A DNA stretch of 64,000 nt from Rhizodiscina lignyota (Eukaryota). The stretch spans positions 2,976,001 through 3,040,000 of the forward strand of contig ML978121.1 in the NCBI GenBank assembly GCA_010015805.1, given 5' to 3'. The notes under the pieces were generated by a model that had not been told where the DNA came from, searched no databases, and worked only from the letters and a program-made list of their open reading frames with translations. Made by a program: the position numbers and the translations under genes. Positions within the stretch are counted from its first letter, which is position 1, and each line of letters begins with the position of its first letter. Of this stretch, positions 1-64,000 are shown piece after piece.

Positions 1-62
1 AAACTGAACAATCCACGTGCTGTTCAATCACTTGAAGTTCCATTTTCTCATGTCCAATTGCA

Positions 63-919
63 ATGCCACTAATGCCTGAATCTACTGCAATGGCTACCAC
101 AGTTCCGCCCTCATCCACTCTCCCACCAGAAGTAATAACCTGTCTCCAAAATGCGCGATTCGTATGTCTCTTCTCTTTTCTTCTCAAAGCTCTCACCTTT
201 ATCTCTCGAGTCTTTTATACCCCGCAGTCTCCGAATCTAATCTTCAGTAGCTCCACCTTGCGACCTCTCATGCCAACCAACCCCACATCTCTCTCATGAA
301 CTACACATATCTCCCATCGACTCCTTTCCGTTCCACCCCTACCATAATCATGACTACTCCGCCCGCCTCAAATTCCAAGAAGACCGCCAATCTCCTCGCA
401 AACCCGCAAGTCTCACTCCTCGTACACGACTGGGTCTCCCATCGACCGCCAACACTATCTTCACCAGATCAGCAAACCAGCACAGCCGGCGACGGCAATT
501 CAGCAAGCGGAGGAAGTGCTGTACGTAGCCAGAGTCCCAGCGGCCGAGGCGCATCGAGTCTAGCCAGTCTGCTGCTCGGAATCAACACAGCGGCCCTCTC
601 GCGAATCAGCGTGACGCTGAACGGCGTGGCCGAGATTCTGCCTGAGGACTCGGAAGAAGCGAATTGGTGCAAGGCGCGACATGTGGAGAACAACACGTTT
701 GAGCCTGGACAGTCGTCTAGCATCGGGTCTGGGATCTTTGGCGGGAGCAACGCAGCCAGTGGGGATGGGGATGGGGGCGCAGGGTGCTATATTGAGGGTG
801 AGGAGGTCAGAGTCGTGGTGGTGCGGATACAAGATGGACGGCTATCGGATTGGAAGGGGCGAGTGGAAGATTGGACTGTTGGTGACGGGGAAGGGGAAGG
901 ATTGGTGAATGGAGCATGA
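63..919 (+). CDS. Pyridoxamine 5'-phosphate oxidase-like (FMN-binding split-barrel) protein; 1 intron (162-250)
   Basis: Splicing GTATGT(162)..TAG(250) gives LQNARF-LHLATSHANQPHISLMNYTY...KKTANLLANPQVSLLVHDW, typical of this family. Confidence 0.8.
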
Positions 920-1687
920 AGAATGGCCTTTGACATGGCATTCGAGCACCAAGAGAAGTTGGGATGGGGACAAATGAAGTTGATCTCCTTTCATCGGAGC
1001 TCGTGCAATGATGGTATCGAACAGATGATAACACTTGTCGCAAACTATCCGTGAGTACTTGATACGAGGCTATCCATATCACGCAAGCAGATGTGACCGA
1101 GAGTGGATGATGCATTCTATACGATAATGAGGGTTCACGTTAGCAACATGAACAATGAGAATGAAGTCATGAAGTTCCGATGATTGATTCATGCCTAGTC
1201 GTTTTGACCGATGAAGAAACTAGTGTACATTTTCCGATTGTCTGTTCAGGGTATGCCCATATCCCTATCCGTGCCGTCATCATTGATTCATGAGTGGTAT
1301 AGTGCAGTCAGAACCGTCAAATGCAAATAAACGCCTGCTTAAAGTCCATGATGTGAGAGTGGGGAAGCCATGGACAGCCCTGAAAGCTACTGGTGACCAG
1401 AGCCATAGCGCGAGAGCGTGTTTCTCGCATCATCCCTCGAGTGCCTCCGAGTGTGATCGCTGGCCTCCGGAAGATTTTCAATCGAGACACGCTTTCGGAA
1501 TTGAGACGGAGACTCTTTCGAAGCATCAGGCATGTCGTCGGCAGCATCGCTGTGTGAAGAAAAGTATAAGTATGAACCAAGGTCATCATTCTTTAGGAAG
1601 TGTGCAACGAAGGAAAAGAAGTAGTTCGGCAGGATGTTAGGATGTAGGTGATTGGGCGTTCAGATTGTAGGAGCTTCTGCAAGGCAC

Positions 1688-2965
1688 CTACGTATAGGTC
1701 TTGTTGCCGCCCACAGTCTTGGAGCCGTCAAGGTCGGAGTCGACGCGAGGATCGACCTTGTTCATCATGTCTGAGGAGTGAGGACCCGCCGTATCTAAAG
1801 TAGGTAAGCAAAATTAGCACAGCTCTGAGTTTCATGTTTGCACGAGGGATAACATACTGGGCGCAGGGCCTGGAGCACCACTGCCGGTCACACCAGCACC
1901 GTGAGTACCAGCACCATGAGTACCGCTAGTGCCAAAGCCAGCATCACCGTATCCAGCGCCACCAGTAGTACCAGTCACACCTGAGTCGTAAGTGTTGGTG
2001 CCGGTCACGCCAGTGCCATGCGAATGAGTTCCGTGATGATGAGTTCCGAGACCAGCGTCGGCGGTCACATCATTGCCATATGTGTCGGTGACGCCTGCAC
2101 CACGAGTTGCGCCAGTTCCGAAGCCAGTAGCACCACCGGTGCTGTAGCCAGTAGTACCGGATGCGGCACCCAGGTTGCGAGAACCATCGCGGTCAGAATC
2201 GACACGAGGATCGGCCTTGTTTGCTGTGTGTACCGTCAGTAGCAAATTCAACCATTTTCATCGAGTGAATGACTTACCAAGGTTGCTGCTGTGAGGTCCC
2301 GCACCAGTCGACTGAGTGTTGCCCGTCAAGGTACCTCCGGTAGTCGTGCCTCCATAGCCAGCACCAGCACCATAGCCAGAACCAGCACCATAGCCAGAAC
2401 CAGCACCCAAGTTGCGAGAACCATCGCGGTCAGAGTCCACACGAGGATCGGCCTTATTTGCTGTGTGCACCGTCAGTAAGAAGATCATCCCTTTTCATCA
2501 GGTGAACGACTTACCAAGATTGCTGCTGTGAGGTCCCGCATTGGTCGACTGAGTGTTGCCAGTCAAGGTACCTCCGGTAGTCGTGCCTCCATAGCCAGCA
2601 CCGGCACCAGAACCAGCACCCGCGCCATAGCCAGAATTGCCAAGATTGTCACGGCCAGAATGGACACCAGCGCCATGGCCAGCAGCACCATAGCCAGCAG
2701 CACCGGTCGCACCACCCATGTTGCGAGAACCGTCGGCGTCAGAGTCAACGCGAGGATCAGCCTTGTTCACTGTAATGCCATCAGTTTGGGTCGAAATTGG
2801 GCTTCAAGACAATCACTTACGAAGGTTGTTGCCGTGAGGTCCGGCATTGGTCGACTGAGGATTGTCGGTCACAGTGCCTCCGGCCGTGGTAGTGGTGTTC
2901 TGGTGGTGTTCTGGATGCAACGCCTTATCGACGGCTTCCTTAGCCTTGTTGACGAGGCCAGACAT
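1688..2965 (-). CDS. Fungal dehydrin-like (DPR-motif) Gly/Thr-rich stress protein; 5 exons
   Basis: Four repeats of GPHxxNxxNK(A/V)DPRVDSDxDG. Introns at 2770-2820, 2461-2514, 2224-2277 and 1795-1857 give an open frame from MSGLVNKAKEA to NKTYT*. Confidence 0.8.
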
Positions 2966-3137
2966 TATGATTGATGTGTGCGGTTGTGTACGTGAAGCTT
3001 GAGATGTGAGTGTGCAGCGGAAGTGTAGTGTTGAGTTCAGGGTTGCTTGAAGAGAGTTGTTGTAGTTGTAAGCATTGAGTAGAGAGGGAGAAGCTTAAGT
3101 ACTTCGAAGCCATGCAAGGCAAGAATGAGGAAACGGC

Positions 3138-3145
3138 GACGTCAT
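3138..3145 (-). promoter_or_regulatory. Possible ATF/CRE site (ATGACGTC) upstream of the dehydrin gene
   Basis: Motif lies about 170 bp upstream of the ATG. Fungal dehydrins are known Hog1/SakA-Atf targets, but the motif is short and may be chance. Confidence 0.3.
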
Positions 3146-4621
3146 TCCGTGTAACACCTGCGAAGGCAGGAACGACGTGAAGAGCAACACTTGAAACGAT
3201 GAAAGGGCAATGCAAACACGCATCTACCCTGGTTACGAATGCCGAAGATAGCCATCCTCAAGAGCTGGATTACCGCTTTGGGACGCGTCACTTGCACTTT
3301 CTTAAACCATTACGCAATATGTGCACTCTTGTGCATCAATTAGGCCAGATTCGTTCATAAGCTTTGGGCTGGAGCGTAGGGGTGTCCGACTCTAGCGGAT
3401 ACCTGCGCAAGTGTGAAGTCTTGGAGCGGTTGCGGTTAACTATCGTCATAGTGTGGTTGGTTTAAAATGTCTACGTCTACGATCGTATGGTACCGCACAA
3501 AACTGATGCGTAGAGTATTGCCAAGTGCTAAAGGTGGCTCTTGCCACAAATGCTTAGCAACGACGCAGTTGGTGAAAGAGAAGTCTCTTTCAACTAGTGA
3601 AATTTTTGGATGAAGCAATTGGGGCCCCTTTCATTCACGCTCTAGCTCGACACTTTAACTAGCCCTGGTTGCGTGCGCCTCCTGGAAGAACTTACTATAC
3701 GTTATCGACAGGAACTAAAAAGTGACGTTGTGGCTGCGTCTGTGGCGGTGCTGCGTCATCGCCAAGATGAACCAGAACAAGGGGTGGTGGAAAATCTATG
3801 AATTTGCCGGTCAGAGCTGGGTTTAATTGTCATAATAGCGCTCTCGGTCTCCTCGAAAACAAGATTAGTTCGTAGCTATTGATGAAGATCGTCGCAGTGT
3901 GCCGTGTGCTCTGGTACGTGAGGTAAGATCTGTTTGTCATGTGGTTTCCCGTCGACTACTCTAGCGCACCGCTGTTGTGATCGAGATCAGGCTGTTTGTC
4001 TTGGAGCGAGGTTTGAAACCCAACCGGCTTTCAGCAATCTGTAAACATGGAGACTGAGGAGCTGACTCCGAGGCCTCTTAGAGTTGATATTGTCTCAACC
4101 TCTCGAAAACGGATGTCCGACTTGAGAGGTTGAGATGAGAGTCTGACATGAAAGATATGGTCATCAATTTCTTGGGTTGCGCATTGTCGTCTCGTAATAA
4201 CTCCAAGCATGAAATGGTGATGAGAGGGATGACAATCCACCTGCTGAGCATTGAAGGTCGTTCTTCCTCCGAAGAGCACTTCCAACAGCCAGATGAATTG
4301 CACACTTGTCAATTGAAATTGGGGTTTTCCGTATGCTACAACACCTTCCACTACGTACAGCATTTTGAACGCCTTCCATGCCCTTTTCTATGGGATTTCG
4401 CGCGCGCCAAAGAAATATAACTACATCGTAGAATAGACAGGCTATGCGAAGAGGAGTGGAGTGTTTGCAGCAAAGGAGATGGCTGGACATTATACATAAG
4501 ATTCGCTTCCAACGAAACGGCAAATGGATCTCCAGCTAGATTTCGGTGCTTGGCGACGGAAGCGAGCGGGAAGGCTCGGGTGTGGAGAGGTTAGAGTTGG
4601 CGAAATCAACTACGTGTAGTT

Positions 4622-6201
4622 TTAAGCAAGGACTCGCGTCACCAACCCAGTTGCAACGGTACGGCCGCCTTCGCGGATGTTGAAGCGCTGGCCAGGCTCC
4701 ATTGATAACGGCATCAATGTCTCGCAGACCATCTCGACATTGTCGCCCGGCATTACCATCTTCGCATCTGGATCTGGCGTGCCCTCTGGCCATGAGAGCA
4801 TGCATGATTCGTCTGTCATTCCGTTAATTATCATGGACGGCCCAAAGATCGAGCTTTACTTACCCGCAGTTCTGAGGTACATTTGAGGTCTATAGCCATT
4901 CTGGAAACCAGTGTGTCGGCCACCTTCCTCTTTACTTAGAACGTATAATGACGCCAAAAACTTCTTGTGTGCTTTCGCAGTTCCCGGTAGCGCTATGACC
5001 ATTCCTCTCTTCACATCCTCGCGCTTCACACCACGAAGCAGAAGACCCGACGCGTCACCAGCTCGGCTCTCGTCGCAACTCTTCTTAAACGTCTCGATAT
5101 CTGTGACTTTTGTCTTGATCGGCGCGTCATTCTTGCCCACAAGCTCAACTTCGGTATCCTTCTTCAATGCGCCACGTTCAACTCGGCCAGATGCTACAGT
5201 CCCACGACCGGAAATGGAGAAGACATCTTCGACTGACATCAAGAACGGCTTCTCCAAGTCTCGCTGCGGGGTAGGTATCCATTCGTCAACAGCCTTGAGC
5301 AGTTCGTCAATCTTTTCCACACCAATCTCGTTCCGGCGGCCCTCGAGGGCGCAAAGTGCGGATCCCATGATAATGGGCGTATCATCTCCTTCGAAGCCGT
5401 ATGAAGAGAGGAGCTCGCGCATCTCCATCTCGACGAGTTCCAACATCTCCTGGTCTTCAATTGCGTCCACCTTGTTGACGAAGACCACGATACGTTGGAC
5501 ACCGACTTGACGTGCCAGAAGTAAATGTTCCCGGGTTTGTGGCCTGTGTAAGTAGTTTGTTAGCTCTTCTTTTGTAATAATCGCCAAGGTCATCAAAACT
5601 CATTGTATCTAAGTGTCATACATTTGCCCATCGCTAGCCGCAACCACAATGATTGCACCATCCATTGTGGCCGCACCAGTAATCATGTTCTTGATGTAAT
5701 CTGCATGGCCGGGACAGTCAACGTGTGCATAATGTCGATTATCGGTCTGATATTCGATGTGCGCCGTCGAGATGGTGATACCACGCTTCCGCTCTTCGGG
5801 TGCTTTGTCGATGGCTCCGTACTCGAGGAACGTAGCCATTCCCTTTTCCGCTTGGCGTTTTGTAATTGCTGCTGTCAGAGTCGTCTTCGGCAAGTCAGTG
5901 CAAAGGCACAGAAAGGATGGGATAGGTCGCGTGAGGGGGAAATTACTTTGCCATGATCGACGTGCCCGATTGTTCCTTTGAGGATGTCAGTTTCGAGTCC
6001 AATTGCTCCAGCGGGACAGTAAAGCCTACCAATATTGACGTGTGGCTTGTTGCGCTCAAAGACAGTCGCATAGTTTCTCCATTGCGATGTGTACTGTGCT
6101 CCGCCCCTCGATCCGAGCGCACTCTGGAGCGGGTTCACTCCCTTTTGCTGCCGCAGTGCAGCTCTGGACGTTCGTAGGAAGGCTCTTGAAAAGGTCGACA
6201 T
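4622..6201 (-). CDS. TUF1: Mitochondrial translation elongation factor EF-Tu; 4 introns
   Basis: Motifs [42 protein letters not shown] and [11 protein letters not shown]; Arg/Ser-rich presequence [13 protein letters not shown]. Confidence 0.97.
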
Positions 6202-6620
6202 ATTGTACACAGCTCAACGAGAAGGCCAAAGCTGGAGGGAGGAGAAAGGCAACGGGAACGAAGGAAGAGAGCGGAGTGATGAAAATGTATATCTACAGCT
6301 CGGAGGTTGCGATTTTCTTAGCGCAGAAAAGGAACTCGCGAAATCACGTGCAGCTCCAAGCTTTCAGGAGCTCGAGCTTCAGCCCTACAGAGCTGCGGAG
6401 AAGCATTCCCTGCACTACCGATCCGACCGCTTGCATGTACATGTATTCTAACTTCTAGCTCTGATCCATTGTCCTTGTGCGGCGACCTCCTGTTAGCATT
6501 CTAGCAGAGTCTGTGGCTCGGACTTCCACGTTCGCTGACATCTTTCTTTGGAGCTCGTCAACATCCGAGGTCCAAGGTATCTTGACATAATCTTCACGGG
6601 CACACTATCCATTTCCATAC

Positions 6621-8307
6621 ATGTCTTTAAGGGCGCCAATATTTCGCACAGCGACGTCGCTGAGTCGCTGTACGCGCCACCGACCGATCATCATGCCATT
6701 GAGAGCCAAAATAACCAATCCAGCCGTTGGCGGGGATAGGACGGTAATTGAGCCTCCGCAGTCGTGGAGAGTTATGCTAATGCTCCAGAGTAGCAGGCCA
6801 AACCAATCTCTACAGATGCGATGGTGGAGCAGATTGTAAAGGAGCAACCCGGTGATGAGCCAGACGATGTCATATTCGAGACGAAGTACGGCGTCCGAAC
6901 CATCGAACTGAACAGACCAAAGAAACTCAACTCTCTGAATGGCTCAATGGCCAGGAAGATCATTGCACGGTTAAAGGTACGTCTGACTAGACTGTGGGGA
7001 CTCTTTATATGAGTTGGATGGCTGACTTTACATTGTAGGAATGGGAGAAGTCTCAACTCGCAACCGCAGTCATCATCAAAGGCGCTGGCAGAGCTTTCTG
7101 TGCAGGCGGCGACGTCGCAGCTCTCGCAAAATGGGACGCCGAAGGCCCAGAAGGACAACAAAGATCAGCAGATTACTTCGCTCTCGAATACAAGCTCGAC
7201 CACCTAATTGCCTCGTACGAGAAACCTTACATCGCATTCATCGACGGTATCACGATGGGTGGAGGTGTGGGCCTTTCGACACACGCGCCATTTAGGATAG
7301 CGACAGAGAATACAGTCTTTGCAATGCCGGAGACCACAATTGGCTTCTTCCCGGATGTAGGAGCAAGCTTTTTCCTACCGCGAATGGATGGACAAATGGG
7401 CACATATCTCGCTCTCACATCGGAGCAGATGAAGGGCGTTGACGTATTGTACGTGGTCATCTTTATGCAGCCCTGCCATTCGGTTGGTGGGTATGTTGCT
7501 TTAACACTGACTTCTCACAGCTATCATGGCATCGCAACCCACTATATCCACTCATCCACACTCCCAGACCTTGAAGCCCGCCTCGCCGAACTTACCTTCA
7601 AAGACTACCTCTCCCTCCAAGAGCGCCACGCGGTCATCAACTCCACAATCGAAGAGTTCTGCACTGGTCTCCCCGCTCCTCGCGCGAACATCTCCGGCGC
7701 CCTTCGCCGCGCCGTAGACACCTGCTTCGCACCATCCAATCGTACACCGCCCGCCGTTTTGTCTGCGCTCAAGAACGCAGAGCAGAATGGTGAAACGGAC
7801 GAAATCAAGACATGGGCAAAGAAGACCATCGCAACTATAAACGAGCGGAGCCCGACCAGTGTCGCGGTTACGCTGCGTCAATTGCACACCAGCCGTGCGT
7901 GGAACATTGCGCAGACGTTCCAGCACGAGCATAACATTGCAGCACGTTTCATGGCGCATCCAGACTTCGTGACGGGCGTGACAGCGCGGCTCGTGGATCG
8001 CATCAAAACCCGCCCAGCGTGGAAGCCCAACACTCTTGCCGAGGTCACTGATGCGGAGGTCAATAGTTTCTTCGACAAGGAACCTAAGATGGAGCTGTTG
8101 AACAATAACGAATTGGCCACATATACAGAATATCCGCATGCGTGGATTGGGCTACCGAGGGAAGGCGAGATAGCGCAGATGATGAAGGACCAGCCGAATG
8201 CACAGAAGGCGGAAGTAGTAAAGTTCTTCGTCGACAGGAGTAGAGGAAAGCAGGGTGTAAAAGAGAAGGTTGAGGAAGTATACGATAGGGTGGCCGAAAC
8301 GAAATAA
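6621..8307 (+). CDS. EHD3: 3-hydroxyisobutyryl-CoA hydrolase family protein (crotonase fold; mitoribosomal mS47 homolog); 3 introns
   Basis: Motifs LNRPKKLNSL, AFCAGGDV, DGITMGGGVGLS and FAMPETTIGFFPDVG; mitochondrial-type N-terminus. Intron 1 (from 6744) ends at tandem acceptors TAGCAG (6793/6796). Confidence 0.9.
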
Positions 8308-8901
8308 ATGAAAAGAGACATATTGTGCAATATGTATTACTTGGTAGACATATAAACTGTTACCGCTGGCATAAAATCCCTACTGAAAGGGCATTAGTCT
8401 GTTCCAGAATGCTTGGTTAACATCTTACATGGTTGAAGTACGGCCATCATCGAACTTCTTCCCTTCAGGTGTCCCATGCCATTTCTGGCATCTCCCAGCT
8501 TCCTTACACCGCGCCTCAGCCAGGGAGTCTCATTCCAGCCTCAAAGTTAGTACCTCTGACCGAGATCCTGGAGCCATCCGACTAGGGGCTTTAAGCCACC
8601 TAGGTTAAGGGGGATCCGTCAGCGGAAAACGAGTCGACAAGGAGGTTCGAGGAGGACAAACCTGTAAGGCAGATGAAGTCAACCAGATGACCCGTGGACA
8701 TGCCTTATTCTTCAACTCAAGAGCTAACATGTCTGAAAGGCTGCTGGAATATGGTTTACACAGTGTTTGCAGATGCACTGCTCTTACGTGCACAATGTTT
8801 ATTGACGGAAGAGGATATTTTATGTATCACACCGGTCGCCCAACTCCTCTGTTCAATTTTACGCTTCTTAGCCCCCATCCAACATGAAAGCCAATCACTT
8901 T

Positions 8902-10242
8902 TTAGTCATCATTGGCATCATCACCATCATAATAAAATTCAAATGCATATTTGGAAAGCCAGTACGTGTCGTCCTCCTCGTCATCCACCTCAGCTTCAGA
9001 TGCAACTTCAGAAAGGGAGCCCTCGCCTTCGCCCTCATCCTCGTCCTCGTCCTCGTCCTCATTGTTGCTCATCTCATATTTTAACAACAGATCAGTGGTA
9101 CTCTCTACGTCTGACTCTGTCATATGCCAGAGGTCGTGTTCACGATCTGTTTCATAACACTGCCGCACAGTGATGAATTTCAAGTTAAGCTTGTTGCGGA
9201 GATTACCAATAACCAGATCCCATGAACCGAAAATCTCGATTTGCGCGAGCTGGAGGTTTCGGAGCGTTCGGGCGAATAAACAGAGGAAGGCCTCGAGCTG
9301 AGCAGACTTGATCCATGCAATGGTTTTGATTCGAATTGTCTCAAGCGGCGGTAACTGCGCATCTTGTAGCTGCGAACATGCTTCCAATATCTCCCCAATT
9401 CGAGGGCAACCATCCCAAGAAGGTATCTTGAGGTTGATCTCCTTCAGTGAAGGCGTATGCGCCAGAAAGAGGGAGAGCTTCTGAGGATTTGGTGAATCTG
9501 AAATCTTCATATTAAGACTTAACGTCTTTAATGCGCCCAGGCCGCAACTCCCCGAACCAAACCGGATCATTGGGAGCTCGATATAAGGGATGGGCAGGTA
9601 AGAAAGGCAATTAGTACGTATGTGTCTCCAAGATTTTAGATGCACCTCTATGGCCAAGTCGTTCAGCTGGATGGAGCTTTCAGTCACAACATCAACCAGT
9701 TGTTGAATGATCATGCTGCCGACATATGTGAAAGCGTTAAGTTCGTCGGGTTGCGGTACAGAGAAGCAGAAGGTGTGCCGCCCAAGTGGGTGTCCAAGCC
9801 CACGCTCGTGGTGGAGCTGTGTGAAGCGTATGGAATGACAGTTCTTGAGCCTCCTCAGAGCGGAATCAAGACCGGATCGAATCAGAGAAGATTCCCTCTG
9901 AACGAAGTTGTCCAGGATGTGCCATTGCCTCCAATAGTTTGCCTTTCTTGTGCTCGTTGCCTGGTCTCCAGAATCATCGTCCATTATGTACCACGCGACA
10001 TTGATAGACAACGCGCGCACGGCGTTCGCGAATCGCGGATGGTTTGAGATTTGGTCCAGCCGTTGGAGTGACGGTTTGCTTATGATAAGTTCAACGTGCG
10101 CAAAATTCTTCGCAAATCGGTGGAACGACTTGTCCCGCAATTGCCGGGATGTGAGTCGGAAAGCACGCTGATGGGGTATCGAAAGATGAGAGAAGATGTT
10201 CTCGGTGATTTCCTCCGGAAGCGACTCAAGGGTGGTCGCCAT
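8902..10242 (-). CDS. F-box domain protein with LRR-like body and acidic C-terminal tail
   Basis: F-box pattern LESLPEEITENIFSHL...RAFRLTSRQLR directly after the Met at 10242; single exon; ED-rich tail. Confidence 0.75.
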   Translation of the reverse strand: MATTLESLPEEITENIFSHLSIPHQRAFRLTSRQLRDKSFHRFAKNFAHVELIISKPSLQRLDQISNHPRFANAVRALSINVAWYIMDDDSGDQATSTRKANYWRQWHILDNFVQRESSLIRSGLDSALRRLKNCHSIRFTQLHHERGLGHPLGRHTFCFSVPQPDELNAFTYVGSMIIQQLVDVVTESSIQLNDLAIEVHLKSWRHIRTNCLSYLPIPYIELPMIRFGSGSCGLGALKTLSLNMKISDSPNPQKLSLFLAHTPSLKEINLKIPSWDGCPRIGEILEACSQLQDAQLPPLETIRIKTIAWIKSAQLEAFLCLFARTLRNLQLAQIEIFGSWDLVIGNLRNKLNLKFITVRQCYETDREHDLWHMTESDVESTTDLLLKYEMSNNEDEDEDEDEGEGEGSLSEVASEAEVDDEEDDTYWLSKYAFEFYYDGDDANDD

Positions 10243-10258
10243 AGTCGATATGGAACTT

Positions 10259-10685
10259 GTCAAGCACGAACAACGAAGGCTCGAAGGCTGTTCTGGTTGA
10301 GCTGTTGTAAGAGAGAACAATCTACGAGAGAGAGAAATGCTAATACTTATACGCCTCTCTGGAGCTATGAGACTAGCAGCGCAGCGGAAGGCGTTCAAAA
10401 AATGTGCTTCACCTACTGACAGAATTGAAACTTTCGTGTCCGATGGCTCTCAGATATACGAGTTATCGCTTATGTGACCTTGAGAGTCTCGGTTATCCTA
10501 ATCGGTATCGCGGTTTGCGCGTAAGGTGAAGACGGTGGAGCTAGTCAAGCGCGAACAACGAAGGCGCAGAAGGTGTTTGTTCGAGCTGATTGTAAGAGAG
10601 AACAATCTACGGGAGAGAAAGAAAGCTACCTGTTGTACCCTCTGGAGCTATGACGCCAGCGGCGCCGCGGAAGGTGTATAAAATG
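10259..10685. repeat. Diverged direct repeat of about 145 bp (10259-10404 and 10544-10685)
   Basis: Shared blocks GAACAACGAAGGC, TTGTAAGAGAGAACAATCTACG and CTCTGGAGCTATGA at about 285 bp offset. Confidence 0.85.
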
Positions 10686-11197
10686 GTCCAACACCCCTGG
10701 TGGGGTTCGTGTGATGTGAGCGCGTGTTGCGTAATAGTGGATGGGAGTGAACGCGACTGGTTGGCCGCAAAGGGATAGAATGTTGTCAAGACGCAAGTGG
10801 GTTGCTTGCAGAGGGGAGGAAAAGAGGAAGGTTTGGAAGTGAAGTATTTATCACATCCGCGGCAATGACGCGGTGACACAATAGAGTAAACATAAGGCGA
10901 CATCGGACCGCCAAGAGTACTCATTTGCATCAACACTTATTTTGCCCATTCATTTAACGTTAATGCGAAACACTTAATTCCTAAACTCGACTGTGATTAC
11001 AGTTTTAGTTACAGTTGTTGGCCAATGCCCAATTCCTGGATTCCAAATCATATGAGCCTAATATGCTGGCCGGGGGTATGATATTGAAGGGAAAGGCGAG
11101 CCCCTAGATAAAAGAGAGTTACTGACATTGAACTTCGGTAACCGGAGGGTAGCACAATATCTGAGCAAGTCTTTCTTTCTCACTCAATTACCCATTC

Positions 11198-11956
11198 TCA
11201 CTTCCTCTTCATGGTGGAACTAATATTCGGCTTCTGTGAAATTGTCTGGAGAACCTACTCACGAAACTTATTAGCGAGATTCCAAAAGGGAAAAGGGCAA
11301 AAGAAAATGCAGCAATTCGTATTTTTGGGGACTTGGGGTAACTAACAACACAGTATCGTTCCGTCAATGCCAATAACTTGCTTGTCCGTTCTTCAGTAAC
11401 ATCTCCCTCGAAATCGCACTCAAATTGGAGCCGAATCTCCTTGAATCCTACTGGCGCATTTCGGTCGATTCCTATCAACAGAGGCTTAGCGAACGCAAAT
11501 ATGCATCTTCTGAACTAGCTACCTAGTGTTCCTCTGAAATCCAAGTCTCCGTCTGCTTTTACCGTGGCATCTAAAAGGGGGATTTGCAAAGCCGTTGCCA
11601 CAGCTTTCAGAGTTACACCCGCGCATGCGACCAGAGCTTCCAGGAGCAAGTCTCCTGAGCAAAGCTCCCCACTGATTGCAGCGTCTGGCCCACCCGCTGC
11701 AGGATGTAACCCGGCGACACGTTCTTTGGCCTCTTTGACAGCTGCACCGGTGGACAATTTGCACGCTATTGATGTAGAGCTCAGAGTACCAGACGAGGAA
11801 AGAGTACTGAAACATGTCTATCAGTATGTTACTAACATAGTTGCAAGCAGGGATTTCTTACACGATCGCGGAAGCCGGATCTGCCTTGTATTTCTCCTTA
11901 ATGGGAGCTTGAATAGCGCGTAGCTCTGCGGCGGTTAGGGGCTTTGTCTCGGACAT
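11198..11956 (-). CDS. OsmC/Ohr-like protein; 3 introns
   Basis: GLHPAAGG...LCSGDLLLEALVACAGVT...GDLDFRGTLG...TERYCVV, with both OsmC-type cysteines. Confidence 0.85.
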
Positions 11957-12157
11957 CTTGAAGAAAAAGCGACAGCAGCAAGGCCTGCTCCGTAGGAACT
12001 AATAAGAAGAGTATGTATGAATCGAACCGCAGCTGATTCGCTCCCACCTGTAGTATCAACACAATCAGGTTTGACGTCTATCAGCGAGGTCAAGAGAGGA
12101 GATGTAAAACTTGAAACCGGGGGGTTTTCTTCGAAACTCTTGAAAAGAAAGTCAAAT

Positions 12158-12165
12158 TGACGTCA
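12158..12165. promoter_or_regulatory. Perfect CRE palindrome TGACGTCA upstream of the OsmC-like gene
   Basis: TTGACGTCAA about 200 bp upstream of the ATG; a second near-match, TTGACGTCT, at about 12071. Confidence 0.3.
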
Positions 12166-12687
12166 ACCGAGGAGTCGTTTCGGTGAATGTTGTGCTGCTG
12201 AGGATTTCTACGCAAGACTCCACAAAAACGGCGGCACAATAATCCCCGTTAAGTACGATATGTTCGGGCGGGGTGGCGCCACAGACCCCTGGATTTTTCC
12301 ATTCGTCCATTACTAGTCTGCTCTGTCTATCGTTCAGTAATTATCTTATCTACTTGAATTTAAGTAACTTGCTTTCTCGGATGTTGCACAAATGGGGGGC
12401 CATTGTTTCCTACGAAGATCGATCTATCATGCCAGAAGTCCCGTTGGAGAACTTTGCCACCCCTTGCGTACGTCAAAAGTCAAATGTCAGCCTGGAAACA
12501 GCCAAGTCGCTTCAACATCGCCGAGGTAGATAAGAAAAGATCCAAAATATTCATCCGTCCTGCAAGAGGCCGATCCAATGAAAATGCGGGGTACTTTTAA
12601 ACCTTCATGATGTGCACTAATAGTGTCGATGTGGTTTATCCTCACTTTGACGAAATTCTACCCTAAGAAAGCGGATTTCTTCACACG

Positions 12688-14231
12688 ATGCGTCGATTGC
12701 AAGCCGCTAATGCAGTACTCATCACCTTCTGTCGATTCGTTAGTGGCGGCCAATTTCATGATGAGCCGGACTCTCTTTCTTGGTACCACAAAGAAGTCGA
12801 TCTACTCGCTCAACTGAAATCGCGTCTCACGGGCTCGCTAAATCATAACTTGTTCATCAATCATTTAGAGTTAGAGCTTCAGAATTTTGGGTTAAAAGTC
12901 CTTGCGGACAACTTTGAATTTGCTTATGATGATGGACCTTTGGGCCCTTTGGGACTGAGAATTGAAGAGCAGAGCGTTGCCCCGTCGATGTTTGTTCCAT
13001 ACTCTGGCAATACTAATGCGGATGGGGTTACCGGAGAGCTGGTCACGATTGTCAATCCTGCACAAGGCTCGCCAGACTGGCAACATGCAATTGGTCGCAT
13101 TGCAGTTCTTAAAACATCAAATCCCCCATTCAATGCGGAAGCTGCATTAGCACCGTGGCCAGGATCTCCGCCTTGGGGCGATGTTGCAGCTGTTCCCGCT
13201 GCCACTGCCAATGGTGTAGTGAGGAACTTGACTGATGCTGCAGAAATGGGCGTCAAAGCCGTGATATATGCCTGGGACAATGTTACGGCCGCGAATGCGT
13301 TCGGGCAGTACGGACCGTTCAAAATGAATTATCAAGGCATCCCGGCCATCTACACCGCGGGCGAAACAACCACCCAGATCATGGAAGCTGCTAGTGACGG
13401 CAAAACAGCGACCGTCATGTTAAGGGGAAGTCTCAAATCCAATGCGACAACACGAACTCTTTGGACTCTCGTTGAAGGGACGGAACTGAAGAATGAAACT
13501 GTCATCATCAGCGTACGAAGCTCAACTTTCACATGTAACAAGAGCATAATCTAACTAATATATGTCAGACGCACACAGATGGAACGAATACTGTCGAAGA
13601 GAATGGACACCTGGCTCTTCTCGCAAAGGCCAGAGAATTGGCATCTTCTCCACCTCGGCATACGACTATCTTGGTGTTTTTGACCGGTCATCTCCATACC
13701 TCTGGGTTCACAGATACCGGAAGAGTCATGCAGCGATGGCTTTCCGATCACACTGACCTCTGGCGCGGACACGGTCCAAATGAATTAACGGGAGTTTTTG
13801 GTTCTTGCGTTGAGCATCTCGGCGCTGTTCATTGGTTCCAGGATTTGTCCTACGACCTGTACTATCCGACAGGCGAGTTTGAGCAGGAATGGCTCTATGC
13901 TGCCACAGAACAACTCACATCGCTTCTTGAAAAAGAATGGGAGGGGGTGATTCCTGGACTGCGACGGATTATCAATCCCATCAAGAGCGCTCCGAAGCAG
14001 GAACAGTCGGGCGAGGGCTTGCCATTTCTGTGGAACAACATCCCAGAGATATCGCTTGTGACTTCGCCGGACTGGCTGCTCAAATTGTGGCCTGAAAATT
14101 TTGATGAGAGGCAACTCTTGGATGTGACCGCTGCGAAACGGCAAGTGGACAGCTTTTTGAGGATATGGAGAGCTGTGGATGGCATGGAACGGGCCGATTT
14201 TGGAAAAGTATCGTACAAGAGGCCGGTCTAG
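12688..14231 (+). CDS. Uncharacterised PA-domain / M28 metallopeptidase-fold-like protein; 1 intron (13513-13568)
   Basis: Spliced VIIS-THTDGTNTVEENG, LVFLTGH and VEHLG resemble Zn-exopeptidase ligand motifs; PA-like segment AAEMGVKAVI...GIPAIY. Confidence 0.6.
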
Positions 14232-14828
14232 CTCTCACAGCGTTCTTTCGAAAATTCTTTCGGAATTATCGAATAGTTAATGATCGATCGGACACAGACC
14301 AGTCAGAGCAAATCACATGATCTGTTGCATGATTCATGCATAGATTTTCGCTCCGATTCGCCGACTCCGGAAGTAGGTATTTCTATATCTACCACTTCTG
14401 GTCCTCGGTCTTTACGCGCAGCATTTTGGCTATCAAGGAGGACCCACTCTGCGAACGTAACGCGGACAGTTTACTGTTTTAACCACTATCATTAACTCCG
14501 ACGGAGATCGCAGGTTCCCGGCACTCCACGGAGTTGAATCCTTCGTAGGGATCCCGTTGACCTTCCGCATTTGCCCCAAGCGTGGTTGCTTCGGTGGGTG
14601 CCACAACAGTGGTTCTCCTCACGTTTATCAGGCACAGAGTTACAATCAAGCTTCCATCTCATGCGGCCGCATCTCGTAAATGCAGTATGGTATCATAGAG
14701 CGCGCTATATGGCATGATGGCGCGTATTCGTCATTGTCAACAGCCCGAGCTGCAGATTAGCTGTCGTTCGCAGGTAATGTATAGCTATTTCGCGCCTCCC
14801 CGGCATTCTCTTTTTTTCTCTTACTCTC

Positions 14829-16799
14829 ATGCTCTCAGTTGATTTCATGATGCATTTAATCAACCTCTTTTGCCTCTACGCGTCGGGTTTCGCGTCTGTA
14901 CAGGCGCTCTCTGGCCCAATAAGTAGTTCTGATGGCTCAATAGTACGAAGGCAGTCTTCGGGAGATCCATACAAAATTTACACTATCGATCAGCCAGTAT
15001 GTCCTCTACTATTCCAATTTCCTTCGAAATTTAACAATTATGTACAGATTGATCATTTCCCGGACAGCCCCAGATATGAGCCGCACACGAAGGCGACGTT
15101 CAAGCAGAGGTACATCTTTGACAAGACTTACTACAAGCCGGGCGGACCTGTGTATCTCTACATAGGGGGCGAAGTAAATCTTGAGAGTCGTCTAGAGAAC
15201 CTTGAAAGTGGCATCATCAAAATCCTCATGCAAGCTACGGATGGCCTCGGAATTATACTGGAGAACCGGTATTATGGAGAAAGCTACCCTTTCGACACCA
15301 GCACGACAGACCAGCTGGCGTACCTGACTACGGAGCAAACCATTGCGGATAATGCTTACTTCGCGCAGCATGTCACCCTCCCCGGCGTCGAGGGTAACTT
15401 GAGTGCACCAGGGACTCCTTGGATTCTTTACGGGGGCTCTTTGGCTGGGGCTCAGACTGCATTCTCAGTCAAGACGTATGGAGGTAGCGGCACTGGCTTA
15501 CTTTGGGGAGGCATTGCTGCCAGTGGTGTGATACACTCACAGCATGCTTATCCTGAATGGTATGTTATCCCGTGGTGCAAACGTTAAGCCCAGAACTGTG
15601 CTAATTTGGTTCATGTAATTTAGGGTACGTTTCATACCATGCAATTGAGGAACGTACAAGACGACTAACTTGTTCCGGTTGATTGAAGTATAACCCCATC
15701 CAAAAATTTGCGGCTGGGGATTTTAGTATCAGCATCAATGCCATCATCGATAAGATGGACTATCTGGTGGCGCAGAAGAATACGAAAGCGATACAGGAAT
15801 TGAAAGAGATATTCGGCCTTGGAGCATTGAAAGATATTAGAGACTTTGCGATGACTATCGCGTTTCCGCTTGGAGGTCCGTCGTGTACCGTAACCAATGG
15901 CTGAACTAATTGCCGCAGGCCCAATGAACTACCCTACCAGCACGTGGCAAGAGCTGAACTGGTCTCCTCTCTACGGTTCAGACGATTTCTGGGATTTCAG
16001 CAACAACGTCACCCAATTGAACCCTCCTGCAAACAATACCGCCGTCGACCATCAGCTTGCCAAATACACCCATGGAGAGCCTTGGCTGAACTTGGGCAAC
16101 TACGCCGCCTACGTCAAGCGGGTTCTGCTTCCACTGTGCCCCAGCGGAGATTATAACGACGTGACTTGCTTCGGCACGCAAAACCAGACCTTCTATGCCG
16201 AAGTGGCCAACGGCGGATCCCGCAGTTACTTGTATACCACATGTACCGAGATGGGCGTATACCAGGTTGCTCAGCCGTCAGGCCCATCCCTAATCTCCCG
16301 TGTGCTACAGGTTGATTACACTCAGCAGTGGTGTGACTGGGCATTCCCACCAGGGAAATACAACTCCATTCCGAAAAACGGTGCGTACCCTGCTCGTGCA
16401 TATGCTAGTAGTGTACACTCATCAAGTTTTAGGGCCAAATGTGACCTGGTACAACCACTATGGAGACTTCAACTTCAAAGCCGACCGCCTGGCATTTATT
16501 GATGGTGAGTGCGAAACCGCACGTCTTATGACACGGAGGCTTCTTATCAAATCGAACTAATACACGGAACAGGAGAACAAGACGTTTGGAGGGACATTTG
16601 TTACCATTCAAGGGCAGCTCCGAACCCACGGTATTCGAGCGTCGATGGCCTGCACCCAGAGCATCTGATTGCGGGAGCTGGGCATCATTGGGACAGCTAT
16701 GGAATCAACAACATCAGTGCTGAACCTCAGTTCATCCGCAATGCCCACTTATGGGAGATAAGGGTCGTTGACAGATTCTTGGAAATGTGGAGTAAGTAG
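14829..16799 (+). CDS. Secreted serine carboxypeptidase, family S28; multi-intron, including a 1-nt exon at 15624
   Basis: Signal peptide; IDHF, TFKQRY, GGPVYLYIGGE, ENRYYGES, nucleophile GGSLAG, DGEQDVW, GHHWD. Confidence 0.9.
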
Positions 16800-17975
16800 T
16801 TTCGAGAACTTTAGTTATTGTCAAGGCGACCTGAGGCTAATACCGGCATAGAGAACTCCAAATCGAAGCGGGATGAGCTGTAGGAGAGCCATGGATGCAG
16901 AGACCATAGTGTGCGATCAAGGTTAAAGTCGTCCCCGTAAGCTTCGGTAGCCTACCCGATTCGTCAAACTGTCGATGGGGACAGTTGAAGATCAAACATG
17001 AAATATTCTGCACTCCCGGATTTCGACTTGTGCTTGATATATGGTGTATGTCCATCACAAGCAAAGGGATCTGATTTGCAAAGTTTATCAGTGTCTCACC
17101 GCTAAGCAACTCGCACGAGAGTGTCCTGAAGATAAGTTGAGGTTCGTTCGCGTAAATGCACACCCCTGATCGGAAATTTCTGGACAAGCACTCAAAAGCA
17201 GGGACTCATGCAACCTCTTTCTCGTTCGGATCGAGCGCCAAGAATGATCCGCAGGGAAAGGCCAGCCTATCAAATTTCCCTTGGATGTCCGTTGGATGCT
17301 ACCGCTTCAACACACTTTCTGCCAGAGCTCGTCTGCTTTCGCTGCCACAGCCTGTGTTTCTGAGTCCAATCACAACGCATATTGTCTTCTTCTGGGCGAA
17401 AATCGCAAGAATGGTGTGACTAAGGGAAAGGTGCCAAGTTTGAGCCTCCATTTGGTATCTGTGTGTGAAACAGGCTCCAAACTCAACGCAAAGCCCCGGC
17501 TGCTAAACTTGTAAATCCGCGGTGGAGATGCTAGATTCAGAACGACTTAACATGGAATTAGATAACCCGCTAGGTTGAGCGCAATTCAACAAGATCGGTA
17601 TCGACCAAGGCCTAACGTACAAAGCTCAGCCCCTTGCAATAGAGTACTACGCGTCGTCACGAGTTGACATGTCGGAGACTGCATGTCCAATCTCACTTCA
17701 ACTTGCGCAGAGCCGTAAGAAAAGTCTCAATCTTTACTTCCTTTTCAGTGTTTGAGTCTTGCATTAGCTCTGCTGTGTTTTTCAAGCCGACTCCCCCTGT
17801 CATTCTCCGTCGTTAATGAGCAGAGCAATGTTATGCTTGAGGAATTCTCGTGTTGGATAAACAGCATGAGACAATCTGAGGTTGAAGGGAACACACAAAG
17901 TTCTTGGTACGTATCGCGTGGCTGAGGGCAAATTGTTGCGTTGCCGAATTCCATTTGACTCGAACCTTGACAGTT

Positions 17976-19706
17976 CTAATTTGTATTTAAACGGCAGAAG
18001 CACGACGATTTGATCTCCACGTCAGCTACCGCCATCCCCTTCTTTAACTGTGCTTCACTCATTCGCGCTTCATTCGTTCTGCCGAGCCTTAGAAGGCATT
18101 CATGATAGCCGTGCGCTGACTGCATCACAGGATGTTAGCGAGGCAATTCCAGTATTAGCATAGGTGGTCACAGTGCCGCTCTTACCCAGACATTATTGGG
18201 ATGCCGCATCTGTCTCGGAAGCTCTTCAGTTATGCCCAGATCCGCCGTATATACTTTCATGGCATCTTCAACATGCCCCTGCTCAAGCAGCAGTGCCCCA
18301 TAAGCGTGGCGTGCTGGTTGCATCCAACCCCATGGCTCGTCATAGGGGAGTCCGTCTTCCCTGGCAATCGCTTCTCGAAGGTGTGCAAATGCAACCGAGA
18401 AGTCAGATCGCCGATACGAGATCTCGCCGTCCAGCATCGCTGCGGCAACGCGCAGGATGTCAACACACTTGTTGTTGAAGAGCGTACGAGACTCAGGGAC
18501 ACGCGCCAACGCTTCCTTGAACAGCCTCTGCTGCTCTTCTGCATTGGATACGTCCCCGGTCGACGCGAATGCAATGCCTTTCGCATAGTGTATCATAGCT
18601 GTCGTCGAACAGTAAAGCTCCGCATCCGAAGGGAGTACCAGATCAATGATATCTCGCCACATCCCAAAGCGAACAAGCGCATGGACTCTCATAGCCAGAA
18701 ACCCTTCCAACCAATCCGCCATCGGCGGACTCTCCACTCTCAGAAGCTCTTCTGGCATCGAAGCCTCGAGCTCCGCTACTGTGTCCAATGCAACATGGCT
18801 CTGCCCTGCAAATAAGGCTGCGTAGATCCGGAAATGGTAATCATGTGCTCGATAGAGTGTGTAGAACTTCACCGCGCCTGCCCGGGACAGATACTTCTCG
18901 TCTGCACGGATGGCATCGCTATTACTTTCGATAGCGCTGCTATAATCCCCAACTAGCACATCAATGTGTGTTGGCATGTGGTTAAGATGGCCTGCATCTG
19001 GGACTAATTTCCTCAACCCATTCGCCGCGGGAAGGGCGAGTTCAGGCGTAGGAGACATCTCCATAAGATGAATATACAGATGAAGTGCCCCAGGATGGTG
19101 TGGATTCTCATCCATCGCGCGTTCAAGAATAGTGCGCGCTTCCAGCGTTCGGGCATTTGAATTCGGTTTTCCTGTGTTGATATCCCACAGCTGCCAGGGT
19201 GTGAGGTTCATGAGTGCATCAGCGTAGAGTGTCGCAACATCAAGGTCGGTCGAAAAGCGCGCATATACAGGGGCCATAGCGTCAGCGTAGGATTGATTCC
19301 AATCCGACGGCTCTTTGTTCTCTTCCTGTCTTGGATACCGCGCTTGTAGTGCCCCGATCAGAGCCTGCTCAGCGAGTGTAGCTTTTGCAGCGTGCTCCTT
19401 TGCCTTCTCACATGCGCTACGCGCTCGCTCTAGCGTAATGCTGAGATCCTTCTCGTCGAAGAAGTCCCACGGCTTGTTGTAATTAGGTCCGAGAGTATAT
19501 GCGAGACCCCAGTGCGCCATAGCACACTCAGCGTCTTCAGTGATCGCCTTCTCGAAGCATGCGGCGGACTCTTCGTGGTTAAAGCCATAGTTCCAGATAA
19601 GGCCACGATTAAACCACTTCCGAGCGTCATGACTTGTTGTAGTTACTTCTCGCTGATACGATCCTAGATCGTAGTAGTCATCAGCTTCATTCGTCTCCCC
19701 GCTCAT
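17976..19706 (-). CDS. TPR-domain protein; 1 intron (18120-18185)
   Basis: WFNRGLIWNYGFNHEES, HPGALHLYIH, GHLNHMPTHI, LPYDEPWGW, HPNNVW-SAHGYHECL; C-terminus SSCFCR. Confidence 0.85.
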
Positions 19707-20044
19707 TGTGGGTTATTGGGCTCTTGCAGTAAAGAATACTTGCTCTTTGGACGATTTATTGACTGATTCGAAGTGTCATAACGAGTTCGACCTTTTAAAG
19801 CTACGTAGCTAGGTTGTGAATCGAAGAAGAGGCTTTTGAAGATGACATGCATCAAACTATATCGTTCTTAAAACTTCGCTTGCCAAGCTTCGCCAGATCG
19901 AATACTTTGCAAATGTGAAGTTACATAGAATGAGAAGAAGTTGATTGGCGAATATTTCTTGCCCGTCCCCGGCTAATTGATATATCCGCTACGTGTCCGT
20001 GGGCTGTGTTGGCAGTAATTAAAGTGTCGGCCGAATTTTGCAGG

Positions 20045-20065
20045 CCCCCCCCCCCCCCCCCCCCC
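20045..20065. repeat. Poly(C)21 homopolymer
   Basis: Read directly; lies between the divergent TPR and monooxygenase genes. Confidence 0.95.
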
Positions 20066-20432
20066 TGCCCCTGATACCAGGAATTGAGACTGCCGAGAAA
20101 CACAACCACAGAGCGTGTGATGGGTGTCTGAGCGGGCGGCGGTACGCGTCTTTGTTCAATTGCAGGCGCGTCGTCATCCGTGAAGAAATCATGTTCAATA
20201 AGAACAACTTGAGACGGGAGGATTTCTGCATGCGAACGTCATCTCGTATTTCATTCGACTTCTCGAAATGCTGTGTCGCTAGTCAAATCAGCCACAGACT
20301 CAGACTCATCAATTTTCAGGCAGCCGTCTAGTGATCCTGATATTCCGCCTGTGCGGGCATTAAATGACAGGTGAGAGAATATACAATGCTTTGATTGATC
20401 ACGAGGAGTTCAATTGTTGTGAAACCATCAAT

Positions 20433-21707
20433 ATGGCTAGACCACCAAGCCCCTCATCTTGCCCCTTGGCAGGGAAGAAGATTGTCGTCGCTGGCGCAGG
20501 AATAGCTGGATTGGCGTTCGCGATCTCTCTTCAGCATTTCTGGAACGAAGACCTGGGCAGCTATCCCGAGATTACACTGTACGAGCGTGAAGAGAAAGAG
20601 CCCGGAAGAGGACGCGAGGGGTACTCGCTCAGCATTCGTGGTGATAGTCGCTCTGGTGGTGTGCAAGCACTTCAAAAGATGGGTGTTTTGGAGAAACTTC
20701 TCGACGTCAGTATCACTGGAAGAGGGGGCGAGCGAGGGTCCTTTGGGTTTTGGGACCCCAACTGGAAGAGGATAGTAGAGATACGTTTGGAAAAGCCACG
20801 CGACCTGCCGGCTTCTGGAATGCGTATCGCCCGATGGCAGCTTCGACGCGTTCTTACAGAATCTGTTGCTGCGCATACAGAGATTGTATGGGGCGTTGCA
20901 TGCCTAGAAGTCTTGCCTTCGTCGGATACAAAGATACGCGTCCGACTAAGCGATGGGAAGGAAGAGGACTGTGATTTTCTCGTTGCCGCAGATGGTGCCA
21001 GCAGTAAGTTACGGGCCTCTGTCAGGCCAGCCGACATATTGCATTTCGCCGGTGCGGTATCAATAGGAGCTTCTTCGCGATTCCCCGGAGCACCTCCGGT
21101 GCCAGTCAATGAAGACTGGGGCATGGTCTTCAATCGCACAGGCACAGCACTCTTCGTGTCTCCAGTGGACGACCGAAGTGCTCTCTGGAATCTAAGCTAT
21201 ATAGCGGACTCGCCTCGAGACCCACAGCGACAACCGCTATCACCGGAGCAGACCGCTCAGATCCTTCAAGAAGCCAAGGAGCGCGGAAAATCTTTCAAAG
21301 AGCCTTTCCAAACCCTTGTTGACAATACCGACGTGTCTACTCTCAACATCTTCAACGCAAACGACAAACAGCCGTTCCCTCACGGCAAACAGAATGGTGT
21401 ACCCAACGGTATCGTCTTCATTGGTGACAGCAATCACGCCGTTAGTCCATTCGCCGGAAATGGTGCGAACATGGCGCTCATGGATGCATTCGATCTTGCG
21501 GAATGCTTGTGCGGACAACCGTCAATTGAGCAGGCTGTCAATGTATATGACAAACGAAGTATGCCACGCTGTTCTGCGACTGTGAAGATGTCGCATTTTA
21601 CAATCGGCCTAGTACACTCGACTGGATTACGTGGCCTGTTCTATCGGGCTATGCTTGGGTTGGCTGGAGTCATCTTGTCTGTGTTGTCTTGGAGGAAGCG
21701 ACGATAA
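20433..21707 (+). CDS. FAD-dependent monooxygenase (class A flavoprotein hydroxylase)
   Basis: Fingerprints GAGIAG, LVAADGASS and IGDSNHAVSPFAGNGANMALMD; intronless. Confidence 0.9.
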   Translation: MARPPSPSSCPLAGKKIVVAGAGIAGLAFAISLQHFWNEDLGSYPEITLYEREEKEPGRGREGYSLSIRGDSRSGGVQALQKMGVLEKLLDVSITGRGGERGSFGFWDPNWKRIVEIRLEKPRDLPASGMRIARWQLRRVLTESVAAHTEIVWGVACLEVLPSSDTKIRVRLSDGKEEDCDFLVAADGASSKLRASVRPADILHFAGAVSIGASSRFPGAPPVPVNEDWGMVFNRTGTALFVSPVDDRSALWNLSYIADSPRDPQRQPLSPEQTAQILQEAKERGKSFKEPFQTLVDNTDVSTLNIFNANDKQPFPHGKQNGVPNGIVFIGDSNHAVSPFAGNGANMALMDAFDLAECLCGQPSIEQAVNVYDKRSMPRCSATVKMSHFTIGLVHSTGLRGLFYRAMLGLAGVILSVLSWRKRR

Positions 21708-22230
21708 GTTATCAGGCCTGGTTGTATCACTCACCTTAATCTGTGCATATATGAGACTAATGCTAAATGATTGGCAACTTCGTCTTCATTTCCAGCGACA
21801 GACCTCTGCATTGTTGACTATCTCTCTACCTACAATGATTTGGCTTATGCGCAGTATGGTGCAGCCGGAAGGCAGTGCTCTCGCCTGCTCAGTTGATCAA
21901 CTGCCTTCCGGCTGGCGAATTATCGCGTTCTTGGTTCTAAGCTCCTCAGCTCTTGAAATAGTCCGCAACTCCTCGAGTTTCTTCATACCTCTGCTAATTG
22001 TTCTCCAGGTTTTGCTCTCGTCGTCAGTCTGTTATATCTCTGTCCGGCGGAGTCAGTCACGACCTTGTGAAGGCTGCTTAAAGATATCGCTTTTCACGAG
22101 AAGGTGGGATGTAGTCCTAAATGTTCAGTTGACTGAGATTAATGTCTATCGTTTAAGTGTACTGCAAATGTTTGACTTGTTCCAGCCATGTGCAACCCGA
22201 GTTATCTGTAAGCAAATAGCCGCTTGTGCT

Positions 22231-24083
22231 TTAAATGACATACTATATATTCGTTAGCCAAACATCACTCTCAAACGAATCAACAGACTTACTGGAATGA
22301 ATAAATATGGCACTCTCCTCTCATACTCCCTCCACGCCTCTCCATACTTCGCCCTGCACTTCACAATATCTCTCCACACACGATGGCTAATCATTGCCGT
22401 AAAGAACACTGGATAGAACCATGGGAACGGACTCCTAAAGCCCGTAATCGCGCCCCAACTCAACGCAAAGAAGAGGTCACACGAATAGTGCACCTTCCGC
22501 GCCAGTCCATACCAACCATCGCACAGGATCGTGTCACCCGTGCTCGAGCGGATGACTTTCGGGTTCTTGACTTCCTTCCATGGTAGTTGCGGGAAAGTGC
22601 GGCGGTCGAGAGCGACGCCGCGCTCGCGTGCGCGGAACATGTTTTTCTGCGAGTTGCAGGTGTCCCAGACCCAGTAGACGCCGAGATAGGCGATGAAGAG
22701 GGTGATGAGCGCAGGCTTGGGCCAGGCGTAGGTGGAAGGAGGATGGTTAGCGAGGTAGATGGTGCAGTGGCAGTAGGAGAGGGGCACGCCAGCGAGGTTC
22801 CAGAAGATGAGCATGAAGCCCCATTTTTCGTAGTACATGTCCCTGCGAGCGAATGGTAAGCGCAAAATGACTGAAAGTGTATGGATTTCAGGAAGGCTTA
22901 CCAAGTGGGCACGATCAGCTCCTCCCCTTTGCAGCATGCGTTCGCGTATAAGAAGTGTGCCATGAGAAGGAAGCACACTTCGCCAGAGACGTAGCCGTAT
23001 CGCTCGTATTGCCGTGCAGCAGTACCGAGACTGGTGAAGAAAAGAATGAACCACGGCAGTCTCACTTCGAAGAACATCTTGAAGTCCAGCCAGCCGAACA
23101 TTCGCGGATTCAGCTCTGCGCCCATGAAAAAGTCATAGACCGGATAGCCCGTCATCCTATGTTCCGCGCCCCGATATAGGGCAGAGACGTATGCAAGGAT
23201 CGAGACTATGTATCCAGATATGATGGCAACTGAGAGTAGTGGTCCGAACTCGTCGAGGAGGGTGTATAGCGGAAAGACGCCTGAGAAATGCAGCGCTACG
23301 ACTAGTACAATCGACGTGTAGAAACTGGACACGGCTGAGCAGTAGTACTTTAGCCTCTGGCCACCTAGGTGGTCCAGCGGCTTCCCTTCGGCGTAGACGC
23401 CGGGCATGAAGAGGTAGAACAGGCCCTGCACGATAAAGAACGTCCAGTATATGAGCCAAGCTTTTGCATGCGGAAAGGCGCCCGTGTACACTAGATGTCC
23501 CATCCACTTCAAGAAGTCGCCAAATGTCTGACCTGCTTGCCTTGTTGGGAAATGGCCATCATAGTATGTCGCACCAATCCACATGTACCACATTAGCAGT
23601 GGGAAGCCGACCATCAGGGCGCTGACGCCCCACGAGCCCCCAAACTCGAACTCGCCGCTGGTGTCGACTTTATGGTTTTTGGGCTTGACGGTGCCATTGG
23701 CCTTGACGGTGCCATTGGCCTTGACGGTGCCATTGGCCTTGACGGTGCCGTTGACATTGCCGTTGACATGAGGATCGAATTTCGCGTGACCATTTGCATG
23801 GCTATTAGCGTCCTCTTTAGCCTCGTCGCCCTCGTCAAGTGGTTCGCTGAGCGCTACGTTCGATTCTGAAGGGGCTGGTGTGGAATCCTCCTCGAGCTCG
23901 TGTGGGAGGACCGACTTGCGAGGACGGCCACGGCGGCCAGGTGTCTCGACGAAGCCCGGGTTGACTGGTTTTCTATGCGACTTCCATCAGCGTTCGGTCA
24001 TGATAATGATACGCTCAAATGCAGAGAATGAAGATGTACCGAGGCGTAACGCCTGCCCTTGAACGCGTCACCCTTTCCGTCAT
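22231..24083 (-). CDS. ERG4: Delta(24(28))-sterol reductase; 3 introns
   Basis: [78 protein letters not shown]. Confidence 0.95.
23684..23752 (-). repeat. 18-bp coding tandem repeat, (A)NGTVK x4, in the ERG4 N-terminus
   Basis: CTTGACGGTGCCATTGGC three times plus a partial copy. Confidence 0.9.
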
Positions 24084-24735
24084 TATGGCGAGCTTTGCTT
24101 GTCAAGAGCGAGTGTTAAATGCAGCGCTCGAATTTAGGTCAGAGATCGTCGTGAAGCATAGAAAAGGAGTGTTGAGGCCAATTGAGCCTAAATGAGTGCA
24201 AGTGGAACACAAATCGACGCGACAAATGCGCACTCGAAATTTGTAGTTGCACGTCAACAATCGACTCTGCCGCATCTGATTGGTCGTTGCGGAGCTCGGG
24301 TGTTTATGAACGAGGACCACGCCATCAACATCTATATTAATTATGTACGAGAAAAGAAGCTCATTTACTGTCACTTGAGGCAAAATATTTGGCAAAGTCG
24401 TATTATCAGTGCAGTGGCCTCGAGGTGGCCTCTGGTATTGTTGAACTCACAGTTGTGAGACTGTTAACCGCCAGCGGAAGAAGCCCCTGTTGACTTGTGA
24501 AATCAGATGGCTTAAATAGTCCTTTTGCGGGGAAGATCATCAAGTACCGTCCTAGTACTTGTGAGTTCCGCCTTCATATACTTGTCAAAGTCATCCGATG
24601 CAAGAGACCCCATTACGGTGGCTTCTGCCATTCTAATTTAATGCTTGATTGTAACAGTTTGAGCGGAAGAAGACGCTCTTCCAACTTGGTGAATTCATTG
24701 CATAAATCCGTAAATCCCGTATAAGAGTCTAGCTA

Positions 24736-27281
24736 TCAAGCGCCCCTTCGTGCATTTGTGCTCATTAACGTGATTTTCTTAGGCTTCTTCTTCTTACCTC
24801 CACCCGAGCCTGAGCCACCGGCAGTCCCACTCTTGGAGCTTTCTGCCAGCGACAGATTCTGTGCCTGAACCACCATGTCCTCTTCCTGTAGGAGATCCCT
24901 CTCCCAGCCTTGCAGCCATCCGTCATCTACCTCTTCATGTTGATGTGGTACCGGCTGCAGTGGCGGAGATACTGGAGCAATGGCTGGAGTGCCCCAAACT
25001 GTCCGCGAAGCTGAGGGGCTGGTCGATGGTGAAGCTAATGATGCAAACGCAGAGCCGTTCCCCCGATGCGTTGGCCAAGGTGGTGAAGCGGATATATGTT
25101 CAAGGCTAGAAGCTTCTAGCTCCGCGGTTTCGGGTGCAATTGCCATTGGCTTCATCTCTTCCGGGTCGATGGCTCGCTTCCTACGCGCATAGTCATACCT
25201 CCTTTCCTCTTCTCGCTCGGCTATCGCACGCGCCTTCTCATCGCGTGCCTCTTTATCCTGGTTGCGCTTCCTTCGGCGCTCGATCTCAGGGTTGAACCGC
25301 TCCAAAATCTCTGGTGCAACGGTATCCGTCCAATCACATTCGAGAAAGCTGACTTCACAGCCATACGGCAGGTGTGAGAGATACTTTACTCGGCGTCTGA
25401 GCTCGTCATCCACAATATGACCTGTGGATACGCGCTCTACGCGCGGAAGTATCGTCGACGGAAACGATGAGAAGTTGCCGAAGGCTTCTCTAAGGATTCG
25501 GATATCCAAGGGAGATAAGTAGTAGTGTAGAAGCGCCTGGTAGAAATAATACTCAGATGGAGGCTGGTGGCCATGCATTTGCCGATTGCGGAACTGTGAA
25601 ATGGAAGAGCTTAATGCGCTATTTGAAGGCCGACGAGACGGGTTCCCAGATGCATCAGATGTGGCTTCCGATATGGCTGTAGTTGATGACTCGGTAGCCG
25701 TGGCTGCTGACAACTGGCTTTTTGAGCTGCCGGAATAATCGGATAAGCTCTGTCCGGATTTTGCAGCATTCTGAATGCTGTACATGTCGGGCACGTCCAG
25801 GTTTGTGTCGTGGAACTGAATTGGCGGCTTCTTCGGCTTCGGTTCTACGGGCTTGCTGGGAGCAGTTGGCGGATTACCGATGCCTGTGGTCTTCTCCTTC
25901 GATTCATTGATGGCTCGGATCGCCTTCCGACTCCATTCTGCCGTGTCGTCGCCGTACATGAGGTCATCCTCCTTCTCTTGACGTTCAATCTCTTGAATGT
26001 CATTGTCGAACTGTTCATTCATGTAGTCCTCACTACCCTTCATAATCCTAGCATAGTCCATGACCTCTGCGGCCATGTACCAGGGCGTATCATCGCCTTT
26101 CGGCAAGCTTTCTGCGCCGTCTCTAGGCAACGCAAGCGTGCTCCCGTTGAGCCGCGTAACAAGCCGAAGGACAACATCGCCACCTTCGCGTGGAGGGTCA
26201 CCCTCCTGCCCAGCGAATAGTCGAGCCGGTCTCGTTTCAGAGATGTATATGCTATCCCAACAGATTGGACACTTCTTCCACCTGGGTCTTTTTTCATGTG
26301 GCTGGGCCTCTCCATCGTCTGAATGCATGTAGCGTATCAAACAAGTCAAGCAAAAGATATGACCACATTTCGCCATTCTCGGTGCCACAGGAGTATCGAG
26401 GCAGACAGGACAAGATGCCGATTGGGATTTAGAAGAAACTAGGATCTGGAGAACAGAGCTCCAGTCGAGGTGCACATCTGCGTCGATGCTCTGATGATGA
26501 TAGTTGCCGCGAGGGTCCACGATGAATCTATAATTTGCGTGTACGTATCTACAGGTAGAGGTCAGCCAGGTTATCGATTGTATAGCTAACGCAAAACCAG
26601 CTTCACACTTGAGGGCAAGGAGACATCAGGACGCTTCCCGCACCATCCAAAGTGATAGGTGTCAACCGATTCGAAGTTAAGCTGACTCTGCTCCAATCAT
26701 GGCAGCGAACATTGATAGTTGAGGAAGGCTGTATGTATGAGAGAGCCAAGCAGCTTGTCGCCCTCAAGGTGAAGCCAGTTGTGAGATATGGTATTGCTGA
26801 CCTTGCTTTATCAACCGCATGGTATCCGGAACCCATACCCCACGTCGGATTACGACGCTGATACCGGCCATGTCCATAATTCTGATGAGATTGTGGCCGT
26901 GGTGGCAAGGAGAAGTTCATTAAATGAGTGATAGAAGTCTGACCCTTTCGGCTGCTGGTCGAGCGAACGGCCGCCTGTATAGAGGGGTCAGAAACGGAGA
27001 GGATGATGATTATTGTCTTATAAACTCACGGATTCCGCCATTGCATCCTCATCCGCGAACCTATTGTACTTCTTGGAGCCCTTGTTCTGCTTCTTCGCCG
27101 CCTGATTGTTCCTCGGCGTTGGTGTTCTGGTTGAAGCCCCCGCGCCGAAAGTAGAAGACCCGCCACTACGCCGTTGCGCGGAGCTCTCGCCGGATGTGAC
27201 AGAGCCGCCCTGCGACTGTGCTGGAGATTGTGGGAGTGGAGCTGTGGTCTTTGAAGAGACAATTGGCTGGTTTGTGGCCAT
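24736..27281 (-). CDS. MAG2: RING-finger E3 ubiquitin ligase, Mag2/RNF10 family; 2 introns
   Basis: ITHLMNF, YVHANYRF, C3HC4 RING CPVCL...CGHIFCLTCL...CPICW, YYFYQ, LSPLDIRIL, RRRVKYLSHLP, C-terminal KKKKPKKITLMS. Confidence 0.88.
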
Positions 27282-28142
27282 GGTCACTTCAAAGGTCGGC
27301 TGGCGAGGAGGGGATGACGTGAAGCGCGAACCGGTCTCGAGGTGTCGTTGAACGGGCCAGAAGACTCAACTTCACGGATCGTAGGTGGAGTGAGAAACAA
27401 GAACACTGGCAACAGTCCGGAGACTGTGAAAGGAAGGCGTAGAAGAGTTGCGCCCCCCGAGGGTGGACTTTGGGGTGAGGGACAGAGTCATCGAGCATCA
27501 CGGGCTGAACATCCATGTGAATCGCCTCATCACCACGTGACTCGAAGGCGCAAACAACGGTAATAAAACGGAGTAGGACTGATCTCGCTGCAGAAGCTCA
27601 ATGCAGTGTTAGTTCGAGTGTTGTGCATTGAGATATCGTAGCGGAGCAGAGCGATGCTCTCGGCATGTGGCCACGCTCCCCCGCGTGTCTCTTCTCCACA
27701 TCCGACGTGAAGTGATGCCAAGAAATGTTGGAGGCTTTTCGAAAAGTATCGTGCATCACCAACCCCCTACCAACACCTCTCTCTCCTCCAACCACGCAGG
27801 CCCTGCTGCACCGCGCGAGCAATGCTCTCGCACAGTGGCGAGTCCCTTCACGTTTTTCTCCTCTTTCGCGGCCCTAACACTCATGGCCTCAGCCCCAGGA
27901 CGCCGTTAAAATTTCCGAGGCGGCGGCAACCTTAACCTTTCCAAACCGGTCAGCGCTGCACGACATCTCCACCTCAACCCTCACGCGCACTGCCCGTGTC
28001 ACACCTTCTACCCAGCTTCAGGCATTGATAGCAGGAGCTCTCGGCGTCCTGCTTCTCTTGTTGTTGCCTCATCGCCGGTTGCGAGGTCTTTGTCGACCTC
28101 TGCTGCCGACGTTGACGGCAGCATCAACACCAGCCTTTCGGC

Positions 28143-31094
28143 ATGATGCCAGGCCCGCATATCCCACCTGCCATCCCCATACACCCCTCGAGGCGGCAGG
28201 GTGAGTATGCTTATCACCTTCCGCAGCAGACGCACTCGCCAGTCCACAATCCCTACGCACACTACCCTCCGCCGCCGTACCATGGACAACCTCACGCGCC
28301 TCATTACCCTCCCCAGTGGTATCAGCCATATCCACAACATTATCCTCCACACCCTCCGCCACCACGTCCATACATACCGCATCAGCCACAGCTCCCGCCT
28401 CAAGGACCTATCATTGTCTCATCGACTCCTCATGCTCAACCAATACCCCAAATGGCGAGGCTGCGAGATAAGAGCCCGCCCCCATATCCACCATCAAACA
28501 TACCACAAGAGTTGCGTCCACCACAAAATGTGGAACAGCAGCAAGCTGCTCGGGTAGAATCTCCTGTAACTCCTGCTACGCCAGCAACAGCGCCATCGAT
28601 CACTGCGCCTCCACAGACAGCATCGTCAAGGCCTTCTGTGTCATCGGTGACTGCGCCAGTTCAACTACCTCCTCCTACTCGCCGAATACCATTCTACCCT
28701 GATGTAAGTGGAGCACAACTGTGTTTGCATTGCAGAAATACTAATTCTCTTTTTAGCTGCCGTGGTACTCTAATCCTGATGAACCTTTTCCGCCCCCTTC
28801 GCGCGTCCGACGGCGCAGGAGAGGCACGCAACGATCGAGTGTGCCGCTTGAACTCCCTGATATGGCATTGCTGGGACCAGAGACAAATGATGGAGGGGCA
28901 GGAGAACAAGTAGCAGAGACGGTTACTGTTGTGTCCGCAGAGGTTCCTGTGGCCGATGAACAAGGGGAAGCCCAGTCCGCAGTGGCTGCACCTTCCGACC
29001 AGGAGACCCCTATTACTTCTGAAGCGCCTTCAGAGGCTGATTCGACGCATCCAACCACACCGTCGTCTGCAGTTCCTCAGCAAACCACTCCTCGACAAGC
29101 AAGCCAGCATACACGTACGGCCACGAAACCCGCAGTTCCACTGATCCCTATCAAGCCAATCGTGCCAAACATTCCATCAGTTCAGAGGAAGAGCAGTGCT
29201 CCTTCTGCACCATCTGTTGCGGAAAAAGACGTTGCTCTAGCCATACAATCCCCGCCATCTGACGCGGCTCAAAGCGCAGATACGACGAAGCCTTCTCCTA
29301 CCGCCGAAACAGCACCAGCCTCTCCGCCAAAGGTGCCTCCAAAGTCGTGGGCAGAACTCCTCAGGTCGAACAAACCCGTTGCTCCCCCCACCGCCGTCGC
29401 AACCGCGAGTGCCTCTAATGGACTTGTCCCTGGAAAAGCTGCCACACTCGCAGATGCCATTCGCGCGTATAACGTGAACTCTGGCAGTAAACTTTCTTTC
29501 ATTGAACCCAGAGGACTCGTAAATACTGGGAATATGTGCTATATGAATTCCGTATGTCTTCCAACACCATCCTACTTCTGAACTGACATATCTGCAGATT
29601 CTTCAAATTCTTGTATTCTGTGTACCATTTTACGATTTTCTCGATCAGATTGGAAAGCGAGCGGCGCATAGCTTTAAAAGTGATACACCCTTGCTTGATG
29701 CTATGTAAGTCTCTCTACTCTCTTAGCGTGCGTTGTGCTCACAGTCCTTAGGATCATGTTTATGCGCGAGTTTCCCGTTATCGACTCAGCCGTGTCCGTG
29801 GAACAGCTCCGGATGCGTCTCAAGGACAATGAGCTTGAGCAATATGGCGAAGCATTCATTCCAGAGTACGTTTACGACGTAATAAAGCGTTTGCCGCGAT
29901 TTTCTTCTATGAGGGTGAGCACGCATCTCTGGTTCGATTCATTGCAATTGCTGACCGACAATGTAGCGAGGACACCAGCAAGACGCTGAAGAGTTCCTTG
30001 GGTTCTTACTTGAAGGTCTTCATGATGAGTGCACTCACGTTCTAAGGGCACTACCATCGATTGCCCCAGAAGTTAATGAGGCGACTTCGCCCACCTCTGA
30101 GCGCTCTGTGGCTGGATCTGCAGATGGAGGATGGATGGAAGTTGGGCCAAAGCAGAAAGCTTCCATTACACGATCGTCCGGCCACGTTGTCTCCGACTCC
30201 CCGATCACCAAAATCTTCGGCGGTAATTTGCGCTCAGAACTACGTGTCCCAGGCCTCAAGAACTCTGTCACACTGGAGCCGTATCAGCCGCTACAACTGG
30301 ACATTGGTGCACCTAATGTTCACAATATTACAGATGCCTTGAAGGGCCTCACGAGATCCGAAACACTGCAAGGTGATTTCAACTCTCCTCGCGGACCAGG
30401 CACATCCGCAACGAAACAAGTGTTCATCGAGACGCTTCCGCCCGTTTTGATTTTACACCTCAAGCGCTTCCAATACGACAATGCCGGCGGTACTCAGAAA
30501 ATCTGGAAACGCGTCGGCTATCCTCTTGAACTTGAACTCCCTAAAGAGGTCTTCCCTCCAAACAAGAGGAACAACCTTTCCATGAGAGGAGGTCTGCCAC
30601 GCTATCGCCTAACCGGTGTAGTTTACCATCATGGTAAGAATGCAGGAGGTGGCCACTACACCGTCGACGTACGACGGCAGGAGGGTCGGGAATGGATTCG
30701 CCTCGACGACACGGTGATCCGACGCGTACGCAGCGACGAAGTAGCCGAGGGTGGTGCTGAAGAAGATCCAAAGGTCCTTGCCGCGGCCCTCGAGAATCAC
30801 AAACAGGATATCCAGAGCGGAAACATCTTTGACCGCTTCGACGAGGAGGATGGGGAGAAGGAGGAGGACGGCCAAGGCTGGAGCCAGGTCAATGGAACAC
30901 AGATGACTCCGACTGGCACAGCTGGAAAGAAGTGGAGCGGCGTCGTCAACGGCACGAATACGGGAACCGCCACACCGAGCACGAAGGGGGAGAGGACTCC
31001 AAAGGGGAAGGAATTCAAGGCGGACAGGGTCGCGTACATCCTGATCTACTCTCAGATCAAGGCCCAGCCCACTTCTGCTCCTCTCTCATCTTGA
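28143..31094 (+). CDS. UBP3: Ubiquitin C-terminal hydrolase, Ubp3/USP10 family; about 4 introns
   Basis: Pro/Gln-rich N-terminus, PKSWAELL motif, Cys box PRGLVNTGNMCYMNS, QQDAEEFL, SPITKIFGG, LHLKRF, His box VVYHHGKNAGGGHYT. Confidence 0.9.
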
Positions 31095-31920
31095 TTCGAA
31101 GCTCCGTTATCGACTGGAGCGTCTTTCATTCTCTCTGGAAAAAGCTACCTATGGCATGCATGAGCGTGGATTTTTGACCTTTTTCGTGCTTCTCCCAAAG
31201 CCATTTCTGCATGGGCCTGAATAGAGCATGAGATGCTCACGAAGCTCGATGCAAGATAGTGTCTTTGTGTAAATATCTTGCGCTCTGTGGAGGAGGAGAG
31301 GGGAGACTCGTGGGAGGGTTGAGAGACACGTGAAGAGCTCATTGCTAGAGCTGGCAGAGCCAAGTTTAAAGACAGTAAAAATACTCATTCAATAATACCT
31401 TCTCACTGCTAGCGCATATGCCGTGAACCATGAATTGTTCCAGAATTTGAGTATATATGAAGTCTCGCATGCCACCTTACCAATTCGCACTCCCGATTCC
31501 AGTTCTCCCCAGAGATCGACGCCGTCATTCCAAATGGCTGAGACGCGCCAAGCCTCTTTTGGTGCGGAGCGGAACTTGGCGAGCGGAGCACGAGTGACCA
31601 ATCTTGAGCTCACTATTGGAAAGGCCTTGCTTGAGTGCTGCAGGTCGAGAAAATTGTAATTGTGCCCTCTTGCGTCAAGGGCGGTTTTGAGAATGGCGCG
31701 GCAGGTACGCGTATGCAAACAAGGTGGGGAAGATTGGTTTCTTGCGTTTTAGAAACGCGTCGTCATGGTCTCGGGTTTTTGGCATCTTCTGTGATACAGC
31801 TATGTAAGGGCTGTTGGGAGATTTACGTCTTTATTCGAGTCTCTTTGTGATCAATTGAGTGGTTTTCCTCAAGCCCTCGAATACTCGTCGAGAAGAGTTT
31901 TGGAAATCTAATCAACAGTC

Positions 31921-32855
31921 ATGCTGGCGTCTTGGGTCGTCGGTGGAGTACTGGCACTCGCACACTTCGTGAAAGCGCAGACTCCACCAGGCGTCTCTCC
32001 TGTCATATCGCAGAATTTGATGGTGACGTTCGATGGGACAAACGTAGTGAGTCCTCCAGGAGAGAGGATTCCACGCCAAGGCAAGCACAGCAATGAGACG
32101 CGACTGTATTGCGCTCGCAACTGATGCCAGTGGCACATCCAGATACTGCGATGCCTCCAATGTTCTTCCTCCCGACGAACGTGACCGGCTCGACACAGAC
32201 GGGGCTCCTGATGATGATAGACCTCGACGTGCCTCGCAACAACACACGCGTAGTGCTACTACACTGGCTCGCGCCCAACGTCGCGCTCACACAAGGCGCA
32301 AACGGCACGACAGTCGCTCCGCCCGCGAACGGCGGAGGCGCGGCGCCATACCGCCAGCCGTCGCCGCCGCCAGGAGACCAGCCGCACCGCTACGTCTTCA
32401 TGCTGTTCGCGCAGCCGGCGTCGTTCGCGATCCCTTCGAACTTCACGGAGGTGCTGCAGACACGGGTGCCGTTCGACTACATGGGCTTCATCAACCAGAC
32501 GGGCTTGACGACGCCATTAGCCGCGAACTCCATGACCGTGCAGAACACGAGCGTGCCTGCGACGACGACGTTCCCTGGGCCTAGCCCGTCCGCTGGCGGG
32601 AACGTGACCGGAGGAGCGACGCCAAGCGGTGGCTCCGGGGTATCGCCAGGCGGAAGCAGTGGAGCATCTGGTAGCACTGGTGCGGCGGGCAGCGCTACGT
32701 CGACATTGTCTGGGGGCGCGTCAACGAGCAGCGACGCTGCTGCATCTCAGTTCACTGGTGCGGCATCGAGGCAAGAAGCGTCGTCGTTACTTTTCGGGAA
32801 GATTGCCGGCGCCGAGCTTGGCATACTGGGGCTATTCAGCTATCTAGTGCTTTAA
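31921..32855 (+). CDS. PEBP-family protein, probably secreted and GPI-anchored; GC-AG intron 32081-32142
   Basis: Signal peptide; MIDLDVP, LHWL, PYRQPSPPPGDQPHRYVFMLFAQP; Ser/Gly-rich stalk and hydrophobic C-terminus. Confidence 0.85.
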
Positions 32856-34733
32856 AATGATGACGGACTTGGAGAAAGTAAGTAGGATCATCTCGTTCAA
32901 GGGAGACACGCGGTGATGCAGGGTTACATGCAGATTCCGCAGCTGGGGTGCAGCGAGGGGTTTGGCCTTGGCTTCTGGAGGGGTCTGTGTTGGTAGGATG
33001 GCTGCTAGATTAGGCTGTAATGGCTAGCTTGCTTGCTCGTTTAAGAAGAGCTGTCGGATGTCTTTCTATGCTTCAGATAAAGGAGATGCTGGAGGTGATC
33101 GGATCTTGCACGGCGGGAGAAATCATAAGCTTATCTCCAGAGAATGCGAGAAAGTAGTCAAAATAGCAATTGACCAGGTCGACGTGAGAAAGTAAGATGG
33201 CAAAGACTTTTGCAAATAGGGGCATGCTCATGCTGAGAGAGCAGGTGGAGAAAGGCGGATGAAATAATGCCTCATTGCGTGAGCTTGGCATGAGGATAAG
33301 GGAAAAGCCACGTGCCGTCCCGCATCCAGAGTCCAGAGCAGAGATCAAAGGCGATCCTCCTCGCTGAAAGTTGCCCTATCCACTCTGGCTCGGCCGCGCC
33401 TCTGATCCTCCCCATCGGCCACATCTGTCGGAAGCTGCTCGAGGGGCGTGCGGAGCGCCGGAGATGCTCGAGGGGCCCAGATGAGCGAGCCTCATCAAAC
33501 AGCCTTTTGCAAGGGCACCACGTTTTCTGTTCAGGAGCTCGCGCAATTTGCAGCGGGCGAATTGCCTCAGGCAGTCGGATGCCCGTGCAATGCCCGCCAG
33601 GCCTTGGCGCGCTCGCATCCAGCACGCGATGACAGCGTGAATGCGACGCACGCTGCTGCAAAGAGAGGCTCCGTCGCAAAGTCAATTGGCCTCTTGGCAT
33701 GATGCGAGCAGGGAGCGCTCGGCGTGCCTGTATGGCCTTTTCTCGGTGCATGTTTGATCCGTAGTAATACGGCCAGCTGCGGTTGTAAATTTACTGCGTG
33801 CTAGACAGCGGGCCCGAGCGCAGCAAGTCACTCGCTATATCTCACACCACCTGAGATTGCATCTTTGTTTTCATCAACGCCCTGCCCATTCGTGGAATGC
33901 CTTCTTCAAACAAGCTTTCAGGGTAGCTCTGAACGCAGCGTCGCCAAGGGACGTTGCCGCTAACTTCTAAGCTGCAGCATCTAACCTCCTCCCTGCTCTT
34001 CCTTCGCATCCGTTCTCCACGTGGCGGCGACATTCCGTCGCGTGCCAGTCGACTCCGGCTTAGCCGTCTCGGCATTCATTCGTCAACAGCGTCGTGATTC
34101 GAGCCCACCTTCCACCCTCAGTAAGCCTGCACACCTCAAGGCGGGGTTGGTCTGTCTCAAGCGCGAGTCGCGAGACTGCCGGCATCGCAGAGGAACGCGC
34201 GCTGGGACTGGCGAGGAATCTGACACGAAACCGCTGCCCTATCACCCATTCTAATTTGCTTTCGGTAAGGTCATGCTGGTCAAAGAACACTCTCCCGCTC
34301 TTCTACGCTCGACCCTTCTGTGGGCCCTCGGGCCCAGCGCGCTGGTCAAACCACCTACTTTTTGTCATCGACCAGCCTTGAGCGGCGTTGGCTTCAGAAA
34401 CAGCGCTGTGCGCTGAGTGGTGCTCGGGCCCTCCCATGTTGCAGATGAAATACGTCTTGCGCCAGTGTGGAGGCCACTGCGCGTCTTTATTCTTAAATCT
34501 ACTCTTGCGTGGCTTTTGCACCGATCTTATTTCATCTCGTTCTCTGCACCTTTAATCCAGCCGCGCACGTCACTCACCCGCCGCTCCAGGACTCTCCCAA
34601 GGCCACCTCTGGTCGCTCCTCTTGAGGCCAAGATGAGCTTGTCCTACAAGGAGGATTCCATCTTCAGTGCGACTAGCCGGTGACGCTCCCGGAATCGCCA
34701 ATTATCTAACGGGTACTACTAGGTCACGCCGCC

Positions 34734-36114
34734 ATGTCCTCATCCTCTGACATTGGAACACTCTCACCTCTCCCGCCCGGCCTACATCGCGGACTAACTG
34801 CCGTCACCGTCCTTGGCTACCTTTCATTCCTCAGCTCGACGGCTCTCTTTCTCTTCATAGGCTTCCGCCTGTTCCAATGGAGACGTGGCTCCGGAAAGGC
34901 CCAGCCTCTCAACCAATTCGTCCTCCTCATCTTCAACCTCCTCCTGGCCGACCTGCAACAGTCCGTTGCCTTCCTGCTCAACACGCAATGGCTTATCGAC
35001 GATTCTATCACTGTCGGAACGGCGACATGTTGGGCCCAGGGCTGGTTCGTCTCCACCGGTGATTTGGCGAGCGGCGTATGGTGCTCTGCTATCGGCCTTC
35101 ACACCTTTGCTTCTGTATTGTTCAATTATCGCATGCGGCCTGCGATGTTTTACTGCACCATCATCTCCTTATGGGTGTTCATCTACGGCTGCGCCGTAAT
35201 AGGCGTGGGCATGCACCCCACGGACTTTTATGTCCGAGCTGGTGCTTGGGTATGTTGTGACTGATCCTGAACATAGCATTATGCCTGGACTGACTATGTA
35301 CTAGTGCTGGATAGACGGAAAATTCTCTGGTGCCCGTCTCTGGCTACATTACTTCTGGATTTTTGTCGCCGAATTTGGGACCATTGTTGTTTATGTCTCT
35401 CTCTACATTGGCCTTATCAGCCGTCTCCGCTCCAACTACTACACCCCTCTCGCAGCAAAGCACGCAAAACAGGCGGCTCGCCTGATGGCACTCTATCCAG
35501 CAGTGTACATCATGTGCACCTTGCCACTTGCCAGTGCACGTATGATGTCCATCGCTGGCTCACCACCAAGCTATGAGCGCCTTTGCGTTGCGGGCGCCAT
35601 GATTACCAGCAACGGCTGGCTGGACGTTCTGGTCTACACTTTAACCCGTCGCATCTCGTTATTCAGCAACGAACCTCCGCCGGATGCTCTCGGAGTGGAG
35701 ACGTTCACTGTACCCTTCTTCGGTGGCTCACAGACTGGACGCTTTGGAACCGTCACCACAATCGAAGGGCCACCACGGCAGCCACCACCGCCTCGGAAAC
35801 GGAGCATCTTCCACCATCACAGCCTCTCGAGCGGAGACCAGTCAAACTCGGACAGCAGACAGAGCATGCAGGGCAGCACAGACGAGCTGTGCTGGAAGAA
35901 CGGCATCGTCCAGCCGAAGAGGGTCGTGCACAAGGAGACGACAATCCAAGTGCGCAACGAGCCGCTTGAACTCGTTGACATCGAGGCGATGAATCACATG
36001 AGAAGGCTGGAGGAGCGCGCCATGCACGTACGGACGCCGAGCAAAGGTTCGAAAGAGCGCGTCAGCTATGAGTTTGAGACGAAGCCTGATGGATTCGATG
36101 ATCCCACGCCCTGA
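34734..36114 (+). CDS. 7-TM G-protein-coupled receptor-like protein (Git3/Gpr1-like); 1 intron (35250-35304)
   Basis: LIFNLLLADLQQS, CWAQGWFVSTGDLASG, YVRAGAW-CWI, YPAVYIMCTLPLA, SNGWLDVLVY; seven hydrophobic segments. Confidence 0.8.
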
Positions 36115-36436
36115 GAGATGAGATCCTTGAAGATCTCAGTGATGATGATTGCATGATGAATGGAACGGCAGCACTCGCTCCGCTGGGAGCCTGCAGAAGC
36201 GTCGATGAGGTTTCCGATGCTTTGATGCCGATGTTTCAATGGGGACACTGAGTTTCATGTTTTGATGGAACTCCACATTCCAGCGTAAATGATGCTGGGA
36301 AATGGGCCGTGCGACACGTTCGCCTAATGTACATAGGGGATTGTACATAACGATATACCCTGGGAGGATGCATCGCTGATGCAACTGGAATGAAGCAATC
36401 ATTGCTGACAAACGTCAAAGAGTTTCCGATGCTACA

Positions 36437-37117
36437 TCACTGTGAATCGACATTCTCGTTTCGTAGCCTTTTGATCGACTTTCGCAGCCGTGAGATCTCC
36501 GGCTCAAGAGCCCTCATCTGTTTCGTGATTGACGCGAGCTTCGGTACCGGGCCTTCAACGGCTGCACGAAAGTTTGCTTGTGCAGTGCGTAGCGCTGGGG
36601 GGACGAGGATGCCGAACCAGCGGAGTGGATCAACTGGAACCTCTTTGCTGTTCTCTGAAGCCTTTTCGTCTTGAAGATCGTTCGGCGACGCAGGCTCCGT
36701 ACTGTCTAAACGTGATTCGAACTTCGGGCTCTCGGCCGTGCCCGAAATGGATCTTCATGTGGTCAGAATATTTTCTCTCAGATATGAGATTTGGGCAGTT
36801 TATCTCACATCCTTCGAGTTGCTTGCATACGCTCGTCGTAGTAATCTTGGCCATATCGTGTACCCGTGCTGTTGTTGAAATTGGCCCGAGCGAGAGAAAA
36901 GAACCCCTGATGCTTATTAGAAAAATATGGATTAAAATGTTATTTTCTGATATCTTACAGATGAGAGATGTCTCGATATTTCTTGTCTGGCTGTCTGATA
37001 TTCGTGGATGAGGTTGAGATATCTTTCAAGAAGACTGTCCAGCTTGTCCAATTGAGGTTGAAGCTCAGACCGGGAGGATGATTGCTCGACAATATCAGGA
37101 CCAAGTACGTCTGTCAT
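36437..37117 (-). CDS. VMA22: V-ATPase assembly factor Vma22/CCDC115; 2 introns
   Basis: Spliced product LDSLLERYLNLIHEYQ...GFFSLARAN...RYGQDYYDERMQA...DPLRWFGILVPPALRTAQ. The last exon is not in the ORF track. Confidence 0.8.
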
Positions 37118-37311
37118 ATTGGCGGCTGAATGCTTGCAGTTGAATTTTGACTAGTGCACTACCGAGAAGGTGATATTGGATTGTAAAGGGGAAGGTTGAC
37201 ATCTCCCCCTGGCCATAAGGTCTTCCTCCTCGGAACATGCCGAAGTGGTGATCGTGAAGCTCACTTCCACAGACGACGATAGACAAGACTTTCAAGCCAA
37301 CCCCGGGCACC

Positions 37312-39123
37312 ATGTACAGGATCCGCTGCAGAAGATTCAATTCAAAACCGTTCAAGCACCCACGGCGGCCTCCGGACCGAATTGCTACAGCCAATACCCG
37401 GTTCTTCGCGCGAAACGCCCAGCTACTCCTCGTCTCGCACCACTCACCACGACCTCAACCTTCCTTCCTCGCTCCCCTATCTTCTGGATCCCGCACTGGT
37501 CGATGGCAGCCTGCAAGATGGCTGACAACAGAGAAGAAAGAGGAGTACAAGGACCAGTTCCGGAGGGCCATAAGGTTCAATATCATCGCATATTCAATAA
37601 TCGGCTTCGGCCTGGTAATGACATATGCCATTATTCAAGACGTGCTGGAGGCAGAGAAGCCGACGCCGCAAGAATGGACTTTCTTTAGCAGAACGAAGCT
37701 GCGCAGCGCATATGGCAATCTGACGCAGGACGCGAATAGCATGGGCTTCACGGATTTTGCGCTAGTCGGCTCGTTGTATAGAAAACTTCTGGAGCGGCTG
37801 GAGGATCCAAATATCGACGGTGCCGGATTGGTTGAGCAGGAAGAAGGTGGAATTGATACACAAGGTGCTGGCAGGGCCGGGTTTGACATTACCAGCAAGA
37901 GCGATGCCTGGCGGGCTGGCTATTTCGAGTGTTTGATGGGTTGCGCGAAAGCTGCGGAGCATCTTGATGGCCAGGTCGTAATCGTCAAATCGAACAAGGT
38001 TCTGCCAGCGCATTACGTACCGGGGCCGTCTAATCCCAATCCGAAGCCAATGCCGCCATGGCGAGGTTCATCTCCGCCCCATGAAGACGAAGTTGCGCCT
38101 GCATCGCTGCCGCCAGAGCATTTCTATGTGCAAATCCTTACGACGAAAGGCTTCACGACGAAGGAAAGGATGGACGCAGCCATAGCTTACGGAGAGTGGC
38201 TTGACTTCAAGCAACTCTACGAGGCCGCTGAAGAGGCGTACAGGTGGGCTCTCGACATTGCCACCGAAAACATACCAAATGCTTCCACTATCATTAACCC
38301 TTTAACTGGCATTTTGCGCTCTGGATCTGATTCTGTATCTACAAACATTCTGACTGCAACGACCGCTCTGGCCACACATTATGCCCTGGAGTCTAGAGCG
38401 TCGGATGCCCTGCCCATCTATCTTTCTGTACTACGTGCGCGACGAAATGCTCCCGAAGGACTCCCGCTTCCAAACCTGGCGGCTCAAGATGGAAATACCT
38501 ACGACAATCGCCCAGCTACCGATATCGAGGCCATCGGGCGCTGGTTCAGGTACTTCGCGTCACTCTTCAAGGAGAAGCCTTTCCCCATCCCCGCAACAAC
38601 TGGCGACGAGCCGTTTATGAGGCGATCAGGCGATGCCGACGGATGCGAAGATGCCAAGATCATGGCATACATCGGAGAGATTCTATTCGCATCCGCGCCG
38701 AGTGAAAAGGCCCAGAACGACGCCATCAGATGGACTCGAGACGCTGTCGAAATCTCAGACCGCGGTCTGCAGAGCACCAGGCTTCAGAAAGCAGAGAGGC
38801 TCAAATGCTTGGATTGTAAATCGGTGGCGCTGGATAACTGGTTTACCATGGCGAAACGGATGTCGGAGGCCGAGCGCCAGCGACGACTTGCGGGGACGAC
38901 TCAGCGTAAGGGCTGGTTTGAGTTTGCGTCCGCTCAACCAGCAACGCCTGAAAGTGCAATCGAAGAACAGGGTGGTGGGAGGAGAGGCCCGTGGCGGTGT
39001 CAAGAAGAGAAGGATGCGGAGTTGAAGTTCCAGCAGCATTTGAGGCAGGGGATGCGGGAGAAGCTGACGCAGACGCCTTTCACTGCGGTATGGAGCAAGA
39101 TTGGATTCCTCATGCAGATATAA
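37312..39123 (+). CDS. Hypothetical protein, probably mitochondrial, with one TM segment and a helical-repeat-like body
   Basis: 603-aa intronless ORF; Arg-rich N-terminus; TM segment IIAYSIIGFGLVMTYAII; divergent from VMA22 with about 195 bp between start codons. Confidence 0.7.
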   Translation: MYRIRCRRFNSKPFKHPRRPPDRIATANTRFFARNAQLLLVSHHSPRPQPSFLAPLSSGSRTGRWQPARWLTTEKKEEYKDQFRRAIRFNIIAYSIIGFGLVMTYAIIQDVLEAEKPTPQEWTFFSRTKLRSAYGNLTQDANSMGFTDFALVGSLYRKLLERLEDPNIDGAGLVEQEEGGIDTQGAGRAGFDITSKSDAWRAGYFECLMGCAKAAEHLDGQVVIVKSNKVLPAHYVPGPSNPNPKPMPPWRGSSPPHEDEVAPASLPPEHFYVQILTTKGFTTKERMDAAIAYGEWLDFKQLYEAAEEAYRWALDIATENIPNASTIINPLTGILRSGSDSVSTNILTATTALATHYALESRASDALPIYLSVLRARRNAPEGLPLPNLAAQDGNTYDNRPATDIEAIGRWFRYFASLFKEKPFPIPATTGDEPFMRRSGDADGCEDAKIMAYIGEILFASAPSEKAQNDAIRWTRDAVEISDRGLQSTRLQKAERLKCLDCKSVALDNWFTMAKRMSEAERQRRLAGTTQRKGWFEFASAQPATPESAIEEQGGGRRGPWRCQEEKDAELKFQQHLRQGMREKLTQTPFTAVWSKIGFLMQI

Positions 39124-39722
39124 GACGAACTGTTGGATCACTCAAACTCCCCTGTTCCAGTTTCTCCTGTTCGACTGTGGCTCTACAAGCTTTTAGCTGT
39201 ACCATCATCATGTTAGATAGCAGTTTTCTCAAAGATACCACTAGCTTTGCAAGATCATATCATATCAATTATGGAGGTGTGTTTTTGGTGCCAATCACAT
39301 TTGCTCAAAGGGTCAATATAGCACCTGCCATAGTGTATAGAAAGGGCTTCTGACCACACTTTTGACATGATGAGGCTGATTTATAGTGACAAAGATTACT
39401 TCGGCCACTTTATTTGACAGATTCGTAAGTCGCAACGCCTACGTAAGTGCGAGCATCTTTTGCTCTTCAAGGTAAACGGGACTATCTCAGAAAGCTTAGT
39501 TTTACGTTCTCTGGAGTGTATATAATAGCAACATACCGCTGAAAACATTATATACTTTATTGGCTATCATATGTAGCTGTGTTGTGTGACTGTGTCTTGA
39601 AAGCTGTTGCCACCTTTTTCACGCTCGAGCTCGTGTGCCCAGGCTGGAGAATTTCAAGTCCTTGATCTTTTTTCCCAATTTCTAGGAATGCCCATCCACT
39701 TTCGGTCAATGCAATATGAAGC

Positions 39723-40853
39723 TCAATAACCACCATTTTGGCCAGCATCATGCGTCTCACCATCACGTACACCACTCGCTTCTTCCACAATCGTAACACC
39801 AGCACTCGCACCGATCCTAGTGGCACCGGCCGCAGCCATCTTCTGCATGTCGTTAAACGATCTGATCCCTCCGCTCGCTTTGATCTGCATGGGTTCATCC
39901 GCCGTCTCCTTTGCTGCCGCTATTGCCACGCTCTTCATGAGCCTGACATCTTCTACAGTCGCACCGCGTTCGCAGAAGCCTGTAGAAGTCTTGATGAAGT
40001 CGAAGCCTGCGTAGTGTGCCAGTACTGACGCCGCGATAATCTCATCTGTCGATAGTTGGGATGTCTCGAGAATGAGCTTGAGCGTCGTAGGACGCGAGGC
40101 AACATACCGGAGCTTGGAGAGGTCACTGAAGGTTGAGACGTAATCTGGCAGTTTCTCCAAAAGCCCAGAAGATGACGTGGTACGCGCTCTATGCAGATAT
40201 GAGCGGTTCAGCACGGCGTCCGCTTCCGTTGTTCCAGCCTCGATGGCAGCGGCTAGTTCTCTGTGTGTCGATTTAGCGCCATGAACTGCTAGCAGGCGTG
40301 GAGATTGAAGCAAATATCTGAATGAAAGAATAACGTGGGACAGGTATGGAAACGCACTTCTCTTTCGCCTCCCAGTCGGCCGTTCCTTCGGGAAAATCAA
40401 TCACACACGCAATGCCTACCGAAGTACCGGAGAGCTTTTTAACAGCACGTGCAACATAATTCAATCGCACACAGACAGTCTGAGGAGATAACAAACAGTT
40501 AGCAGTGCCACGTCTCCTCCATTTGCACTCTTTCGAGGGGCTGAAGTGGACCTGTGTAATAGGATAGAGGGAAGGGTAGATACTCTCGAAAAAATCCTTT
40601 TATGAGACCTAGAAGATACAAATGAACTGAAATGTTCTGTACGACTTACTTTGAAGTTGTATTTCTTCGCTTCGTCGCAAAGCTTGTCGATTTGTTCAGG
40701 TTCGGCGTCGGGCTTCAGCAGCGTGTGGTCGATGAATGCTGCGGCCTCGGCGGCACTCATAGATGCTAAAGGGGCATCTTTCGGCTCTATTAGTTTTGAT
40801 TCAATTGATTTGATCAAGCTGTGCCACTCTTCGTTCGTCAGATTTTGCATCAT
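39723..40853 (-). CDS. deoC: Deoxyribose-phosphate aldolase; 2 introns
   Basis: IDHTLLKP, TVCVR, VIDFPEG, LKLILET, DFIKTSTGF, IKASGGIR, GATRIGAS. Confidence 0.92.
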
Positions 40854-41165
40854 GGTGAGTGTCACGCCGATGGAGATGTTGACTAGTGAACCTGGAAGCG
40901 TCGAAGTGAAACTCGACACTTTCCGAGAGTGGGAAAGCGCTTCTTTCGCGCCAATATCAACGGGCCAACGGCTAATTACTACTTTATATTGACACCTGAG
41001 CATGAACAAACTCAACTGACACGAAAATAACCCACTCTACACTCTCCGAGACCTCTCTTGTATATAGCTAGCTTTGGGGGCAATCTTCGGCTTATTTAGT
41101 ACTGTACGATATCTGTGACTTATTCCCTAACGAACTCATTCCCTCCTCTGACACATCACAGCATA

Positions 41166-41962
41166 ATGTCTGACGACGCGGTCAAAGAAAAACAATCTAC
41201 GGTCTCGGATGACCCGAGCGGGGACACTCCAAGGCTGGAGACATTTTCCGAGTGAGTATTTTCTCACTTCGAATATCCCCTGGTCAATATATTAACACGC
41301 TTCAGCTATCTAACATCACCCATCGTTACTATCACAGTCGGAAGCCCCTCGCAATCCTTCTTCCTCCACGTGGGCTCCTCACTAAAGAGTCCAACAAGAT
41401 TCTCAAGGAGCTAAACGGCCCTTTCAAAGAGGCAAAGGAACTGAAGATCGATCTGTCCGAAGAAGACAGCCTGCTTTTTGCTCATTTCGTAAAATATCTC
41501 TACAGTGAGAAGCCGTGCGAAGCCCTTCCGACTGTACAAAACGGACACGTTTCGACGTATGTCTTGTTGGCACGGCTGTACGCTATGGGTGAGCGCTTGT
41601 GGGCTCCGAAATTCAAAGACGCTATTCTGCGCAACTTCACGGCTACATTTGACGTGAACACGGCAATCCCCGAGCACGACCTGTGTGAGCTTCTAAAGAT
41701 CGCGTGCGAGGAGATCACCGAGCGGGTACCTGAAGATGATGAGATGCGCAGGAACATCTTCTGGTTCGCTTCTTGTAGACTTACCAATCTTCAACGCTAC
41801 CCGGACTTCACTGAGGTTATGCTGGAAACGTATCCAGAGCTGGGACGGCAACTTGCTCTGCGCGCTGGGAATCCTGCCTATGCGGCTCAGCCTCCTCGGC
41901 CTAAAGGAGCTTTGGAATCTCGATTCAGGAACGAGTTTCTTTCGGTGGCCAAGTCTCGATAA
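41166..41962 (+). CDS. BTB/POZ-domain protein with an apparent 1-bp frameshift near 41372 (possible pseudogene or alternative acceptor)
   Basis: YLTSPIVTITVG...FFLH is in one frame, and LLTKES...GPFKEA...IDLSEED...FVKYLY...LARLYAMGERL is in another. Confidence 0.7.
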
Positions 41963-42761
41963 TCTTCTGGCAACGACTAGATGCTCTATGGACCGCGGAA
42001 TCAATTGATGGTTAAAAGGCTGAGCTGAAAGCGTATTGCCAGTACAAGGCTGCAATAGACAGAGTGAGAGGATTCTTCTGCTGGTCAAATGAGGACTGGA
42101 ACAGGATAGTGAAAGCAAGCATAGATACTTTTTGATCAAGATAGAGCATGTCAATTAAAGCCGTGCAATTTACATAAACATTAGCTGAAGTTCTGTTGAA
42201 ATGAACTTTCAGGTACGCTCTCATCTGCTTGATGAGCAGATGACTACTTTCTGCTACGCCGTCTGCACCTTCATATCCAGTCGTCGAGATGAGTACTTTG
42301 TCATCCTCACACTGCTCGGGGCTTTCTCCACTCCACCTCAACGTCGCCGCAACGGCGCCACCAAACATGGCCGACGTTAAGGAAATCCATAGTTACGCTT
42401 TATTCTGTGCGTGTGATGCCGTTGGAATATTTTTAATGTCGTATCTGCCAATTGAAGTCTATCTATTTCCAATTCTCGTGGAGTTCAGTTAAGGGGAGCC
42501 CACCATGGGACAAATATCACGACTGTGGCTCAACAGCCATTGGGCTAAACACAGCCGCTAACTCTATATGGCAAGGCGAATACCTCTCTCGTTGTTTCCA
42601 ACGTTCCTGCGTGGATCCATTGGTCGAATCGAGGCCGTGCACTCACTAGCGCATCATCCCTTCTGTGGATAGTCAGCATAAAAGATTCGAATGGCGGCGT
42701 ACACCCTCTTCCTCCTCTACATCTCATCAAGTACTACTATTAGCATAAAATCATCTTCACC

Positions 42762-43352
42762 ATGATGCCATCAGTACGTCTTATCGTTTTGATGTTGAGT
42801 TCTTTGATCCCGCACGTCGCAGGACTCCCTCAGCCAAGCCCAAAAATTACCGTGGAAGTGGTGAATAAGAATGACGGCAGTCATGGGAGATAGTAAGTCT
42901 ATGAGTGTTTGATACAGACACAACACTCATAGGGATACAGTACTCTAGAGGACACGGACCCAGCTGCGAGCGTCCAGTGCACCCCGTCATTGGTTGACGA
43001 CTACGTTTTCCACTTGTCGCTTAAAGAGTTCGAAGCCAAGGCGGCTGCCAAAGATCCTGGAAGTTGCGTCTGGGACACCAATCTATGCACCTCTTCTCCG
43101 GACGCGCCATTTGGAATGCCGTTCTATAAAGCGTGTAGACATCACGACTTCGGATACCGTAATTTCCAGAACCAGGGTCGATTGGATGGGGGCATGAGAA
43201 AAAGGGTAGATGGTCGATTCAAAGAGGACATGGACGTTATTTGCTCTGAGTATAAGGGGATGCAAAAATTCCGCTGCAAAACGGGAAAGTGGATTTACTG
43301 GAGTGCGATCCGGATGTTTGGCTGGACGAAGGTGAAAAGGCGATCCAATTGA
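42762..43352 (+). CDS. Secreted microbial-type (group XIV) phospholipase A2; 1 intron (42893-42940)
   Basis: Signal peptide; W..NLCTSSPDAPFGMPF..ACRHHDFGYRNF...VDGRFKEDM..IC. Confidence 0.85.
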
Positions 43353-43459
43353 GATCATTTGCTTCAAGGGAATCTTTAGAGTAATACTGATGGAGTACTG
43401 TGTAATGGAACTTCAATAGGACATCTAAACCGAGAAATGCAATAACTCCTCGAAGCCTT

Positions 43460-45178
43460 TTACGCAATGTTTGAGTCCTCCTTTTGTGCCATTTTCAGAC
43501 GGAGACCTACGATACCCACACAAATAGCGCTGACTACGAACATACCAGCGCTCACGAAAAGTGGAAGACCCACCAGGACGTCGATGCGTGTATCCAAGCC
43601 CCATGCTAGTACTTTTGGGAACAAGATGCTTGCTGCCAGCTTTCCGAAGATGCTCGCCATACTGAGAGTCGCCATGACCCGCGCTACCTTTGACCTCTCC
43701 ACCAAGGAGACTATGTAGGCCTGTGTCGCTGGCGGCAGCCCCTCACCGAAGAGATACACGATTACACCTGTGATGAATACAGTGCTCGTATTACTGAATC
43801 CAATGCATAGAGAACCAAGCGTAAGGAGGACGCTGCTGCAAACCATGATGACAAACTGGGCGAGCTGTGACCCAAGCCACGCGGCAGCTGCACGGTTCAA
43901 TGCGGGTAACATAATGGAGAAGTAGATGAGCATGAGGAAGCCCTCCATGCTAACAACCGAGGCAGCTTGCGGAAATGTCCAATGCAGCTTGATGACAGGA
44001 TATTGAACCTATTCATGTGTAGTAAATTAGCACGGCTCTGGTCTCATGTGTGCAGTGCAGGATAACATACCAGAGCGTACCAGTCGATGGCTTTGATTCC
44101 GGTCGCGGCAAAGCAGATGGAGAGAGCTAGAAGGAGGATATTGACAACGCCAACACCGGATACTGCACCAGCGAAACGCTCATAAGCGCCATGCATCCAT
44201 GCGGAGATGAAGGACCTTTTCCTATTTCCTTCCTGCCTGGTTGTGTCCTGCTCGACCGTGGCGTTGCTACGAGCGGCTGTGGCTGATTGTTTCGCTCCTT
44301 GGCTTTCATGCACCGTCTCAGGGAACATGAAAATAGTGATTAGAGCAGTTAGAATTGCGAGGGCAAGGCTAGCGAAGAGATTAATATGAGACGTTCCGCC
44401 TTTACCATCCAGATTCATTATCCATCCTCCGATGGATGGACAAAAAGTCTGTGCAAAGTATTGCATAGATGTAGTCAAGAAGAACAGAGAAGCTCGTTCC
44501 GTCGCAGAGGGCATAACGTCTGAATATGAGGCGAAGAGCATGGCCAAACCGATATCATAATTGCCACCAATTAATCCAGGCGTACCAGAGAGATAGAGTG
44601 TCCATATAGGTACTCTCGGGAATCCAAGATCTGTTCATCTGTCAGCGATTGGCTGGGCCATGGTTGTCGTGAAGCTTACAGAGTACGACCCATACTATGC
44701 AAGTGATGCAAACATTGACCTTGTGCAGAATCAGCACTGGCTTTCTCCCCCATCGGTCTGCTACCCATCCTAGCGGGATTGCTCCAATCATGGCGGAAAG
44801 CATCCGGACGAACATTATCAATCCCGCGCTTTTCGCTAGCTGCTTCTGAATGCTGTCGTCTTTGCACAACGTTTCAGGAATGTGCTTTCCAAGGTCTGCA
44901 AGGGGCGAGTGCCTTGCAGCGTAAAACTCGTAACAATACATAGCTTCGATTGCACGCATCGTTGCAACTTGCTTGACGAAGTACTCCGCTTCATTGATGA
45001 AGATGATGGTACAACCTAGCAAAGGTACCCATCGGTATTTTGGGGAAATGGTTGTGAATCCGAGCCATCTGTAACCTTTGATGGAATCTGCTTTTGATTC
45101 CAAGGATAAGAGACTGTCTGTAGAGTTCTTCCGGGCCAAGAGAGGTTCCTGCTCGCCATTGTTGCTCACGGGCTCCAT
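43460..45178 (-). CDS. MFS transporter; 2 introns
   Basis: Motif A GWVADRWGRKPVL; many TM segments across three exons. Confidence 0.85.
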
Positions 45179-45941
45179 CCCGGACTTCTTGCAATGTGAA
45201 CGCCGACACAAACAAGGATTAAATGACTTCGATTGCGCGTTAGAAATGCTTGAAAAGAAACGATCAAACTTGTGAGCTGCTAATACTTTCAACAGAAGAC
45301 CTTGTTAAGGAACTCTGGCAGCTTCAAGATCACTACTGCGGAGATCGAGCGCTTTGGAAAGATAAAGGACCGGATTTCAACGCGGTGACTGGCAGCTCAA
45401 CCTTTTGTAGATCGCCAGTTGTGCCCGAACTTGCATGCATTAGCTGGCGGCTACAACGGCAAAGGTTAGAGGCATGTGAGCGCGGATTGCAAACTCCCAT
45501 TTTCGGGTACAGCATTTCAATATTTCGGTCAGCTGCTTCATACCTTTGCAGCAGTGTAGGTCCAGGGTCAAATCCATTTAAAGTGGCTGCAAAGAGGTGT
45601 CCGCTTGGAGCTTATGGTCGTAGTCCAACATGTAGCCTGTCAACAGGGCGTGTTTTGCGATGGCATTCAAGCGACTCGAGAGATGAGATGGGAAAGACCA
45701 CTCCGCTGAGAACGTTGACGTGAACTCCGTCCTTGAGGTAAGATGTGGCCGTGATTTTAAGAACTCGGCCCCCTGTCATCGGAGATTACGGAATTAGGGC
45801 TAGGTTCGAGAGGTGGACATCGTGTGCCTGCCTTTGTGTTCATTCCTCACATGTTTCTTCAATATTTGCAGATTCTTGTCATCTCTTCCAATCTGTGTAC
45901 TTCTCTCGTTCATCTTCCAGAGTCAGGACAGTCAGGACAGC

Positions 45942-46490
45942 ATGGCTTCTCAACTCCCCACAGTCCCTCGAGTGACCTTCACCATCCTCGAGCCCATCTC
46001 CCTCTTTGCCGGCTGGATAGCACCCCTTATGTCGCCGGAGTACTTCGTTTCCAATCAGCTTCCTTCTTCCGCGCTACCTCACCCCTCCCTCGCAGAACCC
46101 AGCGCCTATCCACTTCGTCCACATGAGACGATTCTCGCCATGCAGGTCAGCAATTGCTACCTGCTGCTGGGCCTGCTGGGCATCTTCATACTGAATACTA
46201 CGACGGAATTGAAGGTCGTGCGGGCCTATCTGTGGGCGCTATGGCTGGGTGACATTGGACATGTGGGCGTGACTATGTGGTGCATGGGATGGGAGGCCGT
46301 CAGAGATGTTGGCAATTGGAATGCGGTAGTTTGGGGAAACATTGCAGCCACAGTGGTGCTTTTCTCGATCAGAACCGCGTACTTTGCAGGCTTGTTTGGT
46401 GAGAGGAATCCAAGGAGCGCGAGAGCGGCGAGAGGTGGAAGTGCATCCAGGGGAAGAGGGAAAGGAAGGGGGAAAGGCAAGACCAATTAA
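45942..46490 (+). CDS. Fungal 4-TM membrane protein of unknown function with an RG-rich tail
   Basis: FTILEPIS...YLLLGLLG...YLWALWLGDIGH...WGNI; tail RAARGGSASRGRGKGRGKGK. Confidence 0.7.
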   Translation: MASQLPTVPRVTFTILEPISLFAGWIAPLMSPEYFVSNQLPSSALPHPSLAEPSAYPLRPHETILAMQVSNCYLLLGLLGIFILNTTTELKVVRAYLWALWLGDIGHVGVTMWCMGWEAVRDVGNWNAVVWGNIAATVVLFSIRTAYFAGLFGERNPRSARAARGGSASRGRGKGRGKGKTN

Positions 46491-46549
46491 AGAGCATCTT
46501 ATCGTACGCTTCATACGGCCTGGCCATACTTCGCACCTTATGGCTCACA

Positions 46550-47875
46550 TTATTTGTCCTTATCAGCGGCCTCACTGTTCGAGTCTCCCACCTCCACACC
46601 GGGCATCCCCTCCAGACAGTCTCGAACACACTCTTCGAATGAAGCCCAACCCTCTGCCTTCCCGTATATTATCTTGTTGACTCTCTTCAAGATATCTTCT
46701 GCCCGATCATTCGGCACCTTCGATAAATCATGGCCGAGGCCCTCTATATCCGGCCCAAACTGGTCGACCTTGGTTGGATACAGCGTTCGCAGCGTTCCAA
46801 GCATTCTATTCCAATTCCATGTCTCAGAACAAGCGAATATGCGCTCTCCAGCTGTGTCAGGCAGGATAAGACCAGCTACGTGGATGGCAGCCGCAGCAGA
46901 TAACGGGGTAAAACGGCCTAATCCGTTCATTAGCGCATTCACATTCGACGATAGAGGATATGGCATTGTTTAGGCTAACGAGGGGGCAAGAAGTCTTTGA
47001 TCGCGTTCAGGTGGCCCGCATAGACAATTCGTGGGTAATTGGCACTCAGCACGCGGAGTCCTTCGTTTGCTTGATCGATTTGAGCTTGGTGGAGGATGCG
47101 GCCGAGCGATGGCTCAGGCAGCACTGGAAGTCATCAGCGTTCCGCAGTTCATACGACGAAAGAGTCTGCCGATTACCGCTGGTTAGGGTAAAACCTGGCT
47201 TCTCTTCCTCCATGAACTTCCACAAAGCCTGCTCCGTCTTTACTTTGCTCGCAGCATACACTCGCATCGGAAGGAACGGGCCACTGGGCGACGGACCATG
47301 CACAAATTCAGCATCCTCCTCATTCCAACTTTCTTGGGTCAGTGTAATTTCTTCATTGACTTTGGGACCCAAGGCAGCGGCACTTGAAGACGTATACACG
47401 AAGCGTTTTATGGTTGGCTGCTTCGCTGCCGCGCGAATAACATTCAATGCTCCCTCTACTGCGGGCGGAATGACTTCGTCGGCGACTGTTGAGAATGTCC
47501 CGATGGTCGCGAGATGGACGACTCCGGCACAGTCTTGTATAGTTACTTGGTTCAGCCCAATAACAAATGAATGCGGGGAATTTGATGAGACGAACCTTTG
47601 ACTGCTTCATCATAAGCACCGTCTACCGTCATGTCCTTGACCTCAACAGTCTCATACATGGCGCTGCCATATTTATTGTGGAAGTACTCGTCGAGCCATG
47701 CATTCCTCTGTCTATCTCGCGTAGCTCCGCGGACTTTGAGCCCAGCTGCGAGACATTGGTCTACCACGTGGCTGCCAATGAGGCCAGGTGCGCCGGTTAT
47801 GAGAACGAGTGAACCTTCGGCGAGAACTTCTCCATTTCCAAGCTCACTTGGAGGGAAATAAGAGAACTTCGTCAT
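46550..47875 (-). CDS. NAD(P)-dependent epimerase/aldehyde reductase II-like (extended SDR); about 3 introns
   Basis: LITGAPGLIGSHVV, GVVHLAT, KRFVYTSSSAA, catalytic YAASK. Confidence 0.85.
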
Positions 47876-48462
47876 ACTAGAAGCACAAACCCCTTGTAGG
47901 GAGGCAGTAATAGATATGTTTTAGTAGAAAGGAAAATTATGTCTATAGGGCACTGGAGGAGACCTAGATTTATCGGTGCGCAGGATGGTGACAAAGTAGA
48001 TGAGCCCGATTAACTGAATGACTGGAGTAAGAATGAGTTTTGTTCTCCAACACACACGAGAGCGTCTCTGAAAGGTCGATTAAATATATACCAGGTAGCA
48101 CTTATCCAAAGATACGCAGCTTCAGTGTGTATTACCGGTATTGACTAACGAGGATATGCATCCTCTCGGTTCGACAATCGACATATTGTAGCTACGACTC
48201 CAATTTTTTTGTCATCCACTTGACTTGTTGAAGGAGGATGTCCCTTGCCTTTGTCGTAAACTCCTATCAACATCGGCATCCATTGCACGACTTGCAATTC
48301 AGCTGAGCCCGTGCAGAAGAAACGCCCAACTGAGTTTTAGCGAATCAGGGTATATACCTTTCGTGTACCTAGACAATTTGAAAGGGCAGCTGTGCTACAT
48401 GTAGCTGGATAGCATCGTAAAAGCTCGTATATCTAGAGTCTAAATTCCATATTGGCCTGCTA

Positions 48463-48735
48463 CAGGCGCACTCGAGTACGCACTCCTCCCCATTTCGCGA
48501 AATGGAAACGTTTATCGTGAAGTTCGGCGACATTCGCTTTGCGCTAAAAAGGGGTGGCTGTGCACAGATGCCTTTTGACCAATAGATCAATCGCAATGTA
48601 GAGGCAGTCGATACCTCCCCACAGCTTGAGTTAAGGGGGAGGCGCTGAGCATTAGAGCAACAGTGAGATTGCACAGCCGCCCGTTTTTAGCGCAAAGCGA
48701 ATGTCTCCGAATTTCACGCTACTCGAGTGTGCCTG
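48463..48735. mobile_element. 273-bp MITE, Tc1/mariner-type (TA target duplication, 5'-CAG...CTG-3')
   Basis: TA|CAGGCGCACTCGAGTA...TACTCGAGTGTGCCTG|TA. An inner inverted repeat (48516-48564 vs 48670-48718) matches at 45/49. No ORF of note. Confidence 0.75.
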
Positions 48736-49146
48736 TAGACACCTTGCTACTGGGAGCTTTGCTGAACATCCTTACCAAGAGGTCAAATGGGAAGATGAGC
48801 TGAAAGATGAGCTCGAGTCCCATCGGACGATTAGCTGTCATCTCCGGATTGTCCAATGATCGTTGGGAACCACACAGATATCAGAATTCTACATAGTCTA
48901 AGGATGAGGCCAAATGGAACATAGAGGTGTTCTTAGGCATACTTTTAGACCGGTATTGATACCTTTAAGCTCCTTCCATCTCGGATTTGCACTTTCCAGG
49001 AATGGCTAAGGCAAATGCGTGCAAGATAGGGTGCTATGTTACGTGACCGATCTTATCTTCCGACGTCGGCATGAGCTATGCGCATCCTCCAAAGGCATCA
49101 GACAAACTTGCACGTGGATTCTACGCCCATAAAGTAAGTAGTCGAT

Positions 49147-50274
49147 ATGTTGGCTCTAATACTCGCCTCCATTCTACCAACTCTCGTCTTTTGTGTACAG
49201 CTTGGTCCCAACTTCACCCACGAGGTCGAAGATCTGGACAAAGACCTTCCCTTCTCACAACCCGTGACTTTCGCTCATTTACCATGGGAGCGATGCCTTT
49301 CACAATCTCATACAACTCCTCTCGATATCGCTATTCTCGGCTTTCCGTATGACACCTCAACGTCCTATCGCCCGGGAGCACGGTTTGGACCTCGCGGCAT
49401 TCGTGCCGCATCGTCGCGCGAGAAGAAAGGACGTAGCTACAACACAGTATGGGGCGTCGACCCTTTTTCTCAGGACCTGAGCGTCCTTGATTGTGGCGAC
49501 ATCCCCATTACGCCCTTTGATGCAGCTCATGCCTTCAAACAGATGGAGCAGGGATATCGGCAGCTGCTGTACCATCCCACGTCAAAGGCGAATGTATGGA
49601 AGCACCCGCGCATCTTGAGTATGGGCGGAGACCACAGCATTGTGCTGCCAATTCTGCGTAGTTTGAAAACGGTATACGGACCCATCAGCGTAATCCATTT
49701 GGATTCACATCTGGACACTTGGGACCCGTATGAGGGCTACACAGGCATCGCGAGCGAGCAAAGCGCCATCACGCATGGGACGTTCTTCTGGCACGCAGGA
49801 AGGGAGGGCTGCATTTCAAAGGGCACAAGTGTGCACGGAGGACTGAGGACGAAGCTGTTCGGCCCAAAAGATTATGAGATCGACAAGGACGTGGTGGGCT
49901 TTCATCTGATAGAGGCGCACGAAATCGACGAGCCGGAGGGCCTCAATGGCATCATTAAGCGCGTCAGGGCCATCGTGGGCGACACGCCGACATATTTGAG
50001 CATCGATATCGACGTTTTAGATCCGAGCATCGCTCCTGCAACTGGGACTCCGGAATCGGGAGGTTGGACGACAAGAGAATTGAAAAGATTCATCAAAGGC
50101 CTCGAAGGAGTTAGGCTAGTGGGCGCTGATGTGGTTGAGGTCTCTCCTCCCTACGATAGCCAGGCGGAGACTACATGTATTGCTGCGACGGATCTGTTAG
50201 TCGATATCCTCGCTTTGATGGTTAAAGATGAAAAGACGCCCGTACCAAAGGAATCGGTTAGGGACGAGCTTTGA
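49147..50274 (+). CDS. Agmatinase/guanidinobutyrase-type ureohydrolase with signal peptide and C-terminal RDEL
   Basis: YRPGARFGP, GGDHSI, DSHLD, THGT, SIDIDVLDP, TGTPESGG, DVVEVSP; intronless. Confidence 0.92.
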   Translation: MLALILASILPTLVFCVQLGPNFTHEVEDLDKDLPFSQPVTFAHLPWERCLSQSHTTPLDIAILGFPYDTSTSYRPGARFGPRGIRAASSREKKGRSYNTVWGVDPFSQDLSVLDCGDIPITPFDAAHAFKQMEQGYRQLLYHPTSKANVWKHPRILSMGGDHSIVLPILRSLKTVYGPISVIHLDSHLDTWDPYEGYTGIASEQSAITHGTFFWHAGREGCISKGTSVHGGLRTKLFGPKDYEIDKDVVGFHLIEAHEIDEPEGLNGIIKRVRAIVGDTPTYLSIDIDVLDPSIAPATGTPESGGWTTRELKRFIKGLEGVRLVGADVVEVSPPYDSQAETTCIAATDLLVDILALMVKDEKTPVPKESVRDEL

Positions 50275-51632
50275 ACCCGAGAAGCGCGATTGAAGAATTG
50301 CAATTACGCAGCTGTCAGAACTATTTCCGTCGAAGCTGAAAGACAGGGCCAGGATGCCTTACAAGGCGTTCCTGACGATACCCAACTATGTGGGATCTGG
50401 AGAAGAAGTGGGGTACCTGTGCATGACTGTGGAACATACGGTGGACAAGGTGGGACGTCCACGTATTCAACCCGCGCGGAAGGACAATGCCCAGTCGTTG
50501 AGGCTCAACATCGCACTGTATCTAGAAGTCTCGTGAGTCTCAGACAGCTGCAGAGGACGTGCGAGTCGTGAATCGTCACCAATCTTTGCCGCTATCATTG
50601 AGGACGGCGTGACCGCAGCCACGTCCCAACTTGGTTCAATGATACATACAGCCACGTTGACTCAGCAGAAATAGCCCCGGCGCCGGCCGCGACCCGCGAC
50701 CTGATGCTGTGCGATAGAAAGTTGCCTTTGTCGTACTTTCGGTGTAGTGCTCATCCAGAGAGACAAATGGAGAAAGAGGCGCGACTTTGGTGTCTTCGCT
50801 GCACTCATCGTGCCTTGCGCTCGCTGTCCGTCAAGGTGGCCGTTTAAGGTCGAGTGGCCTGCTGTCCTCGTGCCTGTCTTCCTTGCACGTCACTATGCAC
50901 GCCAACCTACCCATGGAAATTCTAGAAGACCGTAAGCATGCCCGTTGTGGCCGCTCGGCTATGCCTAACTGTCCTGGCCATGTCCGCCGTCGTAATTAAT
51001 GCTCGTCGCTGTGTCTCGCCGTGGCCATGACCGCCCGTTACGAGCACGATATTCAGGCTCTGCGGCCAGGCTCCCAACTCGCGCCCTACCCATACTCGTC
51101 ACGGCCAACTCAAGCTCAATGCTGGCTGCCAAGCTCAAATCTAAGCACGTCTTGTTAGATAGCAAGCAAGCCAAGTCGAGAGAGCCAAAGCTTCGAGCGT
51201 ACTAATTAGGTGCTTTGCCAAGCTTGGCGCGCTTATTACGTTCCCGTTCTCGTCATCGTCCCGAGAGACCGTACAGTAGCCTGTAGGTAGTCGGATCTGC
51301 CGCGAACGATATCGTAGTGGCAAAGATCGACCATGGCCATGGCGCCACCTTCACCCCAGGAATGCGGCAAATGCCCCTCAATTTCCGCAGAACTGGTCAG
51401 CCTCGCCAATCAAGCGTGGGCGGCCCCGATGTCACCTTCCCCAAATAGTTATAGGCGGCGTGCTCAGGCGTGATTATGATTTGTTCTTCCATACCCCTTC
51501 ACAAATGGGACAGAAGATGCTTATCTATCATTTGCCGCAGTTACACGGCGCTAAAGATGGGGTCGTAGCTATCTATTCAAAATATCTCGCGGCCTGGTCG
51601 CATGAAGCTTCACTCACTCCTCCGCCGCAACG

Positions 51633-53727
51633 ATGAACGACAAACCCGAAAACGGTGGTATGGCTGAGAAGCCTGCCAATGCTGCGCCGCCCTATGAGCC
51701 GGCCATGCTTGGAGATCGCACACGCACTGGGAGCCTCCATGGCGACCCAGAAAATATGATCGAACGAAGCGAGAACAGGCTTCACCAAGACCTGAAGGGC
51801 AGACACATGCAGATGATTGCCATGCAAGTTCAGCACACCGAATCGTCATCTGTGTACTAACGTATGCATACAGTGGTGGTGCAATTGGTGCAGGTCTGTT
51901 TGTTGGCTCTGGCAGTGCTCTCGCGACTGGTGGACCTGGCGCTGTGCTTCTTGGTTTTATGATTGTTGGTACGTTATACGCTATGAGAATTGCGACGGGG
52001 TAACTAACATGACTTTAGGCGGCATGATGTATGCTTCTTTGACGCTGAAAGGCTTTGCCCTCATCTAATTTGATCATTTAGTTACCTCGTGATGCAAGCT
52101 CTCGCAGAACTGGCTGTCATGTACCCGATCAACGGAGCCTTCACTATGTACATCTGCCGCTTCGTTGATCCCTCTTGGGGTTTCGCTTGCGGCTGGCAGT
52201 ATGCTATCAGCTGGCTGACTGTCCTTCCTTTTGAGATCTCAGCTGCTTGCAACATCATCCACTACTGGCCCGGATCGGATGGCATCAACAACAGTGCTTG
52301 GATCGTTCCGCTGCTTGTTGCTTTGGTTTGCATCCAGATCTTTGGCGTGAGGGGCTATGGCGAGGCGAGTTTACCGAACCTATTCTAAGGAACGAGCTAA
52401 TTGGAACAGGTCGAGTTCGCCCTCAGTGTTCTTAAGATCATCGCTTGCATAGGCTTCATCATTCTCGGAATAATCATTGACTGCGGCGGCGTTCCCACAG
52501 ACAACAGAGGCTATATTGGTGCAAGATACTGGTATGCACAAACTTTTGATGTGGCTACTGGCAAGCCTAATAACGCAATACAGGCACTCGCCTAACACTG
52601 CATTCCTCAACGGCTTCCACGGCTTTTGTACTGTTTTCGTAACAGCGTCGTTCGCCTATACTGGAACGGAGCTCACTGGACTAGCTGCTGCCGAGACTGC
52701 TAACCCTAGAAAGGAAATTCCAAGAGCTTCCAAGCAGGTTGTTTGGCGTATCGCCATTTTCTATATCGTCAACCTCTTCCTTATTGGGTTGATCGTACCA
52801 GCCGACAGTCCCGCGTTAAGCGGTGAAGGCTCCGAATCCCGTCACTCACCTTTCGTCATCGCTATTCAGCTCGCTGGCATCAAGGTCCTCCCATCGATTT
52901 TCAACGCTGTCATCTTGATTTCTGTCATGAGTGTCGCCAACTCGTGCACTTTCGGCTCGACTCGCACGATGCAGGCTCTGGCCGCAAATGGTGCGTACAC
53001 CGTTCCATAACTTTCACATAACGCTAACTTCCTACACAGGCATGGGTCCCAAGTTATTTGCCTATGTTGACAAAAGGGGACGTCCTCTTAGTGTGGTCGT
53101 CCTTCAACTCCTCTTTGGATGCCTAGCTTTCATCAACTTGGCGTCGAATGGTGGAGATATTTTTACTTGGCTTTTATCATTGTCTGGTCTTTCCATCCTC
53201 TTCATTTACGGCAGTATTGCTCTGGCTCATATCCGCTTCCGCGCGGCCTGGTACGCTCCAAACTGCACTGTCGATTGGCTACTCGGGGACTAACTACTTG
53301 TAGGGCCGCCAATGGTCATACCGTGGACGAACTGCCCTTCAAGGCCGCCTTCGGTATTTGGGGCTCTTATTTGTGCTTGCTCATCAATATCATCTGCCTC
53401 ATGGCACAATTCTACGTCGCGCTGTACCCAGTCGGGGGTCCCAACTTGGATCCTACAACCTGGTTCCAAGATTACCTCGCCGGTCCTTTCCTTCTCGTCC
53501 TATACTTGATGTGGAAGGTCTACAGCTGGTTCGCCCGACCAGAAGATCGCCCACTATACGTCAAAATAAGGGATATTGATATCTACACTGGTATGAGAGA
53601 CACCCAGCAATCCATTAGTGGTGCAGGTGTCTCGGAGGAGGAGAGACGCGCTAGCCTCGCTGAAATGGGAGAGAAGAAGAAGGGTCCTAAGGACTACGTC
53701 ATGGGCTTTGTCAGAAATATCATCTAA
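51633..53727 (+). CDS. Amino-acid permease (APC/YAT family); 7 introns (two GC-AG) and a 10-nt exon
   Basis: LKGRHMQMIAI-GGAIGAGLFVGSG, QALAEL, RFVDPSWGFA, FAYTGTEL, AAETANPRKEIP, SPFVIA, HIRFRAAW. Confidence 0.93.
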
Positions 53728-54902
53728 ATAAGGTTGTTTCTGGGCCGCCATTGCTGCCTTTGTCGTACAAGTTGATCGCACATTGTGATTGAACGGCTTC
53801 AGTGTTATTAGTTTCTTGTCGCAATGATAAGCTAAGGGAATCCCAAGCGGACCTCGTCGCGCCCAGGCGGGAGAGGCATAACTCAAGGGCGACTACTAAG
53901 GCAGAGAGACTGCGTCCGCCAGCAGAGGCAGCCAATAGCCACAGAACAGCCACATGCCTTGGCAGGGCTTATGGGGTGTATATTAAAGTACATAGTAATC
54001 TATTGAGCGGATCTTAGCTACACTTAGAATTTTTTTGTAACTCACGCCCAAAAGCAGAACTGGACTTTGTGTGAGGTCAGTTTGTCCTCGTATATCTATC
54101 GCTACCTAGATCCCGCGCTGCTGTGTGTAAGCGGCAGTGGCAGCGCAGCTGATTGGCTCCTGACCTCCGCGCCCCACGGACCCGTCCGCCGAGCATTTTG
54201 GCGTATGCCAAGCCGACGATAAAACTGAAATCAGGTGCATCCCTCCGTCCCTCTCCTTTGCCCGGCTTGCAATTGACTCGCCGCTACGTGTCTTTCGCTC
54301 TTTCAATTGCTTCTGCTTCCCTCTTGGACCATTCCGCGCGTTGAGAATACGCGTTCAGGTCTTGCTCTTGCACTTGGATCGCTTCTGCCAAGGCCGAGGG
54401 AAAAATCCGACATCATCCGGACTTTTTGCATCCAACGCCTATCACCTCTCCCGAAGTCGCGATCTGGGCCCCGTGGTCGGAGCATACTTAGTTAGTGTAC
54501 GAATCAGATCTCGTAGTGATATTGGCAGAGCGTGTTTGGACTTGGCATTGTCTTGACGTTGAGAGAGGCTAATTTAACGTCTTTGGCAGCTCTCGCTCCC
54601 TCTCCACAACTCTACTCTGCAAATCTCCGTACGACTTGCCAGCAGTTTGCTGTGCGCCAACACTGGCCATCTAGGGCATATCTGGAGCGGCGACTGGGCG
54701 CGACCGATTCCTATATGCACCAGTACAGCCTCAAAGCTTCTGTTGTGAGAGGAGAAATACTTCCGCAACCAGGACACGCCCACGGCATCCGCCCATTTCG
54801 CGCAAAGACTGCTTCACCCGGATAACACCACCGACTTCGATTCGATTCTAACCCATCATCAATTGTGCATATTCGAAAGATTATTGTACGTACACATTCA
54901 AG

Positions 54903-57900
54903 ATGGCTTGGGACCACCTTGCGATCAACAAACCGCATCTGGTTTATATCATTCTTGGCGGCTTTACCTCACTTTTCATGCTCTGCAGTTCTGTCATCAA
55001 GGAGCGACTATACATAGGTGAAGCTACCATCGCCACGCTATGTGGTATCATTTTTGGTCCGCATGCTGCAAACCTCATCAACCCTCTCTCATGGGGCAAT
55101 ACCGATCAAATCACCCTCGAATTCTGCCGTATAGTTCTTGTGGTACAATGTTTCGCCGTTGGAGTAGAATTGCCAAAGTCATACATGGAACGGCATTGGA
55201 AGAGTGTGACGATGCTGCTGGTACCGGTCATGACTTTTGGTTGGCTGATCACCAGCCTTTTCATCTGGTGGTTGTTTGGAGGGCGGCTAAATTGGCTCGA
55301 CAGCCTCTGCTGCGCTGCCTGCGTTACCGCAACGGATCCAGTCCTCGCATCATCTGTCGTTGGTAAAGGCAAATTCGCCCGCCGTGTTCCCAAGCATCTG
55401 CGAGATTTACTGTCTGCGGAATCTGGCTGCAACGATGGCATGGCGTTTCCATTCATCTACCTTGCGATTTACATTATCCGCTACCACCACCACCCGGACC
55501 AAGTCGCGTTTCACTGGTTCTGCATCAGCATTCTGTACGAATGTGTATTCGGCGCCATCTACGGAGTCTGCGTGGGTTATATCGCTCGCCGCGCCATTCG
55601 CTTCGCACACGAAATGGACTTGATCGACAGAGAATCTTTCCTTGTATTCTACTTCGTGCTTGCCCTCTTTTGTGCTGGAAGCGGCAGTCTGCTCGGCATG
55701 GACGATCTGCTGATTGGCTTCGCATGCGGTGTCGGGTTCTCGAATGACGGATGGTTCCTGGACAAAACCGAAGAGAGCCATGTCAGCAACGTTATCGATT
55801 TGTTGATCAACTTGGCATTTTTTGTGTACTTTGGAACAATCGTCCCTTGGGAACAGTACAACTCCAGCACCATCGGCACCAGTCCATGGCGACTTGTGGT
55901 TCTAGGAATCTTTGTGATTTTGTTTCGTCGAATTCCAATCATGATGGTGGCCAAGCCGCTCATCCCGGACATCAAGACTTGGCGTGAAGCTTTGTTTGCT
56001 GGCCATTTCGGTCCTATCGGTGTTGGTGCTCTTTTCGTCGCAATTTTGGCTCGTTCAGAGCTTGAGGCCGAAAATAGTTCAGAGCCGTTGGCAAACACCC
56101 CAGGGGCTGGATTCCCACATGTAAACATCATCCAACTCATCTGGCCTATCACGACATTTCTTGTCATCATTTCGATTGTCGTCCATGGATCGTCGATTGC
56201 AGTGTTTACACTTGGCAAGCATATCAACACACTGACTCTCACCCTGTCTTATACACAAGCAAATGAAGAAGGACCAACCTGGATGGATCGACTACCGCGC
56301 ATTCAATCAAGGAGTAAGAGCAGCATGTCTCTTCGCCGACCCTCTGAGACAGAGTCCAGCTGGGAAGAGAAGACTGAAGATCCTGGTCTCGCAGAGAAGG
56401 GTCCACTTTCTCCGATTGGCCTGCCACAGAATTTCTTGCGCAGACAGAAGGACGAGGAAGAAGGCAGGGGGAGCCGAAGTAGCAGCTTGAAGCCGTCGCG
56501 AAGGAAGAAGAAGTGGGATACAGGCATCGGACCAGGAGGCCCAATCAGCCAGAGCGCGATTAGACCTATCAGTCAAGCCGCCCGGGATGATGTGCCGGAA
56601 GGAACGCAAACAGAGAGCGAGACATTGGCTATGAATAGCGAGGAACCTTCGGATGACAGCAAGGATAAAGAAAAGGGCAAAGTCCAAGTTCCTGAGGAAG
56701 AAGTGTATTTCGAAGGTGACCATACAATAATCGAGGATGAGGAGGGCAATGTCCTCGATGTCCTCGACAATAATGGCGAGACTGAGAAGGAGAAGGGGGA
56801 ACATGCGAAGAGCAGAGGAAAGGAGTTGATGGAAGAAAAGGATGTAGAGGGTGGAGTTGCGCAGGGTGAACACGACCACGACTTTGAGCAACCGGAACCG
56901 CCAAATGAGCAACCTCCCAACCCTAGAGATCTTTGGGGAGCTGCACGGAGACGCATGGAAAGCTATCGTGGCCTTACCAGAATGCAGAGCAGAAGGGACG
57001 AGCCGCCTGAAGGACCAAGTCAGGAGCACGAGAAGAAGAGAGGACCCGCTCTTGCGTATCAGTATGGTAATACGATTATTGTGGAAGATGAAAGTGGAGA
57101 GGTGCTTAAGAAGTACGACATCCCGCAATCTGGCAAGCCTCAGAGACCCGGAGCAGGCGATCGGAAAGCCAGCACGATAGATCCACTACGAACGAGAGAG
57201 CGGCTTGCGCGGATGGGTACTATGCTAGGCGTTCATCGTCAAGGGGCCCAAGAGATCGCCGAAGGAGAAGCGGGACCATCAGATGCTGCAGGACCAGCAA
57301 CAAGCAGCCCAGAGCAGACGAAGAAGCCAGGACCTGAGGACCCCGATGATGATAGGATCAGATTCACTATCACGGCCGGTGGCAGGCGAATGAGCAAGGT
57401 CGAATTCATTCAGCAGATTCAAAAACTGGATCCTAAGTCTCGTGCCAACTTTGTGGAAGACAGCGACGCTCCTGAACCAGTCAAAGCCGAGGCCCGCAAG
57501 GACGCGAAGGAGCAATCAGAGTTGGCGAGGAAGGTATCACGGACCGAAGCCGTCTCGCCGATCGATGAAGAAGAAGCTGGGGAAGGAGACGAGACTACTG
57601 ATGACGAAGGTGATTTCGCCGCTATGCGCGGCCGTCCTGGTGGGGGTCTGGCAAAGATTACGACCGCAGATTCAGAGGCGCATGCCGGAGAACATGGTCT
57701 TTCCCTTGTTGAGTCGGGCGGGCAGGCGGTACCTATGCATTCCATCTCAGATGATCTGGCACGATTCTCCTTTGGTCGGGAGACCGCAGCCCAGCGTCGC
57801 CGAAATCGCATCGCGCCTCAGGATGGAGAAGCAGGTCCTGGACCCGGAAGGTCAAGTGCTGATCGCGACCGCTTCGCTGGCATTGAGCGGTCAATGGGTG

Positions 57901-58319
57901 GATCGGCAGCGGGACCTCATCATTCGAACCTCGAAGAAGCGGAGACGGAGGCCGAGAGGCGACGAAGATTAGGCGCATTGGGTATGCGCAACGAGGACGA
58001 GGACAGCAGCACTAGCAGCGAGGATGAAGGACCGATAGCCACTGGGCTCAGAGAGCCACCGAGGGTGGCGCAGACACCGCAGCAGAGACAAGGGATAAGG
58101 TTCGCCGAAGCTCCCAGACCAGCTGGAGCGGGCAGTGGGAGCAGCCACATTCCGAGAAGGCCAGGACCGGCTAGCAGTAGCAGTGGAGGAAATGGCGCAG
58201 GGAGCAGCGGAGGAAATGGTGCAGGGAGCAGCGGAGGAAATGGTGCAGGGAGCAGCGGAGGGAGTAGTTGGACTAGGAGTTTGAGATGGGGACAGGATGT
58301 GGGAAAAAAGAAGAAATGA
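54903..58319 (+). CDS. NHA1: Plasma-membrane alkali-cation/H+ antiporter with long hydrophilic C-terminus
   Basis: IKERLYIGEA, ATDPVLA, SAESGCNDG, GMDDLL, RRIP, GHFGPIGVGA, VHGSS; 1138 aa, intronless. Confidence 0.95.
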   Translation: MAWDHLAINKPHLVYIILGGFTSLFMLCSSVIKERLYIGEATIATLCGIIFGPHAANLINPLSWGNTDQITLEFCRIVLVVQCFAVGVELPKSYMERHWKSVTMLLVPVMTFGWLITSLFIWWLFGGRLNWLDSLCCAACVTATDPVLASSVVGKGKFARRVPKHLRDLLSAESGCNDGMAFPFIYLAIYIIRYHHHPDQVAFHWFCISILYECVFGAIYGVCVGYIARRAIRFAHEMDLIDRESFLVFYFVLALFCAGSGSLLGMDDLLIGFACGVGFSNDGWFLDKTEESHVSNVIDLLINLAFFVYFGTIVPWEQYNSSTIGTSPWRLVVLGIFVILFRRIPIMMVAKPLIPDIKTWREALFAGHFGPIGVGALFVAILARSELEAENSSEPLANTPGAGFPHVNIIQLIWPITTFLVIISIVVHGSSIAVFTLGKHINTLTLTLSYTQANEEGPTWMDRLPRIQSRSKSSMSLRRPSETESSWEEKTEDPGLAEKGPLSPIGLPQNFLRRQKDEEEGRGSRSSSLKPSRRKKKWDTGIGPGGPISQSAIRPISQAARDDVPEGTQTESETLAMNSEEPSDDSKDKEKGKVQVPEEEVYFEGDHTIIEDEEGNVLDVLDNNGETEKEKGEHAKSRGKELMEEKDVEGGVAQGEHDHDFEQPEPPNEQPPNPRDLWGAARRRMESYRGLTRMQSRRDEPPEGPSQEHEKKRGPALAYQYGNTIIVEDESGEVLKKYDIPQSGKPQRPGAGDRKASTIDPLRTRERLARMGTMLGVHRQGAQEIAEGEAGPSDAAGPATSSPEQTKKPGPEDPDDDRIRFTITAGGRRMSKVEFIQQIQKLDPKSRANFVEDSDAPEPVKAEARKDAKEQSELARKVSRTEAVSPIDEEEAGEGDETTDDEGDFAAMRGRPGGGLAKITTADSEAHAGEHGLSLVESGGQAVPMHSISDDLARFSFGRETAAQRRRNRIAPQDGEAGPGPGRSSADRDRFAGIERSMGGSAAGPHHSNLEEAETEAERRRRLGALGMRNEDEDSSTSSEDEGPIATGLREPPRVAQTPQQRQGIRFAEAPRPAGAGSGSSHIPRRPGPASSSSGGNGAGSSGGNGAGSSGGNGAGSSGGSSWTRSLRWGQDVGKKKK
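58185..58256 (+). repeat. 24-bp coding tandem repeat x3 (GGNGAGSS) near the NHA1 C-terminus
   Basis: GGAGGAAATGG(C/T)GCAGGGAGCAGC three times. Confidence 0.9.
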
Positions 58320-58899
58320 GCATGGTGATGATCTTCAAGCATGAGTATGATTTTTCAGACGTGTATAATGGTTGGTTTCTAGTTGATATTTCAATGGGGT
58401 TCTCGCAGCGATGCTTTACGCGGGCATCTTTCCAATTTTAAGATTTCCCTACAAGTTTCATGTCCATTCCTAACTCAGATCTCGATCTTCACGATCTGTG
58501 GTTTTTACACGGCGCTCTGTACGTTTGAGCATAATGCGATGGAACTCGTGCAAAGAGCTGCGCTGATGCTATTGCTCTGCAGAGGCTCGTGCGCTGCGTT
58601 AACACGTCCGCCGCTTGGTAACTGCCAAGGTCAGTCAGTATGCAAATCACTTCAACACTCCACAAGACCAGCTGAACTAGCCGCGGAGAACACTGCTCAC
58701 GCCACTATTTGATAGTTTTCTCTCCCTGATTACTTCTTACTTCCTTAACCTCCCGACTGTCCAAAAATCCTCTGGCTACGACTTTAATACGCCCACATCT
58801 CAGTTCCGACCACCAAGGTGCATCCTCCTTCAACACTTTCGCGCGACACAAGCAGGAGCAAGTGGTTTCCATCATAACCATCTTCAACGCTGCTACGCT

Positions 58900-59307
58900 A
58901 TGTCAGCACTGTTAGCCATGATCGCGCCATCACCAGCCACGGTGGCTGCCGCTCAAGGCCTTGCGACTAATAACTCTCTTCTTCGGGGTCTCGAAGCTGC
59001 TATGAGAAAGGTATTCATAGCGACTTTCGCCGACCACAGCTTTGCACCCCTCCTTCTCAAGCAGTTGAACCGCATACAAACGGATCCACCCACAAATGAA
59101 CTTGAAGAATTAACACGAATGTTAGCACTGACGCACAAGATACTCGAAAACCTGGAGGATGCGGTGTACAAGGTGGCAGTAGCAAAATTCATGGATGAGC
59201 CGTTTGCGCGGGCACTGATGAAAGACCTTGGCCATGGCCGCAATGTCAATAACGACCCAGACATTGTTGGCCTCATTCAATCACTGGCAATTGACGACAC
59301 ATCTTAA
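58900..59307 (+). CDS. Orphan 135-aa helical protein with two copies of a module shared with the neighbouring RRM genes
   Basis: LLRGLEAAMRKVFIATFADHSF and ILENLEDAVYKVAVAKFMDEPFARALMKDL resemble each other and the N-termini of the next two genes. Confidence 0.55.
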   Translation: MSALLAMIAPSPATVAAAQGLATNNSLLRGLEAAMRKVFIATFADHSFAPLLLKQLNRIQTDPPTNELEELTRMLALTHKILENLEDAVYKVAVAKFMDEPFARALMKDLGHGRNVNNDPDIVGLIQSLAIDDTS

Positions 59308-59909
59308 AGATGACATCCCCTAGATAGCCGTCGCCTCGTCAATTCCGGCTCAGCAGCAACTCTTCCTCGACTCTGGAGATGGGTCGCCGAACCCAAGTCT
59401 TCATGCAATGAGGGTGAACGGTGAGTTTACGCGTTGATGGAGACGCTGGGTATACTGAGAAAGAGAGACAGCATCGCAGTCAATGCGTACAACGTGCGAT
59501 GAATAAAGTAAGCCCTAATGGTCGAGGGATCGGAGCAGCTTCTGGTAATAATCGAGGTGATTACGGGGATCCAGACACAGCTCTCATTTTGCTTTTGAAA
59601 GACTGAGAGGACATCTCATGAAGCATATTTTCACATGTATTGTAAATCGATTGACCACGGCCGTTGGGATCTACAATGTGTGTTTCACTAAGCGGGAAAG
59701 CGCGTGTGTTTGAAATAATCACGGCCCGATATCAACGAGTCCGGTCATTCAAGTGAAAAGGCCTACCGAAGTATTAACACCTAACAACGTGATCTGTGTT
59801 GTATAGCCCGGTTTAATGTTCCTCCTTCGCTCCCATGATCTAGCACATTCAATTTCACGCACTCTTCGTATCCGTAACAATCATTCAACCAACACCCACG
59901 ATTCCAACC

Positions 59910-60986
59910 ATGAATCCGCAGACTCCGCTCAACATTGCCCTCGACGAGGCCAATGCCATTGCTCAGCACAACATTTACTACGAAGGACTAGTAAACAAAG
60001 TGCGCGAAGTTTACCTTGCGAGTCGTGAATCGCCGCGTTTGCGTGACGCGCTGAAAGATCTGTTCGACGATGGAGCCGCGTCAGTGCCCCAACCCGCAAC
60101 AGTATCCAAACAGGTCGACAAAGCTTCAGAAGCTTCAGAGCCCAAAGAACAGAGCGCTGGAATACCTGTGGGAGCGATAGCGGTCGACCTGGAAGCTGAT
60201 TCCAAAAAGAAAGATCTTTCCCGGCTGGAGGAAGCTGTAGAATTTCGAAACACGCTCGTCATTACCATCATCAACAGTCATGGAAGAACCATTGAACTGC
60301 GTTCCCTTCTAGATACCAGTATGATCAACTCCAAAAAGGCCTTCTTCATCGCCAAGATTACGAAAATGGTTGGTGCGGGACCACCGACTTTGGTGCCCTA
60401 CTTCGCAGCCCTTGCTAGGTATTGCGCCTCGATGCAGGGGATTACCTCTGAACGTGTCTTCCGTGAGGCCCTCGAACAGGTTCATAACCCTGAGCTGGGC
60501 CTTGGATTCCCCCGGATTGCAGTCTTGAGGAGGTCGAAGCAAGAAGAGGAGTTGGCCGCGCTTATTGCTGAGTGGATGGTTTGGGACAAGGTGCGGGACA
60601 AGGGGATGGAACTCCTCGGACGAAATCGCTTGCACACGAAGACTACAGCAGTCGAGAGTTCGACTACCACCAAACGCAACTCAGAGGCCGATGAAGCTAT
60701 GCAGGGTCGGCGACTGAAGCGGGTCAGGGGAAATGTTACGGCTCCGTTCAGCTGCCTTTCCATCCGAGGCCTAAATGTCAGAACCAGTGAAGTCTTCCTC
60801 GAGAGGGTCTGGCGCGGGTACAGTGTCCAAGACGTGAGGGTTCGCAAAATGCGTGCCGGTCAGTTGGCGTGTTTCATCGATCTGGCAACAGCGGCTGAAG
60901 CTATGGCTGCCATCAAAGAATTTCATGGGAAGAAGGTGGAGGGCCAGGTCCTTCAAGTGGAACATGCTCCTTCTAGATCGCAGTAA
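59910..60986 (+). CDS. Orphan protein with C-terminal RRM (paralog A)
   Basis: RNP2-like LSIRGL, RNP1-like ACFIDL, and AMAAIKEFHGKKVEGQVLQVEHA; similar to paralog B. Confidence 0.7.
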   Translation: MNPQTPLNIALDEANAIAQHNIYYEGLVNKVREVYLASRESPRLRDALKDLFDDGAASVPQPATVSKQVDKASEASEPKEQSAGIPVGAIAVDLEADSKKKDLSRLEEAVEFRNTLVITIINSHGRTIELRSLLDTSMINSKKAFFIAKITKMVGAGPPTLVPYFAALARYCASMQGITSERVFREALEQVHNPELGLGFPRIAVLRRSKQEEELAALIAEWMVWDKVRDKGMELLGRNRLHTKTTAVESSTTTKRNSEADEAMQGRRLKRVRGNVTAPFSCLSIRGLNVRTSEVFLERVWRGYSVQDVRVRKMRAGQLACFIDLATAAEAMAAIKEFHGKKVEGQVLQVEHAPSRSQ

Positions 60987-61354
60987 ATGGTTTACGAACG
61001 GTTACCACTATGATCATCAAAAAGGTCAGTGGTGAGGCTGCTAAAAAGACTGTGATGAGATGCCAGTCGGTCGAGGGTTAAGTTTTTCAAGCGTCAAGTT
61101 TGAGGGGTGGAAGAGAAGAGATGAAAATACAAATCGAGAGTTGTACACACGGAAGGTCATGAGGTTATGATACTTCAAAACGGAATGGAAGATTGCCTAA
61201 AGGGTATTAGAATCTCCAAGTTGTAGAAGAGAGTCAACAGATAGACCATCTTCTATAACAATTCTATGCCGCAGCTATTAGAAATGACTGCCTGATTACG
61301 ATTAAATCCACCTTTGATGAGAATTCATCTTGAGAGAATGCCACACCGGGATCT

Positions 61355-62177
61355 TTAATGAAACGGTGAAACAGCGTCGGAGTCATCGGAGTCGTGTTTC
61401 TTGGTCTTCTTTGACTTCTTACTCTTCTTGTCATCACTCCTCTTGCTGCTCGAAGACTTCTCTTTCTTCTTCTTTGCGGCCTTTCTTTTCTCCTCACTGT
61501 CGTCTGAATCTTCCTCCGACCAAGACGGCAGCTCATCCATATCAAGCTTACGAGTTCTGGTTGAACGACACTGGATCGTCTCACGCGGCTCCTCCATACC
61601 AAATCGGTCCGCCCGCACTTTCTGTTGCCGATTAATAACCGAGTACGTCTCGCCGCCTTGAGTTCGGAAGAGGTACTCGTCGAACTTGCGAGACGGGTGT
61701 GCCACCTGTTTGAAGTAGTCTGGTAGGAGTTGCGGCTTCTGCGAGGGATATATGTCCAGTGTCTCAAACTGAGCGAGTGCGATAGCTGTCTTGGATGCGT
61801 TGTAGATCTGCCTGCCGTACCAACGGCTGCCTTCGTCATTACTCTTAAAGTGCTTCTTAGCAAATTTGAGGAGGGCTTCTTCGTCGGCGTCGACCTGGTC
61901 CTGTGAACGTCTGAAATTGACGCGCCAGATCTCTTTAGATGTGCTCTAGTTGAGTGGTGGGTCTGAGGAGAGTTAGACTGGGCATACATGGATATTTGCT
62001 GCGTATGAAATTACAGTACAAACTGATGTGGATGCGAGATTTGAATGCCTCGTCAATAGTGCCAACGCGATTGGTCGTCAGGAAGAGAATACCAGAGTAA
62101 TATTCCAACATTCGCAAAAGGACTGACACCATGGCGTTACGCTTGAGGTCTTCGTTATTTCTCTTCAGGGGGAACAC
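61355..62177 (-). pseudogene. 5'-truncated fungal AAA+ ATPase pseudogene
   Basis: RNAMVSVLLRMLEYYSGILFLTTNRVGTIDEAFKSRIHISLY, then an intron, then YPPLN*STSKEIW...WYGRQIYNA..TAIALAQFE...FDEYL. In-frame TAG at 61946-61948; no Walker A or intact Walker B upstream. Confidence 0.8.
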
Positions 62178-62341
62178 CTTGGTTTTATCGAGGAGAAGCA
62201 GCTATATTGAGCTTTGCTTTTCCATTTTGCTAGCAATCTATTGAATGAAGTTGATACCTGGGATGCCTTGTGGCTGCCTTTCAACGAAGAACCACCATTT
62301 GGCGCAGATCCTCCATGATGAAAGTGTTGCTGCCAGTCAAT

Positions 62342-63767
62342 TCACTTTGGGCGATAGTATTCGATAGTGATCCTGTTCCCCTCGAAAATAAGACCATCAA
62401 GTTGATCAATGGCAGCCTGTGCCTCAGCCTCCGATGCAAGGGACACGAATGCAATCAGCCTCCGAGAGTAGAATGATGTTTTCATCTCAACCTGTCTGAC
62501 GGTGAAGTTCTTGAAAAGTCTGTGCACTCTGTCTTGGTACACTGTCTCTGGGGTAACACCCATCCCTCCGGCCATGGAGACTCCGCGAACGAAAAGACGC
62601 GACGTCGGAGCGGGGTAGGCCGACCCTTTTGTAGTTCGGCCTGAAGACAATGGCTCTAAAATAAATTATTAGTAGATCATAAAGATATGTGAGTGAAAAC
62701 TTGCCAGGTTTGCGCGAATCGATATCAAGTTTGATGCGTCGCGCTTCCGGTTCCCTCTTGTCATCGTCGTCTCCCTCAGCATTGATGTCCAAGTTGGAAC
62801 GCTTGAAGTACTGTATGTGACTCGTGCGGGCAGCGTCACCGGAGTGCACTGACAGCGCTGGGGTCGCTGGGGTCGCTGGGGTCGCCCGTGACAGTGTGGA
62901 AGGATTGGAAGGAAGGAGTGACCACATTAACTCTTCCACCCTATCCCACACCATCCATTCTGCCATTGAACTGGCAAGCAATTCAAGCTTTCCGTTCTCC
63001 TTTACCTTTACCAGAGATGGCAACGCAATTTCGAGCCGTGTGGCACCGAATTCTTCAATTATCTGTCGATAGATTCCCTCTGGGGTGGACCGTGCATCGC
63101 TTGAGGAGATCTTTCCAACATGCTCAAGATGAGGTACCAAAGCTGAGGGGTGCTGACCGACTAGGTGTTGTACCTGGTCTATTATGCGGCTTCTCGAACG
63201 AAGAATGTCGCGACGATCCGGGATGGAGTCAAGCGTTCTTATGTCGGCAGCAGTGATGAGGGTATTACGAACGTCCATCGCATGTTTCAGATGGAGAAGG
63301 ACATCCCCGGAACAGTCTTGGGTTGCGGCATCAGATAATTGCTGAGGAGAACCTTCCGTAGATTGAAATCGAACACTTGTGCCGTCATCACCGTTTTGCA
63401 GAGAGTCGTTGGTCACTGACAGAGCCAGACTGCCTGCCCGCTGGATGTTTTCGACAGCGAAATTCTGTTCAGGGGAAGCTCGGCTGATAATATCTTCCTG
63501 ATCGGATTCCGTGGCAGTGTTTGTGATTGAAGTCTGACGGTCATCTTTGTCGCGCATGTTAGATGTTCGGAGTTGTACTGGAGTACCGGTACCCCTACCA
63601 TTGGTAGTCAGGCCAGTACCGAATAGATCCCTTAGAGCTTTCTGAAAGTCGGATGACTCTAAGCTCGCGTGAAATACAGCTCGCAGTCTGTTCTGGAGAC
63701 CTCGAAAGTGTCCATCCTCCTCTTCCAGTTCGACCGCCTTTGCAAGAGCCGATTGAAGGACATCCAT
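62342..63767 (-). CDS. Orphan protein with C-terminal RRM (paralog B); GC-AG intron 62656-62704; a small upstream exon (ATG about 63887) is possible
   Basis: Shares RNTL, LVP(Y/H) and AEWMVWD(K/R)V with paralog A. The spliced last exon gives LFVRGV...AFVSLASEAEAQAAIDQLDGLIFEGNRITIEYY. Confidence 0.7.
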
Positions 63768-64000
63768 CACCGGCGGACCTGACCAGTGTTCACTGTTTGT
63801 TAGGAAGGATGTGTGTATCAAAACTGTGGTAGTGGAGACATCAAGCAGACTGGTGCAACAAATCTCCGGTCACTCTAGGTTTTGCATTGTGTTGAGTGCA
63901 GCTGCCTGTTGTGATGTGTCTCGATGGACGCCCTTTCCATTCCATTTCGGAAGGCCAGCACGGCGGCGCGGGCTCCATTGTAGGCTGTCAATCAATTGTG

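Follow-up and report, generated by a model that had tools for sequence, protein, structure and literature searches.

Exons of a single nucleotide have been reported from Arabidopsis in 2015, from Coprinopsis in 2025 and from Fusarium in 2026; what is said here about these and the other published systems draws on parts of the cited papers. In Arabidopsis, reporter constructs were used to validate the single-nucleotide exon of APC11 (Guo and Liu 2015, PMC4674806). In Coprinopsis cinerea, a long-read annotation counted 13 one-nt exons in 13 genes (PMC12230235). In Fusarium, the P450 gene CYP621A contains a one-nucleotide exon for which there are RNA reads across the joint and 20 or more orthologs (Nelson and Syed 2026, PMC12940212). 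Stwintrons are another fungal arrangement in which two introns share one site, and they are defined by an external intron that becomes functional only once the internal one has been excised (PMC5639578); they have been linked to intron gain and to one-base shifts of introns (PMC5639578, PMC5587772, PMC7138796).

Here we describe a gene for a secreted S28 serine carboxypeptidase in the window, by which we mean the whole stretch of 64,000 nucleotides of Rhizodiscina lignyota DNA that was analysed. The gene probably contains a constitutive one-nucleotide exon, G15624, between two complete 64-nt U2-type GT-AG introns, and we put the probability of this reading at about 0.8. Because one-base exons have already been shown in other fungi, the S28 case is very probably a further example of a rare but known phenomenon. 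It extends the AG/G/GT signature to a second gene family of ascomycetes, and a literature search that was not specific to S28 returned no report of a one-base exon in S28 peptidases.

As in Fusarium CYP621A, the gene is a nuclear gene of a filamentous ascomycete and the exon is a single G within AG/G/GT; in both, two short introns could pass for a single, unusually long one (139 nt in CYP621A, 129 nt in the S28 gene), and the exon lies within a codon of a conserved motif and was inferred from a phase mismatch together with intron-free relatives (PMC12940212). The Fusarium exon is conserved in orthologs and confirmed by RNA, whereas the pair described here comes from one genome and is known from DNA alone (PMC12940212). 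The S28 case differs further in having relatives with both single-intron and intron-free states, and in that one of its introns has sister copies. APC11 likewise has a constitutive one-base exon between GT-AG introns, and sequential intron removal was argued for it on the basis of intron definition and a recursive-like step; unlike the S28 gene, it is a plant gene, its exon is an A and its introns are much longer (PMC4674806). The Coprinopsis exons are also one-nt exons of fungal nuclear genes whose omission breaks the frame, but they belong to a basidiomycete, and the part of that paper drawn on here gives a genome-wide tally backed by long reads without the evolution of each case (PMC12230235).

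The earlier note on this DNA had called the arrangement akin to fungal twin introns. The S28 pair does share with stwintrons the presence of two U2-type units at one site and of consecutive reactions (PMC5639578, PMC5587772, PMC7138796), and the likeness holds as an analogy only, as the dependent external intron of a stwintron is missing. When the 129 nt were read as a nested structure, no register was found in which an internal GT..AG restored an external donor or acceptor, and stwintron identity was rejected since the two introns are separate and each is intact, contrary to the published definition (PMC5639578, see also PMC7138796). In the S28 pair, unlike stwintrons, the introns are adjacent and individually complete, with one base retained between them. 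At the ratchet points of Drosophila, recursive splicing proceeds with zero exon nucleotides, the internal AG being used and then the adjacent GT; there, unlike in the S28 gene, no exon base is left, and the introns removed are very long and belong to animals.

The S28 gene spans 14847..16883 on the plus strand and, in the spliced model, consists of 8 exons and 7 introns encoding 544 aa with a C-terminal RDEL. The frame of this model is open from the ATG at 14847 to the stop at 16881-16883, and its seven introns measure 51, 64, 64, 43, 52, 68 and 60 nt. Exon 2 (15048..15559, plus strand) matches the family profile PF05577 with E 1.8e-24; a later exon gives a weak match to the same profile (17.8 bits, with a cut-off of 25 bits), and the 61-aa piece after the junction gave no Pfam match. 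Membership in peptidase family S28 is indicated by the profile match and by the nucleophile motif GGSLAG, which is invariant in the homolog alignment and whose Ser we take to be the catalytic residue of the product. A protein search with exon 2 yielded 295 proteins with E <= 0.001 among 1716 candidates. Identity to exon 2 is 65-78% among the best 120 of the 295, and the named proteins among these 120 are nearly all from ascomycete fungi. From the same 120, we aligned the 76 proteins of 500-570 aa, leaving out shorter and longer ones as likely fragments or fusions. The RDEL end is common to relatives. Of 146 alignment columns with a conservation of 95% or more, the S28 model agrees with 141, and the 76 homologs themselves with 130-146 (median 145). 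Two otherwise conserved cysteines are replaced in the S28 protein. Judged from its sequence, the gene does not look decayed, and the loss of the two cysteines leaves room for some relaxation of constraint.

Position 15559 is the last base of exon 2, which reads ...CCT GAA TG and so ends on the first two bases of a Trp codon. Intron 1 (15560..15623, plus strand, 64 nt) interrupts this codon in phase 2 and extends from GTATGT through the branch motif GCTAAT at 15600-15605 to TTTAG. It is followed by the one-nucleotide exon (15624..15624, plus strand), a G that is assigned from the frame and the homologs as the third base of the Trp codon TGG. Intron 2 (15625..15688, plus strand, 64 nt) lies in phase 0 between the Trp and Tyr codons, with GTACGT, ACTAAC at 15664-15669 and TTGAAG, and the next exon (15689..15875, plus strand) begins TAT AAC CCC (YNPIQKF...). 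The layout proposed earlier, TG / 64-nt intron / G / 64-nt intron / TAT AAC CCC, matches these coordinates base for base. Both introns are complete, a separate GT donor, branch motif and AG acceptor being present in either one. The presumed branch A of intron 1 is A15604, 19 nt from the 3' end, and that of intron 2 is A15668, 20 nt from the 3' end; in either intron the acceptor AG is the first AG past the branch motif, the one in intron 1 being at 15622-15623. The GTACGT donor and the AAG acceptor of intron 2 both occur in introns of related loci. Its 64 nt fall within the 43-68 nt range of the gene's five other introns, and 129 nt fall outside it.

The reading frames on either side set how many bases are required between the introns. 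The upstream ORF (14778..15587) leaves two codon bases at 15559, and the downstream ORF (15683..15904) has a codon start at 15689, so exactly one base is missing. Removal of 15560-15688 as a single 129-nt intron gives a frameshift, as had been claimed before, and the frames of the flanking ORFs agree with that claim. Retention of intron 1 reaches a stop directly after PEWYVIPWCKR, and retention of intron 2 leads to a TGA after 7 codons.

The identity of the missing base follows from the homologs. All 76 aligned proteins (500-570 aa, from the best 120 of 295) have Y-P-E-W-Y-x-P-I-Q without a gap at the junction, and within this alignment both the Trp and the Tyr are present in 75 of 76 proteins, the exception being one Phe at each position. 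By tblastn, the exon 2 HSP extends to 15563 and the HSP of the next exon, from 15689, begins on the same query residue; as the two HSPs share one residue, none is missing or extra. Trp has a single codon, so the missing base must be G, and the gap-free E-W-Y of the aligned homologs means that the mRNA must read TG+G+TAT. One base between the introns is what both the frame and the conserved residue require. A one-base exon is very probably present on these comparative and internal grounds, namely the 76 of 76 homologs, the 22 of 49 related loci that have an intron at the position of intron 1, and two sister introns of intron 1.

Motif matches contribute less. Under a strict pattern, two introns one base apart occur once in the window when both strands are searched, and the same tandem pattern was found at 0.01 per dinucleotide shuffle, with a match in 1 of 100 shuffles. 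The single-intron pattern matches 20 times, no more often than in shuffles (19.3 +/- 4.7), and intron motifs alone are therefore weak evidence. From the sequence, the evidential weight is taken to come from the position within a conserved codon.

Other ways of splicing the junction need to be weighed against two introns flanking G15624. With donors at 15441-15640 and acceptors before 15800, 27 single GT-AG introns are in frame and stop-free, and 26 of them delete or replace part of the conserved block. The sole intron that preserves the entire block is a canonical one of 125 nt (15564-15688) with the weak donor GTTATC. It would give the protein PEWYYNPIQK, with one extra Tyr, and the cDNA GAATGGTATTATAAC in place of GAATGGTATAAC, and an automated gene caller could choose it. 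The earlier note had presented TG+G+TATAAC as the only frame-restoring GT-AG option; this joint does give PEWYNPIQK, but the uniqueness does not stand, because the 125-nt intron is also in frame and because non-canonical excisions of 128 nt yield the identical mRNA. We regard the 125-nt intron as improbable all the same. None of the 76 homologs (from the best 120 of 295) has an extra residue at the junction, and the GTTATC donor is without G at +5 and lies only 4 nt past the strong GTATGT. It would also leave unexplained the internal branch motif and AG/G/GTACGT, the match of 15560-15623 to two complete introns, and the intron between TG and G in 22 loci. The excision of 128 nt in one non-canonical step (GT-AA at 15560-15687, TA-AG at 15561-15688, and others) would give the same mRNA with no one-base exon. 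GTAT is found at both 15560-15563 and 15688-15691 and five registers yield TGGTATAAC; owing to this repeat, the mature mRNA GAATGGTATAAC alone cannot separate two-step splicing from such an excision. Every 128-nt register nevertheless requires at least one non-consensus splice site where two fully consensus introns are on offer, and it turns the internal signals, the first AG at 15622-15623 and the border of the intron 1 homology into coincidences, which makes this excision very improbable. The joints that stand as alternatives to the one-base-exon model are TG+TAT or ..TGGTATTATAAC.

The locus could also be broken, with a frameshift from a 64-nt insertion or a 129-nt intron, as a young pseudogene or a gene with mostly unproductive splicing. 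Joining donor 1 to acceptor 2 does shift the frame, with a stop about 37 codons on, and two conserved cysteines are replaced. We still think a broken locus unlikely. The frame is open in every other exon, and the protein keeps 141 of the 146 strongly conserved columns; the change of both cysteines resembles the joint loss of a pair (the pairing being inferred), and an insertion that by chance began with GTACGT, carried ACTAAC and ended at the next AG, precisely at a codon boundary, would be unlikely unless it were spliced. A one-base assembly error that makes a normal single intron look like two has in its favour the G run at 15623-15625, an indel-prone kind of site. A contig from X1, the only sequencing run found for this DNA and itself a DNA run, spans 14848-16884 at word depth 159 and agrees at every position (0 differences, 0 gaps), so that the assembly indel at the acceptor that the earlier note had named as a way to overturn its reading does not appear; these may be the same reads as those of the window, in that X1 may be the window's own source data and hence not fully independent. 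As a one-base change would abolish neither the second donor, nor the branch motif, nor the 129-nt length, we give this error hardly any credence.

The one-base exon between two introns has a further line of evidence in intron 1 itself. Searching the window with intron 1 by short-word BLAST gave a minus-strand match at 1857-1811 (85% over 48 nt), and a profile of intron 1 and this sister intron, X, then found 44070-44009 in a search of the window. Sister intron X (1795..1857, minus strand, 63 nt) lies in a Gly/Thr-rich repeat-protein gene and is identical to intron 1 in 51 of 64 columns; it joins two in-frame parts of the protein, both with the motif NK-x-DPRVDSD-x-DGS. Sister intron Y (44009..44070, minus strand, 62 nt) is identical to intron 1 in 44 of 64 columns and joins, in phase 0, two long open frames of an MFS-like transporter gene, whose Pfam match to MFS_1 (E 3.3e-07, 30 bits) is below the cut-off of 33.4. 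From GTATGT through the closing AG, the three introns can be aligned end to end, with pairwise identities of 51/64, 44/64 and 45/64. Their nhmmer E values are 6e-19 to 1e-16, with the next-best match in the window at E 1.8, and a self-comparison of the window found nine repeat pairs only, this family among them. The similarity among the three ends exactly at 15623; therefore 15560-15623 is a complete intron unit, and the 3' border that creates the one-base exon is fixed.

There are thus three copies of a sequence-similar intron in unrelated genes of the same genome, a feature shared with introner-like elements and sister introns (PMC3609843, PMC4457414, PMC8469720). Introner-like elements are described as longer than regular introns and as having a stable predicted fold (PMC3609843). 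The copies here differ from them in numbering three in the 64 kb searched, in having an ordinary length of 62-64 nt and in having no unusually stable fold; no stable fold was detected in intron 1, X or Y (z +0.91, +0.24 and +0.01, respectively). Being 69-80% alike, the three copies are, on this sequence evidence, old or degenerate. The family profile found nothing in the 51 related loci (best E 1.4).

Intron 2 lies outside this family. An nhmmer search of the 64-kb window with intron 2 matched intron 2 itself only, and the related loci did not contain a relative of it either. Its local score against intron 1 is 14, where shuffles give 12.5 +/- 2.1 and 269 of 1000 reach this value; when intron 2 is compared with the preceding 64 nt, the score is reached in 39 of 500 shuffles. 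Nothing prominent was found between intron 2 and the next 128 nt, the previous exon or the gene's five other introns. With scores within the shuffle range and an nhmmer match to itself only, intron 2 was rejected both as a tandem duplicate and as a member of the intron 1 family.

The junction was also compared with related loci. A metagenome scan provided 51 environmental loci that encode relatives, 49 of which cover the junction; some are near-identical copies, and there are 44 different rows among the 50 in the tree. In 22 of the 49 loci, a single insertion of 46-58 nt sits exactly between TG and G within the Trp codon. Of these insertions, 20 have GT-AG ends and one has GC-AG ends; the last, nearly identical to two others, has no AG. 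The base that follows this orthologous intron is G in 22 of the 22 loci having it, and it corresponds to G15624. No insertion follows the Trp position in 26 of the 49 loci, of which 24 have TGG, one TAG and one TTC; in one locus (L016), the intron is located further downstream. No intron separates the Trp and Tyr codons in any of the 49 loci, which makes the position of intron 2 lineage-specific by this sequence comparison, unseen elsewhere in the 49-locus sample. The comparison of orthologs had been proposed earlier as a way to date the second intron; in it, the intron 2 position is absent from 49 of 49 related loci. A tree built on 117 columns from 50 sequences of the junction region groups the window with 8 intron-free loci with support of 98/87, and the next neighbour (L001), likewise intron-free, joins with support of 82/87, making 9 intron-free loci in all.

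Regarding splicing, G15624 would supply the third base of the nearly invariant Trp codon, and introns 1 and 2 would be removed in two separate consecutive reactions with A15604 and A15668 as branch points. Each intron would be recognised by intron definition and excised through a two-step reaction of its own. As a single base separates the intron 1 acceptor from the intron 2 donor, two spliceosomes presumably could not act simultaneously; with abutting sites, the reactions would have to follow one another. The bases on which the factors holding the 3' exon depend while the exons around intron 1 are ligated would also be required by those that hold the 5' exon and donor of intron 2. During each reaction, the intron that is still unspliced would act as flanking "exon" sequence. 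Either order of removal should be chemically possible, as both would give valid substrates: the donor of intron 2 has the context AGG/GTACGT before the removal of intron 1 and TGG/GTACGT after it, and the acceptor of intron 1 has the context TTTAG/G under either order. Ordered two-step splicing had been suggested earlier; the two complete introns support the two reactions, while the order is not fixed by the sequence, given that donor, branch motif and acceptor are intact in each intron. Our guess is that intron 1 is removed first because it is transcribed first. No significant fold was found in intron 1, intron 2, X, Y or the 129-nt block (z -1.10 to +0.91). A 9-bp hairpin over the intron 2 donor has a z of -1.10, with 27 of 200 shuffles folding equally well, and is not taken to speak for either order of removal. 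If donor 1 were joined to acceptor 2, G would be skipped and the frame would shift.

An automatic model of this gene would probably be cut short, carry a frameshift or have one residue too many; mis-modelling by gene callers, which the earlier note had expected, is plausible here and has been stated for the Fusarium one-base exon (PMC12940212). A screen for further cases could look for over-long introns in which an internal AG-N-GT has its own branch motif at a phase mismatch.

The pair would have arisen by the gain of an intron one base from another intron, and this may have happened in either of two ways. Intron 1 may be old and retained, with intron 2 gained beside it; the position of intron 1 is that of the intron in 22 loci. 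Alternatively, the old intron may have been lost earlier and both introns gained, intron 1 coming from the look-alike family. For the latter speak the grouping of the window with intron-free loci in the tree, the sister copies of intron 1 and the presence of other introns at unusual places in the S28 gene; given the grouping with 9 intron-free loci, intron 1 may be a re-gain rather than the retained old intron. Gains of introner-like elements at or near the positions of ordinary introns of other fungi have been reported (PMC4457414). For the Fusarium exon, a one-base deletion rescued via a cryptic AGGGT has been proposed (PMC12940212). Such a frameshift rescue would require a long ancestral intron, which none of the 22 intron-bearing loci has, and the sequence data appear to fit an intron gained beside an intron better than frameshift rescue.

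On a tentative and more general view, which we hold with well under even confidence, the birth of the one-base exon could be attributed to a multiplying introner-like family (intron 1, X and Y) with a new intron placed one base from another in a gene family whose intron positions change fast. In that case, intron gain would yield one-base exons as a by-product, and they would not be frameshift rescues; splicing would be strictly sequential, and skipping of the G would be a built-in unproductive isoform. Intron-free relatives, one-intron relatives and look-alike copies together make the origin of a one-base exon testable at this locus.

The other introns of the S28 gene vary in how widely their positions are shared. 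The intron at codon 438 is absent from 28 of the 28 loci that cover the site, and those at codons 284 and 462 are a few bases off positions used in other loci, the gaps having been read by eye. The intron at 50/51 is common to 21 of 24 loci.

Intron 1 of the peptidase S28 gene, the 64-nt intron at 15560..15623 of the window, resembles two other introns on the minus strand of the same window, one at 1795-1857 in a gene for a Gly/Thr-rich repeat protein and the other at 44009-44070 in an MFS-like transporter gene. The full-length identity to intron 1 is 80% and 69%, respectively, and the host genes are unrelated. Judged by their sequences, the three introns form a small family of sister introns, introner-like in character, seen within the 64-kb window. 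Repeats of other kinds also occur here: the Gly/Thr-rich gene contains internal repeats (2145-2883, minus strand; 89% over 234 nt), and an inverted repeat pair of 52 nt (90%) is located at 48513-48564 and 48670-48721.

Three further introns of the S28 gene (15876-15918, 16381-16432, and 16505-16572) are unusually positioned. Of 28 related loci, 0 have an intron at codon 438; for codons 284 and 462, a reading by eye puts each intron a few bases off the positions that other loci use. Because these three introns are so placed, a high intron turnover in the window's lineage is suggested.

A putative 6-nt micro-exon, TACCAA, seems to lie between introns of 52 nt and 90 nt in an environmental relative from the window's sister group (L010, positions 891-1038). 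With TACCAA spliced in, this locus reads MNYPTNTWQELNW, matching homologs; the first of the two introns has a weak donor, GTCAAA. Three other loci (L003, L018, and L026) carry a single intron that lies no more than a few bases from this site. Among the environmental loci, L008 has TAG at 3499-3501, the place of the Trp codon TGG in all the rest, and in L051, which is nearly identical to L042 and L043, the intron at 138-193 ends in GG, not AG; these two cases could reflect pseudogenes, variants, or errors in the reads.

In the S28 protein itself, the cysteines that 74 and 75 of the 76 homologs, respectively, share at model residues 233 and 311 (window 15689-15875 and 15919-16380) are replaced by Phe233 and Ser311, while the remaining five conserved cysteines are retained. 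A single disulfide appears to have been lost as a unit here, the pairing of the two cysteines being a guess. The S28 family is annotated as extracellular, yet the model ends in RDEL (window 16852-16883), an ending found in 15 of the 77 aligned rows, with HTEL, HSEL, or KDEL in others; such a tail is ER-retention-like.

Follow-up and report, generated by a model that had tools for sequence, protein, structure and literature searches.

The window analysed here comprises 64,000 nucleotides of the genome of Rhizodiscina lignyota, a member of the Dothideomycetes (assembly GCA_010015805.1, contig ML978121.1, forward-strand positions 2,976,001 to 3,040,000), and all coordinates are counted from its first nucleotide. 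On the minus strand, a gene with three exons (24736..27281; exons 27281..27030, 26974..26802 and 26548..24739) runs from ATG 27281 to the stop codon 24736-24738 and encodes an RNF10/Mag2-like RING protein of 745 aa. Its splice sites are of the form GTGAGT..CAG and GTCAGC..TAG, and its spliced translation is identical to the annotated R. lignyota protein NA57DRAFT_70953 (P0001). The C3HC4 RING finger (26248..26412, minus strand; residues 72-126 of the exon-3 open reading frame) is matched by PF13923, PF00097 and other Pfam families, and the zinc ligands C46, C49, C61, H63, C66, C69, C93 and C96 are all invariant (8/8) in an alignment of 33 sequences (A1). When 8000 candidates were scored, 1923 homologues were retrieved at E≤0.001, 278 of which match at E≤1e-30. 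A PDB profile search with the ligase returned the RING domains of BRCA1 and TRIM5 as best matches and no RNF10 or Mag2 entry; likewise, the Atlas gave generic RING names and no entry for either protein. By its domain and the names of its homologues, which include 'RING finger domain protein (Rnf10), putative' (P0451) and 'RING finger protein P8B7.23-like' (P0102), the protein is a predicted C3HC4 RING E3 ligase of the family annotated as Rnf10 or, in Schizosaccharomyces pombe, as P8B7.23.

The second gene (28143..31094, plus strand) encodes a Ubp3/USP10-like ubiquitin-specific protease (USP) of 917 aa. It consists of five exons (28143..28703, 28757..29551, 29598..29704, 29752..29914 and 29967..31091) extending from ATG 28143 to the stop codon 31092-31094, is devoid of internal stops, and is colinear with single unbroken tblastn matches at three homologous loci (L015, L032 and L013). 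The catalytic domain spans 29510..30749 once spliced (PF00443, UCH; E 9e-33 on exon 5), the Cys-box codon (29537-29539) being located at the end of exon 2 and the His-box codon (30654-30656) in exon 5; both columns are invariant in the corresponding alignment (A6). Identity to homologues over exon 5 ranges from 62 to 71%. No Pfam family is matched by exons 1-4. Exon 2 opens with a strongly conserved block that does not vary among 15 homologues. By the names of its homologues, this deubiquitinase belongs to the USP group that annotators call UBP3/USP10.

The initial annotation had identified the two proteins as MAG2/RNF10 and UBP3/USP10. The part of this claim that stood is that both genes are intact and that homologues of both are so named by annotators; the orthology itself is partly supported, its basis being these names together with architecture. 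Should the USP or the RING protein belong to another subfamily, the reading of the pair as writer and eraser of one mark would be false. A few observations point that way: (i) the best PDB matches of the USP are USP15, USP8 and USP2, the PDB containing no USP10/Ubp3 catalytic domain, and no USP10 or Ubp3 entry was found for it in the Atlas; (ii) one of the 120 USP homologue rows is named 'hydrolase-like protein 7'; and (iii) the exon-2 block, compared with PDB chains as a possible Bre5/G3BP-binding segment, gave no match at E≤10, and none to such a peptide among the best 60 of 103. Against these stand the names UBP3, hydrolase 3 or hydrolase 10 given by independent annotators to 11 of the same 120 rows, these being 62-69% identical over exon 5, and an architecture that fits: a long, low-complexity, Pro/Ser/Thr-rich N-terminal half without a Pfam match, followed by the C-terminal USP domain, with no zf-UBP, DUSP, UBA, MATH or rhodanese domain detected by Pfam. 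For the ligase, in addition to the Rnf10 and P8B7.23-like names, blocks preceding the RING and in the C-terminal half are kept among 33 representatives down to 25% identity, their link to RNF10 being by name only. Mis-assignment is considered very improbable.

The start codons of the two genes are 861 bp apart (27282..28142), in the divergent orientation initially proposed, and the claim that no gene lies between them held as well. Eleven stop-to-stop open reading frames overlap the spacer, none of which has a match confined to it among 80 related loci; their sole matches are frames that run antisense to USP exon 1. Scans of the spacer for tRNA and Rfam families were also negative. Across 12 lineages the spacer measures 454-1106 bp (861-904 bp in 7 of them). 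In the window it is free of ATG for 207 nt beside the RING start codon and for 257 nt beside that of the USP, all of its ATGs being clustered within the central 397 bp. The medians of these two zones, 232 and 268 nt, compare with 52 and 58 nt in shuffled sequences, none of 1000 shuffles being as long, and the core that they enclose spans 136-401 bp in 9 of 12 lineages. These zones suggest predicted leaders of ~200-300 nt on each side of a central core of ~140-400 bp. An E-box, CACGTG(A), is located at 27534..27539, 258 bp upstream of the RING start codon, and is found 217-318 bp upstream of it in 10 of 12 lineages. As a 7-mer it is present in 9 of 12 lineages, a count that is borderline when taken alone (95th percentile of shuffles 8, maximum 10); the case for its conservation is made by its constant position. 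This constancy holds for the distance to the RING start codon only, that to the USP start codon varying between 173 and 650 bp. The ATG-free leaders, the core of ~400 bp and the conserved E-box provide indirect hints of the shared promoter that had been proposed to set the ligase:deubiquitinase ratio.

To what extent is this arrangement retained? Among 80 related metagenome loci, those with at least 5 kb upstream of the RING gene were treated as informative. The USP gene is head-to-head with the RING gene in 26 of these 36 loci, which correspond to 18 of 27 dereplicated lineages, kin to each other and hence not independent. In named genomes with comparable locus tags, the tags of the two genes are consecutive in 15 of 18 cases, which proves adjacency but not orientation; these genomes belong to the Dothideo-, Eurotio-, Lecanoro-, Candelario-, Sareo- and Xylobotryomycetes, plus incertae sedis, and the pair is also present in Leotiomycete-like loci. 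Sordariomycetes, Pezizomycetes and Orbiliomycetes were left out of the survey. On a tree of the RING proteins, the presence or absence of the pairing is explained by only two changes. The pair is absent from 10 of 36 loci (9 of 27 lineages), in one of which the RING protein is 100% identical to that of Aureobasidium pullulans, and is broken in Dothideomycetidae and Trypetheliales: in Trypethelium a distance of 43 tags separates the two genes, and in Bogoriella and Myriangium they lie on different contigs. Gene order and orientation are described as randomised in filamentous ascomycetes by Hane (2011). Within ±10 kb, different classes have in common only the RING gene, the USP gene and, in some cases, ERG24. 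These data show that the head-to-head pairing is at least as old as the common ancestor of the sampled leotiomyceta classes, and that most of these have kept it as the genes around it changed places; adjacency is thus not restricted to one lineage and is better kept than the neighbouring junctions, the two conditions that the initial annotation had set for a real association. The pair as such is nevertheless dispensable, as it was lost in several lineages. No printed description of the RING-USP pairing was found.

We asked whether the pair, though old, might have been kept passively: inversions that break within a short spacer where promoters interleave would rarely be viable, and the common ribosomal mark would be a coincidence. 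The neighbouring ERG4/ERG24-family sterol reductase gene (22257..23986, minus strand; PF01222, E 1e-69 and 4e-66) is informative in this respect. In the window it is the tandem downstream neighbour of the RING gene, a position that it occupies in 8 of 33 informative lineages, and it lies beyond the USP gene in 4. As ERG24 is unrelated in function and yet linked across several classes, some of the retention of the pair may be passive; the loss of the pair in Dothideomycetidae, Trypetheliales and Saccharomyces cerevisiae points in the same direction. However, the pair is kept well above three other junctions: that with ERG24 (8/33), that with the PEBP gene, which adjoins in 0 of 80 loci, and that with the FAD monooxygenase gene, found in 0 of 80. 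The comparison is with these three junctions and not with all head-to-head pairs, which would be the proper null. Moreover, ERG24 lies beyond the USP in L022, L029-31, L052 and L079 and beyond the RING gene in L012, showing that in some Leotiomycete-like lineages the RING and USP genes were inverted together, as one unit, with respect to ERG24. Under passive retention, the prior chance that a random neighbour should turn out to be the enzyme known to oppose the ligase on one ubiquitin mark would also be very small, and S. pombe keeps both genes two systematic numbers apart. On balance, we regard it as a somewhat unlikely account of the whole pattern.

The stretch presumed to be the 5' leader of the USP gene contains a conserved hairpin of ~62 nt (28060..28125, plus strand), which ends 17 nt short of the start codon; its transcription is inferred solely from the ATG-free zone. 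Its RNAfold energy is -36.3 kcal/mol (z -5.7). A covariance model matched the window and 14 Dothideomycete-like loci, in each case on the strand of the USP gene, and the hairpin is found only on the USP side of the spacer. In the alignment 93.5% of cells are paired and double changes occur at 6 of 20 pairs, a level reached by none of 500 shuffles; the outer stem is invariant, whereas the inner stem covaries. No Rfam family matched it. The pair is kept in Leotiomycete-like and Lecanoromycete-like loci, from which the hairpin is absent. A conserved, covarying hairpin predicted shortly before the USP start codon is new here and, in our sample, restricted to Dothideomycetes.

Because the hairpin is carried by the USP leader alone, the ligase:deubiquitinase ratio is apparently also set after transcription, and the presence of the element on one gene only argues against the promoter as the sole determinant of the ratio. 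Taken further, the two genes might be adjacent and yet independently regulated, each with its own promoter and leader, the ratio being set post-transcriptionally by the hairpin. Such independence would also account for the placement of the E-box relative to the RING start codon only, and a central core of up to 400 bp or more has room for two core promoters. In addition, PMC1964767 lists S. cerevisiae MAG2 with a conserved 6-codon uORF, which suggests translational control in this family. Independent regulation leaves unexplained, however, why adjacency is kept across classes, including in the Leotiomycete-like and Lecanoromycete-like loci that lack the hairpin, and we consider it unlikely.

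The antagonism on which the initial annotation built is indeed documented. According to reviews and to Garshott (2021), uS3 and uS5 of stalled 40S subunits receive ubiquitin from RNF10 and are cleared of it by USP10; a review has Mag2 monoubiquitylating uS3 in 18S non-functional rRNA decay, and Jung (2017) reports the deubiquitylation of Rps3/uS3 by Ubp3. The human iRQC cycle, in which RNF10 and USP10 act (the latter with G3BP1), employs the same two enzyme families by annotators' names. In these sources its coupling is described at the protein level only, with genomic linkage unmentioned, whereas in Rhizodiscina the coupling is one of gene order. In S. cerevisiae, MAG2 is YLR427W, listed as an RNF10 homologue in PMC2198940, and UBP3 is YER151C; these systematic names place them on chromosomes XII and V, and the two are thus unlinked. 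The S. pombe ubp3 gene is SPBP8B7.21, given as homologue/orthologue of YER151C in PMC3032702. S. pombe has, by name, the same two families, ubp3 and the RING gene P8B7.23 being two systematic numbers apart, so that their linkage may be older than Pezizomycotina. They are separated by one gene number, unlike the direct adjacency seen in the window, and by the naming convention both are presumably on the same strand, hence not head-to-head. In human, the RNF10 and USP10 genes are on different chromosomes.

Histone H2A-H2B, GAL1-GAL10 and niiA-niaD are conserved divergent pairs of functionally related fungal genes. The RING-USP pair resembles them, as genes of one pathway placed head-to-head across a spacer of less than 1 kb and long kept. 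However, the products of the classical pairs act in one direction, as subunits or consecutive steps, whereas those of the RING and USP genes oppose each other; co-transcription would then buffer their ratio rather than raise flux.

Taken together, these observations are probably best explained by an ancient writer/eraser pair sharing a compact promoter, with an additional Dothideomycete control by the USP hairpin. Outward transcription of both genes would start in one compact promoter region, corresponding to the central core of ~140-400 bp and flanked by ATG-less leaders of ~200-300 nt, with the conserved E-box ~50 bp beyond the RING leader. Writer and eraser would then be transcribed in step, and selection would usually act against a break between them. 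The USP mRNA of Dothideomycetes would bear an extra, separate control, a very stable hairpin 9-20 nt before the start codon, making USP translation dependent on scanning and helicase capacity. Stable 5'-leader hairpins are known to gate translation, as in Kozak-type scanning barriers and iron-responsive elements. The USP hairpin resembles these in its stability (~-35 kcal/mol), its proximity to the start codon and its invariant outer and covarying inner stem, and differs from them in having neither an Rfam family nor a known binding protein and in being found, in the sample, in Dothideomycetes only. A bolder version, which we judge improbable at present, holds that the pair is an ancient selected unit in filamentous ascomycetes and that, in Dothideomycetes, the hairpin acts as a built-in sensor of scanning and initiation. 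If this were true, deubiquitinase synthesis would report on the cell's capacity for scanning and initiation. As it is failures of this process that the ligase marks, 40S quality control would thereby gain a feedback loop, closed by the hairpin.

That RNF10/Mag2 and USP10/Ubp3 oppose each other on the 40S subunit was established biochemically only in recent years. The pairing of the two genes, kept across several classes amid scrambled gene order, would provide independent evolutionary evidence that these enzymes form one module in which dose matters, and its retention hints at a balance between them. Lineages that keep the pair (Pleosporales, Eurotiomycetes and lichen-forming classes) and those that broke it (Dothideomycetidae such as Aureobasidium, Trypetheliales and budding yeast) constitute natural experiments, and the leader hairpin is a concrete candidate cis-element for translational control of a ribosome-quality-control enzyme.

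The RING E3 ligase gene of the R. lignyota window (Dothideomycetes, Aulographales) lies on the minus strand in three exons (27281..27030, 26974..26802 and 26548..24739; ATG at 27281, stop codon at 24736-24738), and its 745-aa translation is identical at every letter to the annotated protein P0001. The product carries a C3HC4 RING (Pfam). Intron 1 measures 55 nt and intron 2 (26549-26801, minus strand) 253 nt, which is unusually long for this gene; a search of intron 2 against Rfam found no RNA. The ubiquitin-specific protease (USP) gene lies on the plus strand in five exons (ATG at 28143, stop codon at 31092-31094) and encodes 917 aa without internal stop. Its splice junctions are validated by the colinearity of the model with single uninterrupted matches in three homologous metagenome loci (L015, L032 and L013). 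Pro, Ser and Thr are abundant in the N-terminal half, which matched no Pfam family; exon 5 corresponds to PF00443 (UCH; E 9e-33), with intact Cys and His boxes. Among proteins of 658-2000 aa, the USP had no 100% match (best, 70%), P0001 being such a match for the RING protein; the USP may therefore be absent from the public annotation or modelled very differently there. A spacer of 861 bp separates the two start codons. None of the ORFs of the spacer (27282..28142) had a match confined to the spacer when compared with 80 related loci, and scans of the spacer for tRNAs and Rfam RNAs found none. The statement of the initial annotation that the two genes diverge at about 860 bp with no gene between them is therefore exact.

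Homologues of the RING protein numbered 1923 among 8000 scored candidates at E≤0.001, and 278 cluster representatives matched at E≤1e-30. An alignment of 33 sequences showed conserved blocks before the RING domain and in the C-terminal half, down to 25% identity. Two homologues are annotated as 'RING finger protein P8B7.23-like' (P0102) and 'RING finger domain protein (Rnf10), putative' (P0451), and in PMC2198940 human RNF10 is tabulated with MAG2 (YLR427W) as its yeast homologue. USP exon 5 is 62-71% identical to the 120 homologues listed, of which 11 carry the name UBP3, 'hydrolase 3' or 'hydrolase 10' and a single one the name 'hydrolase-like protein 7'. The PDB matches listed for the two proteins included no catalytic domain of RNF10, Mag2, USP10 or Ubp3, and the closest among them were other USPs or generic RINGs; the N-terminal exon of the USP had no PDB match, and the ESM Atlas search gave generic names only. 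On the basis of annotators' names and domain architecture, the two proteins are likely orthologues of RNF10/Mag2 and Ubp3/USP10.

A profile scan of metagenome contigs yielded 80 loci bearing the RING gene. In 36 of these loci the contig extends 5 kb or more upstream of RING exon 3; the USP gene lies in this region in 26, its strand always opposite to that of RING and its distance from RING unchanged, and is missing from the other 10. Once near-identical loci were merged, the head-to-head USP was present in 18 of 27 lineages. By similarity to named proteins, these comprise Pleosporales-like and other Dothideomycetes, Leotiomycete-like lineages (70-86% identical to Hyaloscypha, Mollisiaceae and Drepanopeziza) and Lecanoromycete-like lineages. 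Locus tags, which report adjacency and not orientation, could be compared in the 18 genomes for which RING and USP homologues from one assembly were among the matches listed, and were consecutive in 15: Kalmusia (Dothideomycetes), Helicocarpus and Rasamsonia (Eurotiomycetes), Cirrosporium (Xylobotryomycetes), Sarea (Sareomycetes), Candelaria and Candelina (Candelariomycetes), Thelocarpon and Caeruleum (incertae sedis), and the lichen-forming Lambiella, Xylographa, Psora, Polycauliona, Gallowayella and Squamulea, which we take to be Lecanoromycetes. In the remaining three genomes, the genes were two tags apart (a Mollisiaceae genome), 43 tags apart (Trypethelium) or on different contigs (Bogoriella); they are also on different contigs in Myriangium, outside this set of 18. 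Two loci, L067 and L065, represent a divergent lineage on a long tree branch, with a RING protein 52-54% identical to every named protein, and carry USP, RING and the sterol reductase gene ERG24 together. Outside the filamentous species, the S. pombe RING homologue P8B7.23 is two gene numbers from ubp3, listed as SPBP8B7.21 in the tables of PMC3032702, and the S. cerevisiae homologues YER151C and YLR427W are on different chromosomes. Neither SPBP8B7.22 nor SPBP8B7.23 was found in the main texts searched; supplementary tables might list them.

Gene order and orientation are described as randomised within chromosomes of filamentous ascomycetes (Hane 2011). The retention of the pair was set against a baseline consisting of the neighbouring junctions of the same locus. 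The ERG4/ERG24-family sterol reductase gene (window 22257-23986, minus strand), which lies downstream of RING and whose linkage to the pair recurs in several classes, was beside RING in 8 of 33 informative lineages; the PEBP gene on the other side of USP and the FAD monooxygenase gene beyond it were each found in none of the 80 loci. Between classes, the only ORFs in common within ±10 kb were RING, USP and sometimes ERG24. By these counts the pair is clearly better kept than its surroundings. The initial annotation had asked whether the adjacency is restricted to this lineage or no better conserved than random neighbours; the pair held up on both points, with 18/27 lineages against 8/33 for ERG24 and 0/80 loci for PEBP. 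ERG24 is located downstream of RING in L012, L053, L058, L059, L067 and L080, and past USP in L022, L029-31, L052 and L079; in four Leotiomycete-like lineages it lies past USP and not past RING. This switch of side is as if exactly the block containing RING and USP had been inverted.

Mapped on a phylogeny of 77 RING proteins, presence or absence of the pair requires two changes only, and all absences fall within Dothideomycetes: one clade, Trypetheliales and one long branch. The clade lacking the pair holds Cryomyces, 'Dothideomycetes sp. NU459' and a locus encoding a RING protein 100% identical to that of Aureobasidium pullulans. Where USP is missing, the gene that diverges from RING encodes a dienelactone hydrolase or, in a sub-clade, a fructosamine kinase. 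The same dienelactone hydrolase gene lies directly past USP in pair-bearing loci; over both kinds of locus, its positions are L059 8096-8548, L074 8162-8779, L033 7920-8552 and L043 3680-4207 (minus strand) and L001 4326-4932 and L015 4884-5243 (plus strand). A gene that is past USP where the pair exists and beside RING where USP is missing argues that a local rearrangement removed USP, and the position of the hydrolase marks the event that broke the pair in Dothideomycetidae-like lineages. The pair is dispensable, as the lineages that lost it show that pairing is not essential.

The spacer measures 454-1106 bp in 12 lineages, and 861-904 bp in seven of these. Global MAFFT alignment of the 12 spacers revealed no conserved block; shared motifs emerged from k-mer counting. 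One of them, CACGTGA, contains an E-box (CACGTG; window 27534-27539). Ten of the 12 lineages have this E-box at a nearly constant position, 217-318 bp upstream of the RING ATG, and a further conserved block follows it in Pleosporales-like loci. In the window and the homologous spacers of 11 loci, a zone of ∼200-350 nt before each start codon is free of ATGs, which concentrate instead in the centre of the spacer; in the window, the central 397 bp contains every one of the 14 RING-sense ATGs. The median lengths of the two ATG-free zones were 232 and 268 nt, compared with 52 and 58 nt in shuffled sequences, none of 1000 shuffles giving zones as long. This pattern fits two putative long leaders devoid of upstream start codons flanking a compact central promoter core, and suggests that the start sites of RING and USP would be no more than about 400 bp apart. 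The predicted Dothideomycete RING leaders, with no upstream ATG, differ from that of S. cerevisiae MAG2, which according to a table in PMC1964767 is about 109 nt long and contains a conserved upstream ORF of 6 codons at -71.

A second motif, a 9-mer, occurred in 9 of the 12 spacers, compared with a maximum of 4 after shuffling; it always lies on the USP strand, 69-83 nt before the USP ATG. It constitutes the 5' arm of a hairpin of ∼62 nt (window 28060-28125, plus strand; -36.3 kcal/mol, z -5.7), and in Pleosporales only, this hairpin also includes the third shared k-mer, GAGACCAAG. Copies were located in L001 (8673-8768), L006 (8248-8342), L013 (3640-3734), L058 (3860-3953) and others, on the minus strand of the loci, with energies of -28 to -37 kcal/mol and a 3' end 9-20 nt before the USP start codon. 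In 8 of the 10 Dothideomycete lineages tested, no other 70-nt stretch of the entire spacer is as stable as the hairpin. A covariance model detected it in the window and in 14 loci, all Dothideomycete-like, five of which are too short to show USP. A second model, run with filters off, found no hairpin in Leotiomycete-like or Lecanoromycete-like loci and gave one weak match at the expected place in L039 (E 0.1). No Rfam family matches the hairpin. Its outer six pairs are nearly invariant and its inner stem covaries: 6 of 20 pairs showed double changes and 93.5% of cells were paired, values equalled in none of 500 shuffles, although the alignment was model-fitted, which favours this result. Of 14 copies, 9 folded better as the sense strand and 4 as the antisense, the window copy being about equal (the antisense L006 row was excluded); the strand preference is weak.

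RNF10/Mag2 attaches ubiquitin to uS3 (and uS5), and these marks increase when USP10 is lost (review; Garshott 2021); Rps3 is deubiquitylated by Ubp3/USP10 (Jung 2017). Among the literature matches listed, none mentioned a divergent or neighbouring arrangement of RNF10 and USP10, and those on Ubp3/USP10 with UTRs or hairpins included nothing relevant. Taken together, these results show that the head-to-head placement of the two genes, which are likely to encode the writer and eraser of ubiquitin marks on the 40S subunit, is real and ancient and has been retained preferentially. It belongs with other conserved, divergently transcribed pairs whose genes are functionally linked, except that the partners here are antagonists. 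Judged from sequence, co-regulation of RING and USP is plausible, and the initial annotation had proposed that a shared bidirectional promoter could set the ligase:DUB ratio. What is new here is the undescribed hairpin on the presumed USP leader. A stable hairpin near a start codon should impede scanning; the eraser is thus probably under translational control of its own, and the ratio between ligase and DUB would depend on more than the promoter.
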